Shown piece after piece: positions 1 to 43,071 of a stretch of DNA of 43,071 bases (its first letter is position 1; each line of letters starts with the position of its first letter). A program made the position numbers and the translations under genes. The DNA comes from Dehalococcoidia bacterium (GTDB taxonomy: Bacteria > Chloroflexota > Dehalococcoidia > Tepidiformales > Tepidiformaceae), in assembly GCA_031431695.1 (NCBI GenBank), contig JANPDX010000408.1, positions 1 to 43,071 of the forward strand, written 5' to 3'. The notes beneath the pieces were generated by a model that did no database searches, had not been told where the DNA came from, and saw only the letters and a list, made by a program, of their open reading frames with translations.

Positions 1-142
1 CGCTCGGCCCATCCGCTCTCAGGCAATCGACTGCGGACATGACCATCCTCACGGTCGATTCGTCGGCATTTCGGGCAATGTTTTTGCTCACGCACTCTAG
101 ACCAGCCTCCCTCACCTTCCGTTCGATTTCGTCGCGGGTCAT
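1..142 (-). CDS. hypothetical protein, N-terminal part only (gene runs off the left edge)
   Basis: ATG at 142-140 overlaps the upstream TGA (ATGA). It reads MTRDEIERKVREAGLECVSKNIARNADESTVRMVMSAVDCLRADGPS with no stop down to position 1. Hand translated; absent from the ORF track. Confidence 0.5.
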   Translation of the reverse strand, partial: MTRDEIERKVREAGLECVSKNIARNADESTVRMVMSAVDCLRADGPS

Positions 143-291
143 TTCGTTCCTTTCGGATCGAGCCAGAAGCGAATCCCGATGCAGGGCAGCGGGAAGAAGT
201 ACAGGATTCCGTTCTTGCGGTCGTAGAAGAACCCGACCCACAAGTCGTACCAGCGGAAGATCACCTGCCACCAAACTCGGCGGAAGTTCAC
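139..291 (-). CDS. small Trp/Phe-rich hypothetical protein (50 aa)
   Basis: GTG at 291 lies six nt after GAAGGAGG. Product: VNFRRVWWQVIFRWYDLWVGFFYDRKNGILYFFPLPCIGIRFWLDPKGTK. Below the ORF-track length cutoff; found by hand translation. Confidence 0.55.
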   Translation of the reverse strand: MNFRRVWWQVIFRWYDLWVGFFYDRKNGILYFFPLPCIGIRFWLDPKGTK

Positions 292-337
292 CTCCCACCT
301 CCTTCGGGTTTCGTGGATTTCAGGGAGCTGTGTTCAT

Positions 338-637
338 TCATCTCGACTTCTCCTTCCTGAGCGCCAGTTCGAGGCGGGCGCAGGAACCTTGCCATCCTTT
401 TGCCGTAGCCTGCGACTTCAACTCGTTGAGCGGCCACGAATCCATCGCGTAGAATCTCATTGCTTCGCAGACGACCTGATCGCGCAGCCTCTCGATTTCG
501 GTCGAGCGCGGAGAGGGGAGGACGTAGCGGGTGTAACCGGACTTGCGCCTGACCTTGAATTTCTCAAGGACCTCGATGTCGTAGTTCGTGAGCCATACGC
601 TCTTCGGCGCACGCTTCCGGCGGGTGCGGGGGGTCAT
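338..637 (-). CDS. hypothetical basic protein (99 aa)
   Basis: Track ORF. ATG at 637 overlaps the RusA-like stop (ATGA). Third codon positions are coding-like. Confidence 0.7.
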   Translation of the reverse strand: MTPRTRRKRAPKSVWLTNYDIEVLEKFKVRRKSGYTRYVLPSPRSTEIERLRDQVVCEAMRFYAMDSWPLNELKSQATAKGWQGSCARLELALRKEKSR

Positions 638-1050
638 TTGTTTTTCCTTGGCGGGATTGGCAGTGGGAGAGGTGAGGTGGGGATTCCTGGCAGGCAGCGG
701 GCGGCCTCGTCGGGAGTGTAATACTCGAATCGGAAGTGAATGAATTCTTCGGCGCTGCGACGCCGGCGGTGGGAATGAGTGTCACAGAGTTGGTCGTCGT
801 CCGTATACAGCGTTTCGTTCAGGCCGTCTTCGAGGGCTTTGAGGTAGTTGGTTGAGTCGCCTTTCCAGTTCTGCTTGATGAAGAACCAGGCTTCGAGCTC
901 GCAGGGTAGTGGGGTTTGTGTCCGAGTGATCCCGAGGGCGCACCAGGCGATTGCTCGCTCGAAGACGCGGGTGGATGCTGGCGTGTAGCTGTGGCCGCTG
1001 CGGAGCACCCTGGCGCGCTTCTTGACCATCGGCCTGAGCTTGATGGTCAC
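634..1050 (-). CDS. rusA: RusA-family Holliday-junction resolvase (about 138 aa)
   Basis: IKLRPMVKKRARV..SYTP followed by GDSTNYLKALEDGLNETLYTDDDQL matches the RusA acidic catalytic block (E. coli [26 protein letters not shown], from memory). The first ~110 codons of track ORF 634..1377 are a wrong-frame shadow of 1073..1402. Start therefore placed at GTG 1050; ATG 1029 is an alternative. Confidence 0.7.
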   Translation of the reverse strand: MTIKLRPMVKKRARVLRSGHSYTPASTRVFERAIAWCALGITRTQTPLPCELEAWFFIKQNWKGDSTNYLKALEDGLNETLYTDDDQLCDTHSHRRRRSAEEFIHFRFEYYTPDEAARCLPGIPTSPLPLPIPPRKNK

Positions 1051-1072
1051 GCAGAGTGTTTTTCCGTCGCTG

Positions 1073-1402
1073 TCAATTATCCGATGGGGCAGTAGCGCTG
1101 GGAGGTTGGGATTGGAGTGGTGAAGAACCAGCGATGGCGACGCTGGTGCACGGGTAGCCTTCGACATTGCGGATCTCTCCGATCGGGGATGGCAGGATCT
1201 GGCTGAGCATGAACAGGATGACGCTGACATCTTTGTGATCGGGGTATTGGTGCTGGTCGTCGCGCATGGAGATTGCGATTGTCCACAAACCGGCGGTGAT
1301 GGGGTTTTCTCGGCACAGGGTGACTCGGTGCTTGTCGGTGAGGAGGAGGGTGACGCCTTTGTCGACGATAGCGGCAACGATTTTGAGTACCAGGTTGGTC
1401 AT
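1073..1402 (-). CDS. hypothetical protein (109 aa)
   Basis: Track ORF with strongly C-ending codons. It lies between the annealing-protein gene and rusA. No motif recognised. Confidence 0.65.
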   Translation of the reverse strand: MTNLVLKIVAAIVDKGVTLLLTDKHRVTLCRENPITAGLWTIAISMRDDQHQYPDHKDVSVILFMLSQILPSPIGEIRNVEGYPCTSVAIAGSSPLQSQPPSATAPSDN

Positions 1403-1408
1403 GGGTCT

Positions 1409-2764
1409 TTAGAACATCTCGGCGCCGTCGGCCATTCTGGAGTCGTCGGCAGCGGGAGGCTGGGGCAGGTCCTGGGTCGGCTTTTTCTCGGTGGGATCTA
1501 GGATGCACTCGAGCGAGTCGATCAGTCGGAAGACGCCTCCATCGAAGGGCTGGAGGTGGAAGACGATGCGCACCAGGCAGTCTTTCGCTTTGAGCTCGCG
1601 CGCTTTGTCGTAGACGGCCTTGTCCTTGGTGGTGTGCCAGTTTTTGTCAACGCTCATGCCGTACACGGTCGGCTTGTTCGGTGTGGCTCTGCTTTGGATG
1701 GCGGTGATCTTGCCGAAGGCCATGGTTTCTTTGATCTTCATTTGCTCGGGCGTGAGCGTGGGCGCCGGCTCGGCTGGGGGTTGGTATGGAGGCGGGTTAG
1801 GCCTGGTTGTCGGCGGCCGTCGCGGGGCTTCTGGGTCGAGTCGGTAGTTCTCGTGCTGCTGCTGGTTGGGTGGTTCGCGTGGCGGTACGGGGAGGGTGCG
1901 TTCGCGCTGCTGGGGTTGTGTATAAGTTACTTGGTTGGCTGGTACTGTTTCGGGCTCTTGGCCGCCTATGTTTTCAGCGTAGGCCTGGAGCTCTTCGGTG
2001 AGATTGCGCCCAGGGGCCTGTAAGGCTCCTTGAGGGGCTCTCGGGGGCGGTTGGATGGGATCAACGGTGATCGTGCGGGCTGGGGCCTGTTGTGTGCCTG
2101 CTTTTTGTCCGTGGGCGAGCTGTGTGGCCTGCTTTTTTGGCCTCCAAGTCGTGTGGGGTGGTGGCAGGGGTCGATCTTTGCGTTTCCAGAGGGTTTTCCA
2201 CGTTCCGTCTTTGGGGATCCAGACTTCGAGCTCTTCGGCCCATTCTGGTAGCCATTGGCTGACGAAGGCGCGATCCCAGCACTTGGAGAACATCGTGAGG
2301 TCCTTGCAGCAGCGCACCAGGGCGTTCGATTTGCAGCTCTCCGCGGCGTCGTCGTAGGTCATTCCTTTGCCGCCGAAGTAGGCCTGTCCGCCGCGGGCCT
2401 GGCCTGCGAACTTGCCGTTCACGAAGAGCGCCCAGGTGTGGGACATCTGTGTGCCGATCATGGTGGGGTTGTCGATCGGGACGAGGGCCCAGCCGCCGGG
2501 TTTGAAGGCGGCGTTGAGGCGTTCCCGGTATTTCATTTCTGGCACGTAGATGAGTCCGTCGGGGCGGATCTCGATCATGCCGTTGTCGATGTCTGCGATG
2601 AGGATCTCGATCTGCTGGGCGGTGAGAGCGAGCGTGCCGGCAGCGTTGTAGAATTTTTCGGGCAGTCCAGGTCCCGGTGGGATGCTCGCGAGCTTGTTCG
2701 GGGGTTCTCCTTGCTGGTAGTTGTGCGGTTCTTCTGCGGATGGCATTGGCGCCTGTGGGCTCAT
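1409..2764 (-). CDS. Mgm101-family (Rad52-like) single-strand annealing protein with Pro/Gln-rich linker and extra C-terminal domain (451 aa)
   Basis: IRPDGLIYVPEMKYRERLNAAFKPGGWALVP, ESCKSNALVRCCKDLTMFSKCWDRAFVSQW and LWKRKDRP match the yeast Mgm101 core as remembered. ATG at 2764 overlaps the upstream stop (ATGA). The 110 codons upstream in track ORF 1409..3094 are Arg-rich shadow. Confidence 0.8.
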   Translation of the reverse strand: MSPQAPMPSAEEPHNYQQGEPPNKLASIPPGPGLPEKFYNAAGTLALTAQQIEILIADIDNGMIEIRPDGLIYVPEMKYRERLNAAFKPGGWALVPIDNPTMIGTQMSHTWALFVNGKFAGQARGGQAYFGGKGMTYDDAAESCKSNALVRCCKDLTMFSKCWDRAFVSQWLPEWAEELEVWIPKDGTWKTLWKRKDRPLPPPHTTWRPKKQATQLAHGQKAGTQQAPARTITVDPIQPPPRAPQGALQAPGRNLTEELQAYAENIGGQEPETVPANQVTYTQPQQRERTLPVPPREPPNQQQHENYRLDPEAPRRPPTTRPNPPPYQPPAEPAPTLTPEQMKIKETMAFGKITAIQSRATPNKPTVYGMSVDKNWHTTKDKAVYDKARELKAKDCLVRIVFHLQPFDGGVFRLIDSLECILDPTEKKPTQDLPQPPAADDSRMADGAEMF

Positions 2765-3357
2765 GTTGCTTCCTCGTCTGTGAAGGGGGTGATGCCGGCG
2801 AAGGGGTCTTCGTCGGGTTTGGGATTGGAGGCTCGGGCAACGATGTCGGTCGCTGCGGCTCTGGAGATGTCGCCGCTCTGGTACGCGGTCGTCAGCGCGC
2901 TGGCTTTCAGCCAGGTGGTGAGTTGGTGGGGGCCGAGTTGGTTCCAGAAGGAACGCTCCTCGATTTCCTCCCAGCCGTTGTGGGGTGCGTAGAATTGCTT
3001 CGGTGTGCACGTGCAGGGCTTCACCATCTGGACGACGCGATCGCCTTTTTGAAGGTAGCAGTCGATCCATCCGGTGTCGCCACAAGCGGCGCATTTGACG
3101 GGTCCAGCGCGGCTCGCCTCTTTCGGTGGGTTGAGAGCGCGTGCGGCCTCTGCCATGGCTGCGCGGATTGCATCGGGCTTTGGGACGTAGTGCCCCGCGT
3201 TTTTGAGGAGTTTCGTGATCCCCTTTTTGAGTAGTTCGGGATCGCTGTCGCCTAGGGCGTAGAAGAGGCCGTCGGCATATTCGGTGAGGCGGGGCACGCT
3301 CATGTGGTACAGCTTGCCGATCGGGGCCAGCAGGACCGCGAAGTCAGCTTTGTCCAT
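2761..3357 (-). CDS. putative replicative-helicase loader (G39P-like N-terminal domain plus zinc ribbon)
   Basis: The N-terminus DKADFAVLLAPIGKLYHMSVPRLTEYADGLFYALGDSDPELLKKGITKLLKNAGHYVPKPDAIRAAM follows the G39P loader/inhibitor pattern as remembered. It is followed by CAACGDTGWIDC....CTC. Its neighbours are the annealing-protein gene and a hypothetical ORF, with dnaB about 3.6 kb upstream in the same arm. Confidence 0.5.
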   Translation of the reverse strand: MDKADFAVLLAPIGKLYHMSVPRLTEYADGLFYALGDSDPELLKKGITKLLKNAGHYVPKPDAIRAAMAEAARALNPPKEASRAGPVKCAACGDTGWIDCYLQKGDRVVQMVKPCTCTPKQFYAPHNGWEEIEERSFWNQLGPHQLTTWLKASALTTAYQSGDISRAAATDIVARASNPKPDEDPFAGITPFTDEEAT

Positions 3358-3847
3358 GTGGGCCTCGCTGTGACGCCTGGCGAACCTGCTTTTCGTAGGA
3401 TCCGCCGGTGTTTTGCTGGCGTAGCAGCTTCATGACGTCGTAGAAGTCGAGGTCTTCGGAGCTGGCGGCCGCGTTCTTGATGGCCTGGCCGGTGACTCCC
3501 TGGCGAAGCAGGTCGGCGATCGCGTTGGCTTTTGAAAACTTGCTCGGCGCGGCCATGTGGTTGAAGTAGAAGGTCAATCCATAGGCGGGTCCTTTCATGG
3601 TGTTCCCCCCGGGGTTTTTGGAGTCGTCGGAGGGATGGGTGATGGCGTAGACGCTTTCGAGGATTCGTCGCGAGGTATTGAGCAGAAAGTCGGAGACTCC
3701 GGGGTTTTTCATCTTGGTGTCGGAGGCCCAGATGTAGAGCTGCTTGGCGATGTGCTTCAGTTGCGCGTGCGCGTCCTTCACCGAGAGAGACTTTGGGGGC
3801 GGTGGTGGGACGGCAGGCGGGTTGTCGAACAGTGGCGGCTGGTCCAC
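3344..3847 (-). CDS. hypothetical protein (167 aa, Pro-rich N-terminus)
   Basis: GTG at 3847 lies 5 nt after AAGGAG. The upstream part of track ORF 3344..4048 overlaps the ParB-like gene and is discounted. Confidence 0.6.
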   Translation of the reverse strand: MDQPPLFDNPPAVPPPPPKSLSVKDAHAQLKHIAKQLYIWASDTKMKNPGVSDFLLNTSRRILESVYAITHPSDDSKNPGGNTMKGPAYGLTFYFNHMAAPSKFSKANAIADLLRQGVTGQAIKNAAASSEDLDFYDVMKLLRQQNTGGSYEKQVRQASQRGPHGQS

Positions 3848-3879
3848 TTGTTCTCCTTGGAACTGACGGGGGTGAGAGT

Positions 3880-5478
3880 CTACTTCTTTTTCTTTGCTTC
3901 GCGGAGTTTCTCCCAGCTTTTCGGTTCCGGGAGTGCGGCCGCGGCGGCCTTCTCGAGCTCGGCCCACTTCATCCGGCAGAGCTGGGCGACGTGCTTCGTG
4001 TTGTCGATCGCTTTGAGCGCAACGTGTGACTGGTAGCTGGTAAGCCACTTTATGAGGTTGCGGTGCATGGCGGGCCAGGCGAGTTGGGCTGTGTTGATGA
4101 GATGTTTGTGCTTCGGAACTGCGACCTCGTTCTTGTTGCCCACGTTGTCGACTCCGTAACAGCCAACGTGGAAGGCGAGGTCGATGATCTGCCAGGCTTC
4201 GGGCTCGGTCATGTCCTTGTGCATGAAGCAGTTTTCGTGCTTTGCGATCTCGTCGCGGACGGACTGTTCCATGAGTGAGGCGCGGCGGGCGTCGAGCTGC
4301 TCCTCGCGGTCCTCGAGCATCTTTTCGGCCTGCTTTGGCGTGGGGCTCTTGGGTGCAGGCGCCTTCTCCGGCTTCTCGCCCTTGGCCTTCTTCCTTTTCG
4401 TGGTGACGTCGTATTTGTAGAGCTGGTCGTACTCGCCCATGAAGTGGTAGGTGACTGTGCCAGCGAGGGGGCCGTCGATCCAGAGGCCTTGGATGACTGC
4501 GGTGTGGTGGGATTGTTTTTTGAGATTGGGCCGGTGGACGAGCAGGACGGGAGGTGTGTGTTTGTCGTCGTGGGCGCTGGTGGAGAACAGGACGCCGGCA
4601 GGGTGTTTCTCCAGGAAGGTGGGGAGCAGGCGATCAGCGAAGGCGTGCGCTTTCCTTGTCCAGCAGTCCGGGTCGAGGCAGCGGTCCTTTTTCGGGAGCT
4701 TCTTGTTACCAGCGTCGGTGATGTCGTCGAACAGGCCGGGCGTGCAGCTGGCGCGTTTCGTGCAGTTGAGGCAGGCGCCCGCTTTGGGGTCGAGGGCTTC
4801 GTCATCAAGCTTCCACGGTGCGCCGGAAAGGAATCTGGTGTGTTCGGCAATCGCGTGGTCGAGGCTTTCGAAGGACACATTGTGGAAGCCGTGTTTGCCG
4901 AATTCCTTCATGAAGGTGATTTGCGAGGTGGGCTCAAGCATGGCGATGCGCTCCAGCGAAGCGGCACTCCACCGTGGCATCTTTGACTTGTCGCTGAGCC
5001 ATTCTTTTTTCAGATCGGGGTGCAGGCGGTCGATGCGTGCCCGGCGAGCGACCCAGCCCAGGTCTTTGCCGAGTTTCTCAGCGATCTCTTTCGTTCCCCA
5101 GCCGATGGTTGTGAGGGAGTTCACGCCGGCGGATTCTTCCAGGACGGAGAGGTCTTCGCGTTGGAGGTTTTCCGTGACAGTGATGGCGATTGCGGCGTTT
5201 TCGTCGAGGGGTGTGATGATGGCGGCGATGGTTGCAAGGCCGGCCATGTGGGTTGCTCGCCAGCGTCGTTCGCCGGCGACGAGCTCGTACTGGTAGTGGT
5301 CTTTGGGGTCGGTGATTGCGCGCACTACTACGGGGCTGATGAGGCCCATGGACTTGATCGAATCGGCAAGCTGCTGGAGGTGAGGATTTTTGGGGTCGAT
5401 GCGCCTCGGGTTGTGTGGTGAAGGTCGGATGGAGTCGATCTTGAGTTCGACTGCGGGGGTTGCTGCGGTGGGGCTCAT
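3880..5478 (-). CDS. ParB-like nuclease-domain protein with long C-terminal extension (532 aa)
   Basis: IRPSPHNPRR, LADSIKSMGLISPVVVR and YELVAGERRWRA are classic ParB/Srx N-terminal motifs. A Cys cluster CLNCTKRASC..CLDPDC follows. GAGGAA precedes the ATG. Confidence 0.85.
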   Translation of the reverse strand: MSPTAATPAVELKIDSIRPSPHNPRRIDPKNPHLQQLADSIKSMGLISPVVVRAITDPKDHYQYELVAGERRWRATHMAGLATIAAIITPLDENAAIAITVTENLQREDLSVLEESAGVNSLTTIGWGTKEIAEKLGKDLGWVARRARIDRLHPDLKKEWLSDKSKMPRWSAASLERIAMLEPTSQITFMKEFGKHGFHNVSFESLDHAIAEHTRFLSGAPWKLDDEALDPKAGACLNCTKRASCTPGLFDDITDAGNKKLPKKDRCLDPDCWTRKAHAFADRLLPTFLEKHPAGVLFSTSAHDDKHTPPVLLVHRPNLKKQSHHTAVIQGLWIDGPLAGTVTYHFMGEYDQLYKYDVTTKRKKAKGEKPEKAPAPKSPTPKQAEKMLEDREEQLDARRASLMEQSVRDEIAKHENCFMHKDMTEPEAWQIIDLAFHVGCYGVDNVGNKNEVAVPKHKHLINTAQLAWPAMHRNLIKWLTSYQSHVALKAIDNTKHVAQLCRMKWAELEKAAAAALPEPKSWEKLREAKKKK

Positions 5479-5488
5479 GCGGGGTTCC

Positions 5489-6205
5489 TCAATGAAGGGG
5501 GTAGACGATCACGGCTTGCAGGCGATCCCAGCATTTGCGGCATTCGCCGCACTTCGGGGATTCGCTGGACTTGTAGGCGGGGCAGCTGGTGCGTGCGTCG
5601 TGGTCGAACTGTTTGGCGTACTGGACGGCTGAGTAGGTTACTCCGCTTGGGTTGGTGCGATGTGGCAGGGAATCTTTGTGAGGCTCGTGGGCCGCTCCTG
5701 GCGGCAGGATGAGGTGGCGGGTGAGACGTACGGTGACGTTCTGGGGAATGATCACTCCGGTGTCGATCGCGGCGCGGAGGATGTTCTCATCCTGCGTCGA
5801 GATCCAGTGTTTGTAGTTGGGCGTCAACATGCCGACGGCGAGGATTCGCTTCAGCATGGGCAGGTCAACCAGGTCGCCCGAGTCGAACCAGCGCATCGTG
5901 TCGAGCCGGCCGAGGTCGTACAGGCGAGCGAGAAGCTTGTGCATGTTGCAGGCCCAGAGGTCGGGATCTTTTGCGTAGCAGCGGAGTCGCCTGCGTTGGG
6001 CGTTGAGGGAATTCGGGAAGTTCATGAAGCCTTTGCGGCAGTAGCAGTGGGAGCAGACCGAGTGCGGGATCTTGAGGTAAATCTTGCGTGCAGCGCAGAC
6101 GGCGATCGGAATTCCCCAGGAGAGCCCGGGCATTTTCGAATTAGACGACAGCCCCCCCACCGCTCTCCACTCGGGGATCAGGTCGGCAATATCTCGAAAG
6201 TTCAT
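5489..6205 (-). CDS. Cys-cluster protein resembling the phage GP88 family (238 aa)
   Basis: SWGIPIAVC....CSHCYCRKGF...RWFDSGDL...TPNYKHWISTQ and the C-terminal CPAYKSSESPKCGECRKC fit my recollection of the GP88 (PF17338) pattern. Unverified. An alternative start at ATG 6133 would remove the 65-nt overlap with 6141..6488. Confidence 0.45.
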   Translation of the reverse strand: MNFRDIADLIPEWRAVGGLSSNSKMPGLSWGIPIAVCAARKIYLKIPHSVCSHCYCRKGFMNFPNSLNAQRRRLRCYAKDPDLWACNMHKLLARLYDLGRLDTMRWFDSGDLVDLPMLKRILAVGMLTPNYKHWISTQDENILRAAIDTGVIIPQNVTVRLTRHLILPPGAAHEPHKDSLPHRTNPSGVTYSAVQYAKQFDHDARTSCPAYKSSESPKCGECRKCWDRLQAVIVYPLH

Positions 6206-6488
6206 GTGGCACTCTTTTTGTGTTGTGGGGGAGGGCGACGGATCCGAGGCAGCGGTAGCAGCTCATCCAGCAGCGGGAGCCGACGTTGTGAATCTTGGGG
6301 TTCAGTTTGCGATCGGCGCCGCGGCAGGCGCAGCGGCCTTGCCTCATCACGGTCGCGTGTCGGGCTTTGGTGCAATCCATGCAGACGCACCACAGGAGAG
6401 CTTCTACGGGGTTGAGGCCGCGAGAGCATCCTTCGCAGGTGGGTCTGGGGGCCAGTCGGGGAGTAGGGCGGATCTGTTCGTTGGTCAT
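6141..6488 (-). CDS. Cys-rich (about 14 Cys) hypothetical protein (115 aa)
   Basis: ATG at 6488 overlaps the upstream stop (ATGA). Cys spacing: CEGC..(14)..CVCMDC..(14)..CAC..(20)..CWMSCYRC. C-ending codons persist until the overlap with the next gene. Confidence 0.6.
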   Translation of the reverse strand: MTNEQIRPTPRLAPRPTCEGCSRGLNPVEALLWCVCMDCTKARHATVMRQGRCACRGADRKLNPKIHNVGSRCWMSCYRCLGSVALPHNTKRVPHELSRYCRPDPRVESGGGAVV

Positions 6489-6709
6489 TTGGGGACTTGG
6501 CTGTTGAAGGAATGGAGGCGCGGCCAGCCGTACTTGTCGAGTTGGACGGTGTGGCGCGCCTTGAAGAGGTCGTGGAGTTGTTCTTTGCAGAGGCATGCGA
6601 TAGCGCCTCTGTGGCTGTTTCCGATGTCTTGATGTGCGAGGTTGTAGCGGATGTCGATGATCAGATCGCGCACGATGAGCTTGATGAGTTGTTGGCGTGT
6701 GTAGTTCAT
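6485..6709 (-). CDS. hypothetical protein (74 aa)
   Basis: ATG at 6709 overlaps the upstream stop (ATGA). It reads MNYTRQQLIKLIVRDLIIDIRYNLAHQD... The upstream 45 codons of the track ORF are Arg-rich shadow. Confidence 0.6.
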   Translation of the reverse strand: MNYTRQQLIKLIVRDLIIDIRYNLAHQDIGNSHRGAIACLCKEQLHDLFKARHTVQLDKYGWPRLHSFNSQVPK

Positions 6710-6954
6710 TCGTCGACGCCGTCCTCGAGGTCGATCCATTGGTAGAGCATGAGTTGCTGGAGGCCGTAAACGGCGGGCTCGCCGCAGGATTCGCATTTGT
6801 AGATTTCGGCGTCGGGTTCGACCTGACTCTGCGACTGGTGGCACTTCACGCAGTAGCCCATGTTCTCTTCGGATTCTTCAGCGTAGGTCGCCTCGTCCAT
6901 CCTGATCTTGCTCGCGCCTTCGATCTTCCAGGGCACGTGGATGTCGCTAGCCAT
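6706..6954 (-). CDS. zinc-ribbon protein (82 aa)
   Basis: CVKCH..(16)..CESCG motif with acidic flanks. The start overlaps the dnaB 3' end by 8 nt. Confidence 0.65.
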   Translation of the reverse strand: MASDIHVPWKIEGASKIRMDEATYAEESEENMGYCVKCHQSQSQVEPDAEIYKCESCGEPAVYGLQQLMLYQWIDLEDGVDE

Positions 6955-8323
6955 TCTGTTGCTCCTTTTGGTAGGGGACGGGTTGGTCGAAGCGCGTGAA
7001 CTGTTGGCGCCATAGCAGCCGGATATCTCCCGTTGGGCCGGTTCTTTGTTTGGCGATAATCAGTTGCGTTTCCGTGGTGTCGGCTTCAGGCGAAGCTGCG
7101 TCGGTTGCGAAGTATCCTGGTCGGTGGATCAGAATGACGACATCTGCGTCTTGCTCAAGTGATCCGGATTCACGTAGGTCGGACAGCATCGGGCGATGGC
7201 TGTCACGCTTTTCGACGTCGCGGTTGAGCTGAGAGAGAGCAAGGACCGGCACGTCGAGTTCGCGTGCCAGTTCCTTCAGGGCTCGGGAGATGAAGCCGAT
7301 CTCGCCTTGCCGGTTGTCGAGGCGTTGCCCCCCGGTGTCCGCCGCGCGAGCGGTCACAAGTTGCAGATAGTCCACGATCACAAGGGCCAGCGGTGACTTC
7401 GAGTGCAGCTTCCTGGCGCGACTGCGGATTTGGCTGATGCTGAGGCCGGACGAATCGTCGATGTGCAATGGCGAGGAGCTGAGCTGAGTCGCGGCGCCCA
7501 CCAGTCGCGCTTTTTCGTTGATCGTCAATTGTCCCTGCTTCAGCCTGTGCTGGTTGATTCGAGCCCGTGAGCACAGGATGTTGCGAGCAACCTGGCGCGA
7601 GTTCATTTCGAGAGAGAAGATCGCGCATTGCTTGTTGTCGAGGATCGCGACGTTCTCAGCAATGTTGAGCGCGAGGGAACTTTTGCCCATGCTCGGCCTG
7701 CCGGCGATGAGGATCAGTTGGCCGGGCTGGAATCCGCTCAGCAGTTCGTCGAGGCTTTCGTATCCGGTGAAGAGTGTTGGGTCTTTCGGGTGTTCGCCGG
7801 GGTTGGAGGTGAGCTGGGTCAGTGTCGGGTGAAGGATCGAGGCGATCGAGCTGGCGTCCGCGGCGGTCTGGTGGGCGATCTTGAAAAGTTCGGCCTGCGA
7901 CAGCGCGTCGAGCTCCTCTTTCGTGCACGTCGGGCTCATGGCGACCTGGATCACCGCTCTGGCGGCGTCGATGTATTCGCGAGCGACGGCTTTTTCGTGG
8001 ACGAGCGAGGCGTAGTATTCGGCATTGGTGCTTGTGGGCGTGCATTTCATGAGGTCGAGAAGGTAGTCGGCGCCGCCGGCGTCCTCGAGCAGGCGCGAGC
8101 GGTCGAGGTGGGAGCGCAACGTCACGGCGTCGAGTGGCGAGTTCTTTGCCGACAGCGCGAGCATGGCAGCGAAGATGATGCAGTGCTTGATTACGTAGAA
8201 TGACTGCGGTTTGATCTTCTGGTCGATGTGGTGCAGCACTCTGTCGTCGAGAAGAATGGAGCCCAGCAGACACTTCTCTGCTTCGATGTTGTGTGGCAGT
8301 GGGTTGTTCATGCTGGGCTCCAT
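6947..8323 (-). CDS. dnaB: replicative DNA helicase DnaB
   Basis: NIEAEKCLLGSILLDD, Walker A GRPSMGKSSLALN, LVIVDYLQL, SQLNRDVE and ESGSLEQDADVV. The second ATG at 8311 has the better GGAG spacing. Confidence 0.95.
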   Translation of the reverse strand: MEPSMNNPLPHNIEAEKCLLGSILLDDRVLHHIDQKIKPQSFYVIKHCIIFAAMLALSAKNSPLDAVTLRSHLDRSRLLEDAGGADYLLDLMKCTPTSTNAEYYASLVHEKAVAREYIDAARAVIQVAMSPTCTKEELDALSQAELFKIAHQTAADASSIASILHPTLTQLTSNPGEHPKDPTLFTGYESLDELLSGFQPGQLILIAGRPSMGKSSLALNIAENVAILDNKQCAIFSLEMNSRQVARNILCSRARINQHRLKQGQLTINEKARLVGAATQLSSSPLHIDDSSGLSISQIRSRARKLHSKSPLALVIVDYLQLVTARAADTGGQRLDNRQGEIGFISRALKELARELDVPVLALSQLNRDVEKRDSHRPMLSDLRESGSLEQDADVVILIHRPGYFATDAASPEADTTETQLIIAKQRTGPTGDIRLLWRQQFTRFDQPVPYQKEQQNG

Positions 8324-8439
8324 GTTGAGAAAACCAGCCGAGGGGAGGTTGCTTAGGGGCTGGCCTCTTGAGCGGCCGCCAGCCTTTCAATGGCCTTCCC
8401 CCCAGCTGTCGGGTCAGGACGTCCTGCGCACGTCCACCC

Positions 8440-8931
8440 TTAGAAGTCGGGAGGGGGATCGTATTGCGGGTCTGCCGGCTGCGCCGGGGCGCGCGCTGCC
8501 TGTCTCGGCGGGGGCCGCTGGCCGGGCTGGGTGTTCGTTGGGGCCTGTCTCTGGGCCGGCGGCGCCTCCCCCCCGTCCATCGGCGGTCCCTGGTCATCCG
8601 GCGGCGGGCCTGAGTCGGCGCGTTTGGGGGACAGCAGCTCCACGCCATTCGCCATGCCCTGGAGGCCCTGGCGAGACTGGCCGTCCTGGCCTACCCAGTG
8701 ATTCATCTGGAGGCGGCCGTGGACGAGGATCTTCATTCCCTTGTAGAGGAACGGGTGGAGGCCTTCGGCCTGCTTGCCGAAGAGGCTCCATTGCATGAAG
8801 ATCGGCGGCGCGTCTTTTCCCTGGCGCCTGTCGTTGGAGGCTACGGAGAAGTTGAGGACGACCGTGCCCGCTGTGGTGGTGTTGAGTCTTGGTTCTTGCG
8901 AGATGTTTCCGAGCTGCGTGCAGTTCATCAT
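8440..8931 (-). CDS. ssb: single-stranded DNA-binding protein
   Basis: OB-fold N-terminus (LGNISQEPRLNTTTAGTVVLNFSVA...LFGKQAE...KGMKILVHGRLQ), a Pro/Gln/Gly-rich linker, and the C-terminal tip DPPPDF. Confidence 0.9.
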   Translation of the reverse strand: MMNCTQLGNISQEPRLNTTTAGTVVLNFSVASNDRRQGKDAPPIFMQWSLFGKQAEGLHPFLYKGMKILVHGRLQMNHWVGQDGQSRQGLQGMANGVELLSPKRADSGPPPDDQGPPMDGGEAPPAQRQAPTNTQPGQRPPPRQAARAPAQPADPQYDPPPDF

Positions 8932-9446
8932 GCGGTGCTTTTCCTTGTGTAGTAGCTGAGGTATCCAAGTTCTTGAAATGAAGTGTGGCCGAAGCGCGAG
9001 ACGATGATGAAGTCAAGGAGCTTCATGCCAAGGGTGCGAAGTGCTGTGTCGATTTCGTTTGAGCAACCTTTGTCTGGTTCGCTGGGGGTGGGATCTCCTG
9101 AAGGGTGGTTGTGTACGATGATGCAGCTGGCAGCGTGGTCCTGGAGGGCGTATTCGACGATCGGGCGGGGGAGCATTGGGCAGCGATCGACTGTGCCCGT
9201 CCAGAGAATTCTGGTGCGGATGACGTGATTCTGGGATCCGACGGTGATCAGCATCACGTTCTCATCGATGAGTGGGCCCAGGGCGATGCGGGCGTAGTCC
9301 ACGACGGCCTGTGGCTTGCTCATTACGTTGACCTTGGTGAGCTTCTGGGCGAGGTATTCTTTCGCGGCCTCGTGGACGAGCTGGCGGAGGGTCTGCTTTG
9401 TGGGCTGGCGGTGGCAGGCTCGCCATAGTGCGATCAGTGCGCTCAT
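8928..9446 (-). CDS. radC: RadC-like JAB/MPN domain protein
   Basis: HNHPSGDPTPSEPD JAMM motif within a 172-aa ORF. Confidence 0.85.
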   Translation of the reverse strand: MSALIALWRACHRQPTKQTLRQLVHEAAKEYLAQKLTKVNVMSKPQAVVDYARIALGPLIDENVMLITVGSQNHVIRTRILWTGTVDRCPMLPRPIVEYALQDHAASCIIVHNHPSGDPTPSEPDKGCSNEIDTALRTLGMKLLDFIIVSRFGHTSFQELGYLSYYTRKSTA

Positions 9447-9658
9447 ATGGATTTTATCAGGGTTGTGACGAGGGAGATCGAGTCCGGGTGCTTGAGCACG
9501 AGGTAGTCTTTGCAGCTGATTCCGTCGGGCACGTTGAGCTTGGTATCGAATTTGATGACGTCAAAACCCGTGAACGGGCACCAGAATTCGACCAGGCTCC
9601 AGCCGAAGTGGGCGCGGAATGCTTCGGCTTGTTGGCGTGTGAATGCTTGGCGTTTCAT
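9443..9658 (-). CDS. hypothetical protein (71 aa)
   Basis: Track ORF. Its stop overlaps the radC ATG (ATGA). Confidence 0.6.
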   Translation of the reverse strand: MKRQAFTRQQAEAFRAHFGWSLVEFWCPFTGFDVIKFDTKLNVPDGISCKDYLVLKHPDSISLVTTLIKSI

Positions 9659-9873
9659 GAGCGCGGTTTCCCCCCATGCGCCATGGCGCTGTCGATGAAG
9701 TTCTCGCCGTGGCGCTCGATGATGTAGCGCAGGATTGTCTTTCTCGAGGTTGAGGGCAGCGCGTGCCAGGTATCCATGTTCATGTGCTTGCGCACTTGGC
9801 GGATTGCCTGAAGGTTGCTGATGGTCGGGTCGAGGTGCCCCACCATTTTTACAATCATTTCGTCGGTGGTCAT
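9655..9873 (-). CDS. hypothetical protein (72 aa)
   Basis: ATG at 9873 overlaps the upstream stop (ATGA). It reads MTTDEMIVKMVGHLDPTISNLQAIRQVRKH... Confidence 0.6.
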   Translation of the reverse strand: MTTDEMIVKMVGHLDPTISNLQAIRQVRKHMNMDTWHALPSTSRKTILRYIIERHGENFIDSAMAHGGKPRS

Positions 9874-10109
9874 GGCCAGCTCCAGGACTGGATTGTGTCC
9901 ACGATCTCTTCCGTGTCGAGGCCGTGGTTGAGGATGATGTTCACGGGAGTGCTCCATTGCCGCGCTGCTGTGCCGGCGTCGAAGCGTGCGGCCTCGAGGG
10001 TGAAGTATTTCTGGGCGTCGGGGTATTCGGGGAGGAAGCGTCGGCTGATCGAGCTGTAGTAGCGACCCTTGGAATCGATCAGCACGTAGAGGGTTTTGGG
10101 GCGGGTCAT
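9870..10109 (-). CDS. hypothetical protein (79 aa)
   Basis: ATG at 10109 overlaps the upstream stop (ATGA). It reads MTRPKTLYVLIDSKGRYYSSISRRFLPEYPDAQKYF... Confidence 0.6.
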   Translation of the reverse strand: MTRPKTLYVLIDSKGRYYSSISRRFLPEYPDAQKYFTLEAARFDAGTAARQWSTPVNIILNHGLDTEEIVDTIQSWSWP

Positions 10110-10894
10110 TTTGTGAATTCGTAACGGGGTTCGACGAGATCGGGCTGCGGTGTGCATTTCGGGTGGCGGTATTCGGCGTGTTCGTCCGCGATGAGCGACT
10201 GCATCAGGATGGGGAGGAAGTCGAGCAGTTGTTGCGTCTGGTCGATGCCGCGGGCCAGCGCTGTTTCGAGGAAGCCCTTCATCGCAGCGGCGAGCTCGTT
10301 CCTGTCGTGGAAGTAGTTGCCCCACTGCGCACTCGGGGGCTTGTGGTAGAGCTGGGCCTGTCGGATCCCGGCGCGCTTGAGCAGTTCGTCGCCCGCGCAG
10401 TCGAGGCAGTACCAGGCTTCTGTTTCTGCGGCGATGTCCTCTTCGTGGATTGCGTCGTGCTGGGATTTCACGTACTTGCCGCAGATCTCGCAGGAGGCGA
10501 TGCGCTGGTCGTTGCGCTTCCTGTATTTTGTCGGGGGGCCTTCCCCCGCGAGCTCGCGGCCGCGCACGCCTGACGCATCGCGTCGGGCCATGATGGGCTG
10601 GATCACGAGCCCGTCGGGGGTTGCCACCAGCTGATCCTGGTGCGGGCCCAGCTGGTCTTCGGGCTCCATCCCGAAGGTGTTGTCGCCCATGTTGTCTTCG
10701 AGCTTCGCCCAGCCCGCGCGCTCACGCTTGTCCACCTGCATGCGCAGCGGGTTGCTCTGGGCCACGTAGGCCGCGTGCTGCTCCTGGACTTCTTGGAGCA
10801 CGGCGCCCCGGTGCGTCCGTTGCCAGATCTTCGCTTCGGGCCAATCGAGGAATTTCACTACCTGTCCGTGGAGCCGCCCTTCGATGTTGCGCAT
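10106..10894 (-). CDS. hypothetical protein with internal CxxC...CxxC motif (262 aa)
   Basis: ATG at 10894 lies 6 nt after AAGGAAG, immediately downstream of the stem-loop at 10917..10949. Zinc motif: CEICGKYV..(24)..CLDC. Confidence 0.65.
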   Translation of the reverse strand: MRNIEGRLHGQVVKFLDWPEAKIWQRTHRGAVLQEVQEQHAAYVAQSNPLRMQVDKRERAGWAKLEDNMGDNTFGMEPEDQLGPHQDQLVATPDGLVIQPIMARRDASGVRGRELAGEGPPTKYRKRNDQRIASCEICGKYVKSQHDAIHEEDIAAETEAWYCLDCAGDELLKRAGIRQAQLYHKPPSAQWGNYFHDRNELAAAMKGFLETALARGIDQTQQLLDFLPILMQSLIADEHAEYRHPKCTPQPDLVEPRYEFTK

Positions 10895-10916
10895 CTGCGC
10901 TTCCTTAAAAGGAGAA

Positions 10917-10949
10917 GTGTCCCACCCTTCACAAAGTGAGGGTGGGCAC
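10917..10949 (-). terminator. intrinsic-terminator-like stem-loop (member of the CCCACC/GGTGGG hairpin family)
   Basis: The minus strand reads GTGCCCACCCTCAC-TTTG-TGAAGGGTGGGAC followed by TTCTCCTTTT. It lies between the macrodomain stop and the next start. Confidence 0.55.
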
Positions 10950-10955
10950 TTCCCA

Positions 10956-11435
10956 TCAGGCAAATTTGCGAGGACTTGCGGATTTGCGATGAACGAGGGT
11001 GTGGATGCTCCCCTCAAGTTCTTTGCGGACTGCTGGCAGCACGATGGCAGGGTCGAGCCTGCCGGCGCCGCAGCCGGGCACGGGCAGGTACGTGGGCACG
11101 CTGATGAGGCGTTTGAGCTCCTGGCATGATCGGACGATGAGGTTGAAGTCCGACATTCCTTCCCAGGACATGTGGGGCTCCCGCTCGTTCAATCCCTTGG
11201 TGGGGAACATGACGAGGTTCAGCCCGTCGATGAGGGTGACTGGCGTCATCTTGTGGCTCTTGCGGCAGTACTCTCCCCAGATGGCGGGAAGGTGGGGGAA
11301 GCGGAGCGCGGCCTCGCGTGCCACCCCCAGCCCCATCACGGCGAGGCCGTTCCTCTTCCAGCCCTGGTTGACGGGGATTGCGATCACACAGCCGCTGTCG
11401 TGCAGCTCCCAGATGTCGCCGACAAGTTCGTTCAT
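10956..11435 (-). CDS. macrodomain protein, TARG1/DarG-like (159 aa)
   Basis: GDIWELHDSGCVIAIPVN, AVMGLGVAREAALRFP and LPVPGCGAGRLDPAIVLPAV match the GDl...MG.GiA...fP and P.iGCG...L pattern of TARG1/DarG-type ADP-ribose hydrolases. ATG at 11435 overlaps the upstream stop (ATGA). Confidence 0.7.
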   Translation of the reverse strand: MNELVGDIWELHDSGCVIAIPVNQGWKRNGLAVMGLGVAREAALRFPHLPAIWGEYCRKSHKMTPVTLIDGLNLVMFPTKGLNEREPHMSWEGMSDFNLIVRSCQELKRLISVPTYLPVPGCGAGRLDPAIVLPAVRKELEGSIHTLVHRKSASPRKFA

Positions 11436-11641
11436 CCGCCGCCTCCTTGCGGGCTCTCGATGTCGTCGATCTCTTGGTCGGCGAGCGGGTGGATGGGGTA
11501 GACGGCCTTGAGGGTGCACTGTGGGCACAAGCCGGCGACGATATCGCGTGGGTAGAAGTCGGGGCCCAGCGTGCAGCCTGTGGCCTGTTCGATTGAGATG
11601 AGGCTGAAGACGCGATCGCAGTCGGCGCAGCGGTAGATCAT
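11432..11641 (-). CDS. zinc-ribbon protein (69 aa)
   Basis: CADC..(32)..CPQC with an acidic C-terminus. Confidence 0.6.
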   Translation of the reverse strand: MIYRCADCDRVFSLISIEQATGCTLGPDFYPRDIVAGLCPQCTLKAVYPIHPLADQEIDDIESPQGGGG

Positions 11642-11844
11642 TGTTCACCTGTCGGGGCTCGGCCTTCGAAGTCGGGGTGGGGGCTGGGGATGGTTTCCAC
11701 GTTGGCGTCGGTGATTTCGTGAAGGATCTGTTCGGCCCTGCATGTCCAGCACGGGCTCATTGTGCGTGAGCAGTCGCAGGAGCTGTCCATGATGTCGCGC
11801 ATGAAGTTCACGATCAGTTCTTCGAGGTGGGGTTCCATGCTCAT
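11638..11844 (-). CDS. small Cys-containing hypothetical protein (68 aa)
   Basis: ATG at 11844 overlaps the upstream stop (ATGA). Contains CDCSRTMSPCWTC. Confidence 0.55.
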   Translation of the reverse strand: MSMEPHLEELIVNFMRDIMDSSCDCSRTMSPCWTCRAEQILHEITDANVETIPSPHPDFEGRAPTGEQ

Positions 11845-12143
11845 CTCCCCGTCAGCTGAAGCCACCACTCATCGATGGCTTCGAGTAGGATTTCGGTGTT
11901 CCCCCCCAGCACGATTCGGTCCCCGCACGGCCTGATGAGGGGGTCGAGCTGGTCGTCCTGGTGCTTCGCTTCGCGCGAGCTGGCGATGTGTCTCGCCTGC
12001 TTTGCCAGCCAGCGGACGCTGATGTGGAAGCAGTGCACGTTGTCGCGATCGTTTTCTGGTCGCACCTCCAGCACTGGATCCGAGAAGTCGCTTGTGGGAT
12101 CCAGCGCTGCGCAGGTGATTGGGAGGATGGTGAGGGTGGGCAT
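11841..12143 (-). CDS. hypothetical protein (100 aa)
   Basis: Track ORF. The ATG directly abuts the upstream TAG. Confidence 0.6.
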   Translation of the reverse strand: MPTLTILPITCAALDPTSDFSDPVLEVRPENDRDNVHCFHISVRWLAKQARHIASSREAKHQDDQLDPLIRPCGDRIVLGGNTEILLEAIDEWWLQLTGR

Positions 12144-12368
12144 CTACAGGCTCCTGAAGAGGCGCTGCGCCAGTGCAGCGTCGATCGGGCGAGCGTACCG
12201 AAAATCGGCGTAGGGCGGGACACTCACTTGTGTCATGGCCTCGCGCGCGGCCTGTTCGCTTACGAAGGGCTGAAGGGCGTGGAATGTGCCGCGGTTCCGG
12301 GCGATTTGCCCCCCGGCGCCGGCAAAGAACGTGTGGTTCTGGCAGCAGATCATGAGGAACCAGAGCAT
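12144..12368 (-). CDS. hypothetical protein (74 aa)
   Basis: ATG at 12368 lies 6 nt after AAGGAGG. It reads MLWFLMICCQNHTFFAGAGGQIARNRGTFHAL... Confidence 0.6.
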   Translation of the reverse strand: MLWFLMICCQNHTFFAGAGGQIARNRGTFHALQPFVSEQAAREAMTQVSVPPYADFRYARPIDAALAQRLFRSL

Positions 12369-12379
12369 GGATGGCCTCC

Positions 12380-12619
12380 TTAGTGAATGTCGGTGATGAT
12401 GTCGAGGAGCATGGAGTGTAAACGGAGGGCTTGGTGGAGGAAGTGCGCTTCCTGTCGGTGAGCCAGCGCCACGTCGCCCTGCGCGGCGAGCGAGCCCCAC
12501 CATGCGGCCAGCTCGGCTCTGAGGCGCAACGCTGTTGAGACGCGACCGAGCTTGCGGGACTTCTCGTGGTACGGAATGGGGGAGGGCTTCGAAGCGCCCT
12601 CCCCCGCGGTGACAGGCAT
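12380..12619 (-). CDS. hypothetical protein (79 aa)
   Basis: Track ORF, 2 nt downstream of the stop of the preceding gene. Confidence 0.6.
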   Translation of the reverse strand: MPVTAGEGASKPSPIPYHEKSRKLGRVSTALRLRAELAAWWGSLAAQGDVALAHRQEAHFLHQALRLHSMLLDIITDIH

Positions 12620-12621
12620 GG

Positions 12622-13194
12622 CTACGCGACCTGCTTCTTCGCACGCGCAGGCTTCGGCGTGGTCGGAGGCTGGGGCGCATCGAAGGCCTCGATCGGCGCG
12701 ATCCCGGACAGCTCGGGCATTGACGCCAGCGCGGCCGGCAGCTGCACGGGCATGCTCACGCGGGCCTGACGCACGCTCTGGCGGGTGCCCTGGAGCGGAA
12801 CGTCAACGAGCGTGACCTGGAGGCCGCGCTTGCGGCTTTCGTCGATCGCGTACTTCGTGGCGGCGGACTTCCCGTCCCACATGGCGACGACGTAGGCCGG
12901 GCAGGCGTCCAGCATCCGGTTGACGCGATCCTGCGCAGCGTCGAAGCCCGGGCCGTTCTTCGTCCAGAAGCCGCTGAAGCGTCCAACCGTCGCGGCGAGG
13001 CCGGTCTTCCTCAGCCCCTCGATCGCGCTCGAGATGAAGCCGTCCGGGCCGCGGTCGTTGTTGCCGCACAGCACCCTCAGTTCAGCATGGTGCTTGGCGG
13101 CATGCTGGGCGATTCCGGTCAGGACCTTTTCGATCTGGGGACGGCTGTTCACGAGCGAAGAGCTGACGAACATGGCAACGCGCAGGGTCTGCAT
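12622..13194 (-). CDS. SLOG/DUF2493-like protein (190 aa)
   Basis: The layout LRV..(Rossmann-like)..GNNDRGPDGFISSA...FW.KNGPGFDAAQDRVNRML...VVAMWDGKSAATKYAI...GLQVTLV resembles the YspA/DUF2493 SLOG pattern as remembered. AAGGAG lies 8 nt before the ATG. Confidence 0.4.
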   Translation of the reverse strand: MQTLRVAMFVSSSLVNSRPQIEKVLTGIAQHAAKHHAELRVLCGNNDRGPDGFISSAIEGLRKTGLAATVGRFSGFWTKNGPGFDAAQDRVNRMLDACPAYVVAMWDGKSAATKYAIDESRKRGLQVTLVDVPLQGTRQSVRQARVSMPVQLPAALASMPELSGIAPIEAFDAPQPPTTPKPARAKKQVA

Positions 13195-13238
13195 GGCTCA
13201 ATCTCCTTAGCAAGTTCACATCGTTTTAGGAGGGGAAC

Positions 13239-13268
13239 GCCCCCCCCTTCACATTGAAGGGGGTGGGC
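13239..13268 (-). repeat. GC-rich stem-loop (CCCACC/GGTGGG hairpin family)
   Basis: The minus strand reads CCCACCCCCTTCA-ATG-TGAAGGGGGGGG. It is intergenic and has no U-tract. Confidence 0.5.
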
Positions 13269-13296
13269 TTCCCACTGCCTTGGTAGTTGCTCAGCA

Positions 13297-13485
13297 TTAC
13301 CGGCTCCAGATCAAGTCCCTCAAGAGGAAGATGTGCGCTGTGTCGGGGTCACACCTGGTGCACGCGGTTTGCTCGCAGCTCGAGTTGTCGCACGGATCAG
13401 CCGGCGCGCACACGCATGCCGGATCTCCGCAGCAGCCGTTCATCGCAGGCGCACCAGCGATGCAGACGTCGTAGGCGATCTTCAC
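13297..13485 (-). CDS. Cys-rich small protein (62 aa, 9 Cys)
   Basis: GTG lies 6 nt after AAGGAGG. Product: MKIAYDVCIAGAPAMNGCCGDPACVCAPADPCDNSSCEQTACTRCDPDTAHIFLLRDLIWSR. Third positions are GC-rich. Confidence 0.6.
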   Translation of the reverse strand: MKIAYDVCIAGAPAMNGCCGDPACVCAPADPCDNSSCEQTACTRCDPDTAHIFLLRDLIWSR

Positions 13486-13749
13486 CTAGCACCTCCTTTC
13501 GAGGGTGGCCAGGAGCTCGTCGATCTTCCGGTTTTCGCGAGCAATCCAGCTTTCAGCCAGCGCCTCGCGACGCTTCGACAACCGGGCGTCCTGGTGCTGC
13601 GCGCGCTTCCAGCAGGCAACCCCCACCTCCTCGACGCCCACAACCTGCTCGATCATCCAGAGGTCGTGCTGCACAGTGTTGTGCTGAACCACAACCCGAT
13701 CGATCACGGCCTGAAGCTGCACGTCGGTCAGGCGATTCACGTTGAACAT
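13486..13749 (-). CDS. hypothetical protein (87 aa)
   Basis: Track ORF with coding-like codon usage. Confidence 0.65.
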   Translation of the reverse strand: MFNVNRLTDVQLQAVIDRVVVQHNTVQHDLWMIEQVVGVEEVGVACWKRAQHQDARLSKRREALAESWIARENRKIDELLATLERRC

Positions 13750-13789
13750 GGAGCACCTCTTTCGTTGTTGTGCCTTGCAGGAAAGTCCT

Positions 13790-13816
13790 CCCGCCCCCCC
13801 ACAAAGTGGGGGCGGG
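13790..13816 (-). repeat. GC-rich stem-loop (CCCACC/GGTGGG hairpin family)
   Basis: The minus strand reads CCCGCCCCCAC-TTTG-TGGGGGGGCGGG. It is intergenic. Confidence 0.5.
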
Positions 13817-13827
13817 TGGACGATGAT

Positions 13828-13992
13828 TTACTTCACGGACAGCGCAGCGAGCCTTGCTCGACAGGCAACCACCAGCTTCTCGAAGACCATCCACTCAGCC
13901 GATCCTTCACGGTGCTCAGCCTGCCAGTGCCGGAGGCGGGCTATCTCAGCCTCCTCCTCCTGCACCGCGGCCTCTCGCTCGAAGTGGTGCAT
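13828..13992 (-). CDS. hypothetical protein (54 aa)
   Basis: Hand translated: MHHFEREAAVQEEEAEIARLRHWQAEHREGSAEWMVFEKLVVACRARLAALSVK. The ATG abuts the upstream TAG. Below the ORF-track cutoff. Confidence 0.5.
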   Translation of the reverse strand: MHHFEREAAVQEEEAEIARLRHWQAEHREGSAEWMVFEKLVVACRARLAALSVK

Positions 13993-14220
13993 CTAGGCCA
14001 CCACCAGCAGGCCAGCCTTCCGCGCGGTGACACCGATCTCGGCCTTCACCGGCGCCGGAACGTCGGGATGCGAAAGGAAGCTCAAGCTCCACACGATCCG
14101 GCTGTCAACGTCCAGCGCCAGGAACGCGTCAAGCCAGCCCTTCGTTGCCAGCCAAGCAGCGTACACAGTGATCGAGGTCTTCACCGGGCGCACAACCTTC
14201 ACCAGCTTTTCGTTCTTCAT
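13993..14220 (-). CDS. hypothetical protein (75 aa), first gene of the leftward arm
   Basis: Track ORF. GAGAGGA precedes the ATG. Confidence 0.6.
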   Translation of the reverse strand: MKNEKLVKVVRPVKTSITVYAAWLATKGWLDAFLALDVDSRIVWSLSFLSHPDVPAPVKAEIGVTARKAGLLVVA

Positions 14221-14259
14221 CGCTCATCCTCTCAAGGGGTTTTTCCATCCGTTTCAGCT

Positions 14260-14294
14260 GTGTGTCCCACCTTCATTAAAAAGGTGGGACACAC
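14260..14294 (-). repeat. perfect 14-bp stem-loop just upstream of the first leftward gene
   Basis: GTGTGTCCCACCTT-7 nt-AAGGTGGGACACAC. It has the same CCCACC/GGTGGG core as the three other hairpins. Confidence 0.6.
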
Positions 14295-14865
14295 GGCTAG
14301 CTCTCGATTAAAATCGGATGATGCTGCCCCAGAACCTCAAGATTTTTTCCCTCTGAAAGAGAAGATACACACTTGCGGAAACCTGAAAAGATTGCTACTA
14401 ACGGCGTCGAGCAATGACATCTCAATCTGTGTAACGCTCATGTTCACGCTGCGCATGCCCCCTCCGGGTCCGTTCCTCAACAGAGATCTGGAGGAAATGG
14501 GCTGGCTGAAAGAGAAAGAGATAACACGACTCACCCCCCCCGAGGCTATGTGTGTGTACTCTGATGACCTTCGTGTGTTCCCTCTCATCTACCCTCTCTT
14601 GGTATCCCATGGCTGCGAGTCTCGAAGGGACTGTGGATTGGGACATGAAGCCTGATCTGGAGATCGACCAGCATCAGGTCCATCAGTTCTTGTGAAGCCA
14701 AGGGGGGGTTACAACATCCTCCTCTTCTACACCTGGCGCTGAAGTAGTCAACCGAGTACTCGATGGCCACGATGTCGCTCAGGGATCTAGTAGAGTTCCA
14801 CTACCAGCATGGTGATTATGATCATCGCTTGCTCCTCCCTGCGCTGCGCTGCGGGACGAGCATCG

Positions 14866-14910
14866 CTTATTAATAAGGTTATTGACACGGTGGCAATAAG
14901 AGTTTAAAAG
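14866..14910 (+). promoter_or_regulatory. candidate rightward sigma70-type promoter overlapped by palindromic operator-like sites
   Basis: TTGACA (14882-14887), a 17-nt spacer, then TAAAAG (14905-14910). The perfect palindrome CTTATTAATAAG (14866-14877) sits next to TTATTG-N9-CAATAA (14879-14899), which overlaps the -35. Confidence 0.45.
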
Positions 14911-14958
14911 ATCGTTCTGGTTGATTGAGTATCAAGGTGGAATTCAAGGTGAGGAGGG

Positions 14959-15450
14959 GTGATGGTGAAGAGCACGAAGGCTGGGGTGGGGTGGAAGACG
15001 AAGCAGGACGAGAAGCTGGAGAAGGAGAGGGTGGAGGCTGAGGCGAAGAAGGTGAGGCTGGTTGAGGAGGCGAAGGAGAAGGAGGCTGAGGAGGAGAAGA
15101 GGGCGGTGAGGCTGGAGGGGCAGGATGGAGGGGGGGATGATTGGTGTCCGTTTGAGCCGGTGCTGGGGAGCATGGTGTTGAAGAGTCTGGAGGCGACGAA
15201 GAAGACGAAGGGCGGGTTGCTGTTGCCGCCGCAGTACGCCGCGGGGATGGGGATCTTCGGGTTGTATCGGGTGATGAGGTTGGGGCCGGGGAAGATCCTT
15301 GATGGGGGGCACACGATCCCGACGTTTCTGGCGGAGGGGGAGACGATCCTGGTGGCGAAGGCGGATGTTGCGGAGTTCACGTGGCTGGGGCACAGGTTCT
15401 ACATGGCGCAGGTCGATCAGGCGTGGACGAAGGTGAGGGTGGAGAAGTGA
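14959..15450 (+). CDS. GroES/Cpn10-like co-chaperonin with Lys/Glu-rich N-terminal extension (163 aa)
   Basis: The C-terminal ~95 aa, PVLGSMVLKSLEATKKTKGGLLLPPQ....YRVMRLGPGKILDGGHTIPTFLAEGETILV, aligns by eye with GroES (P..drv.vk..e.e.kT.gGi.l......g.V.avG.G.......p..v..GD.v.f). GAGGAGG precedes the GTG 14959 / ATG 14962 start. Confidence 0.6.
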   Translation: MMVKSTKAGVGWKTKQDEKLEKERVEAEAKKVRLVEEAKEKEAEEEKRAVRLEGQDGGGDDWCPFEPVLGSMVLKSLEATKKTKGGLLLPPQYAAGMGIFGLYRVMRLGPGKILDGGHTIPTFLAEGETILVAKADVAEFTWLGHRFYMAQVDQAWTKVRVEK

Positions 15451-15644
15451 CTGGGAAAAATCAGATCTTGCTGAATGAGCAGGAAGTGAAGCGGTTGCTG
15501 GAGGCGCAGTTGTGCACGGAAACGGTGCTCAAGCCGGTCGATCACGTGACGGGGCTGGAGTGGGTGTCGCGTGGCACCGTGGGCGAAGGGCTCATGCTGA
15601 CGATCGAGTCGGAGGATCGGAAGCTTTTGCCTGTCTCGAAGTGA
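15447..15644 (+). CDS. hypothetical protein (65 aa)
   Basis: GTG at 15447 overlaps the upstream TGA (GTGA). G/T-ending codons. Confidence 0.5.
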   Translation: MTGKNQILLNEQEVKRLLEAQLCTETVLKPVDHVTGLEWVSRGTVGEGLMLTIESEDRKLLPVSK

Positions 15645-15719
15645 CGTACAAGGAGTGGTGTGCGATGTCTGTTCCTGCGGTGCCCCAGGATGTTCGGGCC
15701 TATTGGGTGGGGGTGTGGC

Positions 15720-15959
15720 GTGACGAAGCAGCAGCTGTGCGTCGAGCTCAGCGTGAGGGTTCCGGAGGTGGAGATGCCCTGGCTGATCGAGCTGGTGCAG
15801 CTCAGGGGTCGGGAGTGGATAGCGCTCAACCTGGCGCAGGTGGCGGGGGTTGTGAGAAAGGCGTGGAGGAAGGCTAAGAGGCGGGGGTTGGCGGGGCTGG
15901 CGTCGGAGGAGGAGCAGGCTCGCTTGCAGGCTTGGGATGTGGGACAGATCAAGGGATGA
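15720..15959 (+). CDS. hypothetical protein (79 aa from GTG 15720; start uncertain)
   Basis: Strong G-ending codon bias from 15720 onward (VTKQQLCVELSVRVPEVEMPWLIELVQL...). The track start at 15660 has poor SD spacing. See the finding on ATG 15665 in another frame. Confidence 0.55.
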   Translation: MTKQQLCVELSVRVPEVEMPWLIELVQLRGREWIALNLAQVAGVVRKAWRKAKRRGLAGLASEEEQARLQAWDVGQIKG

Positions 15960-16228
15960 GGGATCCGAAGATGGAGCTGGGGCGGCGACGGGTGACGTTG
16001 GAAACGCTGGCGGCGTGGCTGCTTTGGCGGCTCGCGGCCCGGGCTACCGGTGTCGAGGTCGTGCCTGGCGATGCGGGAGGGTGCCTTGTGAGTGTCAAGT
16101 TGGCGGGGGATGCGGGATTCGTGCAGGAGCGGCTGGATCCGGGGGCATGGGATCGCCTGAGCCCCAAGGAGCAGGCCAAGGATGCGGAGCGGCTGAGGCT
16201 GGAGCTGGAGCGGCGCGCCGCTTCGTAA
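15956..16228 (+). CDS. hypothetical protein (90 aa)
   Basis: ATG at 15956 overlaps the upstream TGA (ATGA). Confidence 0.55.
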   Translation: MRDPKMELGRRRVTLETLAAWLLWRLAARATGVEVVPGDAGGCLVSVKLAGDAGFVQERLDPGAWDRLSPKEQAKDAERLRLELERRAAS

Positions 16229-16243
16229 AACAGGAGGTGGGGC

Positions 16244-16882
16244 ATGGCTGGTCCGAAGTTGCCGAAGAAGAAGGTTCTGACGAGGGCTGAGCTCGAGCAG
16301 GCGTACGAGGACGCCTCGGCGAAGGTGCCGCCGCCGGCGCCGGCCGTCGCGGCCGCGAAGGGGCCTCCGATGCGGGACGATGAGGAGGAGGGTGAGGAGG
16401 TTGTGGCGGAAGACAAGTCGCAGCAGCAGGAGCCTGCGGTTGAGGCGACTGAGGTGGGTGGCGCGCCGGCAGTGGAGGTTGAGGAGCTGTCGGACGAGGT
16501 GCAGGAGTTGCTTGTTCGTCTTCCACAGGGGAAGGACAAGCAAGAGGAGCGGTTGGCGGCTTTCAAGGCGATGTCGCCGGAAGACCTTGCGTTGCTGGTG
16601 TTCGGGCTCGATCGGTACTGTGAGTACATGGCTCGGCAGTGGGCGCTGGCGTCGAGGGTGATCTGGCAGTTGCTGATCGTGGCGCTGGAGATCACGGGTG
16701 GCAAGATGCCGATTGTCACGGCGGAATCGGATGTGAAGACGGTGCCGGGGCCGGCGGTTCCGTTCAGGGCTCAGCGTCCTGGAGCTGGCAGGAGCAAGCT
16801 GGCGATCGCCAACAGCGCCGATGTGGACAAGGCGCTGGATCAGGCGAGGAAGAGGCGCGGCGTCGGCCCGAGGATGCCGTAG
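16244..16882 (+). CDS. hypothetical protein with acidic N-terminal half (212 aa)
   Basis: Track ORF with coding-like codons. Confidence 0.65.
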   Translation: MAGPKLPKKKVLTRAELEQAYEDASAKVPPPAPAVAAAKGPPMRDDEEEGEEVVAEDKSQQQEPAVEATEVGGAPAVEVEELSDEVQELLVRLPQGKDKQEERLAAFKAMSPEDLALLVFGLDRYCEYMARQWALASRVIWQLLIVALEITGGKMPIVTAESDVKTVPGPAVPFRAQRPGAGRSKLAIANSADVDKALDQARKRRGVGPRMP

Positions 16883-17752
16883 ATGTTCGTGAACTTCGTG
16901 GTGTTGGTTGGCAGGGTGGTCCGGCGTCCGTCGCTTCGGATCACGCAGACGGGGACGTCGGTTTGTACGTTGACGATGAAGCAGGTGTTCAAGTTGAAGT
17001 CGGAGATGGAGGGTGAGCGCCGGTATCGGCAGACGTTCATTCCCCTGACATGCTGGGGGGCTTTGGCGGCGTGGATTTGTGTGCACGCGAAGCCCATGAT
17101 GCCGATTTACGTTCGCGGGTATCTCGCGGTGAAGCAGTCGCAGCGCGGGACGGTTCGAATTTACGAGCACTCGGTCGTGGCCCAGGACATTCAGATTTTG
17201 GGCGCGCCAAGGAGGAAGAGTGGAGCGGGGAGAGAGCTGGGAGCAGCTGGTGGAGTGGGATCTGCCCCACTTCAAGATCATCCGGGTGAATCCTCGGGGG
17301 CATTCGAGCTGGTGGATCCTGTGGCGTCCGAAGGGGGTGGCGGCTCCTTCGTGGCGTTTCCAGAAGTTGATGGCATCGGACAGGCTGGAGGCGTTGCAGG
17401 AGGCGTTGATGATCCTGGTGGAGAGGAAATGCTCGGTGACGGTGAAGGAGCCGAAGGGCCGGAGGTGGCCGGAGAAGAAGAAGGCGGAATTGACGACGGA
17501 GCAGAAGCTGAAGCAGGTGTTGAGCCAGAACGTGATCAGCACGGAGGAGGTTTAGATGGCCGGCAATCCGCACCAGTTCCCGGGACAGCCGGTGGCTCAG
17601 CATTGGGTGGAAACGAAGGAGGGAGGTCAGGCGACGATTCTGTCGCTGGCGTGCCCGCTGGTGAAGCAGACGCTCACGATGGCGCTGGTGATGGATCCGC
17701 ACCAGCGGCTGGCGCTTCGGACTCCGACGGAAAGGACGGTCTTCCGCGGTGA
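16883..17752 (+). CDS. second SSB-like OB-fold protein; the OB fold is about 16883-17200 and the remaining ORF overlaps two downstream genes
   Basis: FVNFVVLVGRVVRRPSLRITQTGTSVCTLTM...FIPLTCWGALAAWICVHAKPMMPIYVRGYLAV...VVAQDIQILG follows the SSB OB-fold pattern. The ATG abuts the upstream TAG and GAGGA lies 8 nt upstream. There is no in-frame stop until 17752. Confidence 0.55.
   Translation: MFVNFVVLVGRVVRRPSLRITQTGTSVCTLTMKQVFKLKSEMEGERRYRQTFIPLTCWGALAAWICVHAKPMMPIYVRGYLAVKQSQRGTVRIYEHSVVAQDIQILGAPRRKSGAGRELGAAGGVGSAPLQDHPGESSGAFELVDPVASEGGGGSFVAFPEVDGIGQAGGVAGGVDDPGGEEMLGDGEGAEGPEVAGEEEGGIDDGAEAEAGVEPERDQHGGGLDGRQSAPVPGTAGGSALGGNEGGRSGDDSVAGVPAGEADAHDGAGDGSAPAAGASDSDGKDGLPR
17220..17555 (+). 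CDS. hypothetical protein (111 aa)
   Basis: GTG lies 4 nt after AAGGAGG. G-ending codon bias is far stronger than in the overlapping SSB-like frame. Confidence 0.65.
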   Translation: MERGESWEQLVEWDLPHFKIIRVNPRGHSSWWILWRPKGVAAPSWRFQKLMASDRLEALQEALMILVERKCSVTVKEPKGRRWPEKKKAELTTEQKLKQVLSQNVISTEEV

Positions 17753-17816
17753 GTTGACGAAGAAGGGAGTGGACGCGATCTTGCGTGAAGCGAGGAGCAA
17801 GCGATGGTTGGAGTGA
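17556..17816 (+). CDS. hypothetical protein (86 aa)
   Basis: The ATG abuts the upstream TAG. Coding-like codons. Confidence 0.6.
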   Translation: MAGNPHQFPGQPVAQHWVETKEGGQATILSLACPLVKQTLTMALVMDPHQRLALRTPTERTVFRGELTKKGVDAILREARSKRWLE

Positions 17817-17846
17817 TGTTGTAAAACTCGAGGTGGGAGATTTGAA

Positions 17847-18158
17847 ATGAAGCAGTTGCGCATTGAAGGGTCGATCCCGAAGGAAGACAAGCCGATCGCG
17901 GAGGCTGCTGAGGAGTACTTGTCCTCGAAGAGAAAGAAGAAGTCGGCGATGGAGAAGGAAAAGGCGTCGCTGTCCCAGCTCTTGACGCGGATGGCTGATC
18001 GCGGCGTGAAGTCGGTGCGGATCCTTGGGTTTTCGATCGATATCGAGGAGTCGCAGAAGGTGTCGGTAGTCGAAATGCCGGACGATGAGGAGGAGGAGAA
18101 GCCGAAGCGCGCGGCGAAGGCCGAGAAGGACGCCGGGCTTCATGTTCCGGAGGAGTAG
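17847..18158 (+). CDS. hypothetical charged protein (103 aa)
   Basis: Track ORF. GAGGTGGGAG lies upstream of the ATG. Confidence 0.6.
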   Translation: MKQLRIEGSIPKEDKPIAEAAEEYLSSKRKKKSAMEKEKASLSQLLTRMADRGVKSVRILGFSIDIEESQKVSVVEMPDDEEEEKPKRAAKAEKDAGLHVPEE

Positions 18159-18160
18159 TC

Positions 18161-18445
18161 ATGGAGAGCGAGGAGGTTATTGCGGGTGGAGCGCCTGAGC
18201 CTGCTGCCGAAATCGATCTCCAGCGTTCCGTGACTGTAGCGCTTGCGGTGATGAGGAGCGCGAAGCGCCAGGGGTTGAGCGAGTGGGGTCGAGTTGAGTG
18301 GGCTGTTCTCACGGGGGCTGTTGATGCCCTTGGTTTGGCTCGCGAGGAGGTCGAGAAACGGTTTCCTGGTGTTGGTGATCGGGTCGCCGCTTTCCTCGGG
18401 CTTTTGCTGACGCAGTTCAAGGCGGCAAGACGCGGTTACAGGTAG
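18161..18445 (+). CDS. hypothetical protein (94 aa)
   Basis: Track ORF, followed by a terminator. Confidence 0.6.
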   Translation: MESEEVIAGGAPEPAAEIDLQRSVTVALAVMRSAKRQGLSEWGRVEWAVLTGAVDALGLAREEVEKRFPGVGDRVAAFLGLLLTQFKAARRGYR

Positions 18446-18471
18446 TGCGGCCTCACTCGGGTTGACGTTGG

Positions 18472-18511
18472 GCGCCGGCGAGGAGTACCCTTCTCGCCGG
18501 CGCTTTATTTT
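18472..18511 (+). terminator. rho-independent terminator closing the small-ORF block
   Basis: GCGCCGGCGAG-10 nt-CTCGCCGGCGC (11-bp perfect stem) followed by TTTATTTT. Confidence 0.8.
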
Positions 18512-18517
18512 GGGGAG

Positions 18518-20839
18518 GTGCAGATGTATCCGGTCACGCCATGCGATGAGGACGATCTTCAGAATTGGGTGGATCGCTGGGAGCGGTCGAAGGACAAATA
18601 TCGCGATCATCGTGAGGCGGGAGTTCATTGCTGGAATCTTTATGAAGGCGATCCCGTGGCCTGGGCGACCGAGGCTGGGGCTGCGGATCCTTCCAGTGCG
18701 ACGCGGATGGACATCATTCATAACGCCTACGCGGCGGTCATTCGTGCGGACGTTGACCAGAATACGCCGAAGAATCCGAAGATCATTGCGACGCCGGTGA
18801 GCGAGGGGTTTGAGCGCGAGGCCCAGCCCGCGGAGGGCGACGAGCAGGCTGAGGGAGGGGAGCAGCAGGAGGGCGGGTTCCAGCATATCGACAACGCGCA
18901 CAATTCGATGGTGGTTGCGGAGGTCGCGCAGTTCTGCGCGAAGATGTCGAAGTTGCGGTCGCGGGTGAAGCAGGGATATTTCTCTGCGAAGGTGACGAAC
19001 GAGGGGTTCGTCATGCTTACGGGCGGCACGCGCGCCTCAGTGACGTCGTTTCAGGCGTGGCCTGGGAAGTGGGATGAGCCGACGAAGGGTTTCAAGCGCT
19101 TCTCTTTCAAGGGTGCCTCGCACGCGCAGGCGCAGGATTACGTTCCCGGCCTCGTGTGGCTTTCCGAGGAGCGCGTGCATATCGACGCCGATGCGGTCGA
19201 GGACGACGAGATCAATTGGGTCTGCCAGGAGGTCGTCCTTCCTCGCGTCGTGATGCAGAAGGAGGAGGTGCAGGAGCTGGACGAGGCTGGCCAGGTCGTG
19301 ATGAAGAACGGGAAGCCGTCTTTCGTGAAGAAGTACAAGAATGTCGATAAGCTCGAGGCCGGCGATGGCGGCGACGCGATTCGCGGGGATGAGGGCGATG
19401 TCGAGAGGACGGCGCCGGATCTCGAAGATCTTCCTCCCGAGGATTATTGCCGGTTTCTTGAGTTTCACTACCGGGAGTTGGTGCCGATGGAGAAGCGCGA
19501 GCTCTATTACGGCTGCTTCCGTTGGGTGATCCTTTGCATCGGCCGCGGTGTCGAGGGTGAGCCGGTCGAGCTGCGTCACGAGGAGTACCGGTGCGACATC
19601 GGCATGTGTGCGATTCAGCGTTTGCGCCTTCACAAGCCGAACGGGCGGGCGAAGGGCGCGCCGATCGCGCGGGATTTCACGGGCGGGATTGCGTTGGCGA
19701 ACAAGTGCTTGAAGACCTGGTATCGCTGGCAGATGAAGAACAAGCCGATCCGGTTTTACAACATGGCGGCGATCGATCCTGCGAAGTTGCAGGAAGGTGA
19801 GGACGAGGCGGATCTGCTGGATTGGGTGGGCATGAAGAATTTGTCGGATGCGCGCACGATGCAGGACCAGATCGCGCTTGCTCCGACAGTTGAGCCTCCG
19901 CAGGGGTTGATTGTGCTTTTGAATCAGCTCATGGGTGTGACGCAGCAGATGGGTGGCAAGGGACCGAATCAGCGCGGCCAGGTCGAGGGGATTCGGACGG
20001 CGGCTGAGGTGAATGCGGTGCAGATGTCGAGCGACATCATGCAGGCTGAGGAGCGCGAGATCGTGATCGAGTGGACTGAGCTTCTTGTTTTGGGCGAGGT
20101 TCGCATGTTTTGCGAGATGCTTCCTGATCGCGCGGAAGGCTGGCATATCTACAAGAGCGATGGCGCCATCCTCCGGTTCACGAAGAAGCAGCTGATCGCG
20201 GATTGCACTTTGAATATCGACCAGGTGAGTCAGGCACGCGAGGCCGAGCCGATCAAGATCAAGCAGATGCAGGAATTTATGAAGATGGTGTCTTCGTTCC
20301 CGCCTCCGCTGCTCCAGATGATGCAGCCTTTTATCGACATCGTGGCGCAGTGGATGGGGCCTGATGTGAATGCGGCGTGGGAGAAGTTCAAGGCGCAGAC
20401 GGGTGGTGAGAAGCCGGGCGCTCCGGATGCGCAGCATGTGTTGATGTTGAACGGGCACCAGTGCAAGGTCGAGCCGACTGAGGATCTTGAGGAGAACATG
20501 AAGGCGCATCTGGCGATGCTCCAGCAGGCGAACGGCGATTTCGAGGGGAATCCTGGTTGGCATGTCGTGATCGGGAAGGCTCCTGATGGGACGGATCTGT
20601 CGCCGATGATTCTTCTTGCGGAACATATCGTTGAGCACCAGGACGCTTTGGACGCGCAGGGTCGGTCGATGACGCCGCGCGGGAGCACGACTGCTGCCGG
20701 TGGCAAGGGTGGCGCTGGTGGCAGTGATCGTGGGTCGGACACCAACAGCGGTCGTACAGGCCAGGGCACTCCGTCTTCGGAGGATCTGGAGGGTTCGGCC
20801 GGGTCGCTGGCGCATGAAGAAATGCCGATGGAGGCGTAG
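18518..20839 (+). CDS. putative portal protein (773 aa)
   Basis: First and largest ORF of the head module, just upstream of terL. GGAGG lies 5 nt before the ATG. The C-terminal tail is Gly/Ser-rich. The assignment rests on position and size only. Confidence 0.55.
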   Translation: MQMYPVTPCDEDDLQNWVDRWERSKDKYRDHREAGVHCWNLYEGDPVAWATEAGAADPSSATRMDIIHNAYAAVIRADVDQNTPKNPKIIATPVSEGFEREAQPAEGDEQAEGGEQQEGGFQHIDNAHNSMVVAEVAQFCAKMSKLRSRVKQGYFSAKVTNEGFVMLTGGTRASVTSFQAWPGKWDEPTKGFKRFSFKGASHAQAQDYVPGLVWLSEERVHIDADAVEDDEINWVCQEVVLPRVVMQKEEVQELDEAGQVVMKNGKPSFVKKYKNVDKLEAGDGGDAIRGDEGDVERTAPDLEDLPPEDYCRFLEFHYRELVPMEKRELYYGCFRWVILCIGRGVEGEPVELRHEEYRCDIGMCAIQRLRLHKPNGRAKGAPIARDFTGGIALANKCLKTWYRWQMKNKPIRFYNMAAIDPAKLQEGEDEADLLDWVGMKNLSDARTMQDQIALAPTVEPPQGLIVLLNQLMGVTQQMGGKGPNQRGQVEGIRTAAEVNAVQMSSDIMQAEEREIVIEWTELLVLGEVRMFCEMLPDRAEGWHIYKSDGAILRFTKKQLIADCTLNIDQVSQAREAEPIKIKQMQEFMKMVSSFPPPLLQMMQPFIDIVAQWMGPDVNAAWEKFKAQTGGEKPGAPDAQHVLMLNGHQCKVEPTEDLEENMKAHLAMLQQANGDFEGNPGWHVVIGKAPDGTDLSPMILLAEHIVEHQDALDAQGRSMTPRGSTTAAGGKGGAGGSDRGSDTNSGRTGQGTPSSEDLEGSAGSLAHEEMPMEA

Positions 20840-20840
20840 C

Positions 20841-21092
20841 ATGGTGGGACCGACGAGGCCGGCGGAGTTGGCGAAGAAGGCCGCTCCTCTTTCAGCTCCG
20901 AAGTATTCGAAGCCTGGGGGCTATGGGAAGCCGACGGTGACGAAGTTGCCTTCGCTGGATCCGGAGCGGACTGCGAAGATTTTGAAGGATCCGATCAGGA
21001 TGAGGCGGCTGGAGGACGAGCGGAAGCGGTCGAATGACGAGAATCTTGGTGGACAGCGCAGACGGAGAAACCACCTGCTTAGGGGGCTTTGA
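20841..21092 (+). CDS. small basic hypothetical protein (83 aa)
   Basis: ATG lies 1 nt after the portal TAG. A small-terminase role is possible by position only. Confidence 0.5.
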   Translation: MVGPTRPAELAKKAAPLSAPKYSKPGGYGKPTVTKLPSLDPERTAKILKDPIRMRRLEDERKRSNDENLGGQRRRRNHLLRGL

Positions 21093-21709
21093 TGCCGACG
21101 AGGACTTACGTGTGCAAGTCTGACCATGAGACTGTCGTGACGGTGTGGGCTGGGCAGGAAGATTTTATGGCGCCGCGATCGTGCAGGACTTGCGGTCTTC
21201 CGGTGACGCGGGCGATGGGCAGCGAGGTTGTTCGGATCACCGCCTGGGTCACTGAGTGCTCAAATGGGCACGTTATGACGGCCGAGCATCGGAAGCGGAA
21301 GAAGCCTGGGTTCGTGTGTCCCGTGAAGGGTTGTCGTGGCCGGGTTTTCAAGGCTCGTGGAGTTGACATGCGCCGGCCGGACAAGTTTCGGAAGGGCTGG
21401 TACGAGAGCCTTCGGCCGACTGTCGAGGTGGATGGGAAGGAGGCCGTCGAGATCTGGAGGAAGAAAGGGTATCTCCGGACGGATCCGACGGACGGGGTGG
21501 AGAAGACGTATTTTGAGTCGTTGAAGCAGCGAGATGAGGCCGTGAAGGATTTGAATGTTCGCGCGAGTTATCGCCCTGGTGGGTGGAAACGCGAGATGGT
21601 TGACAAGGGCGCCAGTGAGGGCGCGCAGCAGCGCGAGCAGGCGCGGTCGCGGCGCGTGAGGCCGCGGGTGGCGATGGGAGATTTCCGTGTTCGCCGAAGC
21701 ATCCGCTAA
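21092..21709 (+). CDS. zinc-ribbon protein (205 aa)
   Basis: YVCKSDHE..CRTCG and CSNGH..CPVKGC motifs. The ATG shares one nt with the upstream TGA. It lies immediately upstream of terL. Confidence 0.6.
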   Translation: MPTRTYVCKSDHETVVTVWAGQEDFMAPRSCRTCGLPVTRAMGSEVVRITAWVTECSNGHVMTAEHRKRKKPGFVCPVKGCRGRVFKARGVDMRRPDKFRKGWYESLRPTVEVDGKEAVEIWRKKGYLRTDPTDGVEKTYFESLKQRDEAVKDLNVRASYRPGGWKREMVDKGASEGAQQREQARSRRVRPRVAMGDFRVRRSIR

Positions 21710-23327
21710 CGATTTTTTCCTGACCGACGAGGAGCTTTGGGGTGGGCGTGACGGCCCGCTCTGGGATTCTCAGTTGGGTAGGGTTGCGCCTTTTGAGTAT
21801 CAGCGCCAGGCGCTTGAGGACAATCACTTTTGCATGGCGATGGTGGGCGAGGTCGGTCCCGGGAAGACGACTCTTGGGTGCGCGAAGTCGATGTATCTCT
21901 CGCTCGCGCATCCGAACAACAAGGGTGTCTGGGGTCGTCTTCATGAGAACGAGCTTTACGATTCGGTGTTTGACGCGTGGTCCCAGCTTTACCCGTATGA
22001 GGTCTGGGGACCGAAGGGGCGCGATATCTTCACGTTGGAGGGCGGGGAGAACCGGCCGAAGGCGATCCGGTTTTTCAATGGCTCCGTGATCCAGCTGGTG
22101 CCGATGAAGTCGCGGAGCAAGTTTCAGGGGACGAATTACGGGTGGGCGTTCATCGATCAGCTGGAGCAGATTTCTTTCGAGTATTTCTGCGCGATCTTGA
22201 AGCGCCTGCGGCGGTCGAATATTCCGGCGGCGCACCAGATGCTTTTCTCTTCGGTGAACAAGGAGGGTGGTTACTGGTGGATCAAGCGGGTTTTTGAGCA
22301 GCAGCGCCGCTTCGGCCAGTTGCTTCCCGACGAGATGTCGAGTGACGATTTCGCGGTGATCTACAACCCGTTGCACGTCAACAAGAGGTACAAGGAGTCG
22401 GGTTACTACGATCGGCTCGAGCGGGTGATGCGGCTCGGAGGCGACGAGTCGGGCATCAAGCGTCTGATCTATTCGCAGGACGACGACATGTACGGGCGCG
22501 TGCTCCCGGATTTGAATCCGGAGACGCACGATGCTGATGTCGATTTTCGTCGCTTCACGAAAGAGTCAGGGGAGTTTTGGATTGGATATGACGAGGGTGC
22601 CGAGGTGCCGACGGCTATCCTGTTGGCGTATAGGATGGCGGGCAACCGTTGGTTCTTTGGCGGTGAGCATTACGAGGCGGGGCTCTCGGTCGAGCAGCAC
22701 AAGGTCAAGGTCAAGGTGCTTTGCGAGCAGCTCGGTTTTCCTCTCGGGAAGGACAGTTGTCAGTACGTGACGGATTGGGCGATTCGTGGCAAGCGGGGGG
22801 GGCGCCAGGAGAGCATCGCGGATCTCTGGGGTGAAGAGTGGCCGTGGATGAACGCGAACAAGTCGCGGGAGTACGGGTTCAAAAAGATTCAGGTTCTTTC
22901 GCAGGACATGGATATCAGTGGTAAGCCGACGTTCGTGATTGATCGGCGCCGCTGTCCTTCTTTGTGGGATGAGATCGTGGATCTTCAGTTCGATCCGGAG
23001 CGGCCTGGCGAGTGGGAGTTCATCAACAAGGGCGGGCGTGGCCGCGGCGTTATGGATCACGCATGCGACGCGATGCGGTACATGATTGTGCGCGCGATGG
23101 ATCCGTTCCCGAAGAAGATCGCGCGGCCTGTGGACGAGTGGAAGAAGACGGCGGGCACGCGGGCGGCTTACGAGTGGGCGAAGAAGGGGAAGGGCCGCGG
23201 CGTTATGTGGCCGCCTTCCGGATTGTGGGTGGCGGCCTCGTCACTCCCAGGAAGACGTTCATCTTCCCCTTGGTTGTCGCGTTCTTCGGTGTCAGCAGCG
23301 CTTTCGCCATGGCGCCGCGGAGCTTGA
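21687..23327 (+). CDS. terL: terminase large subunit
   Basis: Walker A MVGEVGPGKTT, Walker B-like WAFIDQLE and the C-terminal nuclease-region motif MDHACDAMRYMIV. The last ~40 codons overlap the convergent gene 23203..23673 and may be non-functional tail. Confidence 0.9.
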   Translation: MFAEASANDFFLTDEELWGGRDGPLWDSQLGRVAPFEYQRQALEDNHFCMAMVGEVGPGKTTLGCAKSMYLSLAHPNNKGVWGRLHENELYDSVFDAWSQLYPYEVWGPKGRDIFTLEGGENRPKAIRFFNGSVIQLVPMKSRSKFQGTNYGWAFIDQLEQISFEYFCAILKRLRRSNIPAAHQMLFSSVNKEGGYWWIKRVFEQQRRFGQLLPDEMSSDDFAVIYNPLHVNKRYKESGYYDRLERVMRLGGDESGIKRLIYSQDDDMYGRVLPDLNPETHDADVDFRRFTKESGEFWIGYDEGAEVPTAILLAYRMAGNRWFFGGEHYEAGLSVEQHKVKVKVLCEQLGFPLGKDSCQYVTDWAIRGKRGGRQESIADLWGEEWPWMNANKSREYGFKKIQVLSQDMDISGKPTFVIDRRRCPSLWDEIVDLQFDPERPGEWEFINKGGRGRGVMDHACDAMRYMIVRAMDPFPKKIARPVDEWKKTAGTRAAYEWAKKGKGRGVMWPPSGLWVAASSLPGRRSSSPWLSRSSVSAALSPWRRGA

Positions 23328-23673
23328 GGTGTTCGCAGTAGATTTTGGTGATGCACTCGATGGTGGCGATGCGCAGGTCTACGTGTGCTTCTTTCGCGAG
23401 GCCGTCTTTGAGGGCGGCGTCGAATTCTTCGGCGTGAGGGATTGCGAAGGCCCGGTTGTCTTTGTAGTCGGGGAGCTGTGCGAGTTGCAGCGCTGCTTCC
23501 TCGCGCGCGTCGGGCAGGGTTGGGAGGTGAGGTTTGGGGGCTTCGTCGGGCATGCTTCCAGCGATTGCTGCTGCGAGCTCGTCGAAGTCCAGCTCCGCAG
23601 GTGCGGCTGAGTCCCCCATCTGGATGAGGTTCTTGACGGCGAGCTCAGCGCGCACCTGCGGGTCGTAGTTCAT
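23203..23673 (-). CDS. hypothetical protein (156 aa), distal gene of the inverted cassette
   Basis: ATG at 23673 overlaps the upstream stop (ATGA). C/A-ending codons typical of minus-strand genes here. No motif recognised. Confidence 0.6.
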   Translation of the reverse strand: MNYDPQVRAELAVKNLIQMGDSAAPAELDFDELAAAIAGSMPDEAPKPHLPTLPDAREEAALQLAQLPDYKDNRAFAIPHAEEFDAALKDGLAKEAHVDLRIATIECITKIYCEHLKLRGAMAKALLTPKNATTKGKMNVFLGVTRPPPTIRKAAT

Positions 23674-24350
23674 TCGATGGCCCACTCCACAATTCTGCCT
23701 TTGGCTTTGTCGTTTGATGCGAGCGAGTAGAGCTTTTGGCGGTTCTGGACGTAGGTGCTTTCGTCGCCGGGCGTGTCTTCGTTGTCGGTCGGTGGTCCAT
23801 TGAACCACATGGAGCGATTTGGGAATTTCTCGATCTGGCCTCCCATGATGGCGGCGTTTTGCGAGGCGAGGTTGAGTGCGCGCTTCAGGGCCCAGACGTT
23901 GCCAGGGTGAAGCGGTTCGGCGCGGCCCAGGGCGGGGTGGACGTTGAAGAAGCCCTTGATCGTGTCGAAGGGGTACACAGCTTCTTCGACGGCGTACTGG
24001 ATGAAGTTCTCGGTGACGGCTTTCGTCTGGAAGTTCGACATCGCTTTCAGTTTCTTCCCGCGGACGAAGTATTTTTCGGGTGGGTTCTCGGGTGAGAGCG
24101 GCGCGCGTTCGTATCCTGCCCAGCCGCCGGCCATGGCTTGTCTGATCCCCAGCCAGGGCGTTGAGAGGTGTCCCCAGCGCATCTCGCTCCAGTTGGCGAA
24201 GAAGGAGAAGATCGTGAGGTGGGCGCTGTCGCCGACGACTCCACCTTTTTCGGGATTTGCTTCTTTCGTCCAGAAATTGAAGCTGTAGTGCGAGCGGCCA
24301 AGGTCGTCATACTTGGGGCGATCGCCGCGGATTTGTGCCGGATTCGGCAT
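23670..24350 (-). CDS. hypothetical Trp-rich protein (226 aa), proximal gene of the inverted cassette
   Basis: ATG at 24350 lies 8 nt after AGGAG. It reads MPNPAQIRGDRPKYDDLGRSHYSFNFWTKE... The track ORF start at 24584 is discounted. No motif recognised. Confidence 0.65.
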   Translation of the reverse strand: MPNPAQIRGDRPKYDDLGRSHYSFNFWTKEANPEKGGVVGDSAHLTIFSFFANWSEMRWGHLSTPWLGIRQAMAGGWAGYERAPLSPENPPEKYFVRGKKLKAMSNFQTKAVTENFIQYAVEEAVYPFDTIKGFFNVHPALGRAEPLHPGNVWALKRALNLASQNAAIMGGQIEKFPNRSMWFNGPPTDNEDTPGDESTYVQNRQKLYSLASNDKAKGRIVEWAIE

Positions 24351-24452
24351 TTGAACTGCTCCTGTAATTGCGGCGTGGCGCTTTGCGCGACGCCTGGTTG
24401 CGGGCATCTTAGGGGAAAGCACTTGACTTCGCCAAGGCCCTTCGACAAGGAT

Positions 24453-24851
24453 ATGCGTGTCGCGCCGGAGCGCCGCACCTCGGAAAACACTGCCTGGCTT
24501 ACGGTCAGGGAAGCAGCCGTCGTGTGGAAGACACGCCCTTCTACGATTCTTAAGTGGATCAAAAAGGGCACGCTCCCTGCGCACCAGGATCCGGGTGGGT
24601 GGCGTTACCAGATCCCGTGGGCCTCCGTGAGACTCCTCTACGGCAGCGGCCTATCCAGCGCCACATATCGACGAGCGAAGAGCACCTCCGCGGCTGACCG
24701 CCGCATCGAGTATGTGCTCAATCGGCTCGTTTACTCAGGAGGGAAGGATGCCGAAGAAAGTGGAGCTGGATCCGGAGGACCTGGACGACAGCACGGAGAC
24801 GACGACGGCGGCGGGGGGGGCGAAGAAGTCCATCCGGTCTACCGAGTCTGA
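24453..24851 (+). CDS. excisionase/MerR-like helix-turn-helix protein (core about 100 aa; ORF tail overlaps the scaffold gene)
   Basis: AWLTVREAAVVWKTRPSTILKWIKKGTLPAHQDPGGWRYQIPWASV matches the excisionase-family HTH pattern (lt..EaA..l.vs..Tv.rWi..G.lpa......r....l). The part of the track ORF upstream of 24453 is antisense shadow. Confidence 0.55.
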   Translation: MRVAPERRTSENTAWLTVREAAVVWKTRPSTILKWIKKGTLPAHQDPGGWRYQIPWASVRLLYGSGLSSATYRRAKSTSAADRRIEYVLNRLVYSGGKDAEESGAGSGGPGRQHGDDDGGGGGEEVHPVYRV

Positions 24852-25737
24852 AGGTGCTGATGACGACGACGACGCTGATGATCAGGGCGTCGACGACGAT
24901 GCCGGGGACGATGGTGAGGGCGTCGACGACGGCGACGACGAGTCTGCTGAAGGCGACGAAGACGACGCCGGCGGGGAGGAGGAGTCGGAGCAGGAAGAGG
25001 AGCACTCCGAGCTCGACGGGGATGAGGAGGAAGAGGAACCAAGGCCGGAACGTGATGGGGGGCGGCGTGAGCGGCACCCCGAGGACGGTCGGTTGACGGG
25101 GCTGTTGAACCAGATGCCTGAAGCTGTTCGCCGGGAGATTCTTGAGGACCCGGGCAAGTTCGGTCGGATGATTCAGGAGCTGCGTGCTGGCCGGGAGCTC
25201 GATTACGGTTCGGCTGTTGAGAAAGCGGTGATGGAGACTGTCGGTGAATTCAAGGACATGTCTCCGGCGAATCGTCGCTTTTTCGAGACTCTCGGGAAAA
25301 AACTTAGTGGTGCGATCGGGCGGCAGGTGAGCCAGGCAGCGCAGTCGGGTGGCGTGAGGGCTCATCGGCAGTTCGTCGTGCGTGAAGGGATGCGGAAGGT
25401 TGAGAAGACGCCGCTCTACAAGAACAACCCTCTTTTCAAGAAAGCGTTTTGGGGGGAGATCGAGCAGATGCGGCAGCAGAGGAAGTGGTTTCCGCCTGAT
25501 GTCGTCTTTCGTCGGGTGGAGCGCGACTTCCTGAAGTACGCGAAGGGCGAGGATGTTGGTGGTGGTGGGCGTCGTGAGGTTGAACAGGAGCGTCCGCGGC
25601 GGTCGGCAGATCTTGGTGCTTCCCGTAGTTCGGGGCAACAGGGTGTGCAGAAGAAAAAGTCGCAGTCGAGCGCGGAGGCCTGGATGACCAGCGACTATGC
25701 GAAGCAACTGGATCGGCGAGAGCTCCGGCGGAGCTAG
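24748..25737 (+). CDS. putative scaffolding protein with poly-acidic N-terminal third (329 aa)
   Basis: ATG lies after CAGGAGGGAAGG. Asp/Glu-rich residues ~30-100 are followed by a helical charged region. It sits directly upstream of the capsid candidate. Confidence 0.5.
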   Translation: MPKKVELDPEDLDDSTETTTAAGGAKKSIRSTESEGADDDDDADDQGVDDDAGDDGEGVDDGDDESAEGDEDDAGGEEESEQEEEHSELDGDEEEEEPRPERDGGRRERHPEDGRLTGLLNQMPEAVRREILEDPGKFGRMIQELRAGRELDYGSAVEKAVMETVGEFKDMSPANRRFFETLGKKLSGAIGRQVSQAAQSGGVRAHRQFVVREGMRKVEKTPLYKNNPLFKKAFWGEIEQMRQQRKWFPPDVVFRRVERDFLKYAKGEDVGGGGRREVEQERPRRSADLGASRSSGQQGVQKKKSQSSAEAWMTSDYAKQLDRRELRRS

Positions 25738-25764
25738 GGCTCGAGCCTTTTAGGGGACGGCAAC

Positions 25765-26742
25765 ATGGTGGGTCCGAATAGCGAATCCATCACGCTCGGC
25801 AATATGTGGGCGAGCACTCATCGTCAGTGGGAAACTGAGATGGAAGATCTCGTGCACGATGAGTACACCACGGCTGAGCAGGTGATGAAGAACAAGAAGA
25901 CGGGTACGGGCTCGGCGGTCGAATTCAGTTTCAAGTACCAGGGTTATTCGAACGTTACGTCGAACGGCTTCGAATCGGGTACCACGGTCACGCCGGAATA
26001 TCCGCAGATCGCTGCGGGTGCTCATGCGGATTGGGGAACGTACGAGCTGTTCCCGATGTTCCTTTACGACACGATGAAGGCGAACCAGGGTTCGCGTCGG
26101 AAGTTCGACCTGGTGAAGGAGCTGCTGGACGAGGCCGGCGAGTCGATCAACAAGCAGGTCAACGAGTCGATGTGGGCGCAGACGCAGGTGGCGACGAAGT
26201 TCACGTCGTTGCGTGCGCTTTTCAGCACCACGCCGTCTTCCGGCTCGATTCATAACGCGAGCCGGACGAACTACTCGGTTCTTCAGCATCAGGCGCAGGA
26301 TGGCGTGTCGCAGGCTTTCACGGATGCGGCGAATTCCAACCTGCGGTCGCTTTACAACAACTGCTCGATCGGGCACGGCGACAAGAAGAAGCCGAACAGG
26401 ATCTGGTCGAACCTTGAGGTCTGGACGCTCTGGGAGTCGGTGTCGGATCCGAAGGATCTGGTGCTGATGAACAAGGACGGCGCCAAGGGCACGAAGACGA
26501 CGGAGGCTTTCCAGTTCCGGACCTGCCTCTGGTTCTGGGATCGGGACATCACCACGTCCACGCAGCTGTGGATGCTGAACATGGACTCGATCTACTACTA
26601 CGATTTCTCGAAGACGATGCCCGGCAAGCCGATCCCGGCTGGCAACGGTCGCTTCGAAACGATGGAGTGCTCGCTCGTCGGGCAGGTGGTCTGCCGGAAG
26701 CCGCGCCTCCAGGGGACTTACCACACCTTCGTGGCTGCCTAA
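25765..26742 (+). CDS. putative major capsid protein (325 aa)
   Basis: Called from size and from its position after the scaffold-like gene and before decoration-like genes and a strong terminator. No family motif recognised. Confidence 0.5.
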   Translation: MVGPNSESITLGNMWASTHRQWETEMEDLVHDEYTTAEQVMKNKKTGTGSAVEFSFKYQGYSNVTSNGFESGTTVTPEYPQIAAGAHADWGTYELFPMFLYDTMKANQGSRRKFDLVKELLDEAGESINKQVNESMWAQTQVATKFTSLRALFSTTPSSGSIHNASRTNYSVLQHQAQDGVSQAFTDAANSNLRSLYNNCSIGHGDKKKPNRIWSNLEVWTLWESVSDPKDLVLMNKDGAKGTKTTEAFQFRTCLWFWDRDITTSTQLWMLNMDSIYYYDFSKTMPGKPIPAGNGRFETMECSLVGQVVCRKPRLQGTYHTFVAA

Positions 26743-26753
26743 GGAGAAATAGC

Positions 26754-27287
26754 ATGAGCCTGAAGAGCCAGGGTGGGGTGAAGCACCAGGTCGGCGACTG
26801 GTACGACTGCGACGGCTGGGTTGGTCTGTCCGAGGCCCTCGGCGATCGCTGTGAGATGCGCGATGGTGATCTCACGGCCGTCTTTGTCTACGTCGAGAAC
26901 GACGTGGTTGCGAACCTCATCACGGATATTTTCCGCTGGGACACGATCTTCAACAAGCATGTCGATGTGACGACTGACGCATCGAACTGGATTGCGGGCC
27001 TGCATACCGGCACGACTGTCCAGGGCGGCACGGGGTACAGGGGTTGGCTCCAGTGCGGTGGGCAGAAGCTGGCGACGGTGACGTTCGCCGGGCTGGCGAT
27101 CTGCAACAACCTGCTGGGTGACGGCTCTGTGGCGACCGGCGAGGACATGATGCCGCACGCCAGCACGGATGGAATGGTGGACACCTACAGCGGTGTCCTG
27201 AACGCGGCGATCGGGACGGCTGGTGAGGATGACGCTCCGGCGATCACTCTCTACAACCTGTTCTGCCGCAGCTCGATGGCGGCGTAG
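26754..27287 (+). CDS. hypothetical virion protein (177 aa)
   Basis: AAGGAG lies 7 nt before the ATG. A terminator follows. Confidence 0.6.
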   Translation: MSLKSQGGVKHQVGDWYDCDGWVGLSEALGDRCEMRDGDLTAVFVYVENDVVANLITDIFRWDTIFNKHVDVTTDASNWIAGLHTGTTVQGGTGYRGWLQCGGQKLATVTFAGLAICNNLLGDGSVATGEDMMPHASTDGMVDTYSGVLNAAIGTAGEDDAPAITLYNLFCRSSMAA

Positions 27288-27293
27288 TTCACA

Positions 27294-27331
27294 GGGGCGG
27301 GGGAGGCTTCGTCCTCCTCCGCTCCTTTCTC
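27294..27331 (+). terminator. terminator-like stem-loop after the capsid gene pair
   Basis: GGGGCGGGGGAGG-cttcgt-CCTCCTCCGCTCC (13 pairs including two G-U in RNA) followed by TTTCT. Confidence 0.65.
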
Positions 27332-27347
27332 CAGGAGGAGGCAAATC

Positions 27348-28061
27348 ATGCCTGTTGTGAATTTCGGAAACCAGAGGGTTCCTGGTCGGAAGCGCTGGTT
27401 GGATTTTCAGCAGAACGACTACGTGCATTTCCACGATGATTTTCTCGGTGACGAGCTCGGTGGAGGTTGGACGACTCAGGCGGATGCCGGTTGTTCGGCT
27501 GCGATCAACGTGCAGTCGGGTGGTGTGCTTCGGTTGACGACCGATGCGACGGATGACGATCGCGTTGATCTTTCGCATGAGCTGAACTGGTACCCGAACA
27601 AGAAAGTTCATTTCGAGTGCCGGTTGAAGTGCGATGTGGTGACGACGTTGCACGTGGTTGCCGGGTTGACGGATGCGAAGGGCGAGGCTTCTCAGTTGCT
27701 TCCCGTTTCGCTTTCCGGTACGACCTGGACGACGACGGCGACGGATTTCATCGGGTTCAATTTCGACACGGATGCGACGACCAAGACCTGGCGTGGCATG
27801 GCGGTGAAGGCGGATGTTGATGCGACCAACAAGGATCTTTCGAATGCGTGGGCTGCGGCGACGTGGATCACTCTTCGCATTGAGGTTCAGGATACGGGCG
27901 ATGCGACCTTCTTCATCAACGGCACGGCGCTGGGTGGAATTGTGGGGCCGGCTTCGACGTTGGCGTCGGCGCTGGTTCCCTACGTGGGTCTTCAGAATCG
28001 GGGTGCGTCGGCGAAGAACCTCGATATCGATTACGTCTACTGTGCCCAGGGGAGGACCTAG
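27348..28061 (+). CDS. virion protein, paralog A of a tandem pair (237 aa)
   Basis: Shares FxDDFLGD..GW, GVL..TTD.TDDD, SHELNW.P, FECR.K.DVVTTL, GF.FDTDATT, VKADVD.TN, PYV and DYVYCAQ.RT with 28065..28781. Confidence 0.7.
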   Translation: MPVVNFGNQRVPGRKRWLDFQQNDYVHFHDDFLGDELGGGWTTQADAGCSAAINVQSGGVLRLTTDATDDDRVDLSHELNWYPNKKVHFECRLKCDVVTTLHVVAGLTDAKGEASQLLPVSLSGTTWTTTATDFIGFNFDTDATTKTWRGMAVKADVDATNKDLSNAWAAATWITLRIEVQDTGDATFFINGTALGGIVGPASTLASALVPYVGLQNRGASAKNLDIDYVYCAQGRT

Positions 28062-28064
28062 ACC

Positions 28065-28781
28065 ATGCGTAGCACGCGCGCTGGACGTTCTCTCCTGACG
28101 GAGAGGTCGAAGTTTTTCAAGCTCTTCAGCCGGCAGGACAACGTGGAGTTTTTCGATGACTTCCTCGGTGATCTGGTTGAGGACGGGTGGGGTGTTCTTG
28201 TCGATACCGGTGGTACTGTCAACCAGGGTACGGCTGCGGCGTCGGGCGTGCTGACGTTTACGACGGACGGCACCGATGACGATGTGGCTTCTGCTTCGCA
28301 CGAGCTGAACTGGCTTCCCAGCCAGAGCTGCTTGTTCGAGTGCCGGATCAAGTGGGATGTCGTGACGACGCTCGGGTTCTTCTGTGGCTTCACCGATGCG
28401 AGGACTGAGGCTGGCAGCACGATGCCGTGGGCGTTGGCGACGACCTCGTACACGTCAACGGCGAGCGATGGATTCGGCTTCCTGTTCGACACCGATGCGA
28501 CGACCGACACGATTCGGTGTGTTGGCGTGAAGGCCGATGTTGATGGGACGAATTTGGATTCGGCAATTGTTCCGGTGGCCGGGACGTACATCAACCTGCG
28601 GTGCGCGATCACGCCGGGGGAAACGGCCAGTTACTGGATCGACGATGTGCTGATCGGGACGGTTGCTCTTGCTTCGACGGCGGCGACGAAGTTGTGTCCT
28701 TATGTCGCGCATAAGAACATGTCGGCGGCCGCGCATGTGGGTTCGCTCGATTACGTCTACTGCGCTCAGTCGCGCACGTAG
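28065..28781 (+). CDS. virion protein, paralog B of a tandem pair (238 aa)
   Basis: Same motif set and length as 27348..28061. GGAGGA precedes the ATG. Confidence 0.7.
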   Translation: MRSTRAGRSLLTERSKFFKLFSRQDNVEFFDDFLGDLVEDGWGVLVDTGGTVNQGTAAASGVLTFTTDGTDDDVASASHELNWLPSQSCLFECRIKWDVVTTLGFFCGFTDARTEAGSTMPWALATTSYTSTASDGFGFLFDTDATTDTIRCVGVKADVDGTNLDSAIVPVAGTYINLRCAITPGETASYWIDDVLIGTVALASTAATKLCPYVAHKNMSAAAHVGSLDYVYCAQSRT

Positions 28782-28794
28782 TCTCTCACCTGGT

Positions 28795-28825
28795 GGCGGG
28801 CGCTGTCGCGCTGGCGGCGCCCGCC
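28795..28825 (+). other. GC stem-loop without U-tract
   Basis: GGCGGGCGC-13 nt-GCGCCCGCC in the intergenic gap. Confidence 0.45.
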
Positions 28826-28842
28826 GCTCTGGAGGAAGGCCG

Positions 28843-29943
28843 ATGCTGCTGACTCCTTCGAAGGTGGTGGGGCGTCTTTGCCGTGAGAACCGGGATCTGT
28901 CGCGGTCCGATGCGCTTGATGTGGTTTTTCAGGCTTACGACGATCTCTGGAGGCGGTACAACTGGCCTTTCCGTCGCACCAGTGGCGTGCTCGAGGCGGT
29001 GGGCGATTGGGAAACCGGCACGGTGGCGGTTGTCCAGGGTCAGCGCACCGTGACGTTTTCGACGACGCCTTCGCTGGCGATTGTCGGCAGGCAGTTGCGG
29101 ATCGACGGGGACTTGCAGGACTACAAGATCAAGTCGCTCGCGGGCGCGGTGGCGGCGATCGACAGCGCGTACAACGGGGACACCGATACCGTCGCGACGT
29201 TTCGCGTGCGGAAGATGGACTACATGATGCCGGTGGATTTCGATGTGTGGGACACGTTGAGGGAAAGCAATTCTCTCCAGTGGGTGAACGGGGAGACTCA
29301 CGCGTCGTTCGAGGCCGACTTCACGGACTTCTGGGCTGAGGGTGTGCCTCGGTGGATTGCGCAGGAAGGCGCGACTACTCAGTCGGGGTACAACACGGGC
29401 ACGCTGGCGATCGCTTATGGCGGGACGACGGCGACGCTTTCGGGTGGGTTGTTCGTTGAGGAGCGGGATTGGAATCGCCGGCTCGTTTTCCGTGAGCAGC
29501 CGGAACTGGGTTGGTTCCGGATCGCGACGTACACCGATACGACGCATGTGGTGCTGGATCGGCCTTACCGCGGGCGCCAGTTGTCGGGGATTGGATTTGA
29601 CATCGACCCTCCCGGGGAGCCGATCGTTCGGATCTATCCCCAGCCTGTGCTCTACACTTCGATCTTGTTCAAGTATTTTCGTGCGCTTCCCCCGCTCCAG
29701 GATCAGGATGATCCTCCGCAGTTGCCGCCGCATTATCACGAGGTGTGGGCTTCGGCGGCTTCGGCGATGCAGAACAAAATGTACACGCCGGATTTCGAGC
29801 GTCGGATCGGCGAGCTGCTCGCGCGTGAGGGCTTGAGTGCGAAGTCGATTGTGAAGGCTCGCGGGATTGACGAGGGACGGTCTGGTTCTCGCAGGAGCAT
29901 TCTTCCGGCGGATTACGCGCCTTACTATTACAGGAGGCGCTGA
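28843..29943 (+). CDS. virion structural protein (366 aa), function unknown
   Basis: ATG lies 5 nt after GGAGGAAGG. Placed by position in the structural block. Confidence 0.65.
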   Translation: MLLTPSKVVGRLCRENRDLSRSDALDVVFQAYDDLWRRYNWPFRRTSGVLEAVGDWETGTVAVVQGQRTVTFSTTPSLAIVGRQLRIDGDLQDYKIKSLAGAVAAIDSAYNGDTDTVATFRVRKMDYMMPVDFDVWDTLRESNSLQWVNGETHASFEADFTDFWAEGVPRWIAQEGATTQSGYNTGTLAIAYGGTTATLSGGLFVEERDWNRRLVFREQPELGWFRIATYTDTTHVVLDRPYRGRQLSGIGFDIDPPGEPIVRIYPQPVLYTSILFKYFRALPPLQDQDDPPQLPPHYHEVWASAASAMQNKMYTPDFERRIGELLAREGLSAKSIVKARGIDEGRSGSRRSILPADYAPYYYRRR

Positions 29944-30257
29944 TGGCTGGCTTGGTGATTCGCGCTGTGACCTGTGTTCCGCTTCGGGTGAAGCCGGGCG
30001 GGCAGGTGAACATCTTCTTTCAGGTGGTCGATGCCGAGAGCGGGGCTCTTTCCGCGTCTACCGGGTCGATTCAGCTGTCGAGCGGCAACAAGGCAATTCA
30101 GCAGGCATGGGCTGCGGTGAGCGTTCTCATCGCGGGGCGTTACCAGTACACCTATGAGGTGCCGACGAGCGTTCCTGTTGGTTGGTGGACCGTGGAGTTG
30201 AAAACGGCTTCGGGTGAGGCGGAAGTCGAGGTCCCCTGGGCCTTTGAGGTGCGCTGA
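29943..30257 (+). CDS. small beta-rich virion protein (104 aa)
   Basis: TGATG one-nt overlaps at both ends. Confidence 0.6.
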   Translation: MAGLVIRAVTCVPLRVKPGGQVNIFFQVVDAESGALSASTGSIQLSSGNKAIQQAWAAVSVLIAGRYQYTYEVPTSVPVGWWTVELKTASGEAEVEVPWAFEVR

Positions 30258-31915
30258 TGATCGGTCCCAGCGTTTTCGGCACTATGGAGTTTGGGCTCCC
30301 TGAGGGTGGGCTTTGTAATGGGGGCCGCGGCTTCCGTCTGCGGCCGTGGCAGTACGTTGAGGGCCAGAACCTCGAGCTGATGGGTGATTCGCTCGTGAAG
30401 CGGCGGGGGACGAAGCAGGTCGGCACTGTGACGGCGGGCATGGCTGGCCGGGTGGATTTTATCAATCGGTGGTATTACTCAACGAGCGCGGGGTCGCTGG
30501 CTTCCTCGGCCGGGAAGATCTGGTACAAGACGACGGCCGATTGGATTGATGTCGGTGTGACCTGGAGCTCGTCGGCCTTCACGGTGGGCTGCGAATTTGC
30601 GGATCAGTTGTTCTGCGTCAATGGGACGAGCACTTCGAAGAAGTTTACGAAGGCTGCGGCTCCGTCGCCGACGACGTGGGCTCATGGAGCTGCGGGTCAG
30701 CCGCAGTGGGTTGCGGGGCCGCTCTACAATCGGATCTTCTACAACGATTCTTCGGCGAAGGAGTTTGCGTGGTACACGAACGATGGGGATCCGGACACGA
30801 CAGACGCTACGAATACGCTCAGGCTTCCCGACGATCGCATGGGGCAGGAGATGCGGTTCGGGGCTCTGTGCGCGGGAAACATGATCGGGGCGTTCGGGAG
30901 CGACTACTGCGTCAATCTCACTGGAGCGTCGCCCCTGTCGTTCAGGACGGAGAAAATGCCCCGGGGATGTGCCATTGTGAGCTGGCGCACTATCGTAGAC
31001 ATGGGTGGCTTCTTCGTGTTCCTGACCACGCGAGGGCTTGCACTGTGGGACGGTGATGGGCCCGTGCTGTTGTTGGATCCGAAGGGGCGTGTCGATTGGA
31101 GCGACATGGATTTTTCGACGCCCGAGCTCACCTGGGCGTGTCGTTACCACGACAAGTACCTGCTCTTTGTCAGGTCGAAGGGCATGGCGACCTCGAACGT
31201 GATGACGGGCTCCAACACGCTCTGGCGCAACTTTGCTGCCTCGAATATTCTCAGTTCTGCGCGCATGAGCTATCTCACGGCTGTTGGTCCGGCTGTCGCG
31301 GCGAGCACGTCGCACTGGATGAGCTGGGATAAGGCGACGAAGCGCTTTGAGGGTGTTCACACGGGTGCGTGGTTGTCGGGTGTGTGGCAGGAGTATCGCA
31401 ATGGGGATCAGCAGGGCCTCATGTTGGGCGCTGCGGCGGCGACGGGTGTGATTGCTCTCGCGGATCAGCCGGACACGTACACGGATTGCCTGGGCGCGGT
31501 GTCGGGTGGAGTTGCGGCCGCGACGGCGTATGATGGGGTTTATCGGAGCGGGGCGGTTGGCGATGATCCCATGGAAGAGCATTCGGTGATGTCGTTGGCG
31601 CTCTCGATGGGCGGTCGGACGGCAGGCCCCGGCGTGAGTGTGCGGTTTTATTTCGAGGGGGACGATACTAGCGAGGGTGCTAGCGAAACGTTCTCGATGG
31701 ATTCGGAGGGCGCTGTCGATGTGCACCAGGGTGGTGTTGCCGGGCAGAAGAGGACGATGAAGAATGGCGTGTGGCGCCGGTGGGTGCCGCCGACGAAGGA
31801 GAGGACGAGCGGATTCGCTCCGCAGTTTGAAATCGTTGAGAGCTCGAAGGGTCCGTGGCGGTTGGATGGTTTCAAGGTTGAGGCTCAGCGCACCTCGATG
31901 CGCGGTGGGAGGTAA
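30257..31915 (+). CDS. virion structural protein (552 aa), possibly tail hub or nozzle
   Basis: Repeated beta-strand-like Trp/Gly segments and position. The function is a guess. Confidence 0.6.
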   Translation: MIGPSVFGTMEFGLPEGGLCNGGRGFRLRPWQYVEGQNLELMGDSLVKRRGTKQVGTVTAGMAGRVDFINRWYYSTSAGSLASSAGKIWYKTTADWIDVGVTWSSSAFTVGCEFADQLFCVNGTSTSKKFTKAAAPSPTTWAHGAAGQPQWVAGPLYNRIFYNDSSAKEFAWYTNDGDPDTTDATNTLRLPDDRMGQEMRFGALCAGNMIGAFGSDYCVNLTGASPLSFRTEKMPRGCAIVSWRTIVDMGGFFVFLTTRGLALWDGDGPVLLLDPKGRVDWSDMDFSTPELTWACRYHDKYLLFVRSKGMATSNVMTGSNTLWRNFAASNILSSARMSYLTAVGPAVAASTSHWMSWDKATKRFEGVHTGAWLSGVWQEYRNGDQQGLMLGAAAATGVIALADQPDTYTDCLGAVSGGVAAATAYDGVYRSGAVGDDPMEEHSVMSLALSMGGRTAGPGVSVRFYFEGDDTSEGASETFSMDSEGAVDVHQGGVAGQKRTMKNGVWRRWVPPTKERTSGFAPQFEIVESSKGPWRLDGFKVEAQRTSMRGGR

Positions 31916-31917
31916 CG

Positions 31918-32751
31918 ATGCCTGGCGCGTTGATGACGAGTGGCGGTGCCTACGACTGGTACAAAAACCAGAACGGCGCTCAGTATGGGACCGCGAACAA
32001 CGGCAGTTACGGCGGCATGTTCGATCTCGATGAGCAGGGGAATCCTCGTCGGGATGCGAATGGTCAGCCGATGAAGAAGGGGACCTATCAGGCGCCTGGG
32101 GGTGGGTTTGGTGGCCTTGGCGGTGGGCAGGGAGCGGGCACGAATAGCTCTATGGGCTCTTCCAGTTCTGCGGATTGGTGGAAGAGTGGCGGTGCTCCTG
32201 GCATGGACGCGCGGAAAGCTGCGTGGCGGAGCGACATGGATCGCATGAGGAAGGCGGGGAACATGCGCCGCGAGGACGACCTTGCGATGCGTGGGGTGAA
32301 GAATGCCGGCACGGGAGCCGCGTTGGCTGAGACGGATCGCCAGGGTTGGGACACTGAGGAGGCTCGGGGTAACGAGCAGATGGATTCGGATTACTACAAC
32401 CAGGAGCATTCGTTTGGTCTTGAGCAACGGCGCCAGGATGCGGAGCAGCGTCGTTCGGCCGCGAGCCAGGGAGCGCAGCGTTTCGAGGGCGGGAACAGCG
32501 GAGCTTCGTCGTATTCTTCGAAGGGTTCGGGCGGGTCTGATGATGGGTATGGCGATAGTGGTGGCGATAGTGGTGGTGGTGGTGGTGGTGGCGGTGGTGG
32601 TGGCGGTGGTGGTGGCGGTGGTCAGATCCCGGTTGAGTACGCTGGTGACTGGCGTCAAGGCATTGAGCCGAAGAGGGTTCCCGGCGAGTCGTCTTACGCG
32701 TTCTACGCGCGTGTCGATGCCTATCATGCGGCGGCTCGAAAGGGGTACTAG
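31918..32751 (+). CDS. Gly-rich virion protein with 17-residue poly-Gly tract (277 aa)
   Basis: Track ORF. The (GGT/GGC)17 run lies at 32572-32622. Confidence 0.65.
   Translation: MPGALMTSGGAYDWYKNQNGAQYGTANNGSYGGMFDLDEQGNPRRDANGQPMKKGTYQAPGGGFGGLGGGQGAGTNSSMGSSSSADWWKSGGAPGMDARKAAWRSDMDRMRKAGNMRREDDLAMRGVKNAGTGAALAETDRQGWDTEEARGNEQMDSDYYNQEHSFGLEQRRQDAEQRRSAASQGAQRFEGGNSGASSYSSKGSGGSDDGYGDSGGDSGGGGGGGGGGGGGGGGGQIPVEYAGDWRQGIEPKRVPGESSYAFYARVDAYHAAARKGY
32572..32622 (+). repeat. in-frame (GGT/GGC)17 trinucleotide tract
   Basis: Seventeen consecutive Gly codons, read directly. Confidence 0.9.
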
Positions 32752-32753
32752 GC

Positions 32754-34172
32754 ATGAGTTGGAATGTGGGCGGATTCAGTCGGGAGCAGATGGCGCGCGG
32801 CGAGGGTGGATCGACCGCGACGGACAGCGATCGCCTTGAGGAGCAGCTTCGCCGGCGCCGCGCGACTCCCTATCAGGCCTGGCGTGCGCGCATGGAGCGC
32901 AATGCTCCCGGGTCTGCGGATGCTTCCGAGCAGCGGCAGGGCACGCGTGATCGGGCTGCGGCCGTTGAGGAGGAGCGCCAGAGGGTTGAGCATGAGAAGC
33001 AGTTGCGTGATGAGGAGAAGAAGGGGAAGTGGGACGAGGAGGTCAAAAAGGGTCGCGCTTACGCTGACGATTACATGAAGCAGGGGCTGGCGGATCAGGT
33101 GTCGCTGGAGTACACGGATCCGGAGTCTGTGCGCGAAGCGGTGATGATGGGTGGGGTCGGCGCTGGTGGGGAGCGGATCGATCCGACTCCTGACGACGGG
33201 TACGAGGGGTATCGGGCTGAGCAGCCGACGAGTCAAACGGATTCGTTTGGAAACGTGAAGCAGTATCCAGATGAGCCGCAGACTGGTGATTACAAGGCCG
33301 CGGATGGTTCCTATCGCGGTAAGGATGGTGCGGACGGCAAGCGGTTGGTGCGTGAGGACAAGTCGCAGTGGGGCAAGACTCCTCAGACTGCCAGTGTGAA
33401 GATGTTGGGAAGTCACGGGCAGATGCTGGTGGACAAGGCGATGGAGCTGGGGCGGAAGTACGGATTCAAGGTCGAGATGCCTCCGGGGTATCAGGGGCAG
33501 GCGCAGGTTGCGGAGCTGGAGAAGAACGACAAGCTGCGCATGAAGGCCGCTGAGGTGAAGAAGGCGGCCGATGTGAAGCAGAAGAAGATCGAGGATGGTT
33601 GGAACGAGGTGCAGGATGAGGCTGATTCGCTCGGGTATGGGGAGCGGGCGTCGGGTCTTCGCGCGCTGTATCCGGATAAGCCTCAGCAGGCGCATGCGGA
33701 GATGCGTCGTGATGCGGTGAAGGCGTTGGCGACGAACGAGAAGAAGGCGAAGGAGTTCGAGAAGAAATTTGAGGCGAGCCAGAAGAGTATCGATGCCGAG
33801 CTGCAGAAGTTGTCGTTCATGCAGAAGGACGCGGCCGCGATGGATAAATTCAAGGAGACTTCGAACGGCAAGAAGCCCTCTGAGTCGTATGCTCGTGCGA
33901 TGGCCAAGGCGGAAGTTCAGGCTGAGCGCGTGAAGCAGTTGGTGAAGAAGCATCGCCGGATGGAGGAGGTCGTGCAGGACTATCAGGACTACCAGGGCCG
34001 GCGTGAGGAGCAGCGGCGTGGCGGTGAGCAGGGGGGCCGTGGTGGGGAGGTTGGCGATGATCGCTTTGCGCCTTACGCTCCTGGCAAGGCCCCTGAGCAT
34101 GGTAGTGAGCAGGATCAGCTCGATGTTGAGGATTCGGTGAAGGATGCGGCTGCGGAGTACGATGCGAAGTAG
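32754..34172 (+). CDS. highly charged, coiled-coil-like virion or internal protein (472 aa)
   Basis: Track ORF, Lys/Glu/Arg/Asp-rich. Placed by position. Confidence 0.65.
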   Translation: MSWNVGGFSREQMARGEGGSTATDSDRLEEQLRRRRATPYQAWRARMERNAPGSADASEQRQGTRDRAAAVEEERQRVEHEKQLRDEEKKGKWDEEVKKGRAYADDYMKQGLADQVSLEYTDPESVREAVMMGGVGAGGERIDPTPDDGYEGYRAEQPTSQTDSFGNVKQYPDEPQTGDYKAADGSYRGKDGADGKRLVREDKSQWGKTPQTASVKMLGSHGQMLVDKAMELGRKYGFKVEMPPGYQGQAQVAELEKNDKLRMKAAEVKKAADVKQKKIEDGWNEVQDEADSLGYGERASGLRALYPDKPQQAHAEMRRDAVKALATNEKKAKEFEKKFEASQKSIDAELQKLSFMQKDAAAMDKFKETSNGKKPSESYARAMAKAEVQAERVKQLVKKHRRMEEVVQDYQDYQGRREEQRRGGEQGGRGGEVGDDRFAPYAPGKAPEHGSEQDQLDVEDSVKDAAAEYDAK

Positions 34173-34250
34173 GGGTCTGGTGGTCCCTCGCGGGTATGAC
34201 GAGCGTGGATTCAAGACCTACAATCGAGCGGCTGACTAACGACTAGGGAG

Positions 34251-37200
34251 GTGCCCGTGGATGGCGTGAATGTTGTTCAGGATCCTGAGCGCCGCAAGCG
34301 GGGTATTCTGGCGCTGGCTGCGCGGAAGTACATGGCGCGCCGCGGCAAGCGGGTGGGCGCTTCGAGTGAGAGCATGCTCCGGCATTTTGAGGAATCGGGC
34401 GACACTAGCTGGTTGGCTGGTGGAGGCGAGGACGGGCAGGCGGCTGCGGAGGCGAGCGATGTGGATCCTGATCTTTTTCACTTCATGAGCGGCGGGCAGG
34501 GCCAGCAGAAGAGGAATCTCAATCTCGGGAAGCGTTCGACGCCTGAAGAGATGGATGGTGGCTCTGCGAAGAATGTTTTTCGTGAGCTGATGACTGGTGG
34601 TGAGCAACGCGATCCGAATGCTGGCGTGCTGTCGCGCGCGTGGAGCGGGGTGAAGTCGGGACAGAAGGCGGCTTCGGGTGCTGCTGGTCGGGCTTTCGGT
34701 GCTCCCCAGATGGCGCTCTGGGAGGGCTCGGAGGAGGCCGGGAAGGATATCGCGGAGGCTCCCGGTGTTCTGGGGAAGGTGGGGGCGGCGGCGATGTCTG
34801 GGGCGAAGTTGTTGGCAAAGGCTCCCGGGCGGATGCTGTCGTATGCGACTGGCAGTGATCAGGAGAACGAGGCTCGCCAGGAGCACCAGAAGGACCTGCG
34901 TACGAAGCATGGGGTTGGGCCTGATGGGTACGGCGCGATCGCGTGGATGCAGGAGCATTTCACTCCGGCGACTTTCAAGGCGATGGAGTGGATGGGGGGC
35001 GGCGATGCGTCTCACGGGATCCGGACGATTGTTGAAGATCCGTTGAATGTCGCTGGCGGTGAGCTTGTTGAAGGCGCAAAGATGGGCGCTGGGGCGATGC
35101 GGAGGTTGACCGCGAAGTTTGGTGAGAAGGCGGCGATGCAGGTTACGGAGGAGGTGTCTCGCGCGATCGCGAAGTCGAGTGCGAAGAAGATGGGTCGCGG
35201 GGGTCGTGAGGTCGCGGTGGATCTTTTTGATCGGTGGGTTGATCGGAATCCGCATGGGTCGCAGGAGCCACGCGTTCCGCTTGGGCATCGGGATGGAGTT
35301 CCGATGGCGGGTGTGCGTCCCGAGGAAATCCCCATGGCTGAGATGGCGGGTGAGCCGCCGATGGCGCAGATGCCGGGTAGGGAGATTGCGCGGCAGAAGG
35401 CTCGTGCGCTGTCTCCGAATGCGCGGCAGTTTGTTCGGGAGCGTGGCCCTGGTCGGAATCGGGTGACGTCGGCGGGAGGTGTCCCGAGTCGTCTTGAGAT
35501 CGGGCAGGCGCGGTCCCGGTATCGTGGGTTGCCTTCTCGCGGCGAGATGGGTCCTTCCCGTCCTCGGGAGTCGTTCCCTGGCATGTCTGATCATCGCGGG
35601 CGTCGTCTTCCGCCTCCGGTTGATGTTGTTGGCGAATCAGGCCGTGGCTTTCAGTCTGCGCAGGGTCGCCAGCTGGGTGATGTGATGGATCACGGTGGAG
35701 AGGCTGTTGATCAGCGCACGCTTGGCGAGGTGCTGGATCAGGGCAAGCCGAGGCCGAAGAGGAAGGCTGTGGCGAGTCGCAAGCGCGATCAGAAGATGCG
35801 TGGGCGTAATGCGATGTCGAGGAAGCAGTACGAGCGGCGCGCGAATGAGCCGAAGCCGCCGGCGAGGGGTGGTCGCGACCAGGAGCTCGGTGATCTCATG
35901 GACGGTGGTGGCCGTGATCTCGCTCGTAGGAACCAGTCGAGCTGGGAGAATCGTGGGCCGGGTGATCGTGTTCCTGTGAATGAGCCGAAGCCTTCAAAGA
36001 AGTCGGTGCCGCAGACCAGGGCTCGTGGTGGTCGTGATGCGGAGCTTGGTGAGTTGATGGACGGTGGTGGCCGTGATCTCGCTCGTAGGAACCAGTCGAG
36101 CTGGGAGAATCGTGGGATTGAGGCGCCTCAGCGTGTGAATGAGCCGAAACCTTCGAAGAAGCAGTTGCCGCAGACGAAGGCTGGCGGTGCTGACGCTCCC
36201 AAGGGGAAGAAGGTGACGACGGCGGCTGGTCGGAAGCCGGGGGCGATCAAGGAGATCAGGCTTGCCGCGAAGAATGAGGCGAAGTATCCGCATGGGCGCT
36301 TGAGCGAGGTTGAGGAGCCGAGCCGGGTTTATGGGTCTGTGATGGAAGAGGGGCTGGCGCTGAAGAGGCAGTTGGCGTCTGTCGAGTCGGACATCAAGGG
36401 GTTTGAGAAGGCGACGAAGTCTCGGGATCTTGTCAGTCGCGATCGCCTTTTGAAGCAGCGGGGTCACATCCTGAATCGGCTTGAGGAGGTTCGCGCGGAG
36501 TGGAGGCGCGGTGGTAAGCCTGCTGCGAAGAAGCCGAAGGGTGAGGTGGGCTCGAAGAAGAAATATCCGAAGGATGAGTGGACGAAGACTCAGGAGTGGC
36601 GCCGGAAGGAAGGGCATTCGACTCCCGATGAGAAGATCGGGCGCGAGACTCCAGATATTCCGATGGAGGATGGCCACGAAGACCTTGGGCGTGTTCCTAT
36701 TGTGAAGACCAAGGAGGGCGTGAAGCGCTTTCCTCCAGGGAGTGATATTCCGGAATGGGAGAGGCCGCGCCTGCCGAAGGAGGTCGTGAAGGCCAAGCGG
36801 GCGTTGAGGCAGTTGGAGGAGCGCGCGGCCAGGAGTAATCATCCGAAGAACTGGCATCCGCAGATTGAGAACGCGAAGCGTGTGCTGTCGGATGCTCTTG
36901 GACGGAAGGATGAGCCGTTGTTGTTTGGCGGCGGAGAAGATGTGTCGGATGCGATTAATTCACCGTCCATGGTGAGCGTTGGCGAGGACGCGATGTTCGA
37001 TCGCCGGCAGGCGAAGCAGTCCGGTGTCGATATGTGGGAGGATCTGAACGCCGGGATGAAGCATACGAAGCTGGAGCCTGAGGCTGTTGTTGAGGCTTCT
37101 AGCGGGGTGGATTTCAAGGGTGGGAAGCCGCAGGCCCGGTGGGAGCCGAGTGGTGAGGGTAGGCAGATTTCTCACGGCGAGCGGCAGGTGCAGGCTCTTG

Positions 37201-37424
37201 CGAAGCAGGTCGCTGAGGGTGGTGGTCGGTCGGTCGAGGCGCAGCTCGCTGACGAGCTCGTGAAGCTCTACGATTCTTCCAGACCGGATTACATCAGGAA
37301 TCTGTGGCATCGGATTGAGGCCGATCTGGGGGAGGAGGCTGCTGCCCGGGTTCGTGGCCGGATGGAGAACCTCATCAAGGATCGGGCGCGCGCGCGTGGT
37401 CGTGGGGGGCCGGGCCCTCTGTAG
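34251..37424 (+). CDS. large charged, repeat-containing virion or ejection-type protein (1057 aa)
   Basis: GTG lies after GGGAGG. Low-complexity charged sequence with internal 45/53-aa repeats. The function is inferred from position only. Confidence 0.65.
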   Translation: MPVDGVNVVQDPERRKRGILALAARKYMARRGKRVGASSESMLRHFEESGDTSWLAGGGEDGQAAAEASDVDPDLFHFMSGGQGQQKRNLNLGKRSTPEEMDGGSAKNVFRELMTGGEQRDPNAGVLSRAWSGVKSGQKAASGAAGRAFGAPQMALWEGSEEAGKDIAEAPGVLGKVGAAAMSGAKLLAKAPGRMLSYATGSDQENEARQEHQKDLRTKHGVGPDGYGAIAWMQEHFTPATFKAMEWMGGGDASHGIRTIVEDPLNVAGGELVEGAKMGAGAMRRLTAKFGEKAAMQVTEEVSRAIAKSSAKKMGRGGREVAVDLFDRWVDRNPHGSQEPRVPLGHRDGVPMAGVRPEEIPMAEMAGEPPMAQMPGREIARQKARALSPNARQFVRERGPGRNRVTSAGGVPSRLEIGQARSRYRGLPSRGEMGPSRPRESFPGMSDHRGRRLPPPVDVVGESGRGFQSAQGRQLGDVMDHGGEAVDQRTLGEVLDQGKPRPKRKAVASRKRDQKMRGRNAMSRKQYERRANEPKPPARGGRDQELGDLMDGGGRDLARRNQSSWENRGPGDRVPVNEPKPSKKSVPQTRARGGRDAELGELMDGGGRDLARRNQSSWENRGIEAPQRVNEPKPSKKQLPQTKAGGADAPKGKKVTTAAGRKPGAIKEIRLAAKNEAKYPHGRLSEVEEPSRVYGSVMEEGLALKRQLASVESDIKGFEKATKSRDLVSRDRLLKQRGHILNRLEEVRAEWRRGGKPAAKKPKGEVGSKKKYPKDEWTKTQEWRRKEGHSTPDEKIGRETPDIPMEDGHEDLGRVPIVKTKEGVKRFPPGSDIPEWERPRLPKEVVKAKRALRQLEERAARSNHPKNWHPQIENAKRVLSDALGRKDEPLLFGGGEDVSDAINSPSMVSVGEDAMFDRRQAKQSGVDMWEDLNAGMKHTKLEPEAVVEASSGVDFKGGKPQARWEPSGEGRQISHGERQVQALAKQVAEGGGRSVEAQLADELVKLYDSSRPDYIRNLWHRIEADLGEEAAARVRGRMENLIKDRARARGRGGPGPL
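35844..36190 (+). repeat. tandem coding repeat (135- and 159-bp units plus a partial third)
   Basis: NEPKP..ARGGRD.ELG.LMDGGGRDLARRNQSSWENRG is repeated. A 60-nt block is identical at 35898-35957 and 36057-36116. Confidence 0.85.
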
Positions 37425-37648
37425 CCGCCCCTGCAAAGGGCCAGCAGGCGGCGGGGGGTGGAAACGGTCCTGGGGGGCGCGGAACGCAGGCTGGGGGCGG
37501 TGGCACGCAGGCTGGGGGCCGTCGTGGCAAGGGTCTGTACGCGCCAACCAAGTATGAGAAGTGGCGGGGGGGCAACTTCCTCGCTTCCCGGGAAGAGCAT
37601 TTTCAGTCGATCGCTGGTGGCAAGGTTGGTGCCAGGATCGAGTCTTCT

Positions 37649-40339
37649 GTGCTCCAGCGTGAGGTTCGTACCGGCCGGGGCAAGCAGGAAGGTCTGGTGC
37701 GGCCTGAGAAGGCGCTGGCTGGCAGGAAGACGATGGCGTTCGTGACGAAGGTGTTCGGGGAGGCTCGGGGCGCGGCGATCGCGCGGCAGTTGCGCGGATT
37801 GCCTGTGATCGGCGGTGCGTTTGGAGTCAGGCCGGCGCGTGTGGCGGCGCTGGTGGATGCGGCCGAGACGATTCTTCGCGTCAAGAACGGGAATCCGATC
37901 TTCGGCGCGAAGCCGTTGGGCGCGAAGCATCTCACGGTGAATCAGGCGAAGGCCGCGTGGTTCGATCTCGCGACGCATGAGCAGGATGCCGTGCTGGCTT
38001 GGGTGAAGCGGCGCGAGGAGCTGCACAAGCTCTACGGTGTGGTCGGGCACCAGCAGGGGTACTTTCACCACATCTTTGAGCAGTTGGATGCGGTGGGTGG
38101 TGACGCCGGCATCATGTTGCGGGATAAGTTGGCGACGCCGCGGATGAAGCGCAAGGGGGCCGAGGGGTACAAGAAGGATTTCGCGAAGGGGTGGTCGGCT
38201 TACGAGGAGGCGTTGTCTTCCGAGAAGGCGTGGAACGATCACGTTCACGACATCGTAAATGTGGCGGGGAGGGACTGGCCTGCGAAAGCGGTGCTCCCGA
38301 AGGATTGGGTGAGAATTCCCGCGAAGATCGGGGAGGTCGAGGTGTTGGGCGCGGGCAAGATCATTCCGAAGGCGTTTTACGACAAGTGGGTGGAGGTCGC
38401 TGGCGCCGGCGCCGAGATGGGGAAGGCGATGAAGCTCATGAAGAACGTCGGCAATTTTGTGAAAACCGTTGTGTTGTCGAGCGTGAAGACATTGCTGCGG
38501 AACGTGATCGGTGGCTCCGCTCAGTACGGCATTTATTCGATGGGCCAGTTCTTCAAGGGGCTCGTTGGAATGGCGCGCGGTGAAACGGGCGCGGTGCGCG
38601 GGATGATGGCTCCTGCGCGGGGCCTTCTCGAGTCGCTTCTCCCGGCGAGCTGGGATGCGGTGCCCACTTGGGCGTTGGGTACTGGTGTCACGGGTGATGT
38701 CCAGGTGACGGGTGCGTTGAAGAAGATTACCGATGCGACGTTGGTGGCCTACAGTTCGATTGAGAATTACTTCAAGCGTGCGTTGACGATCAGTGAGTTT
38801 CGGGCTCGTGGGTTGAGTCCTTACGGGGAGCTGTCGGGTGGGAAGATGTTGAGGGCTGGCGACTTGATGGCGGAGTCGCGGCAGCTGAACAAGTCGATTC
38901 GTCGCGTCACGGACGCTTTCGCTTTCGACTACCAGGCGATCCATCCTTCGCTCCGGAAGTTCCGTGACTCGCCGCTGTCTTGGCCTCTGATGATGTTCCC
39001 GGTCTATCCGACGAAGTTTGCGCGGATGACGACGCGATTGCTGGGCGCCTTCAATCCTCTGGAGCGGATGTCTGCGGTGGAGCGTTCGGCGCGGATGATG
39101 ACGTTTGGGACGATGATGGGTGCTGGGTACTACCTGTGGCGTCGGCCGGGGGGGATTGCGGGTCTGCCGGCGGCCAAGGGATTCGATCGCCAGGGCGATA
39201 ACGATGGCGTGCGAGTTTCGTCGGACGAGAAGAGCGAGAGTTTCCTCTCCACGGAGGATTTGCCGGTGTTCGGCATGATGGAGTGGATCCTCAAGGGGCG
39301 CATGGGCGAGGCCGTCGATCGCAGCGTTGGTGGCGTTGGCGCTCCTGGGCCTGCGATCCAGTTCGCGATGATCCTGGGCGCTTCGGATCCTGCGGAGGTG
39401 AGTGGCAAGCTCGGTACGATGGCGGGGACGCTTTTGACGCCGTTTGGCCGCATGACGCGTGACGTGAAGAAGTACCAGCGGGCGCGCGATGTGGAGTCCA
39501 TGCGGAAGGCGAACAAGGAGAAGCCCGACAGTTTCTCTTCCGAGGAGATTAATGCGCGCGTGGAGCGGAAGCCGAATTCCTTCTTGGAGGGAGCCGGGGA
39601 ATTCCTTCCCTTTTCAGGGACGCGGAAGAAGGGCGATCGGCTTCCTATGTTGGATGCGGACAAGCAGTTGCTCGAGGGCGCGACTGGCATCAAGGTCACG
39701 AAGGTCGATCGGCGGGCGCGCGCGGCGAGCTGGATGAGCGCGGTGAGGGGGGAGATGAAGACTGCGCGCGATGCGGATGACAAGGATCGCGTCGAGGAGT
39801 TGGAAGAGAAGATGGAGACCGGCAAGGCGTGGTTCAATCGCGAGCGTCATGCGATCGACCTGGTGAAGGTTGATGGGAAGAAGGTGGATTTCGACAAGAT
39901 CAGCGAGCGGGAGCGGGCTGTGATTGAGCGTCTTCCTGAGCGTGCGCAGGCGCGGGTAAGGGCCGTGTTGGATGGTGACACCTTCGAGCTTATGGATGGG
40001 ACCAAGGTGAGGCTGAAAGGGGTTGATGCTCCCGAGGTGGCGCATGAGGGCAAGGGGAAGGCGAAGTTCTGGAGCGCGGAGGCGACTGCTGCTCTTGAGG
40101 CGATGGTGAAGGACAAGCCGATCTACCTCGTGGGCCGGGAGGACGAGAAGGACGAGTACGGTCGGCGCCTGGCGTACGTGTATGTTGGGGATGGGGTCCT
40201 GGTGCAGCGCGAGCTCGTGAGGCATGGGCACGGCAAGGCGCTCTTGCATTACGAATTTCTTTTCGAGAAGGAGTTCGCGGATCTGGAGCGCGCGGCCGCG
40301 AAGCGTGGCGAGGGGCTTTGGCAGGAGGAGAGTGAGTGA
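37649..40339 (+). CDS. large virion-associated protein with C-terminal staphylococcal-nuclease domain (896 aa from GTG 37649; frame is open upstream to 37319)
   Basis: Track ORF. The same frame is coding-like from about 37409 but has no ATG/GTG/TTG before 37649. The SNase motifs are at the C-terminus. Confidence 0.7.
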   Translation: MLQREVRTGRGKQEGLVRPEKALAGRKTMAFVTKVFGEARGAAIARQLRGLPVIGGAFGVRPARVAALVDAAETILRVKNGNPIFGAKPLGAKHLTVNQAKAAWFDLATHEQDAVLAWVKRREELHKLYGVVGHQQGYFHHIFEQLDAVGGDAGIMLRDKLATPRMKRKGAEGYKKDFAKGWSAYEEALSSEKAWNDHVHDIVNVAGRDWPAKAVLPKDWVRIPAKIGEVEVLGAGKIIPKAFYDKWVEVAGAGAEMGKAMKLMKNVGNFVKTVVLSSVKTLLRNVIGGSAQYGIYSMGQFFKGLVGMARGETGAVRGMMAPARGLLESLLPASWDAVPTWALGTGVTGDVQVTGALKKITDATLVAYSSIENYFKRALTISEFRARGLSPYGELSGGKMLRAGDLMAESRQLNKSIRRVTDAFAFDYQAIHPSLRKFRDSPLSWPLMMFPVYPTKFARMTTRLLGAFNPLERMSAVERSARMMTFGTMMGAGYYLWRRPGGIAGLPAAKGFDRQGDNDGVRVSSDEKSESFLSTEDLPVFGMMEWILKGRMGEAVDRSVGGVGAPGPAIQFAMILGASDPAEVSGKLGTMAGTLLTPFGRMTRDVKKYQRARDVESMRKANKEKPDSFSSEEINARVERKPNSFLEGAGEFLPFSGTRKKGDRLPMLDADKQLLEGATGIKVTKVDRRARAASWMSAVRGEMKTARDADDKDRVEELEEKMETGKAWFNRERHAIDLVKVDGKKVDFDKISERERAVIERLPERAQARVRAVLDGDTFELMDGTKVRLKGVDAPEVAHEGKGKAKFWSAEATAALEAMVKDKPIYLVGREDEKDEYGRRLAYVYVGDGVLVQRELVRHGHGKALLHYEFLFEKEFADLERAAAKRGEGLWQEESE
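39950..40330 (+). other. SNase/thermonuclease-like domain within 37649..40339
   Basis: VLDGDTFEL...VRLKGVDAPE...DEYGRRLAYVYV...LVRHGHGKA...AAKRGEGLW matches the SNase pattern (DGDT, vRL.GiDaPE, D.yGR.La, G.A, Ak....GlW). Confidence 0.75.
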
Positions 40340-41493
40340 CCACTGAGGCGAACAAGGAGTTCGAGCATGCGCGTTGGCTTCCGCCGGATCGGAAGTGGCC
40401 GTACTGGCTTGACCAGAGCATTGGGACTGCGCCGATTTCCGATCCGCAGGAGGATCCTCATCAGCGGATCGACAGGCTTGAGGAGTTCGTTCGGCAGATG
40501 AAGGATGGGCTGATTCAGGGGCTTGGGCAGAAGGTGATTGACCGGACGAATCGTGATCGTCGTCGCATCGAGTACGAATTCGGCTCGATGGAATGGTCAA
40601 CGCCGCGGGGCAATCTGGTGAAGCATGGCGGTTTCCAGGATTGGAACGCGGGTGTGACTTTGCCGAATGACTGGACGAGTACTGGTGCTGGTGGCATGAC
40701 GATTTCGAGGGTGGCGGCGCCGGCGAGCGGGCGCACGGGTACGTATGCGGTCCAGATTGCGACGACGGGAACAGAGGGTGGGGTGACGCAGGAACTTCAA
40801 TTCCACCCCGGGCAGCGGCATACGCTGGCGATTCAGTGCTACCTGGTGTCGGGGACTGGCGCGGCGATCGAGCTCGTCTATAACGGGACAGGTGGGCTGA
40901 CTGCGCGCAAGGTGTTCAATGTTACGGGTGCCGGGTTGGGTGTCGGTGCGTGGTTCGGCGTTCCCGTCGAGGGGCGCGATGTCGGCAGGATCAAGTTGCC
41001 GATCGACGCGACGACGTGCACGGTGAAGTTGTTGTCGCAGGGGACGTCGACGGTGCGTTTCGCTAATGCGCAGTTTGGTCAGGGGGTTGCGCGGAACTAC
41101 CAGATGTGGGAGGAGAACGCAGGGGATGTTGTTCCGGTTTCGACCAGTTCTGGATTGACTTATAATCCTTCGGCCACGGCCGTTTTGAATGTCTCTGGAT
41201 TGACGCCTGGTCAGTTCAATTACATTCATTCTGATGCTGTCGTCCATGGTTTCGGCGCTGTTCTTGTGACGCCGACAGCTGCTGGGTTGGCGACGTTTAG
41301 GCTGTCTATTCCTGTTGCGTCGAATTTCGCAAATACGATTCAAGCTCATGGGACTGCGGTGTGTAGTGCCGCGGCTGGTCTTTCCGGTGATCTTGCTTCG
41401 GTTGCGGCGACGGACGATCTTTTGGTGTCGATGGTGTTTCCTGATACTACTCAGCGGTCCGTGCGTATTGGTTACGGCTACGAGGTGATCTAG
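40336..41493 (+). CDS. putative tail fibre or receptor-binding protein (385 aa)
   Basis: GTG overlaps the upstream TGA, 5 nt after AGGAGGAG. A jelly-roll-like Gly/Thr-rich central region. Placed by position. Confidence 0.5.
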   Translation: MTTEANKEFEHARWLPPDRKWPYWLDQSIGTAPISDPQEDPHQRIDRLEEFVRQMKDGLIQGLGQKVIDRTNRDRRRIEYEFGSMEWSTPRGNLVKHGGFQDWNAGVTLPNDWTSTGAGGMTISRVAAPASGRTGTYAVQIATTGTEGGVTQELQFHPGQRHTLAIQCYLVSGTGAAIELVYNGTGGLTARKVFNVTGAGLGVGAWFGVPVEGRDVGRIKLPIDATTCTVKLLSQGTSTVRFANAQFGQGVARNYQMWEENAGDVVPVSTSSGLTYNPSATAVLNVSGLTPGQFNYIHSDAVVHGFGAVLVTPTAAGLATFRLSIPVASNFANTIQAHGTAVCSAAAGLSGDLASVAATDDLLVSMVFPDTTQRSVRIGYGYEVI

Positions 41494-42414
41494 ATGAGCC
41501 TCACCGACCCTTGGTTTCATGTAGGTGAGTTCGATGCTGCCGGTGCGGCCGCTGCTGCGCAGGCGGCGTCGCAGCCTCTTGATACGGATCTGACCGCGAT
41601 CGCGGCCCTGGTGTCGGCCGCGGACAAGATGCCGTATGCAACGGGGGCGGGAACGTGGTCGCTCGCTGATCTGTCGGCCTTCGTGCGCACGATCCTTGAC
41701 GACGCGAATGCGGCGGCTGTGCGCGCGACGATTGGCGCTGGCACAAGTTCGGTGACGCTGCCGATCGCGGAAAGCGATGTCACTGGACTCGTGACGGACC
41801 TCGGGAACAAGCAGCCGCTCGACGCCACGTTGACAGCCTTGGCCGCGCTGATCATCGCAGTCGATTCGCTCAGCATCGGGACCGGAGCCGACGCCTTCAC
41901 GCAGGTCACATTCGCAGCGAACACGTTTCCGGCGAAGTCCAGCGCGGGCGCGCTCGCTGCGAAGACGCTGACGGACTTCGCGCTCACGATCCTCGACGAT
42001 GCGAACGCGGCGGCGGTCAGGACCACCATAGGCGCAGGGACTTCCAGCGTCACGCTTCCGATTGCCGAGAGCGACGTAACGAACCTGACGACGGATCTCG
42101 CAGCGAAGGTCGTGGTGGGCGGGCAGATCGGCGGGACGGCTGCTTCCCCGACAGTTCTGGGGATTCGTGAAACGCTTGGGCCTACGCTGCTCACCTGCGG
42201 GACGATCACGGACGGGGAATTCCTGAAGCGGGTTGGCTTGACTCTGGTTAGCGCGACTCCCTCGGGTGCGGGCGACCTCGCGCTTTCCAAGCTCGCTCCC
42301 GCTGCAAACGTCACGATTACGGCGGGCTACTCGGCATACGTTTCGCCCTACTACGAGTTTGTCTCGGCAGTCACCACGGAAATCGGCGCAGGGTCCACAT
42401 TGGAGATCGGATAG
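41494..42414 (+). CDS. tail-fibre-like protein with two long internal repeats (306 aa)
   Basis: LD.DLTA.AAL ... ILDDANAAAVR.TIGAGTSSVTLPIAESDVT.L.TDL occurs twice. This motif style is common in phage fibre proteins. Confidence 0.6.
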   Translation: MSLTDPWFHVGEFDAAGAAAAAQAASQPLDTDLTAIAALVSAADKMPYATGAGTWSLADLSAFVRTILDDANAAAVRATIGAGTSSVTLPIAESDVTGLVTDLGNKQPLDATLTALAALIIAVDSLSIGTGADAFTQVTFAANTFPAKSSAGALAAKTLTDFALTILDDANAAAVRTTIGAGTSSVTLPIAESDVTNLTTDLAAKVVVGGQIGGTAASPTVLGIRETLGPTLLTCGTITDGEFLKRVGLTLVSATPSGAGDLALSKLAPAANVTITAGYSAYVSPYYEFVSAVTTEIGAGSTLEIG

Positions 42415-43071
42415 ATGAGCTACGACCTGATGACGAAAAGCGCAGCGCCCGCAACCCCTGCGGCGAACAAGGTTTCCCGGTACGTCGATACGGCGGATCG
42501 CAGGACAAAAACCATCGACGAGAACGGCGTGATCTCGCTTCTGAATAACGACGGGATGCACGACAGGAACATCCTGACAAACGGCGGCTTCATGGTTCAG
42601 CAGCGCGTGCTGGCGGCTTCGACGGCCATCGTGGGAATCTCGACTACGACGCGCGGAGGCGTCGTTGCCGATAGGTGGTCGGTAACTGCCTCGGTCGCTT
42701 CAAACCTTGCGTGGGCGCAGATCGACACGGCGGGCGCTCAGGACACCGGGCTTCAGTCGCGCTACTACGGTTCCATGATCGCGTCGGTCGCCGGGAAAAA
42801 GATGATGCTCTCTCAATGGGTCATCGGGTCGCACATGGCGCACCTGCGCGGGAAGAAGGTCCGCGTCTCGATCAAGCACAATCAGAAGGTCGGCACGGGG
42901 CAGACGTTCAAGCTCGGACTGCTTCAGTTGGCGGCGGCTGGAACCGTCGATGTTTCGCCCGCGTTCCTCACGGGCGCGTGGTCCACGGTGACGGGCACCG
43001 ATCCGGTCTGGGGCACGAACCTCGCCGCGATCACGCCGGACGCATCTCCCACGGGAGAGGGCGGCACGATT
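42415..43071 (+). CDS. putative tail fibre or structural protein, N-terminal 219 codons only (runs off the right edge)
   Basis: The ATG abuts the upstream TAG. Hand translated: MSYDLMTKSAAPATPAANKVSRYVDTADRRTKTIDENGVISLL..., open to the window end. Confidence 0.6.
   Translation, partial: MSYDLMTKSAAPATPAANKVSRYVDTADRRTKTIDENGVISLLNNDGMHDRNILTNGGFMVQQRVLAASTAIVGISTTTRGGVVADRWSVTASVASNLAWAQIDTAGAQDTGLQSRYYGSMIASVAGKKMMLSQWVIGSHMAHLRGKKVRVSIKHNQKVGTGQTFKLGLLQLAAAGTVDVSPAFLTGAWSTVTGTDPVWGTNLAAITPDASPTGEGGTI

Follow-up and report, generated by a model that had tools for sequence, protein, structure and literature searches.

Candidate programmed −1 frameshifting between two large adjoining genes of an uncultured phage

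Two large adjoining genes of an uncultured freshwater-sediment phage, ORF1 and ORF2, raise the question of how ribosomes reach the second of them. The pair lies in the window (the whole 43,071-nt stretch of DNA analysed here), with a putative capsid gene on one side and tail-fibre genes on the other. The ORF1 protein has a high content of Arg, Lys and Glu. Its N-terminal domain is conserved, as is a C-terminal motif (DYIRNLW...ARARGRGGPGPL, followed by the stop), and it contains no recognisable effector domain. The ORF2 frame is −1 relative to ORF1 and is stop-free from 37319 (translation ...GKGLYAPTKYEKWRGGNFLASREEHFQSIAGGKVGARIESS...), and no promoter-like or terminator-like site was seen at the junction. 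An initial annotation had described both the end of ORF1 and the −1 frame open from 37319, and both were borne out in the sequence. All three frames are open over 37425–37556, and an open frame by itself is of little information here. The two frames are:

34251–37424, + strand: ORF1, 1057 aa, the zero-frame product, with stop TAG at 37422–37424
37418–40339, + strand: −1 reading frame after the proposed shift, 973 codons plus stop

The −1 frame is coding-like well before any canonical start, as first proposed from the sequence, and three lines of evidence agree on this. In a codon log-likelihood scan the favoured frame changes from that of ORF1 to that of ORF2 at about 37385–37430, with no non-coding gap. 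BLASTP against the protein of a relative, L001, gives an alignment that begins at the L of LYAPTKYE (37535), with about 51–52% identity (E 4e-24). A motif, [F/L]G.xEE...A..G....G... (37571–37640), is common to ten distant homologues; it is internal in eight of them, all large single proteins. The stretch is made up of the following parts:

37418–37534, + strand: transframe linker in the −1 frame, SVAAPAKGQQAAGGGNGPGGRGTQAGGGGTQAGGRRGKG; Gly/Ala/Pro-rich and predicted to be disordered
37535–37648, + strand: N-terminal part of the ORF2 module, conserved and structured, LYAPTKYEKWRGGNFLASREEHFQSIAGGKVGARIESS; ahead of all canonical starts
37649–37735, + strand: in-frame canonical starts used by annotators, namely GTG 37649, GTG 37697 and ATG 37733

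The composition of the linker is reached in none of 6194 background −1-frame windows, and the linker contains an in-frame tandem repeat (21 nt × 2.5, 37470–37521). Its residues have AlphaFold2 pLDDT values below 40, while the N-terminal ORF2 module is modelled as helices 42–48, 55–63 and 65–97 at pLDDT 73–86. These confident helices cover 37550–37720, and helix 65–97 runs across both GTG 37649 and GTG 37697.

As had been claimed initially, no ATG, GTG or TTG occurs in the −1 frame before GTG 37649, and this codon lacks a good Shine-Dalgarno sequence, having only AGGA, 11 nt upstream; typical genes in the window have AGGAGG 5–7 nt upstream of the start. The next ATG, first placed at 37727, is in fact at 37733–37735, and GTG 37697, which follows AGGAAGG, had been overlooked; its context recurs in L001 because the residues KQE.LV are conserved. 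NCBI calls the gene from GTG 37649 (896 aa) and Logan from ATG 37733 (868 aa). Initiation at any of the three starts would trim or remove helices predicted for the module. An odd start codon for ORF2 is unlikely, being both unneeded and without a good ribosome-binding site.

From the comparative sequence evidence, ORF1 and ORF2 probably form one translational unit through programmed −1 ribosomal frameshifting on G_GGC_CCU. The elements involved are:

37404–37409, + strand: G6 run, zero-frame GGG GGG after T, not in X_XXY_YYZ register
37412–37418, + strand: proposed slippery heptamer G_GGC_CCU, zero-frame codons CCG GGC CCU (Pro-Gly-Pro)
37419–37424, + strand: spacer CUGUAG, 6 nt, holding the ORF1 stop TAG (37422–37424)
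37425–37454, + strand: GC-rich stem-loop, with 5′ arm 37425–37434, loop 37435–37443 and 3′ arm 37444–37454
40004–40324, + strand: staphylococcal-nuclease (SNase) domain, Pfam PF00565, E 1.2e-14 (residues 896–1002 of the translation starting at 37319), at the C-terminus of the fusion

Ribosomes translating ORF1 would reach CCG GGC CCU (37410–37418) with GGC occupying the P site and CCU the A site, where the GC-rich hairpin, 6 nt past the heptamer, would oppose unwinding. Some would step back one base on G_GGC_CCU, with the tRNAs re-pairing on GGG and CCC, and would then translate the disordered Gly/Ala/Pro linker, the conserved and mostly helical module and the staphylococcal-type nuclease; the product would be about 2029 aa (ORF1 residues 1–1056 plus 973 −1-frame codons). 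Unshifted ribosomes would end two codons later at TAG, giving the 1057-aa ORF1 protein. The outcome would be two proteins with a common N-terminal body in a fixed ratio, like retroviral Gag and Gag-Pol. We infer the slippage itself, its efficiency and the use of this one of two nearby sites. A slip on the heptamer predicts the junction ...GRGGPGP/SVAAPAK... (peptide ...GRGGPGPSVAAPAK...), and a slip on the G6 run predicts ...GRGG/AGPSV... (peptide ...GRGGAGPSVAAPAK...).

G_GGC_CCU is the only in-frame X_XXY_YYZ heptamer within the ORF1/ORF2 overlap. Among the 16 in-frame heptamers of the window, no other is followed by so stable a fold (50 nt) or so long a −1 ORF, and by these two criteria its counterparts also rank first, of 15 in L001 and of eight in a second relative, L007. 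The motif is plausible because C_CC.U is among only six shift-prone tetramers in E. coli (Sharma et al. 2014, PMC4066793). In E. coli, which may not be the phage host, CCC in the A-site half does not make an efficient heptamer, and the close variants A_AAC_CCA and G_GGC_CCA are inactive (PMC4066793). No conserved enhancer was found upstream of the heptamer.

L001 and L007 were assembled independently, from other samples and with other assemblers, and carry the same −1 split, giving three split genomes for comparison. Each has an in-frame heptamer, A_AAC_CCU at 5447 in L001 and G_GGU_UUU at 1848 in L007. BLASTP puts G_GGC_CCU exactly opposite A_AAC_CCU of L001 (PGPL versus PNPI), and the L007 heptamer is offset by 3–4 codons from that of the window, in an ORF1 C-terminal alignment of low identity. 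In all three genomes, X of the heptamer is the final base of a Pro codon, and the heptamer lies 16, 15 and 19 residues (window, L001 and L007) downstream of a conserved ORF1 helix. With a background rate of 0.0024–0.0036 in-frame heptamers per codon, two more heptamers would fall within ±3 codons of the window position with a chance of about 5e-4. From the heptamer to a downstream GTG, the −1 frame of L001 and L007 contains no stop and encodes a Gly/Ala/Pro linker in which Arg, Cys and Trp are almost absent, a composition found in none of 3525 (L001) and none of 2528 (L007) background −1-frame windows. Synonymous resampling of the ORF1 tail reproduces this linker in 0/5000 cases for L001 and in 0.08–1.3% for L007. 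Ahead of the GTG ‘starts’ of these relatives the −1 frame is thus under selection, and ribosomes must therefore enter it from ORF1. In both relatives the better codon score stays with the ORF1 frame for 70–80 codons past the heptamer, so these regions would have to be dual-coding.

The three sites also have a downstream RNA structure in common, which may act as a frameshift stimulator. An RNAalifold consensus contains 11 pairs, three of them with compensatory change; the shared stem begins 6–7 nt past the heptamer, and its 5′ arm starts with an invariant GCCGC. The window hairpin has one mismatch and one bulge, and its stability is not above that of its own GC-rich sequence when shuffled (z −0.68); stability is marginal in L001 (z −1.39) and reaches −31.7 kcal/mol in L007 (z −2.5). 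Two perfect 6-bp helices, 37413–37418 with 37437–37442 and 37424–37429 with 37447–37452, had been proposed to form a pseudoknot. Both are present. Interleaving of this kind is uncommon: it occurs at 4 loci in 43 kb, and dinucleotide shuffling of the surrounding 101 nt yields it in 38 of 2000 cases. The second helix is an alternative register of the arms of the hairpin conserved in the relatives; the 5′ arm of the first is covered by the heptamer.

The same fusion could be made by slippage on the G6 run, either of a P-site tRNA-Gly on G_GGG or of RNA polymerase adding one G, and we regard this as unlikely. A G precedes the zero-frame GGG at 37407–37409, so tRNA-Gly would re-pair perfectly one base back; L001 has an in-frame G_GGG_GGC just before the ORF1 stop, and L007 has G_GGG at 1936. 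Low-level frameshifting on G runs is documented in herpesvirus thymidine kinase (review PMC5009743). However, the G runs occupy non-homologous positions in the three genomes and are frequent in Gly-rich linkers, and slippage on them in L001 and L007 would leave the selected upstream Gly/Ala/Pro stretch untranslated. The conserved hairpin lies 15 nt past the run and the pseudoknot 3 nt past it, both unusual spacings, and G6 is short for transcriptional slippage. The run itself is present as initially described, as zero-frame GGG GGG, 3 nt upstream of the heptamer, and four of the window's 18 runs of at least six G fall within 170 nt (37404–37572). The early proposal of a −1 frameshift fusion has thus gained comparative evidence, whereas its slip site has not: the G6 run is in the wrong register, and nothing matches it at the corresponding point of L001 or L007. 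It may be a secondary site, for a P-site slip on G_GGG.

Somewhat less probable still is that the genes are separate and no recoding occurs, with ORF2 initiated at GTG 5669 in L001, at GTG 1962 in L007, and in the window at CTG 37535 or, yielding a shortened protein, at GTG 37697 or ATG 37733. Near the end of ORF1, and close to the switch in codon score, both relatives have GGAGG followed 10 nt later by a GTG in the ORF2 frame, so ORF2 may be initiated independently in them. In the window, CTG 37535 coincides with the first codon of the conserved region, and plausible ribosome-binding sites precede GTG 37697 and ATG 37733. Against this, 110 window codons lack ATG, GTG and TTG, and they include the structured segment conserved in the family; CTG 37535 is without a usable ribosome-binding site. 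The GGAGG of the relatives is a trivial product of GGA GGN codons in linkers, and its 10-nt gap to GTG compares poorly with the 5–7 nt from AGGAGG in typical window genes. Separate genes would also leave unexplained the stop-free −1 frame of L001 and L007, which resampling does not reproduce, and the co-located heptamers and hairpins.

A one-base indel in the window, whether a G-homopolymer error of assembly or sequencing or a genuine loss-of-function mutation carried by a defective genome, is very improbable: the junction is dense in G runs, a G7 variant would place both ORFs in frame and a G5 variant would place GTG 37396 in the ORF2 frame (GTG GTC GTG GGG GCC GGG CCC = MVVGAGPSV, loosely like MVPAGGPVE of L001), but the homopolymer error that had been entertained at first is contradicted by an independent assembly that Logan made from the same sequencing run, at 13× word depth and identical over 36900–38100, and by the same −1 relation in L001 and L007, while G5 would delete the ORF1 stop and extend ORF1 by 45 codons whose frame has a non-coding score, and an inactivating mutation is not expected to coincide with a heptamer-plus-hairpin cassette common to relatives.

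Programmed −1 frameshifting, the reading we prefer, is a well-known mechanism, and this kind of gene would be a new place for it. In retroviruses, Gag and Gag-Pol are produced from an X_XXY_YYZ heptamer and a structure at which a minority of ribosomes slips −1, as on U_UUU_UUA plus a stem-loop in HIV-1. The phage arrangement is alike in having a long upstream ORF product in predicted excess and enzyme domains fused to the same N-terminal body, and the slip sites of L001 and L007, 70–80 codons before the zero-frame stop, would create a dual-coding overlap like p6/p6*. It differs in belonging to a bacterial virus with a DNA genome, in its GC-rich heptamers (G_GGC_CCU and A_AAC_CCU) and in its enzyme, a staphylococcal-type nuclease ending a polyvalent-type module, with no Gag or Pol homology. 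The G/GT tail assembly chaperones of lambda likewise have a conserved −1 shift within a block of phage structural genes, where the relative amounts of short and long product are important, and in lambda and its long-tailed counterparts the slippery sequence varies among phages while its position is conserved. G and GT are, however, roughly 140 and 280 aa and lie just upstream of the tape-measure gene, whereas ORF1 and ORF2 are each about 1000 aa, unrelated in sequence, and lie between capsid and tail-fibre genes; no tape-measure context was seen around them.

The IS3 OrfA/OrfAB and E. coli dnaX systems resemble the window in combining a heptamer, a 5–7 nt spacer, a GC-rich hairpin or pseudoknot and a nearby zero-frame stop, which in IS3 constructs lies inside the spacer, as here (PMC4066793). 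Their motifs are of the A_AAA_AAG type, and a Shine-Dalgarno-like enhancer often lies upstream, whereas the A-site tetramer here is C_CCU or U_UUU. Herpesvirus thymidine kinase G7/G8 mutants also have a G homopolymer near a frame change, and slippage can restore the frame (PMC5009743); that is adventitious rescue of mutants, in contrast to a frame relation and a heptamer-plus-hairpin cassette conserved across diverged genomes.

The initial annotation had suggested looking for fused ORFs in related phages, and these exist. L008 and L009 keep the gene order and have a single 1251-aa gene with an ORF1-like N-terminus and an ORF2-like module; the syntenic L008 thus carries one fused gene. Within the retrieved set, the ORF1 N-terminal profile matches residues 64–413 of the fused relative P0005 (E 1.4e-7). 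The ORF2 module is the one that phage ‘large polyvalent proteins’ usually carry at the C-terminus (Iyer et al. 2017, PMC5512222), and it resembles them in fold and in having its gene among virion genes. Those proteins are described as single polypeptides, in a paper that does not mention frameshifting (PMC5512222); in the window the chain is divided in two, and recoding alone would unite the halves. Given the capsid and tail-fibre neighbours and the polyvalent C-terminal module, the products are most likely packaged in the virion and injected. Most homologues of the full module form the C-terminal part of proteins of 1000–5700 aa, and its sequence homologues carry SNF2 helicase, ddrB-ParB, RadC-JAB and Sno helicase-C domains. 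By Foldseek, the module matches C-terminal pieces of polyvalent, Zeta-toxin, ART-PolyVal and MuF-C phage proteins, with E down to 5e-8.

ORF1 (34251-37424, + strand; 1057 aa) ends with ...ARARGRGGPGPL* at TAG 37422-37424, and the frame of the next gene, ORF2, lies at -1 relative to it and is open from 37319. As the initial annotation had described, this frame runs past the ORF1 stop with no ATG, GTG or TTG upstream of its first canonical start, GTG 37649; the ATG that follows is at 37733, not at 37727 where it had been placed. ORF2 is called from GTG 37649 in the NCBI record (896 aa) and from ATG 37733 in the Logan gene call (868 aa). All three frames are open over 37425-37556, so an open frame alone carries little weight. 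A conserved programmed -1 frameshift that makes an ORF1-ORF2 fusion is nevertheless highly probable; this was already the central idea of the initial annotation, and it stands on comparative and coding evidence.

Four independent lines of evidence show the start-less stretch (37425-37648) to be coding. In a codon log-likelihood scan that took the window's own genes as its training set, the preferred frame changes from that of ORF1 to that of ORF2 at approximately 37385-37430 with no non-coding gap, and the score in the ORF2 frame remains positive through 37648. P0002 (Logan contig L001), at 52% identity the nearest relative of ORF2, aligns from exactly the L of LYAPTKYE (37535), and identity there is as high as over the remaining protein. 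The ORF2 module, the C-terminal region that ends in an SNase domain, was searched exhaustively with HMMER against 1.84 billion representative proteins; it nearly always forms the C-terminal end of proteins of 1000-5700 aa, and several alignments reach upstream of the residue corresponding to GTG 37649. Multiple alignment reveals a motif, [F/L]G.xEE...A..G....G..., at 37571-37640 that is common to ten homologues and internal in eight of them, all large single proteins. In the AlphaFold2 model of the ORF2 product (overall pLDDT 64), residues 1-38, a Gly-rich stretch, are disordered and confident helices begin at residue 42; helix 65-97 covers both GTG 37649 (residue 75) and GTG 37697 (residue 91), the latter also in the ORF2 frame and preceded by AGGAAGG. 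Both ORF2 gene calls cut into this folded, conserved N-terminal segment. The homologue P0004, from related locus L007, is likewise called from ATG 2109, within the conserved motif.

Four related loci were recovered with their DNA:
L001 (Logan SRR22000202): ORF1 homologue of 1331 aa at 1698-5693; ORF2 homologue in the -1 frame
L007 (ENA ERZ27258503): partial ORF1 at 1-2064; ORF2 homologue P0004 (37% identity) in a -1 frame open from 1722
L008 and L009 (ENA ERZ27247796 and Logan ERR3094281): a single gene of 1251 aa, P0005, which replaces both ORFs

A fused gene, which the initial annotation had proposed to look for in relatives, is present in L008/L009 but not in L001 and L007; a split with the second part in the -1 frame is common to the window, L001 and L007. 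Gene order in L008/L009 is that of the window, including a homologue of the 385-aa gene. The N-terminal 400 residues of P0005 match a profile of the ORF1 N-terminus (E 1.4e-7 within the retrieved set; BLAST 4e-4) and the ORF2 module makes up its C-terminal 700 residues. In the distant loci L002, L004 and L005 the module ends larger ORFs, of up to 2672 aa. The fused relatives and the usual C-terminal position of the module indicate that the ancestral and usual state is one polypeptide. One metagenome scan yielded only the distant fused relatives L004-L006, no usable relatives were found in IMG/VR or GTDB genomes with ORF1 and the downstream 385-aa gene family as queries, and a further profile search retrieved only two proteins that were already known. 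A homologue search with the conceptual 2029-aa fusion as query gave no hits, probably because its low-complexity words crowded the list of candidates. The 2672-aa ORF of L004 (62-8080) is possibly cut at the contig end and has the ORF2-like module as its last third; the stretch upstream contains ...HNHPKGDPTPSG..., which recalls a RadC-like JAB domain, and Pfam finds such a domain in the homologue P0009.

Every in-frame X_XXY_YYZ heptamer located where the -1 frame is open was listed, which gives one candidate slip site for each split locus:
Window, 37412-37418 (+): G_GGC_CCU, read as CCG GGC CCU (Pro-Gly-Pro); the sole heptamer in the overlap
L001, 5447-5453: A_AAC_CCU, read as CCA AAC CCU (Pro-Asn-Pro); a second heptamer lies near the ORF1 stop
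L007, 1848-1854: G_GGU_UUU, read as CCG GGU UUU (Pro-Gly-Phe); the sole heptamer

The three heptamers are distinct and all keep the X_XXY_YYZ pattern. They lie 16 (window), 15 (L001) and 19 (L007) residues after a conserved ORF1 helix. In the BLASTP alignment of ...GRGGPGPL (window) with ...AEGAPNPI (L001), the heptamers occupy the same columns (PGPL vs PNPI), and that of L007 is within 3-4 codons of the homologous position. Against a background of 0.0024-0.0036 in-frame heptamers per codon in these contigs, a heptamer within ±3 codons of the window's position would be expected in both relatives with a probability of approximately 5e-4. In each contig the heptamer is followed by the most stable 50 nt (-24.3, -21.2 and -31.7 kcal/mol in the window, L001 and L007) and by the longest -1 ORF (973, 1021 and 796 codons), and thus ranks first on both measures among 16, 15 and 8 in-frame heptamers, respectively. 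The second in-frame heptamer of L001, G_GGG_GGC at 5681-5687, is 4 nt before the ORF1 stop with GGAGGA 12 nt upstream, and may be a second shift-prone site or a product of chance.

With RNAalifold, the three sites yield a shared stem that starts 6-7 nt downstream of the heptamer, with an invariant GCCGC opening the 5' arm and 3 of 11 pairs changed on both sides with pairing kept. In the window, 37425-37434 pairs with 37444-37454, and the spacer, CUG UAG directly after the heptamer, holds the ORF1 stop; the L007 hairpin has 10 + 4 bp. Compared with shuffled sequences the z-scores are -0.68 (window), -1.39 (L001) and -2.49 (L007), clear only for L007, so the putative stimulatory structure is supported by position and conservation rather than by energy. 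Plain MFE folding across the G run gave nothing above shuffles, and nothing in Rfam matched, either at gathering scores or at E<=10. The initial annotation had pointed to a possible H-type pseudoknot. Its two perfect 6-bp helices do pair as stated, and only 4 loci in 43 kb, and 1.9% of local dinucleotide shuffles, have such an interleaved pair; as a stimulator the pseudoknot was rejected, with helix 1 overlapping the heptamer and a spacer of only 3 nt if the G run were the slip site.

The -1 frame itself bears signs of selection in the relatives. In both, an in-frame GTG lies 10 nt after GGAGG (5669 in L001, 1962 in L007). Were translation of ORF2 to begin at these codons, the -1 frame ahead of them should resemble any off-frame sequence, which it does not: the -1 frame between heptamer and GTG is stop-free for 72 codons in L001 and 36 in L007. 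Within it, 49 and 29 residues, respectively, are Gly, Ala or Pro and only 1 and 2 are Arg, Cys or Trp; none of 3525 (L001) or 2528 (L007) background -1-frame windows of real genes reaches that Gly + Ala + Pro content. When the ORF1-frame peptide was held fixed and synonymous codons were redrawn from each contig's own usage, the observed -1 composition arose in 0 of 5000 trials for L001 (stop-free frame 4%) and in 0.08-1.3% for L007 (stop-free frame 24%). Upstream of the heptamers, the -1 frame either is closed or looks like usual off-frame sequence, with abundant Cys, Trp and Arg. A selected linker in the -1 frame thus starts exactly at the heptamer, which argues that ribosomes enter it from ORF1. 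The window linker (37418-37534) is of the same character; it includes a 21-nt x 2.5 in-frame tandem repeat of GTQAGGG units (37470-37521) within the Gly-rich sequence, and Ala-Ala-Pro occurs in the -1 frame immediately downstream of the proposed slip site in both the window and L001 (SVAAPA vs YRAAPG). The repeat period is a multiple of 3, as coding sequence predicts.

In L001 (5454-5693) and L007 (1855-2064) the ORF1 frame extends 70-80 codons past the heptamer; such a tail is missing from the window, since ORF1 terminates there two codons beyond the heptamer. In their first parts the two tails are alike (EPL..R..P.GR.K), and the last 33 codons of L007 ORF1 score as non-coding. The idea that the L001 tail is pure junk after an early shift was half right only, undercut by the better codon score of the ORF1 frame and its resemblance to the L007 tail; on these two grounds the overlap in L001 and L007 appears to be dual-coding.

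The site of slippage is probably G_GGC_CCU at 37412-37418, judging from its conserved position and register. tRNA-Gly on GGC and tRNA-Pro on CCU would slip one base back, to GGG and CCC, in a fraction of ribosomes only and timed to the arrival of the hairpin at the mRNA entry site. Shifted ribosomes would proceed through the linker into the module to give a predicted fusion of ORF1 residues 1-1056 and 973 further residues (~2029 aa) with the SNase domain at its end, while unshifted ribosomes would terminate two codons after the heptamer. In Escherichia coli, C_CC.U is among only six shift-prone tetramers and 61 of 64 heptamers are responsive to a strong pseudoknot; A_AAC_CCA and G_GGC_CCA belong to the three that are inactive (Sharma et al. 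2014, PMC4066793). The window and L001 heptamers differ from these inactive sequences in the last base only, and the U in that place at both natural sites is striking.

A slip on the G run adjacent to the heptamer is possible in the window. The G6 run that the initial annotation had singled out (37404-37409) is present, and G runs of at least six nucleotides cluster at the junction (4 of the window's 18); as a conserved slip site it was discarded, being in the wrong register and having no positional homology in the relatives. The two sites predict junction peptides that would differ by three residues, ...GRGGPGPSVAAPAK... for G_GGC_CCU and ...GRGGAGPSVAAPAK... for the G run. In L001 and L007, independent initiation at the GTG codons, which gene callers use or could use, may also occur, perhaps alongside frameshifting. 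Non-canonical or internal initiation of ORF2 in the window is possible but unsupported, and explains neither the heptamer-hairpin signal nor the selection on the -1 frame. Splitting of one gene by a sequencing error, as a homopolymer indel or a variable tract, is countered by a Logan re-assembly at 13x depth that is identical to the window, and by the same split in three samples. Read-through of the TAG was dismissed (the zero frame after it scores as non-coding, and TAG ends other genes in the window), as was GTGGT (window 37396, L001 5669) as a homologous start with a G5 tract, since its spacing from the G run and from TAG differs by amounts not divisible by 3 and a G5 tract would abolish the ORF1 stop.

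The SNase domain is the only recognisable enzymatic domain in the predicted fusion. ORF1 matches no Pfam or PHROG family; it contains a 159-nt x 2.0 in-frame repeat (35868-36189, 82% identical) that duplicates a 53-aa unit, ...GGRD.ELG.LMDGGGRDLARRNQSSWENRG...NEPKPSKK.... The fold of the ORF2 module has no match in the PDB; Foldseek against BFVD matches it to C-terminal pieces of phage proteins (E 5e-8 to 1e-3, with low TM-scores of 0.2-0.36) annotated as large polyvalent, ART-PolyVal, Zeta-toxin, MuF-C, RelA/SpoT or helicase. Among the sequence homologues, three giant proteins contain SNF2, ddrB-ParB, RadC-JAB or Sno helicase-C domains. Such domains are typical of polyvalent proteins, which have been argued to travel inside the capsid and to be injected together with the DNA (Iyer et al. 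2017, PMC5512222); frameshifting is not mentioned in that work, and a full-text search for polyvalent proteins and frameshifting returned nothing relevant. In contrast to polyvalent proteins, the product here is one polypeptide only if the predicted frameshift occurs. The system also differs from the tail assembly chaperones G/GT, which are encoded by small ORFs immediately upstream of the tape-measure gene: here the ORFs are of 1057 and ~970 aa, with no match to a tape-measure or chaperone family. The location of the genes between putative capsid and tail-fibre genes suggests that the products may be packaged in the capsid and delivered into the host.

There is perhaps an even chance that a conserved -1 frameshift has turned a polyvalent virion protein into a Gag/Gag-Pol-like pair in uncultured freshwater and sediment phages. 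The frameshift would set the ratio of an abundant ORF1 body protein to a rare fusion of ~215 kDa carrying a membrane-active-looking helical module and a nuclease, and would suggest that this ratio matters for cargo packaging. The signal is well known in kind; for this gene class and phage lineage it has no earlier description. If true, a polyvalent-protein gene would for the first time be described with a recoding signal, -1 frameshifting in phages would extend beyond tail chaperones, capsid genes and transposases to large injected polyvalent proteins, and A_AAC_CCU and G_GGC_CCU would have a natural use as slippery sites of the unusual, GC-rich C_CCU type. These two C_CCU heptamers, in which the first triplet covaries (GGG vs AAA), offer test cases for slippage in high-GC hosts. 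The gene model would be corrected in at least three phage genomes; in the window, both automatic annotations hide the probable production of the nuclease-bearing module only as an ORF1 fusion.

The window (~61% G+C over 43,071 nt) spans an entire NCBI contig, and an identical sequence is found in a freshwater-sediment metagenome run. Its gene content is phage-like, with a Mgm101-type recombinase, an SSB and a 306-aa ORF at 41494 that matches tail-fibre proteins; megablast and tblastn of the region found no nucleotide or protein match among 50,697 GenBank phages. Genes on the + strand are tightly packed from 27 kb to 42 kb, where ORF1 and ORF2 are flanked by a 472-aa gene on one side and by the 385-aa gene and tail-fibre genes on the other; one relative has homologues of both the 472-aa and 385-aa genes. 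The 79-nt gap immediately 5' of ORF1 holds a sigma-70-like promoter match (34196-34224, ATGACG-17-TACAAT, 9/12), the sole match in 33900-38200, and no promoter-like or terminator-like sites lie between ORF1 and ORF2; the promoter placement is consistent with ORF1 and ORF2 as one transcription unit.

A Mgm101-type single-strand annealing gene opposite to the structural-gene strand is a feature common to this phage group (window 1409-3094, L007 13350-14244 and L008 18280-19756, all on the - strand), and RusA is also on that opposite strand in L007 and L008. G exceeds C on the + strand across the whole window (1-43071; GC skew +0.05 to +0.45), and the excess persists in 1-13 kb although the long ORFs there, including the Mgm101-like gene, are on the - strand; the excess thus goes with the strand itself, not with the direction of coding. 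The AT skew shifts at ~13-15 kb, where gene direction switches.
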